A DNA stretch of 64,000 bases from Octopus vulgaris (Eukaryota), in assembly GCA_951406725.2 (NCBI GenBank), contig OX597833.1, positions 73,284,001 to 73,348,000 of the forward strand, in the 5' to 3' direction. The notes under the pieces were generated by a model that saw nothing but the letters and a program-made list of their open reading frames with translations, did not search any database and was not told where the DNA came from. The position numbers and the translations under genes are program-made. This document shows, one piece after another, positions 1-64,000 of this stretch (position 1 is its first letter; the number at the start of each line of letters is the position of its first letter).

Positions 1-70
1 CTCCTTCATTGGACTTTCAACAATATCAACAGGATATGTATTTATGTATGTATGCTTGCATGCATGCATG

Positions 71-112
<42 letters not shown>

Positions 113-2540
113 GATTTGTATGTTTTGCTTTAAGTACGTATTCTCATGCATATAGCTGCATGTCTAGACATGTTCATATAGACTTCAATGCTAAACTTCT
201 GGAAAGATTTACAGATTTCTATAGTTCGAGGGATGGCTTTCTCCTTTCTAGTTTTGAGAAGCCTAATTTCTCAGGATTGGTAGTTAGGCAGTGTGTTACT
301 TATTCCAGTACCCCAATAAATACAGGTTTAAGCCTGAACTTGTAATTTGGGTAGAGTAACTAACTCCTCAACAGTTTCTTTTTCACTAATCTTTATGCTA
401 ACATCCACTGGGCAGCTGATTTCCCCAACTGTACACGGTTTGTCTTCTCTATCCCATATCCTTATGTCAGGTCTATTATGTTCATATTTTATTGAGGTTT
501 CCACTAGGACATTCTACCAGCACTCCTCATTATGAGTGGCTATTGCTTCCACTGTAATGTGGGTTCTTATTTCTTTGGCTTCAGGGTTATCCTTAAGATG
601 GATCTCATTATACAGTGTCTTAGCCACACCATGTCTCATTGGAAGATAATACTGTGAAGACATTTTCAGACAACTGCTTATGACGTGGGTGATATCTTTG
701 GTGTTAACTCCACAAGGTTTGCTTCGGTTGTCACATTTTGCTGCTTTCCCCATGTCTCTGTCCATTTTGTGCATCAGGTATTTGGTTGATATTTCCTCTT
801 CCTGGATTGCTAATACATACCTTTCAAGGTGGGAGTAGTAATCCAGTTGTTGCTCTATGATAGACTGTTTTGATGATTAATATTATTATCATCTCAGAGC
901 TTTCTTCAAAAATATCCATGTATGTTCTGCTGATATATGCTCATCCTCTCATCTGATGATATGTCGTGCAACTCTTTTGGCTATATATTTAAGGTTATCA
1001 GACAAGGAATGCTGCTCAAGGAGCTGCTTTACAAATCTTGTGATGTTATCAGCCTTATATATGCGAACTTGGTCAAGGGATGCACTTCGACACTTGATGG
1101 TTAAAAGATGTTGCCAAAGGGATATGATAGAACATTCAAAGCCAGTCTGGTTCGATGTTAAGTCTTTGCTACCTTGTTTTCAGTTTAGGTAGAGGCAGTC
1201 TATGTTGCTGTTGATGTGGAAGTTATGTGTGCTGGTTTGTATCTTCTGTATTTTCACAGGAATGGCTTGAATCTCATCAAGTGTCCAATCAAGTAGCCCA
1301 AATGCTGGTATTCCACCTGGCACTGCAAACACATTGTGGGCCAGTTTTATTGAATGCAGAGAGTTCCGAGGTCCATATTTTCCTTATCTGGCTGTAATAT
1401 TCTTTAGTGACATGTGTCTTGTTTCAGGTGCCATTGTAAGATATGTTTTCATCCACCCCAATGTACCTGTAACATTCCTCGTCAGATGCAGGGGAAACAG
1501 TTAAGTCATTGATGGTGTTGTTAGCCTGGTTTACTCTTTTCCCTCTTTTCACAACCATATAGCAAAAATTATTCTGACCAAACTTCAACCCTCTATCCTT
1601 TGAAAATGTTGTAACCTGGACAAGGCTCTTTTCATCTCATGCATAATTTTTGCAGATAGTTTCAAGTCATCCACAAAGAAACGGTTTGTAATTTTGGTCT
1701 TTCTGTTTCTTTGTGAACCGGTGAGATAACCTTCAGACTTCCTTAACATGAATGACCAGGGTTTACAGAAAGTATAAACAACATCACAGAAAGGCTGTCC
1801 CTTTGGAATACACCTCTGCAATACTGGATTCTATCAGTGATAATACAACTACTCCTTGCATCATGAACCACCATCCTTCAAGATGGTGGTCCACGATGAA
1901 GTCAGGTCAGCTATAGCTTTGACTATTCTCACAGAAACTGGATCACAGCTACAAGGGTATCACTATCAATGCTGTGTGACCTGGGTGTAATGCAGGAATA
2001 ATAACTTCTTTGAATTCCTTCCAAATACAGAACGGTTAAATTCCTTCTCTACACTCCAGATGTTCCTTCAGAAGGTGTCCATGTCTTCTCGTGAAGGAGC
2101 TTCTGTGATATTCACTGCTTCTCCTCTCATCTCTCTCTATACTGCTACCTGTTCTGTTTAAATTTTTTGTTTATCATTTTTTTCTTGGTTATTCTCTTCT
2201 GATGTCGGAATCTTCTGATTCTAACAACTTTAAGCTTGTATTTCCTTCTTCATTTTTTGTTGGTGAGCTGTATAGTGATTTGCTTGTTTGCACGCAAGAA
2301 GCACCATCACATGGCTGACGCTCTTCCGTAAATCAACAACCATCTCTCTGTCTTCAGAACTCATGACGGCACTTTCTTCATTGTTTTGGTTTTGTTCACT
2401 TTTTTAAAGTCGTTCATGTACTATTTTGCAATAGTAGGCAAGGCATAGAGACTGGCAGAATTAATCTGCCAGACTATGGCTTCATTACGCTGCTGTAAAT
2501 GCACCTCTCCAATTTCCTTAACAACTTTTAGTACCATATC
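1..2540 (-). mobile_element. Degenerate R4/Dong-like non-LTR retrotransposon (RT + CCHC + restriction-like endonuclease)
   Basis: Minus-strand fragments: RT 'NRFFVDDLKL' (1585-1821), knuckle-like 'PCGVNTKDITHVISSC...RHGVAK' (514-774), and 'RPDIRIWDREDKPCTVGEISCP' PD-(D/E)xK-type motif (~400-470). Many stops and frameshifts. Confidence 0.8.
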
Positions 2541-2749
2541 TGGTGGATTTTTTTACTTACTTTCATAGAGAATACTCTCTCTCCTTGAGAGTATATATGT
2601 ATGTATGCATGTGTGTGTGTGTGTGTGCATGTAAGTGTATGTATGTACCTGAGTGTATGTGTGTACATATAATAAAGGTAAATGATGGACAAACAGTTAT
2701 GGAAGGCTTCAAATCATATGTTACATAAATATAATGAAGAGAGTTGGTA

Positions 2750-4620
2750 TTCCCTCATAGTTCTTCAAAACAAATGTGAAGGTGCTATACATACATGTCC
2801 TAGTGAAAACTTAATAGAATATAAACACAATAGACCTGATATAATGATTTGGGATAGAGAAGAGAAACTCTGTACATTTGTGGAAATTAGCTGCCCTGAG
2901 GATGTTAACATAAAGCTGAAGATCAGTGAAAAACGAGAATACCTATGGTAAACTATTGAGAAATCAGCAGTTACTCTATCCAGATTACAAGCTCAGGTTT
3001 ATATATGTAATTAATGGAGCACTGAGATATGTAACACACTACCAAAATAACAATCTCAAGAAATTAGGTTTCTCAAAACCAGAAAGGAGAAAGTACAGAT
3101 CTAAGCCATCACTGAAACTAAAAATCTGTAAAACTTTCTAGAAGTTTATCGTTTAGGTATTGGGTCATTCCATAAATAAGGCATTTTTTAAATACTTCTT
3201 TTATTTTTCAAAATTAAGATAAACAAAGTTCTTTTGTTTAATCTAAAATATACTCTCCTTCATTTTCTACAATGCTCTTCCATCTATCTAGTAGACTTGT
3301 AAGGCCCCTGTCCAAAAATTCACTTTGTTAGTGCTGAAAAATACTCCTCTAGTACTGTTCTGATCTTGTCTACAGAATTCACATTTTTCTGTTCAAATGA
3401 TTTTGAAGACTGCAGAATAAATGATAATCAGATGGGACAATGTCTGGCGAATATGGTGGGTGGGACATTGGTTCCCATTCAAACTGCTCCAGCCTATGAA
3501 ATATCATCCTCACTGTATGTGGCAAAGAATTATCCCAATGGAAGAACACCTTTCATCTTGAAACCAAAGATGGTTGTTTTTCTTCTTGCACTGAATTGAG
3601 TCCACTCAAGCTGCTCCCAGTAGATTTCCTTTGTTTTCATTTGGTTTGGATTTAAAAGTTTAAAGTGGACTAAACCTTTCATATCCCACCAAACAGATAA
3701 CAAAACCTTCCATGGGTGAAGACCTTCTTTAACCTGGGCCGCTGGCGTTTCTCCTTTCCCTACCCACTGTCTTTGGCACTTGACATTTTTTAGAGAACCC
3801 ATTTCTTGCCACCAGTCACTATTTGGTCCAAAAACGGTTCATTCGTGAGATGTGACAGCAAAGAAGAGCACACATTCACTCTCTGTGCGCAATTAGACTT
3901 GGAAAGTTGGTGAGGAACCCATTGACCCAATTTGCTGACTTTTCTGATGGCATGCAGGAGTCAATGAATGGTTGAATGACCAAATCCAAGCTTCTCTATT
4001 AGTTCCTCAACAGTCACGATGGGATTTTGTTCCACAAGGATTTACAAGGTGTCCTTGCTGAATTCTACAGATCTTCCAGGATGAGGCTCATCTTCTAGGC
4101 TGTAGTTTCCGACTTGGAATTTCTGGAACCACTGTTGACACTGGCTTACACTTATCATCCGACACCCATATACTGCATTAATATTCCTCGCACTTTCTGT
4201 TGCGTTGTTGCCTTTATTGAACTCATAAAGCAAAATAACCACCTTTGTCACTTCCATTATAGTTTTGAAAAAATAACTGTTAAAATCGAATTGCACTCCT
4301 CAAAACTTGCACTAAGAATAAATTCAAGGTAAAATCACTACCTGCTTTTACAGCAAGTTGATGCAAGTAGTTTATCCTATCTCCATCCAACTTTTAGCTC
4401 AAGCAATTGAAAAAAAACTGCATTATTTATCGAATGACCCAATATATATGAGCATGTCTAGATATGCAAGTAAATGTTTGAGGCAACAAACATAAAAAGA
4501 GACATAGAAATTTGCACACACACACACAAATATCTTGTTGATGTTGAAATTCTAATGAAAGAGCGTTGGATCTAGTTTAGAAACTGGCTGTTTCTCTGTT
4601 GGCAAGAAATCTTAAAATAA
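2750..4620 (+). mobile_element. Second, oppositely oriented 3' fragment of the same R4-like family, split by a mariner insertion
   Basis: 'NRPDIMIWDREEKLCTFVEISCPEDVNIK...YGKLLR' (2682-3141). Sequence after the mariner (4443-4565, 'agcatgtctagatatgc...gttgaaattctaatgaaagag') matches the reverse complement of 1-200. Confidence 0.75.
3160..4442 (-). mobile_element. Full-length (1283 bp) mariner transposon with defective transposase
   Basis: Imperfect ~28-bp TIRs TTGGGTCATTCCATAAATAA / TTATTTATCGAATGACCCAA, with TA on both sides. Transposase pieces: HTH 'YEFNKGNNATESARNINAVYG...WFQKF...LEDEPHPGR', WVPH (~3910) and 'KVLLSVWWDMKG'. Confidence 0.93.
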
Positions 4621-4677
4621 AACTGAATAATGACATATATACATGCATACATACTTAAACACATACATCCATATATA

Positions 4678-4790
4678 AATAATAATAATAATGTTCGTCC
4701 TTCGGGTTCGAAGATGACCACTGACATCATCTGGTGGAACTGCCGTTATGAGACCGGAGGTGGCTGGTTAGGCCAATCCGGGCAAGGATC
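4678..4790 (-). mobile_element. RTE LINE 3' end
   Basis: Minus strand reads 'ARIGLTSHLRSH' (RTE C-terminal motif), then a short 3' UTR and an (ATT)n tail. Confidence 0.6.
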
Positions 4791-4907
4791 CATATATACC
4801 ACTATACATAAATACATTTGCGAAACAAAGTGATAGCAATAGAGCATAAGGTCAGTCGAGGCGGCCGTTGAACATGGCATTCTATCACTCAGACAACATC
4901 TGCTGAA

Positions 4908-5007
4908 NNNNNNNNNNNNNNNNNNNNNNNNNNNNNNNNNNNNNNNNNNNNNNNNNNNNNNNNNNNNNNNNNNNNNNNNNNNNNNNNNNNNNNNNNNNNN
5001 NNNNNNN
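4908..5007. other. Assembly gap (100 N)
   Basis: Run of N; contiguity across it is unproven. Confidence 1.
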
Positions 5008-7107
5008 ATCTACTAACACAAACAGAAACCGGCTCCCTAAAAAGAAAAAAACACTCATCAGGCGCATCAAAAGACTCAACAAACAAAATCAACCAATTAA
5101 AATATTCCCACATACAACATCCAAATTCAACAACAATGAAAAGGCTAGAGCTGGAAAAACTTCATCTACAGAACGACATGAAAACCTCCATTGAAAATCA
5201 AAGAGCTGTGGAGGAACAGTGGGTAATCAAAAACATCAAACAGGGCCCAAAAGTGTTCTATTCTTATGCAAATAAGCATAGAACCACTGTCTCACCCATT
5301 GGGCCATTGATTGATGATAACGGCATTCCCCAACACGATGCTAAAGAAATGGCAGAAATACTGCAGAAATAATATTGCTTTGTCTGATATTGACACAAGA
5401 GAAGCGAACGAAGTTGACCCTCAACATAAAATCTCAGACATAACCTTCACTGCCACTGACATCACAGCAGCAATAAATGAGATCAAATACTACTCTGCTG
5501 TAGGCCCTGATAGATTCCCTGCTAGTCTCCTGAAGGAATGTAGACACCAACTTGCAGTCCCTCTGACCAACCTCTGGAGAAATTCGTTAGACGCAGGTTA
5601 TATACCGAAACAGTTTCTATCCCAGTCAGTCATCCCGGTTTTCAAACAGGGAAACAGATCCCTCGCACTCAACTATCGCCCAATCTCACTCACCTCCCAC
5701 ATCATCAAAGTGTTTGAAAGAGTGTTAAGATCAAGGATAGCTGACTTCCTGGAGACCCACAAACTCCTAAATGCAAATCAGCATGGCTTTCGCTGAGGCA
5801 GGGACTGTCTAACACAGCTCTTACACCACATTGAAGATGTACTCAAAGCCTTGGGAACAGGTTCGAACTCTGATGTCATATATCTTGACTTCAGTAAAGC
5901 GTTCGACAGGGTAGACCATAATATCCTACTCTCAAAATTGGCAAATGTTGGAATCCGTGGAAAAGTTCTACACTAGATCAAGTATTTCCAGGCGAATATA
6001 ACACAACATGTTGTAGTTGATGGAGTCCACTCAAGCCCAGCATAAGTCACCAGCGGTGTCCCCCAGGGGACTATTTTGGGTCTGCTACTCTTCATAATTT
6101 ACATAAACGACCTTTCCAGTGTCGTACATTACTGCAAAGTGAAAATATTTGCTGATGACACTAAGCTCCAGCAAATCGTCAATGAAGAAGCAGACCGAAC
6201 TCAACTCCAGTCTGATCTATATGCTGTGAGTCAATGGGCACACAGAGACAAAATGCAACTGAACAAGGGAAAATTTGAGTTGATGCATTTTGGAAGAAAT
6301 TCCTCAATAAAAGGGGAACCGCTTACAGCCTCTAACAATATCAGACCTGGGTGTAATTGTTGATGACGATCTCAGTTGGAGTGCACACATCAACAAGAAG
6401 GTCGATATAGCACGTAGGATGAGTTCCTGGATCTTAAGAACTTTCCGGTCCAGAGAACAAGGTGTCATCATACCACTTTTCTCCTCCTTTGTACGGCCAC
6501 ACCTCGAATACTGCTGCCCACTGTGGTCTCTTCACACAAGACAAAACATCTCCAGAATTGAGTCACCCCAGAGGGCACTCACTAAACGAATTGAAGGCAT
6601 GGCTGCTGTCGATTATTGGGATCGCCTTAAAGCCTTGAACCTTTACTCCTCCAGCATCGCCGTGAGCGGTACATCATTTGTACGATGTGGAAAATATACC
6701 GCCAACTAAGCCCAAACGACCTAAACATTAGCTTCAAGGTTCATCCAAGACTTGGACCACGGGCTATACGTCCCCTGCCCAATTCAAGATCACAACATAC
6801 ATGTACACTGCAACATAATTTCTTTTCCTCAACAGGCCCTGCCCTATTTAACATTGTCCCGAAAGAGATCAAAGAGGAACAGGATCCCATCAACTTTAAA
6901 CGGAGTCTGGATAGATTCCTTCAAGGAATACCAGATAAGCCACCCATAATTGGATACAACTCACCCAACAAAAACTCACTACTTGAATGGACCATAAACA
7001 AAACTTGACTTAAACAGGATTCAAATAATCCTATCAGGTGGTGCTATTAAGTTAGACATGGCCTGGACCAATCTTTGGTCGAAACATATCAAGGTTTATC
7101 TAAGTTT
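5008..7107 (+). mobile_element. CR1-group LINE, ORF2 (RT) with stops and frameshifts, 3' end present
   Basis: '[17 protein letters not shown]', 'QHGFR', SGVPQG-type motif, 'FADDTKL', 'RPHLEYCCPLWS'. Confidence 0.9.
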
Positions 7108-7319
7108 ATATACAAACATACAAACATGTATATACAAATCTATATACAAACATATATACAAATATATATATACAGACATATATATACAAATATATATATA
7201 CAAACATATATATATATATACAAACATATATACAAACACATATATACAAATATATATACAAACATATATACACAAATATATATACAAACATATACATACA
7301 AATATATATACAAACATAT
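7108..7319. repeat. Compound (TA)n/CAAA microsatellite
   Basis: Repeated tatatatacaaa/catatatacaaa units. Confidence 0.9.
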
Positions 7320-7920
7320 GACCCTCTCCGTAACCTTCATTACCTGATCCAACAGCTTGATACCTCTGTATTTATTTGTATCTAAAGCGTCACCTTTACC
7401 TTTGTAGCAGTTGACTATTATGCTGCTACACCAGTCATTGGGTATGACTCCTTCGTGTATCAACTGGTTAACTATACGGGTGACTAGGCTATAACCAACA
7501 CTGCCAGATATTTTGAGCCTCTCTGCAGTAATTCCTGATGGACCTGGGGCTTTCCCTGTCTTCATACTTCTAATTATCTTATCTACCAAAGAACTGTCAA
7601 CTCGGATAGCTGGTCCCTCAGTTGGGTCGACATTCGGCAGACTCTCTTTCTCCCATTCATTGTCTTTATTCAGCAACCTTTCATAGTGGCGTCTCCAAAC
7701 CTCTCTCTTTGCAGCCACATTTAGCGCAAGTGAACCATTATCCATGCGAACACATTTCTCTCCTACCACATCACGATTCTCTCTCACACACTGTCTTGCA
7801 ACACGAAATATCTCAAGTCTTTTGTCCTCACGGCGCAGAACATTGGCAAATTTTTTCTTATCTGCTTCTCCTATGGCTAAATAAACCTGCCTCCTAGCTT
7901 CCCTTCTGGCAGTCTGACAC
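7320..7920 (-). mobile_element. RTE-clade LINE ORF fragment (linker to RT start)
   Basis: 'MKTGKAPGPSGITAE...IPNDWCSSIIVNCYKGKGDALDTNKYRGIKLL'. A short inverted piece of the same region lies at ~7930-8010. Confidence 0.85.
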
Positions 7921-8298
7921 ACTTCACCCATATAGTTAATCAGGATATATAGAAAGGTATTATACCCAATGACTGGCATAGCAGCATTGTAGTCAACTGT
8001 TATAGGAAGACAGACGTTAAATGATGTTGATATATTTTTTAGTATACATAACTGACTTCTACACGTCCTTCATGGATGATTCTATGATCCACAAAAACAG
8101 ATGAATTATATCCAAAATGCTAATGTTGCTGCTACCAAAAGGTATTGAGGACTTGATGCTTTTTGTTTCAGTAGAGTTGCCCTTCCAACTATAATCATCC
8201 TTATTTCTTTTAAATCTCTGAATTATCACCATTATCCCATTGCATGACATTTTGAGTCTATTGGGTACCTGGAAAATGAATAAAACCAGTCGTGTGTA

Positions 8299-8640
8299 TC
8301 TCTTATTATAAAAGGCAGATTTTATCTGCCTCCCTTTGGGAGTTATACAAATCTACAATATAGGATTTCTTCAATTACAATTTACCTTGCATTTTTAAGA
8401 GTACAATGCATCGCGTCATGCCAGCTCCAGTTTTTAAAATTTAAACTCCAGTTAAGCAAAATTTACAGAAAACTCACATTCTGGTGTGTGTGTCAAATGC
8501 TTTTCTTAGTCTGGTTTACACCACACGCAAACGCACACACACAGTGGGCAACGAATAAAATGAAACTAATTCACTTACTGTAGTGAGTGATTCTTTCACT
8601 CTGCCTCCCACTTCTTCTTTCCACACAGACACGCAAATAT
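8299..8640 (+). mobile_element. Probable non-autonomous Helitron 5' part
   Basis: Starts A|TCTCTTATTATAAAAG, like the element at 9955; no 3' hairpin/CTAG seen. Confidence 0.35.
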
Positions 8641-8814
8641 ATAAATAAAATTGTAAGCTAACGTGCGTGTGTGTGAGTGGGTGTGTGTGGGTGTGCGCGT
8701 GTGTGTGTGTGTGTGAGGGTGCGTGTGTGTGTGTGTGTGTGTGTGCGTGTGCGTGAGTGTGTGACAGGAAAGTTTTTTTACGACGAATATAATACCTATA
8801 TCCAAGTAGCAGAA

Positions 8815-9160
8815 AGATAAGACAGTAAGGTGTGATTTGAGGGAGATTTGGCTGCTATTTCTACCATGTCTAGCTGCCATGTAGGGGTCTCCCTCATAGG
8901 CTCATACATACATATATATATACATAGATAAGACAGTAAGGTGTGATTTGGGGGAAATTTGGCTGCTATTTCTACCAGGTCTAGCTGCCATGTAGGGGTC
9001 CCCTCATAGGCTCATACATACATATATACATAGATAAGACAGTAAGGTGTGATTTGGGGGAGATTTCTACCAGGTCTAGCTACCATGCCCCCTCATTGGC
9101 TCATATATATATATACATACATAAGACAGTAAGGTGTGATTTGAGGGAGATTTGGCTGCT
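8815..9160. repeat. Tandem repeat, ~90-110 bp unit, ~3.5 copies
   Basis: 'ataagacagtaaggtgtgatttg' recurs at ~8817, 8927, 9034 and 9121. Confidence 0.9.
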
Positions 9161-9528
9161 GTAGGTCTGTTAGGCTTCTCATGTAAACTCAAGCTTTCTC
9201 ATGCCTTCAACATATGACCAAAGCAGAGAATGTATTCTTTTATTCTTCTGCTTTTTCCAGCCATTGGTCTGTGGCCATGCTGGGGCAATGCCTTGAAGAA
9301 TTGTAGTTTAATGAATCAACTCCAGTTTTATTTTTGTAAGCATTGTACTTATTCTATCTGTTTCCTTTGTCAAACCACTAGGTGACAGGGATGTAAACAA
9401 ACCAACATTCGTTGTCAAGCAGTGGTGGAGGACAATCACAAGCACAGACACGCACACACACACACACACACATACATGCATACACATATACACACATACA
9501 TACATATATATATATGTGTATATATATA

Positions 9529-9787
9529 TTGCAGCGTGGAAGGTGTTTGTAAGCCATTTAAGAAACACACAAAAACCGTTACATTCACTTCAACATTTAA
9601 ATTTAATTTGCCAAAATATTTTCGTCGCTTTGAGACCGCCACCTGTTCACTGACAAAAATATCGTGCTAACAGGTCGCGGTCTCAAAGCGACGAAAATAT
9701 TTTGACAAATTAAATTTAAATGTTGAAGTGAATCTAACGGTTTTTGTGTGTTTCTTAAATGGCTTATAAACACCTTCAACGCTGCAA
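9529..9787. repeat. Near-perfect inverted repeat (~119-bp arms, ~21-nt spacer), probable PLE pseudo-LTR pair
   Basis: 9529-9647 is the reverse complement of 9669-9787 with few mismatches; contains an HHR fold. Confidence 0.85.
9607..9657 (-). ncRNA. Minimal type I hammerhead-like motif, G3-C8 core variant
   Basis: UUUGUCA-GUGAACA-G-GUGGC(GUCGC in other arm)-loop-GCGAC-GAAA-AUAU-UU-UGGCAAA: 7-bp stem I, stem II, GAAA, palindromic stem III loop. Confidence 0.65.
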
Positions 9788-9954
9788 CTGTTTTCGTTCC
9801 AGCACACGATCTCAGATCAAGTCACTTGCTATGCAAGTACATCTCTGTAACTATATATATATTTATATATATATATATATATATAGTATATTGGTAAAAA
9901 CAGTAAGATAACAAAAGAAAGAAAGAGACCTCAATATTATGTAAATAGAGGAAA

Positions 9955-10349
9955 TCTTTATAGATAAAAGTGAGGTTGTGTGTCTGTCTCCTACGATTTA
10001 GATTCCTAACTACTCCCACATTTTGCGGTGCAGTTTAACCAAAACCGGGTATCTTATAGTCGTGATTCATATCGAGACCGTCTGGGTATTAGCGCGCGTC
10101 TACGATGAGTCTACGATTTATAAAAAAATTTACCATCAATTTTTCCCATTTTTAATCCATTTTTGACATATATAAGGGAAGTAACTCTCTAAAATTTATT
10201 ATTAAATCTCAGAACGTAAAAAGCTACAGTAACACCCCTCCCCCTTTGTGGTTAGCCATATTGAGATGGCTATTATACTTTACATCTCTAAAAATGCTTA
10301 TATAATTATTTCCCTTACAAACCCGAGCAACGCCGGGCGATACTGCTAG
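9955..10349 (+). mobile_element. Complete non-autonomous Helitron (395 bp)
   Basis: 5' TC, subterminal hairpin CCCGAGCAACGCCGGG, 3' CTAG, inserted between A and T, no TSD. Confidence 0.8.
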
Positions 10350-10362
10350 TGTGTATATATAT

Positions 10363-10500
10363 GAGTGGCTGTGTGGTAAGTAGCTTGCTTACGAACCACA
10401 TGGTTCCGGGTTCTATCCCAATGCATGGCACCTTGGGCAAGTGTCTTCTACTATAGCCTTGTGAGTGGATTTGGTAGACGGAAACTGAAGGAAGCCCGCC

Positions 10501-10551
<51 letters not shown>

Positions 10552-10700
10552 AGAGTTTGTGTATGTATATGTTCGTCCCCACCAACATCGCTTGGCAACC
10601 GATGCTGTGTTTACTGCAAAAGAGACCGATAGAATAAGTACTAGGCTTACAAAGAATACATCCTGGGGTCGATTTGCTTGACCAAAGTCGGTGCTCCATC
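10363..10700 (+). mobile_element. tRNA-type SINE, family 1 (internal (TA)n, LINE-like tail)
   Basis: A-box-like TGGCTGTGTGG and B-box-like GGTTCTATCCC; many related copies across the window. Confidence 0.8.
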
Positions 10701-10996
10701 AAAAAAGAGAGAAAAACACGTTTTCACTCTCTAAATATCGACTTCTTTCATAAACAACCAAGTTGATTTGTTATTGGGCTCCTAGACTGAACAATTGCAT
10801 GATCTTGTATGGATCTGAGAGTAATTTGACTGCTATTTCTAGCCACCCCAAGTTAGCCTTGTTAATCATGTGAACGTCTAAAGAACTGAAAGTTATTTTA
10901 ACAGTTGACAAACCAAATTCTAGTCAAGAACTCGTTTAAAAATTGCTGAGCCTTAACAGAAACCATTAACATTTGAAGTAATAGACTTATTTTTAA

Positions 10997-11037
<41 letters not shown>

Positions 11038-11185
11038 TGTGTGTCTGTTTGTCCCCAAACATTGCTACACAACGGATGTTAGTCTGTTTACGTCCCCATA
11101 ACTTAGAGGTTCAGCGAAAGAGATTGATAGAATAAGTACTAGGCCTACAAAGAATAAGTCCTGGGGTCGATATGCTCGACTGAAG

Positions 11186-11254
<69 letters not shown>

Positions 11255-12444
11255 CTGGAGCGCCGCCTTTAGTCGAGCACATCATACACAGCACTTCTTT
11301 GTAAGCCTAGTATTTATTCTAACTTGTTCTCTTTTGCCGAACCGCTAAAATACAGGGAGTAAAACACACCTCTATCGGTTAAAAGCATCAACAACTACAG
11401 TCAATCGAAGATAATGACCAAACTGTCTACCAATTCAGACACTCAAACACGCGGACAAACACAGAAATGAAAACAGTTACATACCTGCACATGCACAAAC
11501 ACACAGACATACACATATAGAAATGAAAAATACACAGTTACACATTCAAACTCTCACACTCACACACGCACAAACACACACACACACACACACACGCACC
11601 CACACACAGAAATGAAAACACAGTTACACAATCACACATAAAACCCTAACCCTAACTAGCACAAACATACAATTTATTCAGAATGTAAAGGGGCATTGGG
11701 TGCTTTGCACTCGCAGTTAGAATATCATCTCCCTCCACGCCAGTATGAGAATTTCTTTCATCCACTTGTGAAATTAATACATTGTCGACACATGACAAAA
11801 ATATGAGCAACATCTCAAGTCACTAAAGGTGCAATAAATTGAACTTATTTTGATTTAGTAGTTAGTGATCTCAAATGTGGGTATCTTAGCAATGGTCAGT
11901 GTCGCACACACACAAGCAAATAGAAACACTCAGTCGCTCACACACTCGCGCACACAGAAATAAAAACACTCACTCTCACACACACACACACACAAACACT
12001 GAAATGAAAATACCCACACTCACATAAATAAAAACAGTCCCACACTCACAAGGAGCCCCAATAGGTATATAAAAAAAGTTTCTAGTATCTTTCCTAGCCC
12101 ATAATTTATGATAATTGTAGTTCTAACAATAAATAAATACCTACTAATTCAGTACATCGAACATTACGTCCCCGTAAATTATCGGTTCTGCAAAAGAGAA
12201 CAATACGTTAAGTACTAGGAATACAAAAATAAGTCCTGGGGTCTATTTGCTCGACTAAATGCGGTACACCACAATTTAATAACAATAATATAATTATATG
12301 CAAGGTAAGTAAATCTATATGATATTTTGTAGTTATCTCACTAACTTACGGTGACGTAAACACATCAGAATCGGTTGTCAAGCAATTTTGAGGACAAAAA
12401 CGCAGACAGAAACATAGACACACACATACATATGTGTGTGCGTG

Positions 12445-13640
<1,196 letters not shown>

Positions 13641-15238
13641 ACCCAGAAGAATTCTTTGCCACTTTACCAGCGGCCCCAAAGAGACAAAAATTGAGTACAT
13701 CAACATCGAAGAAGATGATATCACACTAGCCATTGATGAGATTGACACAAACTCAGCTGCTGGACCTGATGGATTCCCAGCGATCCTTCTCAAATCGTGC
13801 AAACGAGCCCTTGCAAAACCACTACAGCTTCTTTTTCAGAGCTTTCTTGCAAGTGGTAAGCTCCCAGTCAAACTGAAAGAGGGGGTAATATGCCCTATCC
13901 ATAAGGGAGGTAGCAGAGCAGATGCTAAAAATTATAGGCCTATCTCTCTGACCTCACACATCAGCAAAGTCATGGAACGAATAGTCCGTAAGAAACTAAT
14001 CATGTTCCTTGAAGAAAATGACTTACTGTCTGACACCCAGCATGGATTTCGACCAGGTAGAGGCTGCCTAACACAGCTCCTGCAACACTATGACTGGGTG
14101 TTGAAACAGCTACTAAATGGCTCAAATGTGGATGTAATATATCTTGACTTTGCAAAAGCCTTTGATAAAGTCGACCATAATATGATCTGTCACAAACTGC
14201 GTGGTCTCGGCATAGGCGGGAAACTTGGAGAGTGGCTGCACAACTTCCTAAAAGACAGAAAACAGGCAGTTGTGAGCAATGGAGCCACCTCAGGGAAACG
14301 CAAATAACAAGCGGTGTCCCACAGGGCACTGTCTTGGGGCCACTGATGTTCATAGTGGCCCTTTCAGACATGCCTTCAGTTGCTACGATGACCACCCTTG
14401 CTAGCTATGCAGATGACACAAAAGTCTCCCACGCAATACAAAACCCTGAAAATATTGCGCATCTGCAACATGAGCTGGACACAATATACAGGTGGGCTGA
14501 GGACAACAACATGCAGTTTAATGCAGGTAAGTTCCAGGCCCTGCGCTACTGGCACACAAAGGTAAATGACGTGCATACTGGATACACTGGCCCAGGAAGA
14601 ATTGCAATCCCTGAGTCAAAATCAGTGCGTGACCTGGGCATTGACATGAGCAATGATGCATCTTTCCAAATGCATATTGCTAATCTGGTGATAAAATGCA
14701 GACGGCTAGCTGGATGGATTCTCCGAACTTTCAGAACAAGAGAGAAGGAGACACTGATGGTCCTATGGAAAACATTTGTCCTCAGCCGCTTGGACTACTG
14801 CTCCCAACTTTGGTCACCACACAATATAAAACAAACAGCAGAACTCGAAGCAACTCAGAGAAGCTACACAAAGAAAATCGTCTCAATGCGAAATGTCAGC
14901 TACTGGGAAAGACTGAAGGTATTAAACCTCTTCTCCCTGGAGCGGAGGCAGGAGAGATATGCAGTGATATACATCTGGAAAATCCTGGAGGGTCTTGTCC
15001 CAAACTTTGGCATTCAAAGTTACTCCAACCGCAGAACGGGGGGCCGCTGCGTGGTGCCAAGGATTCCAACATCACCATCAAAATACAGGTCCAGATACTG
15101 CAACAGCTTGGGTTTCAGAGGACCACAGCTCTTTAACATCCTCCCTAAATGCCTGAGAGACTTACATGGTGTGGATGTGGGTTTCTTTAAAACTAAACTG
15201 GATCTCTTCTTGTTGGGAGTCCCAGATGAACCTACCTC
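13641..15238 (+). mobile_element. CR1-group LINE family A, RT region, one frameshift
   Basis: '[17 protein letters not shown]', '[13 protein letters not shown]', 'SGVPQGTVLGPL', 'YADDTK'. Truncated at both ends. Confidence 0.92.
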
Positions 15239-15364
15239 ATATCTGTATATATATATATATATACCAATCTATCTTCTTCGAGCACATCGTCAGCAGCACT
15301 TATTCTTTTCTGCCGAGCCGCTGAAATACAGGGAGTAAAACACACCTGTATCGGTAAAAACATC

Positions 15365-15525
15365 AACATTTACAGTCGTTCGAAGGTAATGGCCAAACTG
15401 TCTACTCTTATCCACCAGTTCCAACACGATTTAACCAAAAATGAGACAAATTGCTTGACTAGATTTCACTGCAAAGCCAGTAACATCTATGAACTTCCCA
15501 AAATCTAAAAAGTTAAGCCATAAAC
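15365..15525 (+). mobile_element. Penelope-like RT N-terminal fragment (also ~21695-21825 and ~41870-42020)
   Basis: The 41.9-kb copy reads 'DLTKKETNCLSRFDCKASNVYGLPKIYKS', matching the PLE YGLPKIHK motif. Confidence 0.6.
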
Positions 15526-16149
15526 AAAACCTGTAACAAGTTAACTTCTATAGTTATAAATATTCCACACCCGAGAGGTCTCCGAATGAGGCCAATTATG
15601 GCCGATCCAGGTATGTAGATACGGGGTGCTTAACACTCGCAAATCTGAAGTCGCTAAAGGTGCAATGAATTGAACTTCTTTTCATTTAGAACTTAGGGAT
15701 CTGCAAATGTGGGTATCTTAGAGATGCTTAAAGTGTTTGTTGTAGCTGTAATTGTCGCACACACACAAACGAATAAAAACACAGTCGCTCACGTACACAC
15801 AGAAATAAAAACATTCACACAAACACAAACACTGAAATGAAAATACCAACACACACAAACATATAAAAACAGTCCCACGCACACAAACACTGAAAAAAAA
15901 ATTCTCACAAAAACACACACATACGCACAAAGACAAACACACAAATGAAAATACACAGCTACATATTCAAACACTCAAACACGCGGACAAACACAGAAAT
16001 GAAGACAGTTACATACCTACACATGCACAAACACAGACACACACAAATAGAAATGAAAAATACAGTTACACATCCAAACTCTCACACACTCACATACGCA
16101 CAAACACACACTCACACACACAAACATACGCACCCACACACAGAAATGA

Positions 16150-17221
16150 AAACGCAGTTACACACTCACACATAAAACCCTAACCCTAAATAGCACAAAC
16201 ATACAATTTATTCAGAATGTAAAGGGGCATTGGGTGCATTGAACTCGCAGTTAGAATATCAGCCCCCTCCACGCCAGTATGAGAATTTCTTTTATCCACT
16301 TGTGAAATTAATACACTGTCGACACATGGGAAAAATATGAGCAACATCTGAAGTCACTAAAGGTGCAATAAATTGAACTTGTTTTGATTTAGTAGTTAGT
16401 GATCTCAAATGTGGGTATCTTAGAAATGGTCAAAGTGCTTGTTGCATTTGTGTCGCACACACACAAACAAATAGAAACACTCAGTCGCTCACACACTCGC
16501 GCACACAGAAATAAAAACACTCTCTCACACACACACAAACACTGAAATGAAAATACCGGCACTCACTTAAATAAAAACAGTCCCACACATGCAAGGTGCC
16601 CCAATAGGTATATCAAAAAAGTTTCTAGTATCTTTCTTAGCCCATAATTTATGATAATTGAAGTTCTTACAATAAATAAATACCTACTAATTCAGTACAT
16701 CGAACATTACGTCCCCGTAACTTATCGGATCTGCAAAAGAGACCTACACGTTAAGTAATAGGCATACAAAGAATAATTCCTGTGGTTGATTTGCTTGACT
16801 AAAGGCGGTGCTCCACCATGATCACAGTGAAATAACTGAAAGTGTATATTACGAGAACTACATACTTAAGGGATATAACTACAAAGTATCTTCTACAGTT
16901 ACTTCCCTTGAATATTATATTTTAACAATAATAAAATAATATGCAAGAGAAATTAACTCTTGGAAGGGAGACAACTAGATAACATCTTCCAGAGTTACTT
17001 TCCTTACATATAATTATATTACTTTTATTAAATTATAATGTACAGAGGGAAATAACTCTCGAAAATATTATTCAGACATGACACACTTTTACGATTTTTT
17101 GGAGTTTAACTGCTCTCTCTCGTGAGTCTGATATCCCATTATGGCCATCCCTTATATGTTTAAATATCTATATGTATATACATATATCTGTCAATATATA
17201 CCTGTCTCTCTCTCTCTCTCT

Positions 17222-17295
<74 letters not shown>

Positions 17296-18040
17296 CTATC
17301 TATATACGACGGGCTACTTTCTGTTTCCGTGTACCAAATCTACTCAGAAATGTTGGTCTGTCCGAGGCTATATTGGAAGACACTTGCCCATGGGGCCACG
17401 TAGTTGGACTGAACCAGAATCACCGTGTTTGGAAAGGAAGCTACATACCACAGCCACTCTTACTGCTACATACATATGTATATATATATATACGACAGTC
17501 TTCTTTCAGTTTCCGTCTCCCAAATCCACTCACAAGGCTTGGGTCGGCCCGAGACTATAGTAGAAGACATTTGCCCAACATGCCACCCAGTGAGACTGAA
17601 CTCGGAAACATTTGTTAGGTAAGCAATCTAATTCCCATTCAGACACTACTGTTTGTTAACCGGACAAGTTCAAGGTGAGCCCTACTTGTTTGTATGTAAA
17701 TGAGTTCATTAATGAGGTCTGGAACTTTCACGGCTGGTTCCCATAAGACAATGCAACCACCTTGGGTATAGGTGGACTGTGCTCACACACGCAAAAACAC
17801 CTACACGTCCGCACTCACGAATATAGATACATGCAAAGACGCAATCTCATACCTATTTATGTTTTAAATATGTTGACCTTAAAACTGTGACATTCTGGAA
17901 ACACACGTCCACACCCATGCACATAGAGACATGCATGTACGCAAACTCGTAGCTATTTATGTTTTAAACATGTTGACCTTTAAACCGTGACATTCTGTGT
18001 CTGTTTGTGCGCGCATTTCTGTGAGAATGATTGCTCACGA
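16150..18040 (+). repeat. Segmental duplication, paralogous to ~22390-24460 (partial copy ~11600-12260)
   Basis: Long colinear near-identity across several unrelated repeat junctions. Confidence 0.9.
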
Positions 18041-19849
18041 ACCGCAATGCGATGAGTTCAAACCAACAGCGTTGCACCCTGGTAAGTGTATTCAACTATA
18101 GCCTTGGGCCGACCAAAGTATGCTGAGTGGAGTTAGTAGAGGGAAACTAAAAGAAGCCCGTTGTATATATGAATATCGGCGTAGCAATGGCTATGTTGTA
18201 AGTAGTTCGCTTGCGAACCACATGGTTTGGTGTTCACTCCCACTGCCTGTCATCTTATGCCATTGTCTACTACTGTACCCCAAGGCCGAACTAATCCTTG
18301 TGATTGGATTTAGTGGAAGGAAACTGAAAAAATACCATCGTATATATGTTTAAATGTGTGTGTGTATGTGTGTGTGTGTTTGTTCGCACTCGAAGGGCAC
18401 ACGAGAATGCACGCACGTACTATCACACATACAGATGCAAGTTTTCTTAATAAAACGGAAAGAACTCCCGTTCCATCCCTTACAGTTTCTTTTTTGTTTT
18501 AGACACTACATATACGTGCGTGGGTATATACACGTATATCTGTATGTGTATGTCTGGGTGAAACACTTTCGCGGGTGGTTCACATTAGCCGATGTGACAA
18601 CCTTGGGTATGTGTGGACTGTCCTCACACACGCACAAATACCCACACTTCCGCACTCATGCACATAGATACATGCAAAGCTATTTCATGTTTTAAATATG
18701 TTGACCTTAAAACCGTGACATTCTTAAAAAATTTTATGAGTGTCTGGGTCAGCCAATATGTGTGCTTTCATCTCTGTGTCTGTTTGCGCGCGCGATTGTG
18801 TGTGAGAGTGTTTGCTCACCAACCTCAATGTGCTGGGTTCAATCCAACATCGTGGCACCTTCGGCAAGTATATTCAACTATACCCCCGGGCCGACAAAAG
18901 TATTCTGAGTAGGGTTGGTAGAGGGAAACCGAAAGAAGACCGTCGTGTATATGAATATCGGCGCAGGAATGGCTGTGGTAAGTAGTTTGCCTACGAACCA
19001 CATGGTTTCAGTTTCATTCCCACTGCCTCTCATCTTGTCCAATTGTCTTCTAAACCTAAACCTAACCCTAATCCATTCCAGCCTATTATTATTCAAACAC
19101 TATTTACGTATCCTAATGTTAAATTGTATTAGTATCAATCAACGGATGTAACTCTTGTCAAGTAAGGGATGTAGAGGGAGTTACTTTCCTTGGTTTGAGA
19201 TTCATTTTTATATTTAAGTGCTGTAAGTTTAAATGCCAAAGGGAGATGAAACTATGAGTTAGGGTTAAATGTGTGTATTTCCATTTCTGTGTGTGCGAAT
19301 ACGTGCTTTTATATACATGTGTGTATGTGTGTGTGTATATATATATATGTCTAGGTCTCCGTAACTTAGAGGTTCAGCGAAAGAGACTGTTAGAATAAGT
19401 ACTAGACCTACAAAGAATAATCCTGGGGTCGATATGCTCAACTGAAGGTGTTGTTCCAGCATGGCCACAGTTAAATGACTGAAACAAGTAAATGAGAGTA
19501 AAAGAGTAAATAGCGACAAAAGTCTATAACCTGTTCACTAGGGAGATAGCTGAAAATATCTCCTAATCGTCATATAATACGTTTCATGTTGTAATTTCTG
19601 TAATAGGTGTGTTCGTTTTACGCCTGCGAAAGGAGACACGACCATGCGCACACCAACAGAGACACATACACATCCAAGTAATCTGCTGGTACCTTTAACA
19701 AATAAACATTGACTAGCTGATCATTTACATTTCACTACACCCCACAAATATATAAGTAATAATGTTATCTAGTACTACCCTTCGGAGATAATCAAGTTTA
19801 TTTTTTGTCTATCTATCAGTGCTAGGAAATATTTACCTATATTGAAGGC

Positions 19850-21056
19850 CACCTCGGGTGAGTAAGGGGGCGTAAACCAGATGACCTTCCTATTTCTATT
19901 ATTCCTTTTCCTTATTGTTGGGCTGGTGATAGGTGTATATTTTATTTTTTGCTAAAACCACTATCTTTTAAAGCTTTATTATAAACTGGGGCAACGCTAT
20001 TGAAGATGTCCTCATTAGATGAGAGGCTAGAAATCCTCTTACTAATATTTTTAACTAAATTTTTGAATACTATAGGGGGATGGCATGAACCTACATTAAT
20101 ATAACTTAGTCTATCATTGGGCTTCCTATAAGGCTTATAAATATTATTATTAAGATCTAAGGAAACGTCAAAGAAATTGACAACCGTCAGGTTAGTGTCT
20201 ATAGTTATACTAAGTCCGAAGTGTTTCATTAACTGGATAATATCCTTCCTAAAACGATCTTGTGCTGGTCCATTTGTATTAGCTGTTAAGGCGAGGGCAT
20301 CATCTTTGTAGATGGCGAAATGTACGTTAGGGAATGTCTTACCGAAGGTATCTAGGAGAAAGAGTCCAATTAGATCACAGATGCCTGCCCCATCATATGA
20401 ACCCATGCTCACATCGAAAGCGCCCTCCGTGTCGGTGTTTTTTACCCACTTTGCATTCTCACTGAAAAGTAATGTCTTTCTAGCATGGAAGATTATATCC
20501 TTATCATTGGTACTAATTTCTATGAAGTCACTAGCGAAGATTAGGGCTTTATCTAGCAGTTCTTTAGAGATAGAGGCATAAAAATCAACAATATCGAATT
20601 GTGTAAACCTCGCTTTTTTCTTATTCTTAATAGCTTTAAACCAGTCTACGACTTCTATACTATTGGACCATTGCACTAGCCTAGTATCGGTCTTAATTTT
20701 CGTATTTATTTTATCTAAAATTTCTTTGCTAATAATCCCTAGTTCTGACTTGGCTGGGTTGATAAGCCTACATTTAGGGTTGGAAAGGAAGTTTTCTTTG
20801 TGGTCTTTAATAGTAATAAAGGCCTCTTTTTGGGGGAGGGTTTCTATTTTTTTATCTAATTTAAGTTTAGCGGCGATGACGCTAGCTTCTTTATTAATTT
20901 CGTTATATGTCTGTGCCCTAGCCTTAGTATAATTATTAATGATGCTGTTGTGTAAGAGTTGTGTGTATTTGCTGTTATCTACCAGGTATAAGTTCTTGGT
21001 TTTATCCGAAAAAAGTGCTTTTTTCTTGGAGCTTTTTATATGATCAATATCTTTTT
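19850..21056 (-). mobile_element. Penelope-like element reverse transcriptase (372-aa open segment 19942-21060)
   Basis: 'KDHKENF..NPKCRLINPAKSELG', 'FDIVDFYASIS', 'FDVSMGSYDGA', 'YKDDAL', 'YRKPND...S.HPP'. Confidence 0.88.
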
Positions 21057-21498
21057 TCAATTTATGTTGGAAATTGTTAAAAGACTTACGAAATGGCTTA
21101 TCTGGAACAGCAGCTTAGACCCTACCACATGTCTAAATACAAGGACAGAGCTTTTCGGATCATGCCCACATGTGACTAAATTTCTGTTATGTTTTTGGTC
21201 CCCTAAAGAAAACGGATAGAATATGCTTTCTGTGTTATGTCCCAAGAAGATTTTATATATTTTTATATATTTTTATATATTTTTATGTATTTTTATATAA
21301 TTTTTATGACGAAAAATGCGAGCGATGTATAAGTACGCAGGCAAAGCAGAGTTATAACAGAGTAACTTCCCTTCATTTTTAACGGTATTTTTTCATAACG
21401 TTTTCAAATAGCCAGATAACCGAAGAGATGGTGTTGTGGATTTCCACTTCGGCATCTGAAACTCAGAGTTTTATCTTGACTACCGAGTAATGTAACAT

Positions 21499-21500
<2 letters not shown>
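21057..21500 (+). mobile_element. Inverted 3' end / pseudo-LTR of the PLE
   Basis: Plus strand reads 'CLNTRTELFGSCPHVTKFLL' (PLE GIY-YIG C-terminus pattern LNxRxE...CxH), followed by AT-rich UTR and an HHR fold. Confidence 0.7.
21414..21476 (+). ncRNA. Hammerhead-like motif, U4C core variant
   Basis: AGAUAA-CCGAAGA-GAUG...CAUC-U-GAAA-CUCAGAG-UU-UUAUCU: 6-bp stem I, stem II, near-palindromic stem III. Confidence 0.6.
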
Positions 21501-21554
<54 letters not shown>

Positions 21555-22447
21555 CTGGAGCGCCGCCTTTAGTCGAGCACATCGTCCGCAGCACTTATTC
21601 TTTGTAATCCTAGTATTTATTCTAACTTGTTCTCTTTTGCCGAACCGCTAAAATACAGGGAATAAAACACACCAGCATTGGTTAAAAACATCAACGACTA
21701 CAGTCAATCGAAGATAATGACCAAACTGTCTACTCTTATCCACCAGTTCCAACACGATTTAACAAAAAAGGAGACAAATTGCTTGAATAGACTTGACTGC
21801 AAAGCCATTAATGTCTATGGACTTAAACAAAACATGTAACAAGTCGCAATAAATTGAACTTCTTTTCATTCAGCAGTTAGTGATTTTCAAATGTGGGTAT
21901 CTTAGAGATGCTTAAAGTGTTTGTTGTAGCTGGAATTGTCGCACACACACAAACGAATAAAAACGCACAGACGCTCACACACATGTACACACAGAAATAA
22001 AAACATTCACACAACACAAACAATGAAATTAAAATACCAAAACACACTTTCACACACACACAAATAAAAACAGTCCCACGAACAAAAACACTGAAAAAAT
22101 ACTCACACACTCACATACGCACAAACACACACAGAAGTGAAAATACACATCTATATATTCACACACTCAAACACGCGGACAAATAGAGAAAAGAAAATAG
22201 TTACATACCTACACACTCGAAGACACAGAAAAGAAAACACTCATACGAACATGCTCAAACACACAGACATACACATATAGAAATGAAAAATACAGTTACA
22301 CATCCAAACTCTCACACACTTACACACGCACAAACACACACACACATAAATGAAAATAGTCACACACACACATACGCACCCACACACAGAAATGAAAACA
22401 CAGTTACACACTCACACATAAAACCCTAACCCTAACTAGCACAAACA

Positions 22448-22610
22448 AGCTGCCAGACGAGATGGTGAAGATGCCGACGACCGCTTTGTTCAAAGCCTCC
22501 CTGAACCTCAAGTGGCCTGAACTCTTTAGATGAACACCACCCTGTACTTAACTCCATGTCCCCCTACATGGCCTTGCTATTTGCTTTAGAGCCAAATTAA
22601 CTAACTAACT
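22448..22610 (+). mobile_element. 5'-truncated 163-bp copy of the CR1 family B element
   Basis: Near-identical to ~48623-48790 including the (CTAA)n tail; flanked by AAACA duplication; absent from paralogous sites at ~11665 and ~16197. Confidence 0.9.
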
Positions 22611-23636
22611 AAACATACAATTTATTCAGAATGTAAAGGGGCATTAGGTGCTTTCCACTCGCAGTTAGAATATCAGCTCCCTCCACTCCAGTATGAGAAT
22701 TTCTTTCATCCACTTGTGAAATTAATACATTGTCGACATATGGGAAAAATATGAGCAACATCTGAAGTCACTAAAGGTGCAATAAATTGAACTTGTTTTG
22801 ATTTAGTAGTTAGTGATCTCAAATGTATGCATCTTACAAATGGTCAAAGTGTTTGTTGTATTTGTAAGTGTCGCACACACACAAACAAATAGAAACACTC
22901 AGTCGCTCACACACTCGCGCACACAGAAATAAAAACACTCTCACACACACACACAAACACTGAAATGAAAATACCGGCACTCACATAAATAAAAACAGTC
23001 CCACACATGCAAGGAGCCCCAATAGGTATATGAAAAAAGTTTCTAGTATCTTTCTTAGCCCATAATTTATGATAATTGAAGTTCTTACAATAAATAAATA
23101 CCTACTAATTCAGTACATCGAACATTACGTCCCCATAACTTATCGGATCTGCAAAAGAGACCTATACGTTAAGTAATAGGCATACAAAGAATAATTCCTG
23201 TGGTTGATTTGCTTGACTAAAGGCGGTGCTCCACCATGGTCACAGTGAAATAACTGAAAGTGTATATTACGAGAACTACATACTTAAGGGAGATAACTAC
23301 AAAGTATCTTCTACAGTTACTTCCCTTGAATATTATATTTTAACAATAATAAAATAATATGCAAGAGAAATTAACTCTCGGAAGGGAGACAACTAGATAA
23401 CATCTTCCAGAGTTACTTTCCTTACATATAATTATATTACTTTTATTAAATTATAATGTGCAGAGGGAAATAACTCTCGAAAATATTATTCAGACATGAC
23501 ACACTTTTTCGATTTTTTGGAGTTTAACTGCTCTCTCCAGTGAGTCGGATGTCTCATTATTGCCATCCATTATATATTTAAATATCTATATGTATATACA
23601 TATATCTGTCAAGATATACCTATGTCTCTCTCTCTT

Positions 23637-23672
<36 letters not shown>

Positions 23673-24463
23673 CATACATATATATATGTGTATATATATA
23701 TATATATATATACACCTATCTATATACGACGGGCTACTTTCTGTTTCCGTGTACCAAATCTACTCAGAAATGTTGGTCTGTCCGAGGCTATATTGGAAGA
23801 CACTTGCCCATGGGGCCACGTAGTTGGACTGAACCAGAATCACCGTGTTTGGAAAGGAAGCTACATACCACAGCCACTCTTACTGCTACATACATATGTA
23901 TATATATATACGACAGTCTTCTTTTAGTTTCCGTCTCTCAAATCCACTCACAAGGCTTGGGTCGGCCCGAGACTATAGTAGAAGACATTTGCCCAACATG
24001 CCACCCAGTGGGACTGAACTCGGAAACATTTGTTAGGTAAGCAATCTAATTCCCATTCAGACACTACTGTTTGTTAACCGGACAAGTTCAAGGTGATCCC
24101 TAATTGTTTGTATGCAAATGAGTTCATTAATGGGGTCCGGAACTTTCACGGCTGGTTCCCATAAGACAATGCAACCACCTTGCGTATAGGTGGACTGTGC
24201 TCACACACGCACAAACACCCACACGTCCGCACTCACGAATATAGATACATGCATATACGCAAACTCGTACCTATTTATGTTTTAAATATGTTGACCTTAA
24301 AACTGTGACATTCTGGAAACACACGTCCACACCCATGCACATAGAGACATGCATGTACGCAAACTCGTAGCTATTTATGTTTTAAACATGTTGACCTTTA
24401 AACCGTGACATTCTGTGTCTGTTTGTGCGCGCATTTCTGTGAGAATGATTGCTTACGAACAGT

Positions 24464-24561
24464 AAATTTTGGAGTCAATCCGATGGGATGTAGTGGCCTT
24501 TAAACCATTCCAGACAAACAAACAAACGAACAAACTTTTCGCATTTCAGTTTTATAAGTAG

Positions 24562-24562
<1 letters not shown>
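24464..24562 (-). mobile_element. Helitron-like 5' end fragment
   Basis: Minus strand A|TCTACTTATAAA followed by a (GTTT)n tract. Confidence 0.45.
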
Positions 24563-24611
<49 letters not shown>

Positions 24612-24616
24612 TGCTA

Positions 24617-24781
24617 GGCGTAGGAGTGGCTTTGTGATAAGTAGCTTGCTTACGAACCGCAGTGTTCTGGCTTTAGTCCCACTGCGTGGAACCTTGGACA
24701 AGTGTCTTCAACTATAGCCTCGGGGTGACCAAAGCCTTGTGAATAGATTTCGTAGACGGAAACTAAAAGAAGCCCAATGTA

Positions 24782-24853
<72 letters not shown>

Positions 24854-25045
24854 CATATACGTTTGTATGCCTCTTTATCCATCGAACATCGCTTGACAAA
24901 CGATGCTGCTGTTTTCACGCACCCGTAACTGAACGGTTCAGCAAAAGAGAATAGGTCCTGGGCTCTATTTGTTTGACTGAAGGCGGTGCTCCAACATGGC
25001 CGCAGTCAAATAACTGAAAGTAGCAAAAGTGAGTGAAAGAGTAAT
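24617..25045 (+). mobile_element. SINE family 1 copy
   Basis: Head 'ggcgtaggagtggc' to tail 'ggcggtgctccaacatggccgcagtcaaataactgaaa'; duplicated at ~44767-45215. Confidence 0.85.
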
Positions 25046-25069
25046 TAGCGAAAACAGTGTATATTCTGT

Positions 25070-25570
25070 TGTGTCTGGGGAGAGTCTTTCTCTTTTAGTG
25101 CCTTATTATTAAATACACACTCACCAGTAAAAATTCAAGGAGTGATATTAGTAGAGACCACAGCCCATGGAGAACTAGCCCTTAGATTTAGAAAAGCTCT
25201 GAAAGAGACCAAACTCAACATTAAAATTGTTGAAAAGCCAAGGAACTCCATCAGGTCACAATTATGAAGGACATGCCCGTTTAAGAATACCATATGCACA
25301 ATTGATAACTGCATGACATGTAGAATTAGCCCTGGTATTAACTGTAGAACTCGAAGTGTAGTTTACAATATAAGATGCATAGAAGGTGCTTGTAAGGACA
25401 TGAACATGATGTACATAGAGGAGATGTCTAAGAGCATTGCGGAACGGATAAATGAACATCTAAGACAACTTGACGACAGAAAACAGTCTTCTATACTCTA
25501 CCAACATGCCAAAGACCACCATGGAGATAACTTGGGTCAACTTGACATCCGCATCTTATCTAAGCACCCA
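25070..25570 (+). mobile_element. PLE GIY-YIG endonuclease fragment with upstream Cys cluster (Neptune-like)
   Basis: 'CMTCRISPGINCRTRSVVYNIRCIEGAC...MYIEE...ERINEH'; paralog at 45300-45830 has YIGE. Confidence 0.75.
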
Positions 25571-26469
25571 GCCCTCATCCCTGCTTTTCAATGCTAAACC
25601 CGATATAAAACAGTCATCAACACTATAAATAAACCTGTTCAATCTCTACCCTCCTCATCATCCCAAATCCTAACCCCTAGTTCAAACTTTGATCTCTTAC
25701 TTGACTATTCTCTCTAAAAACCCTTCACAAATCCTCAAGCTGACCCTAATATAGACTAAACTCTGAAAAACAATCCTAACAGCAAACCCACAACAAAATA
25801 AGAAAAACCACTTACCTTTGGCCATTTGGGATCTATAATACAAGGCATGATATGCAAACAACAAGCAAAATATCAACCAACACTTGAAAGTCAAGTTTTA
25901 TCTATGTGTCGAATCATGAAATACACTTGTTTAATAAATACAGTTGTCCTTACATTTACACAGTACATTGCTTCCACAAGTCATCAAACTAATCATTCTC
26001 ATGCGAAATCAATTGTTTTTATTTATAAATAGAAACAAATTAATTATTGAAATTAATATAAGAAATACAATTAACGTGTATGTGTGTCATCATCATTTAA
26101 CATTCGTTTTTCATGTTGTCATGGGTTGGACTATTTCACACTATCTGAGATGAATTACTACACGTACATCTAATGTCTGTTTTCACATGGTTTCTATGTC
26201 TGAGAAAAGTTTTGGTAACACTGACACTAGTAAAATTAAAAAGTAAATTTCAAGGATGAGTGGACTGCTAGTAGTGAGAGAGGTGGCTTCATCCTAACCT
26301 GTAGTATGATAGAGAGACAGGCAGAGGTGTGTCGCTGAAGAGAAACTACATGGCCACCCTGCATATATGTATGTATATAGGTAGACATCGATTAGAGCGC
26401 TTTCTCATTGCTAATATGTTAACATATGCTTGATGTGTGCTTTAAAAATTAAGTGCTTGCACTGGCACT

Positions 26470-29330
26470 AATTTCTTCAGATGATGAAAATCACGGAGAG
26501 GATCATAGCCCAACTAGTTAGGAAAAGACTTAATCTAGATGAGATGCAATTTGGTTTTGTATCAGGAAGAAACACCAGTCATGATATATTTCTGGTAAGA
26601 AACCCCAGGAGAAGTACCTGACCAAGTATAAACCTATGTACTTGACTTTTGTTGGTATCATAATCATTCAGGTAATAACAGATGAATATAAAACAGGCAG
26701 ACCCTAGCAACTCCTCTATGCTGATTACAGGATTACAACTAAACACACATATATTACAATTTATTACATTACATTCAATTCGCCATATATTATTCATTTT
26801 ATAATCCATCATCTTTCCCTTCACATTTCAGGTATACTGAAGACCCTTTACTCATTGCTTCAGACTGCGTAAAATATTGGTGAAAGCAAACAGTTGTCAG
26901 ACTTATTTATGACAAAAAGCGAATCAGTATGACCAACGTACCCTGTCCTGCACCTGATTGTGCCATGAATTGGCCTGTAAACAATCCATGGGAGAGAGTA
27001 CTGACAAGCCTCCTCGATCATCTGCAACAATGACACAGAATGTATGCACCTGCCACCTACAACAAATACAACCCCCTCCTCCAACTACACTACCATTCCC
27101 AGCCACTGAGGAAAAACGTTTTCGCCTGAGGAAGTAGCTGCTACAATACTACAGCTCCAGCACATTTAACGTCTGCAACCATTGGCAATTCTCCAAGATG
27201 TCTGACCAACCGATCCGCTTAATGCTAAACCAGTCGCCCACCATACCCCCATACCAGTCTTGGTTCATTGGCAAGAGGAAGTAAAAGCAGGTCTCGACCG
27301 GAATGTTCCACTTGGAGTTATCAAGCCTATTCCCATTGGTACATCTGTCACTTGGTGACAGACAATAGTGGTATGTCCTAACAGGTCTGGAAAACCATCT
27401 TAAAGGAGCATCGAATGGCGCACAGGCACTTAACACTGCCCTATCAGCTATGAGCTGACATTGTACCTTCTTCCACAATTGGGGAGAATCACCGCCATTG
27501 CATTTCCCCATGACAACTGCCGTGCCAAAGTCGGTATTGAGACAATAAAGGGCCTCGTTACAGACAACACTGACACCAATGGCTTCCTTAACACTGACAG
27601 TTTCCAGTGCACAATGCTACAATAAAGAAATACACCTGACCGGGACACACACTTGTCCCCAGCCATGTGCATCTTTGGCAGCCCTATACAATACTTTATT
27701 CCCATCCATCCCGGCAAGTACAAGCTACATTCCACATGGCATGAAACTATGACTTATTGAAAAGAAGACCTGCGTAAACACAACATGAGTGCTACTGAAC
27801 GGTTGTCAAAACACACATGCTCACTTCTTTCGAACTATGTCCTAATCCAGAGCCAAGTTTGACCCAATCCTACAAATGGGGGGAAAACTGGTGCCATTTA
27901 GATGTACATCATTTCGATCCGTACATGTTGAGAGTGGATGGATCAGGCCAAGTCACACTGTGCAACAAAATTCCTCTGGAAGTATCTACTGCTTCTTCCC
28001 CACGCCCCACTGCTCATGGTATCTGGACCACCTGCGTTCTTCACGCCAACACCAGTGATGAGACTACCTTCTCAACCGACTTTAACAGCACCTCATGCAG
28101 CTGCAACACCAATGCCCACTTCCCGACTCCAAAATTACCATGACCAGAAATGCATCTCACCGCCTACCCACAGAGCCACGCCAACTTACCCCACCTTTAC
28201 CACAAGTGGTCATACCCCAACACCCCTTGAAACCCCTGCTTTCCAAAAGTGACCCTTGCCTGATGCAGTTTATCCTCCATCCAGCAATTGTCCTGTTAGT
28301 CGCTCTGCCAGACTCACAAAGACTAAAAGCCTGATGCATAACTGACACGTTGCTCCTTGATCGTCACACCGTCAATATTGATTAAGGGTCTCTTGCACTA
28401 ATTATTATTTTCGTTAATCATTTAATACATATTATTAGTCTTCTTTGCTTCTCTCAAAGGAATTGGGGAGGGCATAGAGGATGACAACTGAACACTCATA
28501 TATTATCATTTATTACATTACATTCAATTAGCCATACATTATTCGTTTCATTATCCAAATATTTTCCTTCACGTTTCAGGTATACCGAGGACCTTTTTTT
28601 TCATTGCTTCAATCAGTGTACATAAAGTGTTTGTGAAAGCAAAGAGTTTTCACACTTATTTACTAATGAGCTTCTTCTTATAGGTAAATCACTACCAGAA
28701 CTAGAAAACAAATTGTGCGTACGGAAGCAAGGTCTAGAATTGAAAGATCACAGAATTAACCTACCCAACCCTAACACAAAGTCTTAGTAAGTAGGAAAAC
28801 AGATAAATCGTAAAGCCCTTCAGGTACATGGCCATCCTCAATATGAAGGAAACAGGTAGGTAGATGTACTCTGTATAACACATAATAGGTGTAGCAATAT
28901 CAGAGGAAGGTAAACTGGGAAAATATTTTTTGCATGTGGAAGGTGCACATGTACAGTAAACACTAAAAGTGTACAGAAAATGGGCTTCATCAAATACCAG
29001 AGGAGTACGATAAAGATTGTTGAGCAACAAAGTCAGTAGCAGAGGTGGATGAACCAAGAGTGTGGCTGCAAGAATAAAAATAGGCTGAGCAAATTCAGAG
29101 AGCTCCTTCCTCTGTTTGGTAACTAAGGGTCTCTCCTTCAGAGTGAAAGCCATATTTATTATACCTGTGCAGACAACTATGCTACATGGCAGAAGAAGTA
29201 GACATAAGAAGGCATTGGACAAGGTGGTAATGCATGATCTTTGACTGTTGAAACTTATAAAGGCAATGACTAATGACCGACACCTTTCATGACATGCCGT
29301 GCCTTAGAAGACAATATATTGTAATTAATT
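26470..29330 (+). mobile_element. Old RTE LINE remnant interrupted by a Gypsy element
   Basis: 'MKITERII...DEMQFGFVSGR...YLTFV' at 26470-26655; RT-like sequence resumes after ~28680. Confidence 0.6.
26700..28670 (+). mobile_element. Internally deleted Gypsy LTR retrotransposon
   Basis: Diverged direct repeats ~26730-26915 and ~28478-28665. PPT 'aaaggaattggggaggg' precedes the 3' repeat. RT start 'HWQEEVKAGLDR..LGVIKPIP'; integrase 'RNTPDRDTHLSPAMCIFG'. Confidence 0.75.
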
Positions 29331-29959
29331 TCCCATCAATCTACATGTATAAAGAAAAGTCTACATGCATAAACTGTTGTGGTGAGAGTCATTGGCACCC
29401 CTATGGGATTGGAAGAATGGACTAGCAAAACTCTTATAAAAAAATTAGCATATTGGTTGAGACAAAGAGAGTCATTGGGAGTTCATGGAAGTTGTTGACA
29501 TTGTTCAGAGTTTCTATTTATTAGAGTATTGTGTTTAGTGGAGTAATCTGAAGTGGGTTGTGTGAAGACAGTTGTGTCTATCTCCGCTTCGTGAAATTTG
29601 CATATCCAAGGTTTTATAAACCTAACAGCGTGGTGGTACGTAAATAAACGGCGTAAATTAACGAAGGTATAAACCTGACGTAAATACACGAAGTTGACGT
29701 ACTTTCACTTCTGACAGTGCCGTATTTTCTCAATAAAGCCAAGAAAAAATGATGTTTTATAAACACATTCTACCAGTATACGAAGTTTAAAACTTTTTAG
29801 TTACCTAGAAATTATGTTACAAAGTGCCGTTCAAAAGGAAAAGATTCTAGGTTCAAAGAATACCTGGTCAACTACATTGAAAAGAAACCACGGACGTACA
29901 TACATACATATATATCGAAAAATCGCTAGTAAAACGAAAAAAATCAAAAATTAATTCAT

Positions 29960-30122
29960 TTACCTTCGAGTAAAAAAGAGATTTCTTCCAGAAACTGAAT
30001 ATTCAAAGATGGCGCTTCAATTAAGATGGCGGTTCAATTCTGCATTCCGATTTCAACGTCATATTACTTGCGTATTCAAGATTTAACAGAGAATAAAAGC
30101 AGCAAAAAATATTTAAGTGAGT
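29960..30122. promoter_or_regulatory. Candidate promoter / first-exon region, possibly bidirectional
   Basis: Non-repetitive, CpG-retaining DNA. Two AAGATGGCG (YY1-type) motifs at ~30006 and ~30023. Plus donor AA|GTGAGT at 30116/30117; minus donor AAG|GTAAAT at 29964/29963. Confidence 0.4.
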
Positions 30123-30461
30123 TTTCATTCAACTTTATTGAAACTATATTTATATTCGCTGTGTAATCCGCTAATCATTGCTGTCTTAATTGTAGACGCG
30201 TTGTTTCGTATTAGACATATATCAACGTAATTAACACTATGCCGCATTTTCGTACTCAATACAAAATAAGATGTATATTTTTATCTATTATTTACTACTG
30301 TCGCATTTTCAAACATTGAAAAAAACCATGTGGTCTAAAGAATTTCACAGTATTTATACTTGAATAAAGGCGGGAAAGGCTTCATCTCACATTATTTCAA
30401 AGCTACGAGAATTCAATAACGTGATTTGTTTATTTTTTTAGCGATTTCGTAGAGCAGTCGG

Positions 30462-30531
<70 letters not shown>

Positions 30532-31029
30532 TTAAGAGTGTACACTGGTGTTCTATTCTTTCATATTAAAAGCAGAAACTAACCTTCAGTAGGTCAAACA
30601 AACTAAAGGTTTTGCCCTAACACAGCTGCAGTCCAATGCCTAAAACCAATAGAAAACAATGGAAGAACATATGCATACATCTAACCATGTGATACATTAT
30701 CACAAGCAGCAGTTGCCTTATTCTAATGATTGTATTGTATTAATAAATAGAAAGGCTGTCAAGTCTTGAGGGGTCACATAAGTAGGGATATAGTTAGGGA
30801 TTTATTGTATTTATCAGCTAAAACTACTGATGAAATAACTAGTAACCTATCCTGTGGATAGGAAACAATCCCCTCAAAACAACACTTCCCCTATCTCAGA
30901 AGATTTGGCAGCTAAGTAAATTGAGATATTTATATTTCACAGTGGAGGTGAGGACAGTATTATGTGTTGTATATAGACAGACATATAGTTTCTAACTGTG
31001 CACAGACTATATTCTTTATTATGTCATTA

Positions 31030-31240
31030 CTGCACCTAATCACCTGCATATACCACTTCAGTATCATTCACCCACTTCCCTGCTACATTGCAGCTGCACT
31101 TAGTCACCTGCATATATCACTGCAGTATTATCCACCTACCTCCCTGATTCATCATTGCTGCACTTAGTCACCTGCATGTACCACTGAAGTAACATACCCA
31201 CAACTATGCTATGCTATTACAGCACTCACTCACCTTTTGT
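31030..31240. repeat. ~64-bp tandem repeat, ~3.5 copies
   Basis: 'ctgcac(c/t)ta(a/g)tcacctgcat' at ~31030, 31095 and 31158. Confidence 0.8.
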
Positions 31241-31319
31241 ATCAAACGTTTTCTTTCTTCCAAAAGCTACAACTGTGTTGCTGCATTATCAGTGTTGATA
31301 AGATCAGATAGATAAATAT

Positions 31320-31850
31320 CCATCCATCATTTGCAGGCCGACAACCTGCCCATCACCCGCAGGCCGGCAACCCGTCCATCACCCGCAGGCCGACAACCTG
31401 CCCATCACCCGCAGGCCGGCAACCCACCCGTCACTCACAGGCCAATAACCTGCCCATCACTCACAGGCTGATAACCTGTCCATCACTCACAGACCAATGT
31501 CCATCGCTTGCAGACTGATATCCTGTCCATCATGTACAGACCAATACCTCATCCTTCACTCACAGACCAATATCCATCCCTCACCCGCAGACCAATATCC
31601 TATCCATCACACATAGGCCAATACACCATCCATCACATGCAGACCAATATCTCATCCATCACTCACAAACTGACCTCTATCCATCACCCACAAATTCACC
31701 ACATCCATCATACACAAATCGATATCCATCACACACAGACCAATGTCCATCCCCCATAAATCTACAATATTCATCACCTGCAGGTCCACCATATCCATCC
31801 TATGGAGACCAATATCTATCACACACAAAGATCTATATTCACCTCCCATA
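31320..31850. repeat. 26-bp minisatellite, ~20 degenerating copies
   Basis: Unit ccatcacccgcaggccgacaacctgc drifting to ccatcacacacagaccaatat-type units. Confidence 0.88.
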
Positions 31851-34364
31851 TTTCCAACACTGTAAAATCATGCTAAGCCTCAGAACATCATTATTAGTAA
31901 TACAGCACTACTATGAAGGAGCCACAGAATGTCAAAGGAAATTCATCACTCACAAAGCTGTAATAACTGGAGTAATGCTATATGTTGTTCTCCATCCTAT
32001 TCTTAATATGAGTATGTGCAGTAAATGAGTGGTATTAATAAAATGTGCTTGCCATTTCTATCTTGAGAACAGTTTTGGTGTTCTACATTGATAACATTAG
32101 TGAACTGTAATAAATTTGAACTTACTGGATTACCTACTCTATTTTCTATTAACACATGTCATCATTTTACTTGGCTGAGCAAATTACTGAAGTAGACATA
32201 TTGAAGATGTATTGAAGCAACACACATATGAATAGAAGCTGTATAGTTTGATCACTTTGTGAGGAAGCCACCCTCCTACTTTATTTTTCAGAATAACCAG
32301 CTGGCAGCATTAAACAACCTGCTGATTTTTATAACAATTACAAACAGAGGACACTCAATGATTATAAGTGGTTTCCACTGTTTATACATACAAACACATA
32401 CACAAATATACAAGGGCTGATCTGGGACTAAAAAAACAGTAAAGAAGAATATATTAGATAATGTAGTCCTAAATACCACAATGTATCAATATAGAATAAC
32501 AGACTTAACTGGAGTACACTTCATCATAGATATGCTAACCGGGAGCATATAACAAAACTATAAAGCAGAAAGAACACATTAGATAATGTAGCCACAAAAA
32601 CATCAGACAAGATAGTCACAGTTGGAACATTTTTAGAGCTGACCTGGAGCTGAACAACAATTGTCAACCATCTAATACCCAATATAAATTTCAGTCTTAA
32701 TACCAAACCAACCACCTAATACCTATTATAACCTTCAGTCTTAATACCAAATTACATCAGTCAAGCATTTCCTTATCACCATAGGGCCCTGTAAGACAGT
32801 GTACATATTCATTCATAGAGAAACATTGAAATGAAACAAAAAATAAATACAAACACAAATAATGAAATAAAGACAATCTTGCAAATAAATTTTTTAAAAA
32901 TTCTATTAACTTTACTGTTGTCTCCAGTATCAATAATACCATCTACCCTTCACACTCCTGTATCAACACCTCTGCAAGCTCTTTTGCAGAAAAATGCAAT
33001 TAGAATGGTGCAGTTAGCTGAAATTTTTTGTCAAAGACTTAGTGTTTGAAATTGGCAAACATTCCTAAACCAATTATGGAGAAGGAAAAAGAAAGGAAAT
33101 TGGTTTTGCATCTTGCTGCAATATGAAAAGATTTCAGTAGCCAACACCTTGCCTCGCAATTTTGCAGAATTCACAAATACATTGAAAATTTGTTATTTAT
33201 TAAATATGCCGTTTCAAAGAGAACAGGATAAAACCTTCCCTTCCCCTTCCCCCATAGCCAAGGAAGATACTTTAGTGGATGAAAAGCAAGATGAGAGACT
33301 GTGATACAAATGACATGATTAAAAGTGATGTGGATTATTAATAATAAAAGAACAAGTAGGAAAGGTTTCCAAGACAACAGATGAGGCCAAGACTGAAGAA
33401 GGGGGGAGATTGATTTTAAAGTTTAAAAGAATAAAAAAAAAACATTTACTTTCAAAGAAAATTGTGTTGACTGCCATAAATAACAGTGTAATATATAGAT
33501 TTCTGTTAAAGCATTTCTTTGATGTGGTACTGGTTGTTTAACCCCAGGTTAGTCCTGGTCAAGCAGATCTATCAAAGACATGCCAGCTGTGATCATCCAG
33601 TCTTTTCATATGCAGTTCACTTGGACAAATTTGAAGGAAGTATGGTTGTTATTACTAACAAGTTAAGTGATGATAGAAAGGCTCCCTCATTCACTCTGTA
33701 ATATGCTTTCTAGCTTGATGTTGCCACTAAAAGGAAAAGCATTAACCCACAAGTTCTCACCCTGCACTTCATAACTGAAGCACTTAGAATAGATTAAAGA
33801 GTTAATTATTTTTTTTAAATTGTTCCTATTTCAAAGTTATTTCATGCCACTTATGTTGTAGTTTAGCCCCAGGATTACTTTGATATAGCAGACCTATGAT
33901 CAAAGACTTTCAGCAGTGATCATACTATCTTTTATTCAGACATATTACATCTAAGACTACATTATGTAATGAGTTCTTCCTTCATAATGTTGTTTGACCC
34001 CAGGTCAGCCCTAATGAAGTAGGCCTATAATTAAACAAGTTTCAGATATGTTCATCATGCTTTGTATATATAATATTACATTATCCAATGTATCCCATTT
34101 TAGGGAGATTTGGTTATTTCTAGTAGTTGAACAACCAAATAAATGGCCTCTTGTTGATTCATTTTTGCTCATATTGATAGAATAAAGAAAAGGTGTGAAT
34201 ACCACAACTTCCCATTCCTGCAGAACCCATCCAAGAATATTACATTAAAACAATAAAAATACATTCATTCTTAAAGAAATTATTTGAAATCTGAACACAT
34301 TACTTTCTGGGTTTTTTTTTCTTTGTTAATTAAAGAGAGTTGTATTAATTACTTTATATTCCAG

Positions 34365-34501
34365 ACTTGAAACAACAACCAAAAGAGGCAATCGGCTCTT
34401 TATTTGGTTAGAAATGAGAACTGTTATGATCTCCCTTTGCATTCTTGCAACTGGTCTTGGTATAAGCCTTGTGGTAATTCTTAGCATGAAGAACCAGAAA
34501 G
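34365..34501 (+). CDS. Putative host-gene exon encoding a signal-anchor/TM segment
   Basis: Acceptor tttatattccag|, donor AAAG|GTAAGT. Open frame LETTTKRGNRLFIWLEMRTVMISLCILATGLGISLVVILSMKNQK; ATG at 34414 has a purine at -3. No homology recognised. Confidence 0.5.
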
Positions 34502-35411
34502 GTAAGTCAGAAGACATGAATATTAAAAGGTTTTGTTACTTCATAGAAAAGGCAGAGTTACCACAATTCCAAGTTCAAATCTTACAGAGCTTGACTTTGT
34601 CTTTCATCCTTGTAATAGTTAGAATAAATCTCAAGGATATATTACAGATCAGTTCAATCAACAGCCATAACAAAAAGTGGCTTTATGTTGAATTAAAATC
34701 TGTTGTTAATCCTATAACATTTAAACTGGCTAAATCAGGTTAATGATATGGCCACTTCTTAAAACTAGCCACAGTTGGTTTCATGAAATGGAACTGCCAA
34801 TCTAGATGTATAAGATATCCAGATTGAAAACTGGCAGATAGCCATTTGCTTTAAATACAAACATCTATCCTTTATACTTCTCAAACTGAGATTGTAGGTT
34901 TTTAGCTGAATAAATAATCATATCATGAGGTACTGGTTGTGTGATTAAGACATTCACAATCACTTAGTTTTGAATTCAGTCTCACTGTGCAGTACTTTGA
35001 GCAAGTACATTTTACAATGGCTCTGGGCTGATCAAAGCCTCATGAGTAAATTCGTTGGTAAAAACTGAAAAGATACTAGTACGTGTGTTTTGATAAAACA
35101 TACTACTAAACATACTAATCATCATTATTTTACATCCACTTTCAATGCTGGCACGAGTTGGACAGGATTCACCTGAGCTCCAATGTCTCAGTTTTCATTT
35201 TCAGTGGCCTAACGTGTAAAAATTTAGTCCAAAGACTATGTTTTAGTCATAACATACAATGTACATTTAAACACGTAAGGAATCCACTCATGAGATTTAA
35301 CACGCTAGAAAGAACAGCTAGGTTCTATAACCACAAAAATTAAGGATAAAATTTGATAGGAACAAAATGAAAAAATAAAAACATTTTACCATCAAGTTTC
35401 CTGGACCAATT

Positions 35412-35698
<287 letters not shown>

Positions 35699-35710
35699 TT
35701 ATATATATAC

Positions 35711-35741
<31 letters not shown>

Positions 35742-35763
35742 TAAACATATATCTATATATCTA

Positions 35764-35879
<116 letters not shown>

Positions 35880-35958
35880 ATATAAAGTTAATCCAAACAA
35901 GAAAACACAAAAACAACAACAACGCGAGGACGTGGAACAAATAAAGTATTAGAAGGAG

Positions 35959-35993
35959 GTTTAGCGTTTCGAGCGGAGCTCTTCGTCGGAAAC
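35959..35993 (-). ncRNA. Minimal hammerhead-like motif (CCGACGA core) in a ~180-bp pLTR-like repeat (35885-36063)
   Basis: GUUU-CCGACGA-A-GAGC-UCC-GCUC-GAAA-CGCU-AAAC; U16.1 appears mutated to C in this copy. Confidence 0.5.
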
Positions 35994-36096
35994 ATAGGAG
36001 AAGGAAAGATCCCGAGAAGGGAAGACAGAGGAAAAAAATCGCCAGCGGTACTCACGAGGTCACATATATATATATATATATGTCATATATATATAG

Positions 36097-38248
36097 GTCA
36101 TAAAGAACAAAATCCCCAGAGAGAGGAAAATTCTAATGAGACGGCGTACAAAAATCTCAAATCGCCTAAACAAACAAATTGAAAGCAGTGAAAAGTCCCG
36201 CCTGAAAATGAAACTGTTGGAAATTGAAAAATGTCTGCAACTCTCCCATGAAAAGGAAAGAGCAGACAAAGAAGCCTGGGATATAGACAACATAAAATCT
36301 AACCCCAGAGCTTTCTACAGGTATGCCAAAGAAACAGCTACGGTGCACTGTAGGATAGGGCCACTCCTTGAAAGGGATGGCACACTCACAGGAAGTCCAA
36401 TGAGGGTAAGTGAAATACTAAATGAGCAATTCAAGAGTGTTTTCACCCCACCCCTTGGGCATTTCCAAATCAGCAATCCAACTGACTTCTTCACCACTGC
36501 AGATATGGGGTCAGAGGCGGCGATGATTAATTACATCAATATAAAAGAAGACGATGTAATAAAGGCAATAGATGAGATGAAAACAAACTCAGCTACTGGC
36601 CCCGATGGATTCCCGGCAATCCTTCTAAAAGTATGTAAGAGAGTCCTAGCAAGACCACTGCAGTCTCTCTTTCAGCGCTTCCTTGCAACTGGCAAACTTC
36701 CAAGAAAACTGAAGGAAGGTAAAATATGCCCTATTCATAAAGGAGGTAGCAGAGCGGAGGCCAAGAACTACAGACCTATCTCTCTGACCTCACATATCAG
36801 CAAGGTCATGGAACGAATAGTCAGAAGGAAACTAATCACCTTCCTTGAAGAAAATGACTTGCGGCCTGACACCCAACATGGTTTCCGACCAGGAAGAAGC
36901 TGCTTAACTCAGCTCATACAACACTATGACTGGGTGCTGAAACGACTGCTCAACCACTCAAATGTGGAAGTGATATATCTCGACTTTGCAAAGGCCTTTG
37001 ATAAAGTCGATCATGGAATGATATGTCACAAACTGCGTGATCTTGGCATAGTTGGAAAATTGGGAGAATGGCTTCATGACTTTCTGAAGGATAGAAGTCA
37101 GGTGGTAGTAGCCAATGGGGCCACTTCCATTAACACGCAAATAGTGAGCGGTGTTCCGCAGGGCACTGTTTTGGGACCACTACTGTTCATAATGGTCCTC
37201 TCAGACATGCCCTCAGCCACACAGAGAGCCACGATCACAAGTAATGCAGATGATACAAAAGTTCCACAGGCAATACAGAACCCTGAAGACACTAAGCACC
37301 TGCAATGTGAGCTGGACAAAATATACAAGTGAGCTGAAAAGAATAGCATGCAGTTCAATGCTGAAAAGTTTCAAGCTTTATGCTTTCAGCATGCAAAACT
37401 GAATGCATTACCCAATGAATACACTGGACCCGGAGGGATTGCAATCCCAGAGGCACAATCAGTGCGTGACCTGGGTATTCACATGAGTGATGACGCGACC
37501 TTTCATGTACATGCTGCTAAACTGGCAATGAAATGTAGACGGCTGGCCGGATGGATTCTTAGAACCTTTTGAACAAGAGAACAAGAAACCATGATGGTCC
37601 TCTGGAAGACACTTGTCCTAGGCCACTTTGACTATTGCTCTCAGCTATGGTCACCATCCAGTGTCAAGTTGATCACAGAACTTGAGGCAATCGAACGAAG
37701 CTACACGAAGATAGCCTCTGTGCAGCATATAAGCTACTGGGAAAGACTCAAGAGATTAAAGCTCTATTTCTTGGAGCGTAGGCGAGAAAGATATGCCATA
37801 ATATATATCTGGAAGATCCTGGAAGGACTTGTCCCAAACTTTGGCATCGAGAGTCACACAAATGCCAGAACCGGGCGCCACTGCGTGGTACCAAGGACTC
37901 CAAATTTGCCATCAAGATGTAGGGCAAGATACTGTGATAGCCTGGGTTTCAGAGGCCCACAGCGCTTCAATGTCCTCCCGAAGAACCTGAGGGACCTGCA
38001 TGGTGTAGATGCGGATGTCTTTAAAGTAGGACTGGATCTCTTCCTGTCAGGTGTCCCGGATGAACCAACTTCACGGCAGGAGGTGCAGATGAGGGCAGCT
38101 GCATCGAACTCTCTCATGCACCAAATGGCAGTTGCTAAAAAGCATTCGTGAGGTAAAATCATGTAGCAAACCAAATGGCGGTGCCCCAGCATGGCCACAG
38201 CTCATGAGCTGAAACTGGAAAAATCAAAATCAAAATCAATCAAAATCA
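36097..38248 (+). mobile_element. CR1-group LINE family A, 5'-truncated, intact 3' tail
   Basis: ORFs 36136-37332, 37348-37572 and 37591-38151 are one frame broken by two TGA stops. RT motifs present; tail GGCGGTGCCCCAGCATGGCCACAGCTCATGAGCTGAAAC + (AAAATC)n. Confidence 0.93.
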
Positions 38249-38326
38249 TATGTCATATATATATCGGTCATATATATATATGTCATATATATATAGGTCA
38301 TATATATCTATATATATATGTATATA

Positions 38327-38363
<37 letters not shown>

Positions 38364-38511
38364 CTTTATCTATAAATATAACAGTATATACATCTATCTA
38401 TCTATCTATATATATATATATATATCTCTGTATATATATATATATATATCCAAATAAATCTATATATCTCTACCAATCTATGTACGCCGGGCTACTTTCG
38501 TAGACAGATAA

Positions 38512-38545
<34 letters not shown>

Positions 38546-40139
38546 GTGTGTGTGTATATATATATATATTCATATATACGACAAGCTTTTTTTCTGTTTC
38601 TGTGTACCAAATCCACTCACAAAGCTTTGGTCTGTCCGAGGCTATAGTAGAACACTTGCCATTGGTGCCACGTAGTGGGACTGAACCAGAAACCATGTCT
38701 TTGGTAAGCAATATACTTACCGCAAACCACTCCTACGAATATATATTTACATATGCATGCAGTCTTCTTTCAGTTTCCGTATACAAACCCACTCACAAGG
38801 CTTTGGTCGGCACGAGGCTATAGTAGAAAACACTTGCACAAGGTGCCACGCAGTGGGACTGAACCCGGAACCTTGTGGTTAGTAACCAAGCTACTTCTCA
38901 TACAGAAAATCATGTTTGTTAAACTGACAAGTTCAACATGAGCTCTGATTGGTTGTATGCAAATGAGTTCATTAATGGGGTCCGGAAGTCTCGTGGGTGA
39001 AACAGACTTTCGCGGTTGGGTCACATTAGCCGATGCGACCACATTGGGTATGTGTGGACTGTGCTCACACACGCACAAATACCCACACTTCCGCACTCAT
39101 GCAACATAGATATATGCAAAGACGCAAACTCGTAGCTATTTATGTTTTAAATATGTTGACCTTAAAACCGTGACATTCTGAAGAAATTGTATGAGTGTCT
39201 GGGTCAATAAATATGTGTGTGTGTGTGCTTTCATTTCTGTGTCTGTTGCGAGCGCGCATGTGTGTGAGAGTGTTTGCTCACGAACCGCAATGTGCTGGGT
39301 TCAATCCAACAGCGTGGTGCCTTCGGCAAGTGTATTCAACTATACCCCCGGGCCGACCAAAGTATTCTAAGTGGAGTTGGTAGAGGGAAACTGAAAGAAG
39401 CCCGTCGTATATATGAATATCGGCGCAGGAATGGCTATGTGGTAAGTAGTTTGCTTACGAACAACATGGTATCAGTTTCATTCCCACTGCCTGGCATCTT
39501 ATACAATTGTCTTCTACTGTAGCCCCGGGCCGACCAAATCCTTGTGATTGGATTTGGTGGAAGGAAACTGAAAAAATCCCGTCGTATATATGTTTATATA
39601 TATATGTGTGTGTATGTGTGTTTGATCGCACTGGAAGGCCCACGAGCATACACGCACGAACCATCATACATACAAATGCAAGTATTCTTACAAGGGAAAG
39701 AACTCCCATTCAATCCATTACAGATTCCAAGAGATATGAGGAAAATCCTTTCCTTTAATTACTCTTAGTATTATATACTTGTAAGGGAAGCAACTCTCTA
39801 TACATCCCTTAGAGCCTATTATTATTCAAACACCACTTACGTTTCCTAATATTAAATTGTATTAGTATCAATCAAGGGACGAAAACTCTTGTCAAGTAAG
39901 GGATGTAGCGGGAGTTACTTTCCTTGGTTTCAGATTCATTTTTGTATTTGAGTGCTGTAAGTTTAAATGCATTTTAGCCATGAGTAAGAGTGGCCATGTG
40001 ATAAGTAGTTTGGCTGCGAACCGCAATATGCTGGGTTCAGTCCCACTGCGTGGCACCTTCAGCAAATGCATTCAAATATAGCCTCAAGCCGAGCAAAGAC
40101 TTCTGAGAGCTGAAAGAAGTACGTCGTATATATGAATAT

Positions 40140-40313
40140 AGGCACAGGAATGGCTGTGTGGTAAGTAGTTTGCTTACGAACCACATAATTTCGGGTTCAT
40201 TCCCACTGCCTGGCATCTTATGCAATTGTCTTATACTATAGCCCCGGGTCGACCAAAGCCTTGTGATTGGATTTGGTGGAAGGAAACTAAAATAATCCCG
40301 TCGTATATATGTG

Positions 40314-40360
<47 letters not shown>

Positions 40361-40590
40361 TTGTGTGTGTGTGTGTGTTTGTATGTCTGTGTTTATCCCC
40401 AAAAATCGCTACACAACTGATGCTAGTCTGTTTACGTCCCCGTAACTTAGAGGTTCAGCGAAAGTGACCGATAGAATAAGTACTAGGCCTACAAAGAGTA
40501 AGTCCTGAGGTTGATATGCTCGACTGAAGGTGGTGCTCCAGCATGGCCTCAGTTAAATGACTGAAACAAGTAAATGAGAGTAGAAGAGTA
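40140..40590 (+). mobile_element. SINE family 1, full-length copy
   Basis: Head, internal (TA)(TG) tract and tail all present. Confidence 0.88.
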
Positions 40591-40809
40591 AATAACGAGA
40601 AAAGTCTGACCTGTTCACTAGGGAGATAGCAGAAAATATCTCCTAGAGTTACTTCCCTAACGTCATATAATACGTTTCATGTTATAATATCTGTAATAAA
40701 GTAATAATGTTATCTAGTACTACCCTTCGGACATAATCAAGTTTCTTTTTTGTTTTAGATAGTATATATGCGTGTGTGGGTATATACACGCAAATCTGTA
40801 TGTATATAT

Positions 40810-41109
40810 CACCGTGATCACCATGACCGACCAGGCTATCATATGTTGCTACACATCGCTGGTCACAATGTTTTTGCCTTAAAGATACGCCACCCCGCTG
40901 GCTAAGTGAGCAGGCCAACAGAAGAAAGAGTGAGAGAAAGTTGTGGTGAAAGAGTACAGCAGGGATCGCGACCCCCCCCCCCGGCCGCAGCCTCGTTGAG
41001 CTTTAGGTGTTTTCGCTCAATAAACACTCACAACGCCCGGTTTCGGAATCGAAACCGCGATCCTACAACCGCGAGTCCGCTGCCCTAACCACTGGGCCAT
41101 TGCGCCTCC
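40810..41109 (-). mobile_element. tRNA-derived SINE, family 3
   Basis: Minus strand GGAGGCGCAATGGCCCAGTGGTTAGGGCAGCGGACTCGCGG...GGTTTCGATTCC with A and B boxes, followed by a non-tRNA body. Confidence 0.8.
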
Positions 41110-41135
41110 ATGTATGTATATGTATATATATATAT

Positions 41136-41728
<593 letters not shown>

Positions 41729-42903
41729 AATGCTGGAGCAGCGCCTTCAGTCGAGCAGATCGTCCGCAGCACTTCTTCTTTGTAAGCCTAGTATTTATAC
41801 TAACTTATTCTCTTTTGCCGAGCCGCTAAAATATAGGGAGTAAAACACACCAGCATCGGTTAAAACCATCAACAACTACAGTCAATCGAAGATAATGACC
41901 AAAATGTCTACTCTCATCCACCAGTTCCAACAAGATTTAACAAAAAAGGAGACAAATTGCTTGAGTAGATTTGACTGCAAAGCCAGTAACGTCTATGGAC
42001 TTCCCAAAATCTACAAAAGTTAGTCCATAAACGAAACCTGTAACAAGTTAACTTCTATAGTCATAAATATTCCACACCCGAGAGATCTCCGAATGAGGCC
42101 AATTATGGCCGATCCAAGTATGTAGATACGGGGGGCATTGGGTGCTTAGCACTCGCAATTAGAATAACATTGTCGCCATCTGAGAAAAATATTAGCAATA
42201 TCTGAAATCGCTAAATGTGCAATAAATTGAACTTCTTTTCATTTAGTAGTTAGTGATCTGCAAATATGGGTATCTTAGAGATGCTTAAAGTGTTTGTTGT
42301 AGCTTAAATTGTCGCACACACAAAAACGAATAAACACACACAGTCGCTCACAGACACGTACACACAGAAATAAAAACACTCACACATACACACACACAAA
42401 CACTGAAATGAAAATACCCACAGACACTCACACACACATAAATAAAAACAGTCCCACGCACACAAACGCTGAAAAAAAAACACTCACACGTAGACACACA
42501 CTCACATACGCACATACACACACACACACACATAGAAATGAAAATACACAGCTACACATACAAACACTCACACACACGGACAAACACATAAATGAAAACA
42601 CTCACTCACACACACTCACACATGCACAAACACACACACACATGGAAATGAAAATACAGTTATTCATCCAAACACTCACACACGCCCAAACTGAAAGAAG
42701 AGTGTCGTATATATGTATATGTAAATATATAGGCGTAAGAGTGGCTGTGTGGTATGTAGCTTGTTGCCCAAACACATGGATTTTGGTTCAGTCCCACTAC
42801 GTTGCACCATGGGCAAGTGTCTTCTAATATAGCCTCGGACAGACCAAAGTTTCTGAGTGGGTTTGGTACACGGAAATTGAAAGAAGCCCGTCGAATATAT
42901 GAA

Positions 42904-42950
<47 letters not shown>

Positions 42951-43077
42951 AAATGAGATAGGGGTTGAAAATTCAACCCACCATGGGATTGGTGTAATAA
43001 AGTATTGATTGGGTATCATCTGATAGTTGATGTTTTATTGATTTAAGTATGTTTCTCCATTTTCTAATTTTGTAGTA

Positions 43078-43136
<59 letters not shown>

Positions 43137-44917
43137 ATATATTTGTGTATGTTTATGTGTCCCCAAAACCGCTTCACAACTGATGCTTGTGTGTTTACGC
43201 TCCCGTAAATTAGCGGTTCGGCAAAGAGGACAAATGGAATAATACTAGACTTAGAAAGAATAAGTCCTGGTGTGGATTTGCTCGACAAAATGAGGTGCTC
43301 CAGCAGAGTCACAGTCAACTGACACAAACAAGAAAAAGAGTACTTGTGTATGTGTCACCTCTTCATTATTCTACAAAATACCTTGTAGAGTTACATCCCT
43401 TGCATATTATAATTGAATAATATTACTAATTTACTTAGAACGTATATTGTAGTTAACTATATATTTAAGATATAACTACAAATTATATTCTTGAGTTTGT
43501 TCCCTTGCATATTTATTATTGTTATTAAATTATATGCAAGGGAAATAACTCTAGGTATATTTTGTAGTTATCTCCCCTAAAGATGTGGTTATCATAAGAT
43601 ATACTTTGTCGCTCTATTTCACTCTTTCAGTTATTTCACTGCGGCCATGCTAGAGCACCGCCTTTACTCGAGCAAATCAACCCCATGACTTATTCTTTGT
43701 ATGCCTAGTACTTATTCTGTCGGTCTCTTTTGCAGAACCGCTAAGTTAGGGTGACGTTATGTTCGATGTGTGTGAGTGTTTGATTGTGGAACTGTGTATT
43801 TTCATTTCTACGTGTGTGTGTGTTTGTTTGTGCGTGTATGAGTGTGTGTGTGTGTGAGTATTTTCATTAGAGTCTTTGTGTGTGTGTGTGCGTGCGTGTG
43901 TGTGTGTGTGTGTGTGTGTGTTGAACTGCTTTCATTTATGTGTCTGCGTATTTGTATGTGTGGGTGTTTTCATTTGTGTGTGTGCGTGTGAGTGACTGTG
44001 TGTTTTTATTTGTTTGTGTGTGTGCATGTATGTATTCATGTATATATTTATGTATATATGTATATATGCAGATATATATTTATATATATGCCCGAGCATT
44101 GCCTTTAGTCAAACGAAACGTACCCTAGGACTTATTCTTTGGAAGCCAAGTACTTATTCTAACTTTTTCTATTTTGCCGAACCGTTACGTTACGTATGTG
44201 TGGACTGTGCTCAAACACGCACAAACACACATACGTCCGAACACGCACACAGATACATGCAAAGATGCACACTTGTAGGTATTTATGCTTTAAATATGTT
44301 GACCTTAAAACCGTGACATTCTGAAGAAATTGTATTGGTGTGCGCGTGTGCTTTCATTTCTGTGTCTGTGTGTGAGCGCGAATGTGTGACAGTGATTCCA
44401 GTTCAATTTTTGTACCTGCGCGTGTGTCTTTGTTTGTGATTGAGGGCGTGTGTAAATGTGTGTTTTGATTTCTAGATGTGTGTGTGTGAGTGTGTAACTG
44501 GGTGTTTTCATTTCTGTGTTTGTGTGTTTGCAGATGGAGAAAAGGTATTATTTTTAAAGTGGATAAAACTAATTTTCATACTGGAGTAGAGGGTGCTGAG
44601 ATTCCAACTGGGTGTGCTAACCACCCAGTAACCCCCTTATCTATGTACCTGAACTGGCGACAATTGGTCTCATTCTGAGATATCTCTGGTGTGGAATATT
44701 TATGAATATAGAAGTTGAGTTGTTGCAGCTTCGTTATATATATATATATATATATATATACTGCTAGGCGTAGGAGCGGCTGTGTGATAAGTAGCTTGCT
44801 TACGAACCGCAGTGTTCTGGGTTCAGTCCTACTTGGGCAAGTGTCTTCAACTATAGCGTCGGGGCGACCAAAGCCTTGTGAATAGATTTCGTAGACGGAA
44901 ACTAAAAGAAGCCCGTC

Positions 44918-44997
<80 letters not shown>

Positions 44998-45242
44998 ATA
45001 TACGTTTGTATGCCTCTTTATCTATCGAACATCGCTTGACAAACGATGCTGCTGTTTTCACGCCCCCGTAACTGAACGGTTCGGCAAAAGAGACCGATAC
45101 ATTAAGTACTAGGCCTATAAAGAATAGGTCCTGGGCTCTATTTGCTCGACTGAAGGCGGTGCTCCAACATGGCCGCTGTCAAATTAGTAAAGTAGCAAAA
45201 GTGAGTGAAAGAGTAATTAGCGAAACAGTGTATATTTTGTAG

Positions 45243-48200
45243 TGTCTGGGGAGAGTCGTTCTCTTTTAGTGCCTTATTATTTAACACACTCACCGGTAAA
45301 AATTCAAGGAGTGATGTTTATAGAGGCCACAGCCCATGGAGAACTAGCCCGTAGATTTAGAAAAGCTCTGAAGGAGACCAAACTCAACATTAAAATTGTT
45401 GAAAAGCCAAGGAACTCCGTCAGGTCACAATTATGAAGGACATGCCCGTTTAAGAATACCATATACACAATTGATAACTGCATTGTATGTAGAATTAGCC
45501 CTGGTATTAACTGTAGAACTCGAAATGTAGTTTATAGTATAAGATGCATAGAAGGTGCTTGTAAGGACAGGAACATGATGTACATAGGGGAAATGTCTAG
45601 GAGCATTGCAGAACGGATAAATGAACATCTAAGACAAATTGACAACAGAAAACAGTCCTCTATACTCTACCAACATGCCAAAGACCACCATGGAGGTAAC
45701 TTGGGTCAACTTGACATCCGCATCTTATGAAGCACCCAAAAGACCCAACACTCAGACAAATACGGGAGTACGTCGTTATAAATGAAACTTCCCCAATATT
45801 AAATAGGAAATATACACAATAAGTACCATACCTCCATACCCACAGTTTACGCAGGTAGAGTAGAATAGTTAGTGGACTGTTAGGTAGATAAATGTATGTA
45901 TGTGGGTGTAAGTGTGTATGCATGCCTTTTTTTTAATCATTATTATTTTTTGTTTGTCTTTTTGTTTTTGTAATATTTTTTATATTTATTATTTTTTATA
46001 TATTTTTTAAATTTTTTATTTACTTATTTATTTATATTTCATTTTTATTTATTTTTTTGAAATTTATGTATGTAAGCATTTAGATATGTAAATAAACAGA
46101 TCAACATACAGACGGATAGTTACATAGGTTACAAGAACAGACACATATGGATCCACGGATCCACACATAAAGATGCACATCCATACATACAAACATGGTA
46201 TATAGTTACATAGCACACACACAGATATGCACACACAAGGAGACAGAGGTGCATACATATACAAACATATGCTCACACACACATACATACATCTACTCGA
46301 AGCGATAAGATTCGTTTCAGCTTCGCATGACTGCTTGGTACTAGGCGACTTCAACGCTCCCACGATCGATTGGCCCGCATCAATTTGTACAACATCTTCC
46401 CGGTTCGGCCAGGCCCTTCTTGACGTGGCTGAAGATTGTTTTCTATCGCAACATGTTGAATATCCGACAAGGCATCGGTCTGGGCAGCAGCCATCTATGC
46501 TAGATCTGGTATTCTCCCGCTATCCAAGATCAGTGTCAGACGTATCTGTGTGCGCCCCTCTTGCCAGGAGTGATCATGCGGTCCTGAAGTTCGTCATGCA
46601 CACAACTTTTTCCACGCCCACGATTACTTCGCTGCCACGTAGAGTCTTCTCTGCAATTAATCTTGAAATTCTAACCGAGGCTTCCGCGCTTCTGGACTGG
46701 CGATCCCTGATGACGTTGTCCTCAGTTGACGAACTATGGTCATCCCTCAAAGCATATGTAATCTGTTTGACTGACCAGGCAGTTCCCGTTGGGCTTCCCA
46801 AGAGGAAGAAACACAAGCCCTTGGTGACGAAGAAGGTTAAACGAGAACGTCGACTCAGAGATATTGCTTGGGCTGAATTCAAAAATCTGGATTCGACTGC
46901 AGCTTTTGAGGTGTACAAAACTCAACGAGACCTAGCCGTGAAAATTGAAAAGAAAGAACGCTTCAGTTATGAATACAAAATCGCGGCAAATGCCAGTAGC
47001 AATCCAAAAACCTTCTTTGCCCATGTCCAGCGGAATTCCCGCTTGAACAACCAGATTGCAACGTTGGTAGACTCAAAAGGCGTATCGATTGAGGACCCTT
47101 ATCAACAGAGTCAATTATTTGCCGAGGCTTTTTCAACTATTTTCAAACAAGATGATGGTCGTGAACCCCCTCCATTTGATAGATCGGTACCTCCAATGCT
47201 TCGATTGATCATCACGCGGGACGAAGTCAAACGTGTTATTCAAGGCCTCGATGTCAACAAGGGTCACGGCCCTGACGGCATACACCCACGGGTTATCAAA
47301 GCGTTGGCTCCGGTCATCTGCGAGCCCTTAACACGACTATTCAATATGTCATTGGCGACGGGTGTTATACCTGCAGACTGGAGAACAGCGATAATCTGCC
47401 CAATTTTCAAGAAAGGGAGCCGCGAAGACCCGCTTAACTACCGACCGGTTTCCCTTACATCAATAATCAGCAAGATGTTCGAAACCATCCTTAAGAAAAG
47501 TATGATGCTCCACCTCCTAAACACAGCCTCGATCACTGATTCCCAACACGGCTTCGTGCCGAAGAGATCATGCTTGACCAACTTACTAGTAATGGGAGAA
47601 TTGGTGACGCGCACCCTCGATGATAGTGATGCTGTTGACATCGTTTTATTGGACTTTGCCAAAGCTTTTGACTCGGTAAACCACCGCCTACTACTTGTCA
47701 AGCTTCAAGCATATAGTTTCCATCCGGATATTGTACGATGGGTTGGTGCCTTCCTCTCAGATCGCTCCTTCCAAGTTCAAGTTAATGGTTCGCGGTCCGA
47801 CGTCTCCAGTGCGAGCAGTGGTGTGCCTCAAGGTTCAGTGCTTGGGCCCTTGTTGTTCTTAGTCTTCATAAATGACTTGCCCGACGACCTCACGCAACAC
47901 ACCCTTCTATTTGCCGACGATATCAAACTGGTCGCTCCTCGCGGTAGTATAGAGGATCTTCGTCGATGCCTCCACCAAATTTGGAAGTGGTCTAACGATT
48001 GGGACCTGTGTCTGAACGTGTCAAAGTGCTGTCATCTGCCTGTCGGCTCTACTCCTGCAACTCAACTTGATTTCGACCCGGGTCGTCTGCTGCTGGAGAG
48101 GACCGATCAGGTAAAGGACCTGGGTATCTTGGTGGATTCCTCCTTTTCGCCTTCGGCCCAGTGCGTCCATGCTGCCGACAAAGCGCGCGGAATTCTGTTT

Positions 48201-49148
48201 TTGATTCGACGGTCATTCGGAATGCTCACAGCAGCCATATTCCTGCCACTCTATGTCACGCTGGTGAGACCCATATTGGAGTATGGGATTCAAGCCTCTT
48301 CTCCTTATCTCCTCAAAGACATACAGCATCTCGAAAGAGTCCAGAGGCTGGCTACCCGCATGGTTCATGGTCTCAAAAATTTGTCCTACGAAGAAAGGCT
48401 GAGGACGCTCGACCTTTATTCTCTTGAAAAACGCCGCCGCCGTGGTGATCTCATTCTCGCCCACAACATCATAAGCGGGAAGTGTAACCTCTCGAAAGAG
48501 CTGTTCTTCACTCCTGCTCCGGAGCGTCGGCTGCGGGGTCTTTCCGAAAAGCTCTACCTGCGATGATTTCATCTCAATCGAAGGAGAGGAGCTTTCTCCG
48601 TCCGGGTTGCGGTCCGTGGAACAAGCTGCCAGACGAGATGGTGAAGATGCCGACGACCGCTTTGTTCAAAGCCTCCCTGGACCTCAAGTGGCCTGAACTC
48701 TTTACATGAACACCACCCTGTACTTAACTCCATGTCCCCCTAAATGGCCTTGCTATTTGCTTTTGAGCCAAATTAACTAACTAACTAACTAACTAACATA
48801 GAAAATACACAAACACGGACATACAAGCACATAAATATGCAGGATACGTACATACAGATGCACACACATACATACATACATATGCATACACACACACATA
48901 TATATACATACAGATGCAAACACATACATACGTACATGTATGCATGTATAGGCACACACACACACACACACACTGACCCACATGCATGCGCACAAACAAA
49001 CAAAAAAGGAACGGACAGAGTCAAGACTATTGAAAAGGTTGCAAGAAGCAATAAAAATTTTAGAAAATAAAAATAAGAAATAAGTGGAAATTTTTACCGG
49101 TGAGTGTGTTAAATAATAAGGCACTAAAAGAGAATGACTCTTCCCAGG
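45243..49148 (+). mobile_element. PLE remnant with inverted termini and a nested CR1 insertion
   Basis: 45243-45305 is the reverse complement of ~49087-49148; GIY-YIG coding remnant 45300-45830; degenerate HHR at 49027-49063. Confidence 0.65.
46293..48797 (+). mobile_element. Young CR1-clade LINE family B, 5'-truncated, ~755 codons open
   Basis: APE C-half ('LVLGDFNAP', 'LDLVF', 'SDH'), full RT ('SGVPQGSVLGPLLF', 'FADDIKL'), late TGA at 48564-48566, (CTAA)n tail. Confidence 0.95.
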
Positions 49149-49569
49149 GAATATGCTTCAACACACAAACTCATATAAAGAATCTTGCAAACCAAATCCA
49201 AAAACGAAATATAGTGTATATTCTGTTGACAAATTTAAGGGAGATAACTGGAAAATATCTTCTAGAGTTACTTCCCTTGTATATTATAATAATGACTTGT
49301 TTCATTCTTTTGACTGTGCCCATGCTTGAGCACCACCTTTTATCGAGCAAATTGACCCCAGGACATATTCTTTGTAAGCCTACTATTTATTCTATCGGTC
49401 TCCTTTGTCGAACAGCTAAGTTACGGTGACGTAAACACACCAGCATCGGTTGTCAGCATGTACTGTAAATAATGGTTAACAATAGAAGAACGAATTATAT
49501 GATGCTTTCCGTGGTTATATTTTGCCTATTGTAGTAAGGGATGAGGCATGATCACACAAGGCATTAACC

Positions 49570-50370
49570 TGTCGCTATATGGGGAAAATATGAGCAATAT
49601 CTGAAATCGCTAAAGATGCAATCAATTGAATTGATTTTGATTTAGTAGTTAGTGATCTGAAAATGTTAGAGCTGGTCAAATTATTTGTTGTAGCTGTAAT
49701 TGTCGCACACACACAGAAATAAAAACACACAGTCGCTCACACACGCGCACACACAGAAATGAAAACACTCTCACACACACAAACAGTGAAATAAAAACAC
49801 TCACTTACACACGCACACTCACACACTCATAACCACACACGCACACACATGAATAAAAACAGTCACACACACACACAGAATTGAAAATACAGTTACACAT
49901 TCATACACACGGAGAAACACACACACACACGAATGAAAACACACAGTTACACAATCACTCACACACATACACGCACAAGCAATGAACTGGAAACACTCTC
50001 TCACACATGCGCGCGCGCACACAGACACAGAATTGAAAGTACACACACACACACATACACACACGAATCGGCTGACCTACACACTCATACAATTTCTTCA
50101 AATTGTCACGGTTTTCAGGTCAACATTTTTAACGCATAAATAGCCACGAGTGTGCGTCTTTGCATGTATCTATGTGAGTGGTTGTGCGGACGTATGGGTG
50201 TTTGGGCGTGTGTGAGCACAGTCCAAACATACTCAAGGTGGTCGCATCGTCTCATGTGACCAGGCCGCGAAAGATTTTTTCTCCCACGAGAGTTCCGGAC
50301 CCCATTAATGAACTCATTTGCATACAGCCAATCAGAACTGGTTGTCAGGTTAACAAAGAGGAGTGTCTGC
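49570..50370. repeat. ~800-bp unclassified interspersed element with internal CA-rich array
   Basis: One end 'tgtcgc(c/t)atatg..aaaatat..gcaatatctgaaatcgctaaa', other end carries ATTTGCAT/CCAAT. Pieces recur at ~11.8, 15.6, 16.3, 17.7, 21.9, 22.7, 24.1, 38.9, 42.2, 44.2 and 59.9 kb. Confidence 0.7.
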
Positions 50371-50379
50371 ATGGGAAGT

Positions 50380-50531
50380 AGCTTGCTTACCAACCACATG
50401 GTTCCGCGTTCAATTCCAATACGTGGCACCATGGGCAACTGTCTTCTCCTATAGCTCGGATCGACCAAAGCTTTGTGAGAGGATTTGGTACACGGAAACA
50501 GAAGGAAGCCCGTCGTATATATGAATATATG

Positions 50532-50599
<68 letters not shown>

Positions 50600-51296
50600 G
50601 GTGTGTGTATGTTTTTGTACCTGTGTTTGTCCCCACAACATCGCTTCACAACCAATGCTGGTGTGTTTACGTCCCCATAACTTAGCGGTTCGGCAAAGTA
50701 CACCGATAGAGTAAGTACTAGGCTTACAAAGAATAAGTCCTAGGGTACATTTACTCGACAATAGGAGGTGCTCCACCATAGGCATAGTCAAATGACTGAA
50801 ACAGGTAAAACAACAAAAGAGTATACAATATATACAGATACATACATACATACATACATACATATATGCATACATACATACATACATATATATATACTCT
50901 TTTACTTGTTTCAGTCATTTGACTGTGGCCATGCTGGAGCACCACCTTTAGTCGAGCAAATCAACACCAGGACGTATTCTTTGTAAGCCTAGTACTTATT
51001 CTATCTTTTGCTGAACCGCTAAGTTACGGGGACGTAAACACACCAGCATCGGTTGTCAGGCGATGTTGGTGGAGGGGGACAAACACAGACACACAAACAT
51101 ATACACACGCACACACACATAGATATACATATATACGACGGGCTTCTTTCAGTTTCCGTCTACCAAATCCACTTCCAAGGCTTTGGTTGGCCCGAGGCTA
51201 TAGTAGAAGACACTTCCCCAAGGTGCCACGCAGTGGGACTGAACCCGGAACCATGTGGTTGGGAAGCAAGCTACTTACCACACAGTCACTCCTGCG

Positions 51297-51298
<2 letters not shown>
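50380..51298. mobile_element. Tail-to-tail pair of SINE family 1 copies (+ 50380-50820, - 50897-51298)
   Basis: Both match family 1 in opposite orientation, ~75 bp apart. Confidence 0.85.
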
Positions 51299-51339
<41 letters not shown>

Positions 51340-51342
<3 letters not shown>

Positions 51343-51540
51343 CTGCAACTCAGTGGTTACCGATGATGTTGACTTGTTTTACTTTTCGGATTATGGCTGC
51401 TGTTGCTTAGTGAGTGGGATTTACTCAGTGCACAGCCTTTCTTCACTTAAAAAAAGCTTCTTGCACAGGCATTGCACGATAATAACATTGATTAATCTTC
51501 GTGCAATGGCCATACTCGATAACGAGGGGGCAGCCACCAT
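51340..51540 (+). mobile_element. Short RTE-derived element (5'UTR piece joined to RTE-type tail)
   Basis: 51340-51495 matches 60729-60880; followed by 'atggccatactcgataacgagggggcagcc'. Confidence 0.6.
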
Positions 51541-51572
51541 ATATATAGATACACACACACACACACACACAC

Positions 51573-51721
<149 letters not shown>

Positions 51722-51726
51722 ATATG

Positions 51727-51820
<94 letters not shown>

Positions 51821-52425
51821 CATACATATATACGTGTATATACCGACACACGCATATATACTATCTAAAACAATATAAAAACCTGATTAAGTCCAAAAGG
51901 TAGTGCTAGATGTTGTTATTACTTTATATAGTTGTGGGGGTGTAATTAAATGTAAATTATATGCTAGTCAATGTTTATTTGTTAAAGGTAACAGCAGAAA
52001 CGTTGCATGTGTATGCGTGTCTGTTCGTCCGCGAATGGTCGCGTCCCCTTCCTATGCGAAAAACGAACACTTAAATATTAAACAGTCACGTATTTGTTAT
52101 ATAAAACAAGGGAAGTAACTCTAGAAGTTATTTTTTTTTAGTTACCTCCCTTAATTACATAGTGTAGAGAATATACAGTTTTGTCGCTATTTACTCTTTT
52201 ATTCTCTTTTACGTTTTTCAGTTATTTAACTGCGGCCATGCTGGAGCAGCGCCTTTATTCGAGCAATCAACCCCGTGACTTATTCTTTGTCGGCTTATTA
52301 TTTAATCAGACGGTCTCTTTCGCCGAACGGCTAAGAAACGGGAACTTGAACACACCAGCACCTGTTATCAAGCGAAGTTGAAGGGATAAACAGACATACA
52401 AACGTGTATGTGTGTGTGTGTGTGT

Positions 52426-52481
<56 letters not shown>

Positions 52482-52700
52482 CGGCGGTGAGCTGGCAGAA
52501 ACGCCAGCACGCCGGGCGAAGTGCGTAGCCGTATTTCGTTTGCCGTTACGTTCTGAGTTCAAATTCTGCCGAGGTCGACTTTGCCTCTCATCCTTTCGGG
52601 GTCGATAAATTAGGTACCAGTTACGCACTGGGTCGATGTAATCGACTTAATCCGTTTGTCTGTCCTTGTTTGTCCTGTGTTTAGCCTCTTGTGTGTAGTA
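52482..52700 (+). mobile_element. SINE family 4 with Meta/Nin-type conserved core
   Basis: B-box-like GAGTTCAAATTC, then 'gtcgactttgcctctcatcctttcggggtcgataaattaggtaccag'. Confidence 0.65.
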
Positions 52701-52701
52701 A

Positions 52702-52761
<60 letters not shown>

Positions 52762-52903
52762 TAGTTGAATGAATTATCCTAGTATGGATAATTCGGTTAA
52801 CCGATACCCGGGTAGCAAATTCACGTCAGAAAACACGGTTGAAGCTACATGCCAAGGGCAGAGATCACGTGCTTTCGTGTGGAAATTTGTGTGTTTTTTT
52901 TAT

Positions 52904-53356
52904 TATAAATAAATGAAAGAATGTAGTCGAACGACGATTTAACAAAATTCCTTTATTCTGGACATATGTTTCGAAGACTGCATATTCCTAATTCCGAAGG
53001 AATAAGGGGTGCATTATGCCGCATTCTCATCAGGAAAGACAAGGAACTTATGTCAACCTTTTTTGAACTCTTGAACTTTCTAGAATCTTCTCCATTCAAC
53101 CAATTTTGACGTCACTGCTTATAACGGAATATTTAAAGAAACACTCATTATCACTATGGACTCCGTGTGGGCAGTCATCTAAAAGTTTTTGTTCGTCAGG
53201 ATGCTGACATAAGTTCCTTGTCTTTCCTGATGAGAAGGCGGCATAATGCACCCCTTATTCCTTCGGAATTAGGAATATGCAGTCTTCGAAACATATGTCG
53301 AGAATAAAGGAGTTTTGTTAAATCGTCGTTCGACTCCATTCTTTCATTTATTTATA
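52904..53356. repeat. Inverted repeat (~150-bp arms, ~150-bp spacer), PLE pseudo-LTR pair
   Basis: 52904-53055 is the reverse complement of 53205-53356; each arm has an HHR followed by AATAAA. Confidence 0.88.
53223..53303 (+). ncRNA. Type I hammerhead ribozyme, canonical core (mirror copy on - strand at 52957-53037)
   Basis: UUUC-CUGAUGA-GAAGGCGGCAUA...UAUGCAGUCUUC-GAAA-CAUAUG-UC|GAGA; 11/12 pairs in stem II, palindromic stem III, GUC site. Confidence 0.8.
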
Positions 53357-53516
53357 TATATATATATGTTCCGTCTACCAAATCCACTCACAATGTTTTG
53401 GTTGGCCCGAGGCTATAGTAGAAGACACTTGCCCAAGATGCCACGCAGTGGGACTGAACCCAGAACAATGCGGGTCGTAGGCAAGCTACTTATCACACAG
53501 CCACTTCTACGCCTAT

Positions 53517-53595
<79 letters not shown>

Positions 53596-53610
53596 TACAC
53601 ATACATACAT

Positions 53611-53659
<49 letters not shown>

Positions 53660-53794
53660 CATACACACACACATATATATGTGTATTTATTTTATTTATT
53701 TTTATTTTATCTAGTTTCAGCTCACGAGCTGTGGCCATGCTGGGGCACCGCCATTTGGTGCATGAGAGAGTTATACATACACATCTATATACAT

Positions 53795-53877
<83 letters not shown>

Positions 53878-53922
53878 TATATACATACATATATATATAT
53901 ATATATATATGCATACATATAT

Positions 53923-53982
<60 letters not shown>

Positions 53983-54059
53983 CATTAATTAAAAATATAT
54001 TTATTAAAAACGTAATATATTTCGCTTGAAGCCAAATATAATACATTAAAGTTAGTTAC

Positions 54060-57000
54060 ACAAGCTAGATTCTTTGCCGAAAAGCACCTGGTACAAGTCT
54101 TTAACTTATCTCCAACCAAATGTAAGAAGGAAAAGGAATTGTTCTCTTTTCTGTTTTGAAAGAAAACTTCTTCGTACAAGCACGAGGGTTTGGACTGTAC
54201 ATTTTACGATAAGTATCGTTTTGGTATTTTTGTTTATAATTCTTTTATTTTCCTTTAATATAAGGTAACATCTCAGTTACGATTTACGACGCCATCTTTG
54301 TTTACATTCTGAGAATAACTTTCTTGCAATTTCTGTTTCGCTTTCACTCTATCTTTCATTTCATCTCTATAAAACTAATATTTAGAAATTCTTTTCATAT
54401 GTTTATTTTCCTCTGAGCTAGAAATATAATCGTAATTTTATCGTAATTTCATTCTATCTCTATAAAACTAATATTTAAAAATCCTTTTCACTTGTTTATT
54501 TTCCTGTAATTTAAGCTAACGACTGAGAAATATCGTAATTAGTTTAGAATTAAATAATTCTTTCATTTCCTCACTCTCTTCTACCTCCTCTCTCTTCCCT
54601 TCCATATACTCCCCCACTTCCAGCCCCTTTCTCCCTTCCTTTATCTCTTTTTACGCTTACCTTTTCCCTCTCTCTTGCATATCTTACTCTTTTTCTCATC
54701 TCTCTCCATCCCTTTCATATCCTCCTCTTCTCTCATTTCTATATTCCTTTCTATCTCACATCTACCTCTCCTCTCGTCACCTCACCCCCTCTCTCTTATA
54801 CTTCTCATTCGCCCATTCTTCTCACTCCGTCTCTCCCTCTCTCTCACATCCTTCATCCTGTCTCTCCTTCACTCTGTCTCTCTTTCTCTTGCTATCCTCT
54901 CCCCCTCTGTTTCTCTTTCTCTTTCTCTTCCCCTCCTCTCCTTCACTCTGCCTCTCTTTCTCTTCCCCTCTTCTCCTTCACTCTGTCTCTCCTTCTATTC
55001 CCCTCCTCTCCCCTCCCCTACCTTCCTCTATCTCTTTAACACACCACACCCCCTTGCTTTCCTCCTATCACCCTCTCGATTTCTTTCATAGCACCTCTCT
55101 CTTTCCTTCCTATCTCCCTCTCTCTTTCCCTATTTCCCCCTCTGTGTGTCTCCGTCTCTACCTCTCTCTATCCATCATTACCTTTCTAGCCTCTACTCCC
55201 CCTGTGGACTTCAAAACGAAGATGGCACCAAAGTGGCAAAAGAAAGAGTTAGATCTTCTGCTAAGAGCATGGAACAACATCATCACTGCCGCGCTAAAGA
55301 ACAATGGATTTTATAGAACCATTGACCAAATAGAACGAAAAAAAGGTGAATTTATCTGGTCTTACATGCTTATAAGACCACACATCAAAACATTGGACAA
55401 CATAATTGAAAATTATTGTGGCAAGGCTGATGAGGATGAAGAGGACGAAAAAGAGAAGGAAGCCGGAAGTCTCTGTGATCCAGGGGTTCCTCAGTAAAAT
55501 GGATCACCTACCTCGGTGAACGACCAGGTAGTGAAGGATAGGGGAGCCAAGGGAGCAGAAACCGGAAGTCCCCCTGTACCAGTGGTCCTACAAAGAAATG
55601 AGAAATTAGAAAAACAGAAGAAAAAAGGAAGGGCCGAAAACAAAAAAAAAGAGGGAAAAGGAAGAAAAGGCAAAACAACCAAAGCTGAAACCCCAACCCA
55701 CCACACAAATAGCAGAGAACCCCATGGAGGATCCAATGCCACCCAGAACACTTCAGGAAAGAAGAAATCTGGAAGGCACCGAAGAACCTGTAAATTCTAC
55801 CTGCGGGGCAAATGTTGGCATGGGGAGGACGGCAAAAACTGCCGGTTCGCCCACCCGACACCCCACCAGAACTTCAGGGGACTCAAAGAAGAGAGCTTTA
55901 CTGAAGGAAGGCAAGAAATGTCTCCCAGGAAAACTTTCAAAAAAGAAGTGCGCTCCTCAGATGTTCTGCGCAACGCAGCAGCTGAGCAAGAGTCTTTTTT
56001 ATGCATGGCACAAAGAATCATCTGGCAGCTAACCTGGCTATACCAAGCACAGAGAAGGAACCCTGCCCACCACTATGCAAGACCACCACAGTCAACAGAC
56101 ACGGGATGGCCTCCCCTAACGCCTGCACAGCCGTCACCCCAATACTTTTACTAAATATTGGAGGCCTGTTGCATCAAAGTAGAAACAAAATTTCTTTCCC
56201 GAGAGATCTTACTGCATACAATCAAGCCCTATGCATAGCACTCGTAGAAACTCATCTCAGCCCTGATATAGAGGACGCAGAAGTACACATACCAAACTAT
56301 GCCATACTGCGAACAGACAGAAGGGAAAGGTGCCATGATGGAGTTGCTGTATACATCCGAGATGACCTCACACCCCAGGTCATAATGACACACTCAAATT
56401 CGGTATGTGACACTCTAATTGTATACATAAGACAACATAATATAGTCATATACTATACATATTGCCAACCGGATGCCCCAAATTACATAGGCAAGTTCGA
56501 AGATTGCCTCACAAGAATTAAAGAAATCCTCATGAATCTGGAACACCACGTGACCATATTTCTTATGGGTGATTTCAACTTCCCCAACGTCAAATGGCCC
56601 GAAGGTCTCATACTCTCAGGAATGAATCATTGCAAGCAAGTACAGGTGGAGTCCCTGCTCAAACTTACCAACGCCTTATTCATGGAGCAAGTTGTACTCA
56701 AACCAACTAGGGCGAATAACATTCTGGATCTCTGCTTCACGAACAATATGGACATCATTCATGATGTGAAAGTGACACCAATATCAGTTTCGGATCACAA
56801 CATAATAGAGCTGTCTATGTTTGGGCCAAAAGTAACTAGAGACATAGCCTAAAGGAAGCACCCCAAATCTCTCCAATCGGAACTTCCACAAAGCAGATTG
56901 GAAATCGATCCAAAAAGAGATCCTCAGAGAGGACTGGCCGGAATGTCTCTCCACACCAGACATTGACATGAAACTAGAATGTTTCATGTCTTCTGTGCAA

Positions 57001-57835
57001 GTCGTATGCCAGAAATATGTCCCAGAGCACAAGGCCAAAACAAATAGGAGCAAGATTCCAAGAGACAGGAAGATCCTCATGAGACGACGGACGAAGGTTG
57101 CAAATCGTCTCAACCAACATCCCAAAAGATGGCGACAAAGTGCAGACGACTGGCTGGATGGATCCTAAGAACATTCAGAACCAGAGATAAAGAAACCATG
57201 ATGGTCCTCTGGCGGACATTCGTCCTCAGCCGCCTGGATTACTGCTCACAGCTATGGTCACCCACCAGTGTAAAATTAACTGCGGACCTTCAAGCAATCC
57301 AGAGAAGATTCACAAAGAAGATCGTCTCTTTGGAACACAGCTCAGCTACTGGGAAAGGTTGAAACAGCTAAGACTCTACTCCCTAGAGAGAAGACGGGAG
57401 AGGTATGCAGTAATATATGTCTGGAAGATCCTGGAAGGAACTGTGCCAAATTTTGGCATTGTAAGCTACACCAATGCTAGAACGGGACGACACTGCATAG
57501 TGCCAAAGATCCCAGCAATGCCATCACGCTTCAGGACCAGCTTCTGCAACAGCCTGGGTTTCAAGGGCCCACAGCTTTTTAATATTCTTCCAAAGAGTCT
57601 GAGGAACTTGCACAAAGTAGATGTAGCAGTTTTAAATCAAAGTTGGACATCTTCCTGTCGAGAGTCCCAGATGAACCTACCTCACGGCAAGAGGTGCAAA
57701 TGAGAGTAGCTATGTCAAACTCCATTCTTCACCAAGTGCCACATATTAGAGGAGGTTCTTCGTAATAACAGTGTAGCACAAAACGGCGGTGCAACAGCAT
57801 GGCCACAGCTCTGAGCTGAAACAATAAAAAAAAAA
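54060..57835 (+). mobile_element. CR1-group LINE family A with 5' region, ORF1 (CCCH finger), APE and 3' tail; RT deleted
   Basis: Pyrimidine-rich leader; ORF1 55222-56154 with one in-frame stop, 'CKFYLRGKCWHGEDGKNCRFAHP'. ORF2 from ~56106 'LLNIGGL..LVETHL..MGDFNFP..SDHNII' jumps at ~57128 to the post-RT region. 5' boundary uncertain. Confidence 0.85.
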
Positions 57836-57986
57836 ATATATATATATACATATATATATATATATTTTATATATATACTAAGTAATTAAGGGTTTAGCAA
57901 CGATTTGCCTCACCACACACCGAATTTAGAAATAGCAGTCAAAGAGTTAATTTCACCCTATATTATTACTGATAACATATATATAA

Positions 57987-58105
<119 letters not shown>

Positions 58106-58120
58106 CATATACATATACAT

Positions 58121-59330
58121 AGCAAGGAAAAATTGTAAAAATGCAGAATGCTAAATTGAAAGAAAATTTTAATGAAATGAGAAATTGATAAAATATATAA
58201 ATATATATTTATTCAAACCGGTTTTCGTCATAATGTGACTTATCAAGAATAGTTAGGTAAAAAAAGTTTTTTAAAAATGAGAAAGGGGAAAAAAGAAAGT
58301 TGCATTGTTTTTTTCAAAAGAATAATAATATGTACAAAAATTAAAAAATAAGTACTCCGATACATTGTGAGTTCGTTGTGTATCTTGAGTTTAATGATTG
58401 TTCACGAAAAAATTATCTTGAGGTATTAGGATCCAATGGGATTGAGACCATGTGTTGTTTGGTTTAATTAAGGATGTTGGCAAAACAGGAAGTAGTAGTA
58501 ATTGTGGTTCTTCAGTTCCTGTGTTGTGAATAAGGGGAGACAACTCTTTTGAGTTCTTCAATTTTTGTTTCTCAAACTCCCCTGCAATAAAGGCTGCTAA
58601 TAAACCCCAAATCATAAAATTATCATTTTAGCTTCATTTGCATTATCTTTTTTATATACTTGTTTGTTAACTTAACTTTCAGATTTTAACACTTTATTTA
58701 TATTATTTTCTAATTATATAAATTTGCATAGACCAATTTATAGTTACATTTCAGATTGTTATATCATATATAATAAAAATGATAGTAATAACAACAATAG
58801 TAAAAATGATATTTAAAGAATATAAGTTTTAGCTTGAAGTGATGAATGCATGGTATCCTTATATATTTGTGTTAGTCCATCCATGAAGAATGAGGTAGAA
58901 AAAGGAAGTTTGATCAACGAGGAGTTTGCATATTAAGTTGTGTTTGGAATTTTTCAATAAAGAGATTCTCCTTGTTAATTCTCTCCTGTGTGGTGATCCT
59001 GTCTTTACATTGGTAGAAGGGGAATATATAGAATTTGGGGTTTAAGTCTTTAGCGCATGAGTCTATGTGGTCACTCAGTGGAATTTGTCGGTATTTCGGG
59101 AGATTTATTTGTTCTTTATGCACCGCATAAAGAACTTTTTTTTACCTAACTATTCTTGATAAGTCACATTATGACGAAAACCGGTTTGAATAAATATATA
59201 TTAATATATTTTATCAATTTCTCATTTCATTCAAATTTTCTTTCAATTTAGCATTCTGCATTTTTACAATTTTTCCTTGCTTATCATTTCTCCACGTGCG
59301 GTCAACACAACCCCACCATTTATTGATCTC
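58121..59330. mobile_element. PLE remnant bounded by ~150-bp inverted repeats
   Basis: 58121-58270 is the reverse complement of 59133-59281. Internal minus-strand GIY-YIG C-terminus 'HKEQI...SDHIDSC...ERINKENLFIEKFQTQLN'. Confidence 0.8.
59151..59192 (+). ncRNA. Minimal type I hammerhead motif, U3-A8 core variant (identical copy on - strand at 58210-58251)
   Basis: UAUUC-UUGAUAA-GUCA-CAUUA-UGAC-GAAA-ACCGGU-UU-GAAUA. Confidence 0.75.
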
Positions 59331-59359
59331 TACATATACATATATATAGATATATATAT

Positions 59360-59400
<41 letters not shown>

Positions 59401-59427
59401 CATACATATATATATATATATACATAC

Positions 59428-59467
<40 letters not shown>

Positions 59468-59481
59468 ATACATACATATAC

Positions 59482-59524
<43 letters not shown>

Positions 59525-59606
59525 CATACATATATATATACATACATACATACATATGTACATACATATATATATATACACACATATATATATACATACA
59601 TATACG

Positions 59607-59656
<50 letters not shown>

Positions 59657-59745
59657 AACATATATACGACGGGCTTCTTTTCAGTTTCCCTCTACCAAAT
59701 CTACTCACATGGCTTTGTCGGCTTGTGGCTATAGTAGAAGACACT

Positions 59746-59784
<39 letters not shown>

Positions 59785-60354
59785 GTGAGTGATTTCATTT
59801 CAGTGTTTGTGTGTGTGTGAGAGTGTTTTCATTTCTATGGGTGAGTGCGTATGAGCGACTGTGTGTTTTTATTTGTTTGTGTGTGTGCGACAATTACAGC
59901 TACAACAAACACTTTGACCAGCTCTAACTTACCCATATTTTCAGATCACTAACTACTAAATCAAAAGAAATTCAATTGATTGTATTTTTAGCGACTTAAG
60001 ATATTGCTAATATTTTTGTCATATGGCGATAATGTAAAATATCTTCTAGAGTTACTTACTTCTCTTGAATCATATATAATAAAGACGTGACACTTTCAAA
60101 TTTAAGTAATAGGTGTGTTCGTTATTTGCTCGCGAACGGGTCATGAACATGTGCGCACGAACAGACACACATACACAGTTTTCTGCTAGTATCTTTAACA
60201 AATTAACATTGACTAGCTTATAATTTACATTTCCTTACACCCCCACAACTATATAAAATAATAACATTATCTAGTAGTACCCTTTAGATTTAATCAGGTT
60301 TCTTTTTTTGTTTTAGATAGTATATATGCGTGTGGGTATATACACGTATGTATG

Positions 60355-63100
60355 TCAGGTCACTTTCGAGTGCTACTGGTAACATGTAACCCAGAACAAC
60401 CTGTTGCATGGTCGGGTCGTCGGCGACTAAACCGGCAACACCACCAAACTTGCTTGGTGAGGAGGGTGTTTATTGGACACCCTGCGGGATGAAAAACAAA
60501 ACCCGTTAAAGGGCGGAGGAACTCTTGAGAGTTAACGACCAACCAATAAATGTTTTTTTTCTTTTTTTTCTTAGGGCTTAGGGCTGTATCATGCGCGGGG
60601 ACATAGAAATAATCGGACTGAATACCCGATCGCGGTTAAACCATTGGGAGTGAAGGACTCCTAGCCTTTGTTAGGGCATCCTTCTAGGAGAAGGTAACTC
60701 AGGTAACTGGGATAACTCCGACATAAAACCTGCGGCTCAGTGGTTATCGATGATGTTGACTTGTTTTTCTTTTCGGATTATGGCTGCTGTTGCTTAGTGA
60801 GTGGGATTGACTCAGTGCACAACCTTTCCTCACTTTAAATAAAATCTTTTTGCACAGGTATTGCACGATAACTACATTGGATTTATTAAAGTGATTAACT
60901 AATTCATGATTTTTGATAGTGCTGTGAGTCTCAACTGAATGGCTGGCTGTAGGCTTAAAAAGCAAAAAATCAATGATGTACCAAAACAATATAAAAATAA
61001 ATGGCAGTAAGGACTCTGGAACCACATCAGCTGAAAGAGTCTGGCCCGGCAGGAGCTCCAGAGCTTCACAGTCTGAACCCGGCCGTCATCATGCTACTGT
61101 GATAGAACCAAAGAAAATAGTGAATATAGGCTGTTGGAATGTACGGACACTGCTTGACCACAAGTCCTCTGAATGTCCTGAAAGGACTGCGCTTGTTGCG
61201 AAGGAGCTTCAACGCTATGATCTTGACATCGTTGCTTTATCTGAGACGAGATTACCTGGAGATGGTCATCTTACAGAATCTTGGGGAAAATATACATTCT
61301 TTTGGAAAGGGAGAGATGAAGAGTTTAGAGGAGAAGCTGGAGTGGCATTTGTTGTTAAGACTACTCTTGTGGACAAGTTGGAAGAATTCCCAATCGGAAT
61401 TAACGAGCGTCTTATGTCCATGAGAATTCCTTTGGCAAAAGGAAATTATATGACATTGGTGAGTATGTATGCTCCAACTATGTGCTATGCTGATGACGAA
61501 AAACTTTCTTTCTACCACTCTTTGTTTGGTAAGATATGGACTATTGAATCTGTACATGAGGACTGGAGAGACGCAGTAATGGTGGTCCTGTATAAGGGAA
61601 AGAGCAACAGGATTGATTGTGGTAATTATAGGGGAGTATCATTGCTGTTTGCTGTAGGAAAGATTTTTGCAGGATACTTCTGGATCGTCTGCTGAAATAC
61701 ATTGCAGATTGTGTTCTTCCAGAAAGTCAATCTGGCTTTCGTGCGGGACGTGGCAATGTTGATATAATCTTTTCAGCTAGACAGCTTCAGGAAAAGTGTG
61801 TGGAACAGGCTCTGGATTTGTATCAGGTTTTTGTCGATCTGACAAAAGCCTTTGATACCGTCAATAGAAAAGCATTGTGGAAAGTCCTCCAGAAACTTGG
61901 GTGTCCTGAAAAGTTCCTTGCTTTGGTTAGGTCTTTTCATGAAGACATGAATGGTAGGGTGAATGTTAGAGGGAAGATGTCGGAGCCCATTTCAATACAA
62001 AATGGAGTGAAACAGGGATATATTCTGGCACCGACCCTATTTTCCATATATTTCGCGATGGTGTTCTGTATTGCATTCAGAAACTGCAGATACGGTGTTT
62101 ACGTCCATTATGGAACCTCTGGAAGCATATTTAATATCAGGCGCCTTGCTGCAAAAACAAAGATATTTACCTCTATCATAAGAGACCTTTTGTATGCTGA
62201 TGATTGTGAGTTATTAGCACACACAGAGATTGATATGCAACACATTTTGAATGCATTCTCTGATGCTTGCACTGCCTTAGGATTGACAGTCAATCTCAAG
62301 AAAACTGTTGTCATGCATCAACCTGCTCCTGGCAAGCAGTATAGTGTACCAAATATCTATGTGAATGGTAAACGACTTGATGTAGTCGATCAGTTTGTCT
62401 ACTTGGGAAGCACTATTAATAGATATGGCAATGTGGATGATGAAATTCCATATAGAATTAGGAAAGCAAGTATTGCTTTCGGAAGGCTAGAAAAGCGCCT
62501 CTGGAGTCGGCGAGACATATGCAGAAGGACAACGATAAAGGTGTATAAAGCATGTGTGCTCCCTTCTCTTCTCTATGCCTGCGTACGTGGGTCACATATC
62601 GATACCACCTTAAACAACTGGAGCGTTTCCATCAGATGTGCCTCAGACAGATCTATGGCATTAAGTGGAAGGACCGCATCAGTGATCTTGAAATACTCGA
62701 AGGCTCTCGGTGTGAAAGTATAGAAGCTCTCGTGTTAAAGCAAAGGCTCGGATGGAGTGGTCATCTGGTCAGAATGAAGGAATCAAGGATGCCAAAACAA
62801 CTCTTTTATGAAGAGTTAGTTAAAGGAGAAAGACCTCCACATAAAACAAAAACGAGGTATAAGAACTTGCTGAAGGCTTCCTTAAGAGATGCTCGCATCT
62901 CTCCTGACACATGGGAAGGCATAGCTATTGATCGTAGCAGGTGGAGAAGGATTGTGCATGAGGGGACAGCCACGTTTGAGAAATCTCGAGTTGCACATGA
63001 GAAAGTAAGGAGGGATGTCAAGAAGAGCATCGCTGTTACACTTCCAGAAGGGAAGGGTCTTCCTTTGATTTTGACATGCAATGTCTGTGCAAGACCCTAA
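60355..63100 (+). mobile_element. RTE (BovB-like) LINE with 5'UTR and internal deletion
   Basis: 'IGCWNVRTL', 'DIVALSETRLPG', 'SMYAPT', then abrupt join to 'DWRDA..LYKGK..CGNYRGVSLL'; 'FVDLTKAFDTV', 'GVKQG..LAPTLF', 'LYADD', 'RLGWSGHLVRM'. Confidence 0.92.
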
Positions 63101-64000
63101 CCACCAACACCACAAGAACCATCAACAACACTAGCACCACCAACACCACTAGCACCATCAACACCACTAGCACCACCAAAAAAACACTAGCACCACGAAC
63201 ACCACGAGCACCACCAGCATGACTAGCACCACGATTACCACTAGCACCACCAACACCACTAGCACCACACACACCACTAGCACCACAAACACCACTAGCA
63301 ACACAAACACCACTAGCACCTCCAACACCACCAGCACAACTAGCTCCACCAGCATCACTATCACCACCAGCACCACAACAATCACCACCACCACCACTAC
63401 CTGTAGCACAACCAATACCACTAGCACCACCAGTATTTACAGCAACACTATCACCACCAACACCACCATAAATACTAGCCCTGCCAGCACCACTAGAACC
63501 ACCAACACCACATCCACCACTAGCTCCACAAGCACCTCTAGCACCACCAACACCACTAGCACCACCAACAATATTAGCACCACCAACAACACTAGCACCA
63601 CAAACAACACTAGCACACAAACACCATTAACACCACCAACATCACTAGCACTACCAACACCACTAGCGCCACCAACACCACTAGCACCACCAACGCCACT
63701 AGCACCACCAACAATACTAGCACCACTAACACCACTAGCACACAAACACCACTAACACCACCAACAATACTAGCACCACCAACACTACTAGCACCACCAA
63801 CACCACTAGCACCACCAACACCACTAGCACCACCAACACCACTAGCACCACCAACACCACTAGCACCACCAACACCACTTGCACCACCAACACCACTAGC
63901 ACCACAAACACCCCTAGCACCACCAACACCACTAACACCACCAACACCACTAGCACCACAAACACCATTAACACCACCAACAATACTAGCACTACCAACA
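63100..64000. repeat. 18-bp minisatellite (ACCACTAGCACCACCAAC)n running off the window
   Basis: Directly visible; explains the Thr-, Gly- and Val/Leu-rich ORFs. Confidence 0.95.

Follow-up and report, generated by a model that had tools for sequence, protein, structure and literature searches.

A stretch of 64,000 nucleotides from Octopus vulgaris (contig OX597833.1; hereafter the window, numbered from its first letter) contains a long palindrome whose minus strand can be read as a hammerhead ribozyme with a G-C pair between positions 3 and 8 in place of C-G. The locus raises the question whether this is a natural counterpart of a double mutant made in the laboratory, which element supplied it, and whether RNA of this form still cuts itself.

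The palindrome and its hammerhead motif

The 259-bp palindrome reported in the first-pass annotation is present, with arms at 9529-9647 and 9669-9787 that are 119 nt each and 96% complementary, five pairs being mismatched; single-strand folding of 9580-9700 gave z = -11. The parts of the motif that had been named (stem I, core, stem II and GAAA) were all located on the minus strand at 9657-9607. The core does not match the consensus CUGANGA...GAAA: it reads GUGAACA, with G3/C8 for C3/G8, which is the reciprocal C3G and G8C change noted earlier, and it retains U4, G5, A6, A9 and GAAA. Two details had been missed: there is an extra G at 9643, and in this copy stem II is interrupted by a G.G mismatch at 9640. 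The G10.1-C11.1 pair is present (G9642-C9624), helix I comprises 7 bp, the 15-16 segment is palindromic (AAUAUU), and the UH at the cut site is U16.1-U17. An Rfam scan of window positions 8000-12000 in E-value mode returned no hammerhead match, and only low-scoring hairpin and microsatellite matches. The features are as follows, the parts of the motif being read from the sequence.

8299 to 10349, plus strand: non-autonomous Helitron-type element of 2,051 bp that carries the palindrome, with an A/TC 5' end, a CCCG..CGGG hairpin and a CTAG/T 3' end (the slash marks the element boundary)
9504 to 9528: (TA)n microsatellite, left flank of the Penelope-like element (PLE) insertion
9529 to 9668, minus strand: left copy of the PLE terminal repeat (pLTR), with the complete hammerhead and a short 3' end without tail
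9607 to 9657, minus strand: minimal type I hammerhead with a G3-C8 core (from sequence, fold prediction and pair counts on 11 chosen sequences)
9657 to 9651, minus strand: stem I 5' strand, UUUGUCA
9650 to 9644, minus strand: core, GUGAACA
9643, minus strand: extra G between A9 and stem II
9642 to 9638 and 9628 to 9624, minus strand: stem II, GUGGC/GCGAC, with the G.G mismatch at 9640
9623 to 9620, minus strand: GAAA box
9619 to 9614, minus strand: A-UA-U-U-U
9620 to 9615, minus strand: self-complementary AAUAUU
Between 9614 and 9613, minus strand: predicted cut, after UUU
9613 to 9607, minus strand: stem I 3' strand, UGGCAAA
9669 to 9787, plus strand: right pLTR copy, 5'-truncated inside the core (it starts at A6, AACAG), stem II intact
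9759 to 9851, plus strand: first 31 codons of the PLE ORF, the ATG lying inside the pLTR (same start in the full copy L101)
9788 to 9851, plus strand: PLE "tail", in one arm only; 63 nt separate the two 3' ends of the family
9852 to 9886: (TA)n microsatellite, right flank of the PLE insertion

The PLE insertion thus occupies 9529-9851 and consists of a longer minus-strand copy (9668-9529) adjoining a core-truncated plus-strand copy with its tail. The two pLTR copies meet between 9668 and 9669, and the 21-nt "spacer" of the palindrome is what the left copy has in excess at its 5' side; this copy starts about 15 nt 5' of the numbering origin at G3 of the core, the preferred 5' end of the family. 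The right arm does begin inside the core at 9669, with AACAG and a perfect GUCGC, but, contrary to what had been supposed, it gives no independent support for C8, because both arms belong to one family. The earlier statement that the palindrome holds no coding sequence fails at 9759-9851, where the PLE ORF begins. The two arms also differ at two sites (9549 and 9611) that mark subfamilies.

Source and spread of the palindrome

Thirty loci were chosen with a 35-nt motif pattern that had 1,182 exact matches in the genome (reversed control, 0), far from a chance occurrence. Thirteen were Helitron-borne and 17 were short insertions in their own right whose inverted 5' pieces differ, these insertions being often tailed and located in (TA)n. 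In one of them (L050/L061) a fragment of a GIY-YIG ORF lies upstream, and a search with the protein from this locus, in which 150 of 4,050 candidates were scored, recovered open frames of up to 1,025 aa. A G3-C8 pLTR was present within 1.5 kb in 26 of 30 loci chosen by protein similarity alone, most having a different loop II. The 1,025-aa frame (L099) carries a YVDD RT, a DKG-like motif, a CxxxCxxC linker and, at its C-terminus, a GIY-YIG domain with two cysteines; Pfam scored the GIY-YIG domain at 25.4 bits against a cut-off of 22.6 and matched no RT family in this protein. One locus, L101, has the complete arrangement pLTR-ORF-pLTR, with two motifs on the same strand separated by 4,261 bp, an inverted third motif and the ATG in the pLTR, and the N-terminus of its ORF is 37% identical over 246 aa to a sister family described below (family B). 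The link to a PLE ORF that had been put up for checking is therefore borne out by the 26 protein-chosen loci and by L101. This family, here called A, has pLTRs, inverted 5' copies, a tail and microsatellite targets, and resembles the EN+ PLEs of the Neptune/Nematis type as described in PMC8557442 in these same features (with (TA)n targets) as well as in the RT, the CX2-5CxxC linker and the C-terminal GIY-YIG with two cysteines; the likeness is one of domain layout, not of an RT tree, and the tail is 63 nt versus 30-40 in those elements. A tail has been described for PLEs in both PMC8557442 and PMC11167929. In identity and history, the palindrome very probably derives from the terminal repeat of an autonomous PLE encoding RT and GIY-YIG.

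The many identical copies of this particular palindrome were spread by a Helitron. The best 30 genomic matches to the palindrome have both flanks in common (30 of 30 loci), mostly from about 8297 to 10362. The 3' ends of the Helitron read CTAG/T in 51 of 51 cases; its 5' ends read A/TC in 38 of 48 and A/TA in 6, the other 4 being head-to-tail junctions, and the subterminal hairpin has a predicted energy of -6.2 kcal/mol. We take an A/TC start, a subterminal hairpin and a CTRR/T end to be the end features of Helitrons, and the element is like other non-autonomous Helitrons in its A/TC start, hairpin, CTAG/T end, head-to-tail arrays and captured cargo, with nothing unusual about it. The centre of the palindrome has 623 exact genomic copies. 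Stem II is intact in 99 of the 100 listed among these 623 Helitron-borne copies, and the stem II mismatch in the window therefore marks a rare sublineage. Because these are Helitron copies, their identity is uninformative on selection for a ribozyme, and we rejected identical palindromes as a sign of such selection. In itself the copy in the window is unremarkable debris of transposons.

Several observations concern the Helitron and its surroundings. Three to four copies of a repeat of about 110 bp lie inside it (window 8796-9160), their number varying between Helitron copies. Elsewhere in the genome (G000:C2:206158693-206186229), thirteen same-strand matches, most of them about 2,180 bp apart, a spacing that matches the Helitron period, probably form a head-to-tail Helitron array. 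The Helitron copy of the window sits in a segment of more than 9 kb (at least 5008-14438), to which five places on other contigs are 93-99% identical. The entire block is therefore duplicated or mobile in its own right; it contains LINE RT fragments at 4872-5796, 7140-8069 and 13700-15338.

Two other origins for the palindrome were considered. It had been proposed that it is a non-autonomous pLTR-only unit, and a separate element of this kind, retrozyme- or SINE-like and amplified as a unit via RNA, would account for the many pLTR-only copies and their preferred 5' end; PLE-derived retrozymes do exist in animals (bioRxiv 10.64898/2026.07.22.740005). We consider this very unlikely. The pLTR is that of the autonomous family, the inversion junctions vary in 17 of 30 loci while the other 13 are Helitron-borne, and the identical palindromes have Helitron flanks in 30 of 30 loci. 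No head-to-tail pLTR arrays were seen among the loci examined, and the layout of non-LTR retrozymes, head-to-tail units each with a hammerhead, was not found: copies are single, in inverted pairs, ORF-flanking or Helitron-borne. The other origin, a MITE or fold-back DNA transposon with inverted repeats that just look like a hammerhead, is suggested by a near-perfect 259-bp palindrome in (TA)n and is hardly tenable, given that the ends of the palindrome are not those of the mobile unit (the flanks are common to 30 of 30 loci), that one arm has a tail and the start of a PLE ORF, and that covariation with sister families fits the hammerhead fold.

Fixation and polarity of the G3-C8 pair

An 18-nt G3-C8 core had 6,616 exact matches in the genome (control, 0). 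When positions 3, 7 and 8 were left free, G3-C8 was kept in 95 of the 100 matches listed and C3-G8 in none; the G3/C8 pair of GUGAACA, the fixation of which had been left to be checked, is nearly fixed in the family. G3-C8 was likewise found in 49 of 54 motif matches at 56 protein-chosen loci, which overlap and are not independent. Loop II varies between subfamilies, and stems and core are constant. The first-pass annotation had raised the possibility that other copies lack G3/C8 or the stem pairings; G3-C8 is near-fixed and the stems of the family form are intact, with minorities that carry a mismatch at 3-8.

The polarity of the change was read from relatives. The best named relative of the family A protein, P0001 (labelled as an Octopus vulgaris protein), is 55% identical in amino acids and defines sister family B in the same genome; this family has frames of up to 1,312 aa, many of them intact, and a pLTR homologous to that of family A, and its motif is C3-G8 in 30 of 30 loci. 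In a search with a G8 pattern, 8 of the 100 matches listed were C3-G8, six of them being related pLTRs in the same TGTCA..GGTCGC setting. Of seven stretches fetched for these further C3-G8 families, 3 yielded ORFs, and these were ORF starts only. We aligned 11 chosen sequences (three of family A, one of B, six related and one unrelated), leaving out L171 and L192, C3-G8 matches without stem II or GAAA. The 3-8 pair was C-G in 8 and G-C in 3 of these sequences and was never unpaired, the three G-C rows representing one evolutionary event. Stem II was paired in 96% of cases, with three pairs changed on both sides, versus 30-52% in sliding controls. Since sister PLE families with homologous pLTRs keep C3-G8, G3-C8 is a derived natural covariation, and the view that it is the natural counterpart of the C3G/G8C double mutant is upheld. 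Contigs of four presumed-RNA runs cover the motif stretch (contigs cannot show ends or strand). In contigs from four runs that carry the labels of four other organisms, two of them thinly covered, no change of at least 5% was seen at positions 3 or 8. A metagenome scan for relatives with flanks gave 59 pattern matches, none of which was confirmed, so that no distant relative's hammerhead could be read. Family B has a further departure from the consensus core: it reads CUGAUGC, that is, A9C, in 30 of 30 loci (L110, L106-L135) of what is apparently a young family.

All but the 3-8 pair is standard for PLE minimal hammerheads. The motif is like the minimal type I hammerheads of PLEs described by Cervera and de la Pena (2014; PMC4209133) in its place in the pLTR, in the extra nucleotide between A9 and G10.1 and the G10.1-C11.1 pair, in a palindromic minimal helix III and a U17 site (common in Fig. 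S3 of that paper), and in the occurrence of opposite-strand motif pairs and many ORF-less copies; the inserted nucleotide is G here versus H in their consensus. None of the 56 representatives in their Fig. S3 starts with G3, an absence that is biased because the descriptors fixed C3-G8 or U3-A8. Natural U3-A8 variants are known (Perreault 2011, PMC3088659; Schistosoma Cercyon PLEs, PMC4209133) and are likewise cases of natural 3-8 covariation, in one PLE family with about 1,300 matches. U3-A8 would require two transitions and could pass through a U.G wobble, whereas G3-C8 would require two transversions through a mismatch. The changes are identical to those of the engineered C3G/G8C mutant (PMC11167929, PMC8495972, PMC3884650), but here they are natural, present in more than 6,000 genomic copies and known from sequence. 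Our literature search, which was incomplete, found G3-C8 in laboratory mutants and in no natural hammerhead; earlier cases may exist.

The mismatched form G3.G8 also occurs in the genome. The variants at position 8 were G in 39, T in 44 and A in 17 of the 100 listed of 400; at a control C they were G in 13, T in 75 and A in 12 of the 100 listed of 138, and at position 3 they were C in 10, A in 62 and T in 28 of the 100 listed of 194. G3.G8 is therefore about 5-fold over the mutation baseline (Fisher p 5e-6) and C3.C8 is not in excess; a general C-to-G bias as the cause was rejected by two control positions. Approximately 230 copies carry G3.G8 versus 6,616 with G3-C8. Mean divergence was 4.6% for G3.G8 (25 copies), 4.6% for G3.U8 (13 copies) and 3.7% for G3-C8 (20 copies), differences that are not significant. 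Dispersed G3.G8 copies were found on all subfamily backgrounds, and with a divergence like that of G3.U8 this led us to reject one old lineage as their source, an explanation that we accept for a group on C16 only. This lineage has 47 exact copies, 38 of them on C16 and 35 in G000:C16:0.6-10.6 Mb (L266-L290). Nearly all of 30 examined have distinct 3' flanks, many retain the long 3' UTR, and in 8 of the 30 the G10.1-C11.1 pair is broken as well. Copies with the G3.G8 mismatch are predicted to be inactive; because the 47-copy lineage made dozens of separate insertions, jumps occur without an intact ribozyme. G8 may be a surviving intermediate, a recurrent reversion or a product of gene conversion. 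In L156-L185, the arms of several single palindromic insertions differ at position 8 (G8 versus C8) and at subfamily-marking sites; such arms may mean that an insertion drew on two RNA templates, or that it landed next to an older copy.

These mismatched copies bear on a different reading of the whole family, in which the hammerhead is a relic: cleavage would be unneeded, G3.G8 would have passed to G3-C8 by chance drift, and the stem-loop would be kept for another role (protein binding, promoter or leader) or owing to short divergence. The excess of G3.G8 and its independent insertions, some with a broken G10.1-C11.1 pair, agree with a relic, as does A9C in family B. Several results speak against it. 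Drift is an improbable source of two transversions that rebuild precisely the one Watson-Crick pair by which activity is known to be rescued; across subfamilies that differ in loop II, the GAAA, the UH site, the palindromic helix III and the remainder of the core are constant; and G3.G8 makes up less than 4% of copies, and of 28 sampled G3.G8 copies 0 belong to the youngest subfamily. We regard the relic as improbable, and return to further points in its favor below.

Predicted cleavage and the templates of short copies

Whether the motif could still cut was judged from folding models and published mutants. In the family form (L051, L105), stems I and II make up the minimum-energy structure with a probability of about 1 at 37 C, helix II having 5 bp; in one short construct stem I misfolds at 18 C. 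The cut is predicted after U17, which in L101 is computed to lie 56 nt before the ATG. In the window copy, by contrast with the family form, stem II has pair probabilities of at most 0.13 when folded on its own and of 0 within the 323-nt hairpin; the prediction for this copy is that it is inactive, dead cargo of the Helitron. The AAUAUU helix alone is weak (-0.2 kcal/mol), and the energy model does not favor a dimer (-28.8 versus 2 x -14.1 for two monomers). With the hammerhead of an anole Poseidon PLE, each single mutant abolishes cleavage and the C3G/G8C double mutant partly restores it (PMC11167929); partial rescue is reported in other laboratory work as well (PMC8495972, PMC3884650). The anole motif cut only when protein was present (PMC11167929). 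We lean slightly toward a family form that still cleaves itself, if weakly. Minimal hammerheads are described as having low activity (PMC4209133), which would also suit a relic, and so would the result that insertion of the anole PLE in vitro was unaffected by hammerhead mutants (PMC11167929).

The ends of short copies indicate which RNAs served as templates. In 88 distinct contexts, 58 lose homology 0-3 nt 5' of ATGCAG; position -1 is G in 39, position -2 is A in 34 and position -3 is G in 27, the source having C or T there. Of 237 arms, 84 start at -24..-12, a number biased by loci mostly chosen for holding the core. Because only 3 of the 237 begin near the predicted cut site, one of them explicable by microhomology in stem I, the arms give no clear sign that cut RNA served as a template; every inserted copy spanning the motif came from uncut RNA, another point that fits a relic. 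The preferred 5' end is preceded by CTAAC..TTTCTCAG. In long copies a branch-point/acceptor-like motif, CTAAC..TTTCTYAG, lies directly 5' of the hammerhead (L105:1361-1385, minus strand), exactly where short copies begin, and five long copies contained no convincing splice donor to match it. Many short copies begin with GAG rather than YAG, which suggests a capped start site or a splice junction. From the sequence, then, the fixed RNA 5' end would stem either from a capped start site or from splicing at a 3' splice site.

The explanation that we favor as likely is that the palindrome is a short head-to-head pLTR insertion, that the G3-C8 motifs of the family would dimerise and cut slowly, and that the window copy is inactive and Helitron-spread. 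In this explanation, two family motifs in an intact transcript would pair through AAUAUU, as in the double hammerhead proposed for PLEs, and cut slowly after UUU. A short copy would result if the RT, on a transcript that had not been cut, began at the tail site close to the 5' end and continued as far as that end; reverse transcription from the tail site has been described for the anole element (PMC11167929). Uncut transcripts of the autonomous element would thus yield the pLTR-only copies as by-products, the swap would be retained because source elements that persist for long are under weak selection for the 3-8 pair, and cutting would be dispensable for single jumps. More doubtful, though possible, is the fuller claim that a young, abundant PLE family has a natural G3-C8 hammerhead cleaving as a dimer and preserves the G3.G8 step as a mobile lineage. 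If true, the copies would record, like fossils, how the active site of a ribozyme underwent a compensatory swap by two transversions, and would provide a natural series (C3-G8, G3.G8, G3-C8 and A9C) with which to ask whether PLE hammerheads matter in vivo. What the hammerhead does for Penelope-like elements is regarded as unsettled (PMC8557442, PMC11167929). That the 3-8 pair was flipped and yet kept speaks for selection on the active fold, and the mobile lineage with the mismatch speaks against a need for cutting at every jump; with both in one genome, and canonical sister families as outgroups, the question is testable with a few short RNAs. Searches with descriptors in which CUGANGA is fixed can miss thousands of motifs.

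The window contains other traces of retroelements. Fragments of GIY-YIG ends at 25130-25573 and 45275-45810 (plus strand) belong to related PLE families, 44-55% identical to A and B, and a motif scan detected no hammerhead beside them. At 58246 (minus strand) and 59156 (plus strand), identical opposite motifs about 900 bp apart have a U3-A8-type core, TTGATAA, with GTCA/TGAC, GAAA and a palindromic ACCGGT, and are a candidate second PLE hammerhead variant. An open frame of 390 aa at 19942-21114 (minus strand) resembles a Penelope-type RT of another clade, with DKT and NP.CRLINP motifs, and is presumably Naiad-like. An open frame of 786 aa at 46206-48566 (plus strand) encodes a LINE-type endonuclease-RT, and further LINE fragments are located at 36097-38151 and 60928-63100.
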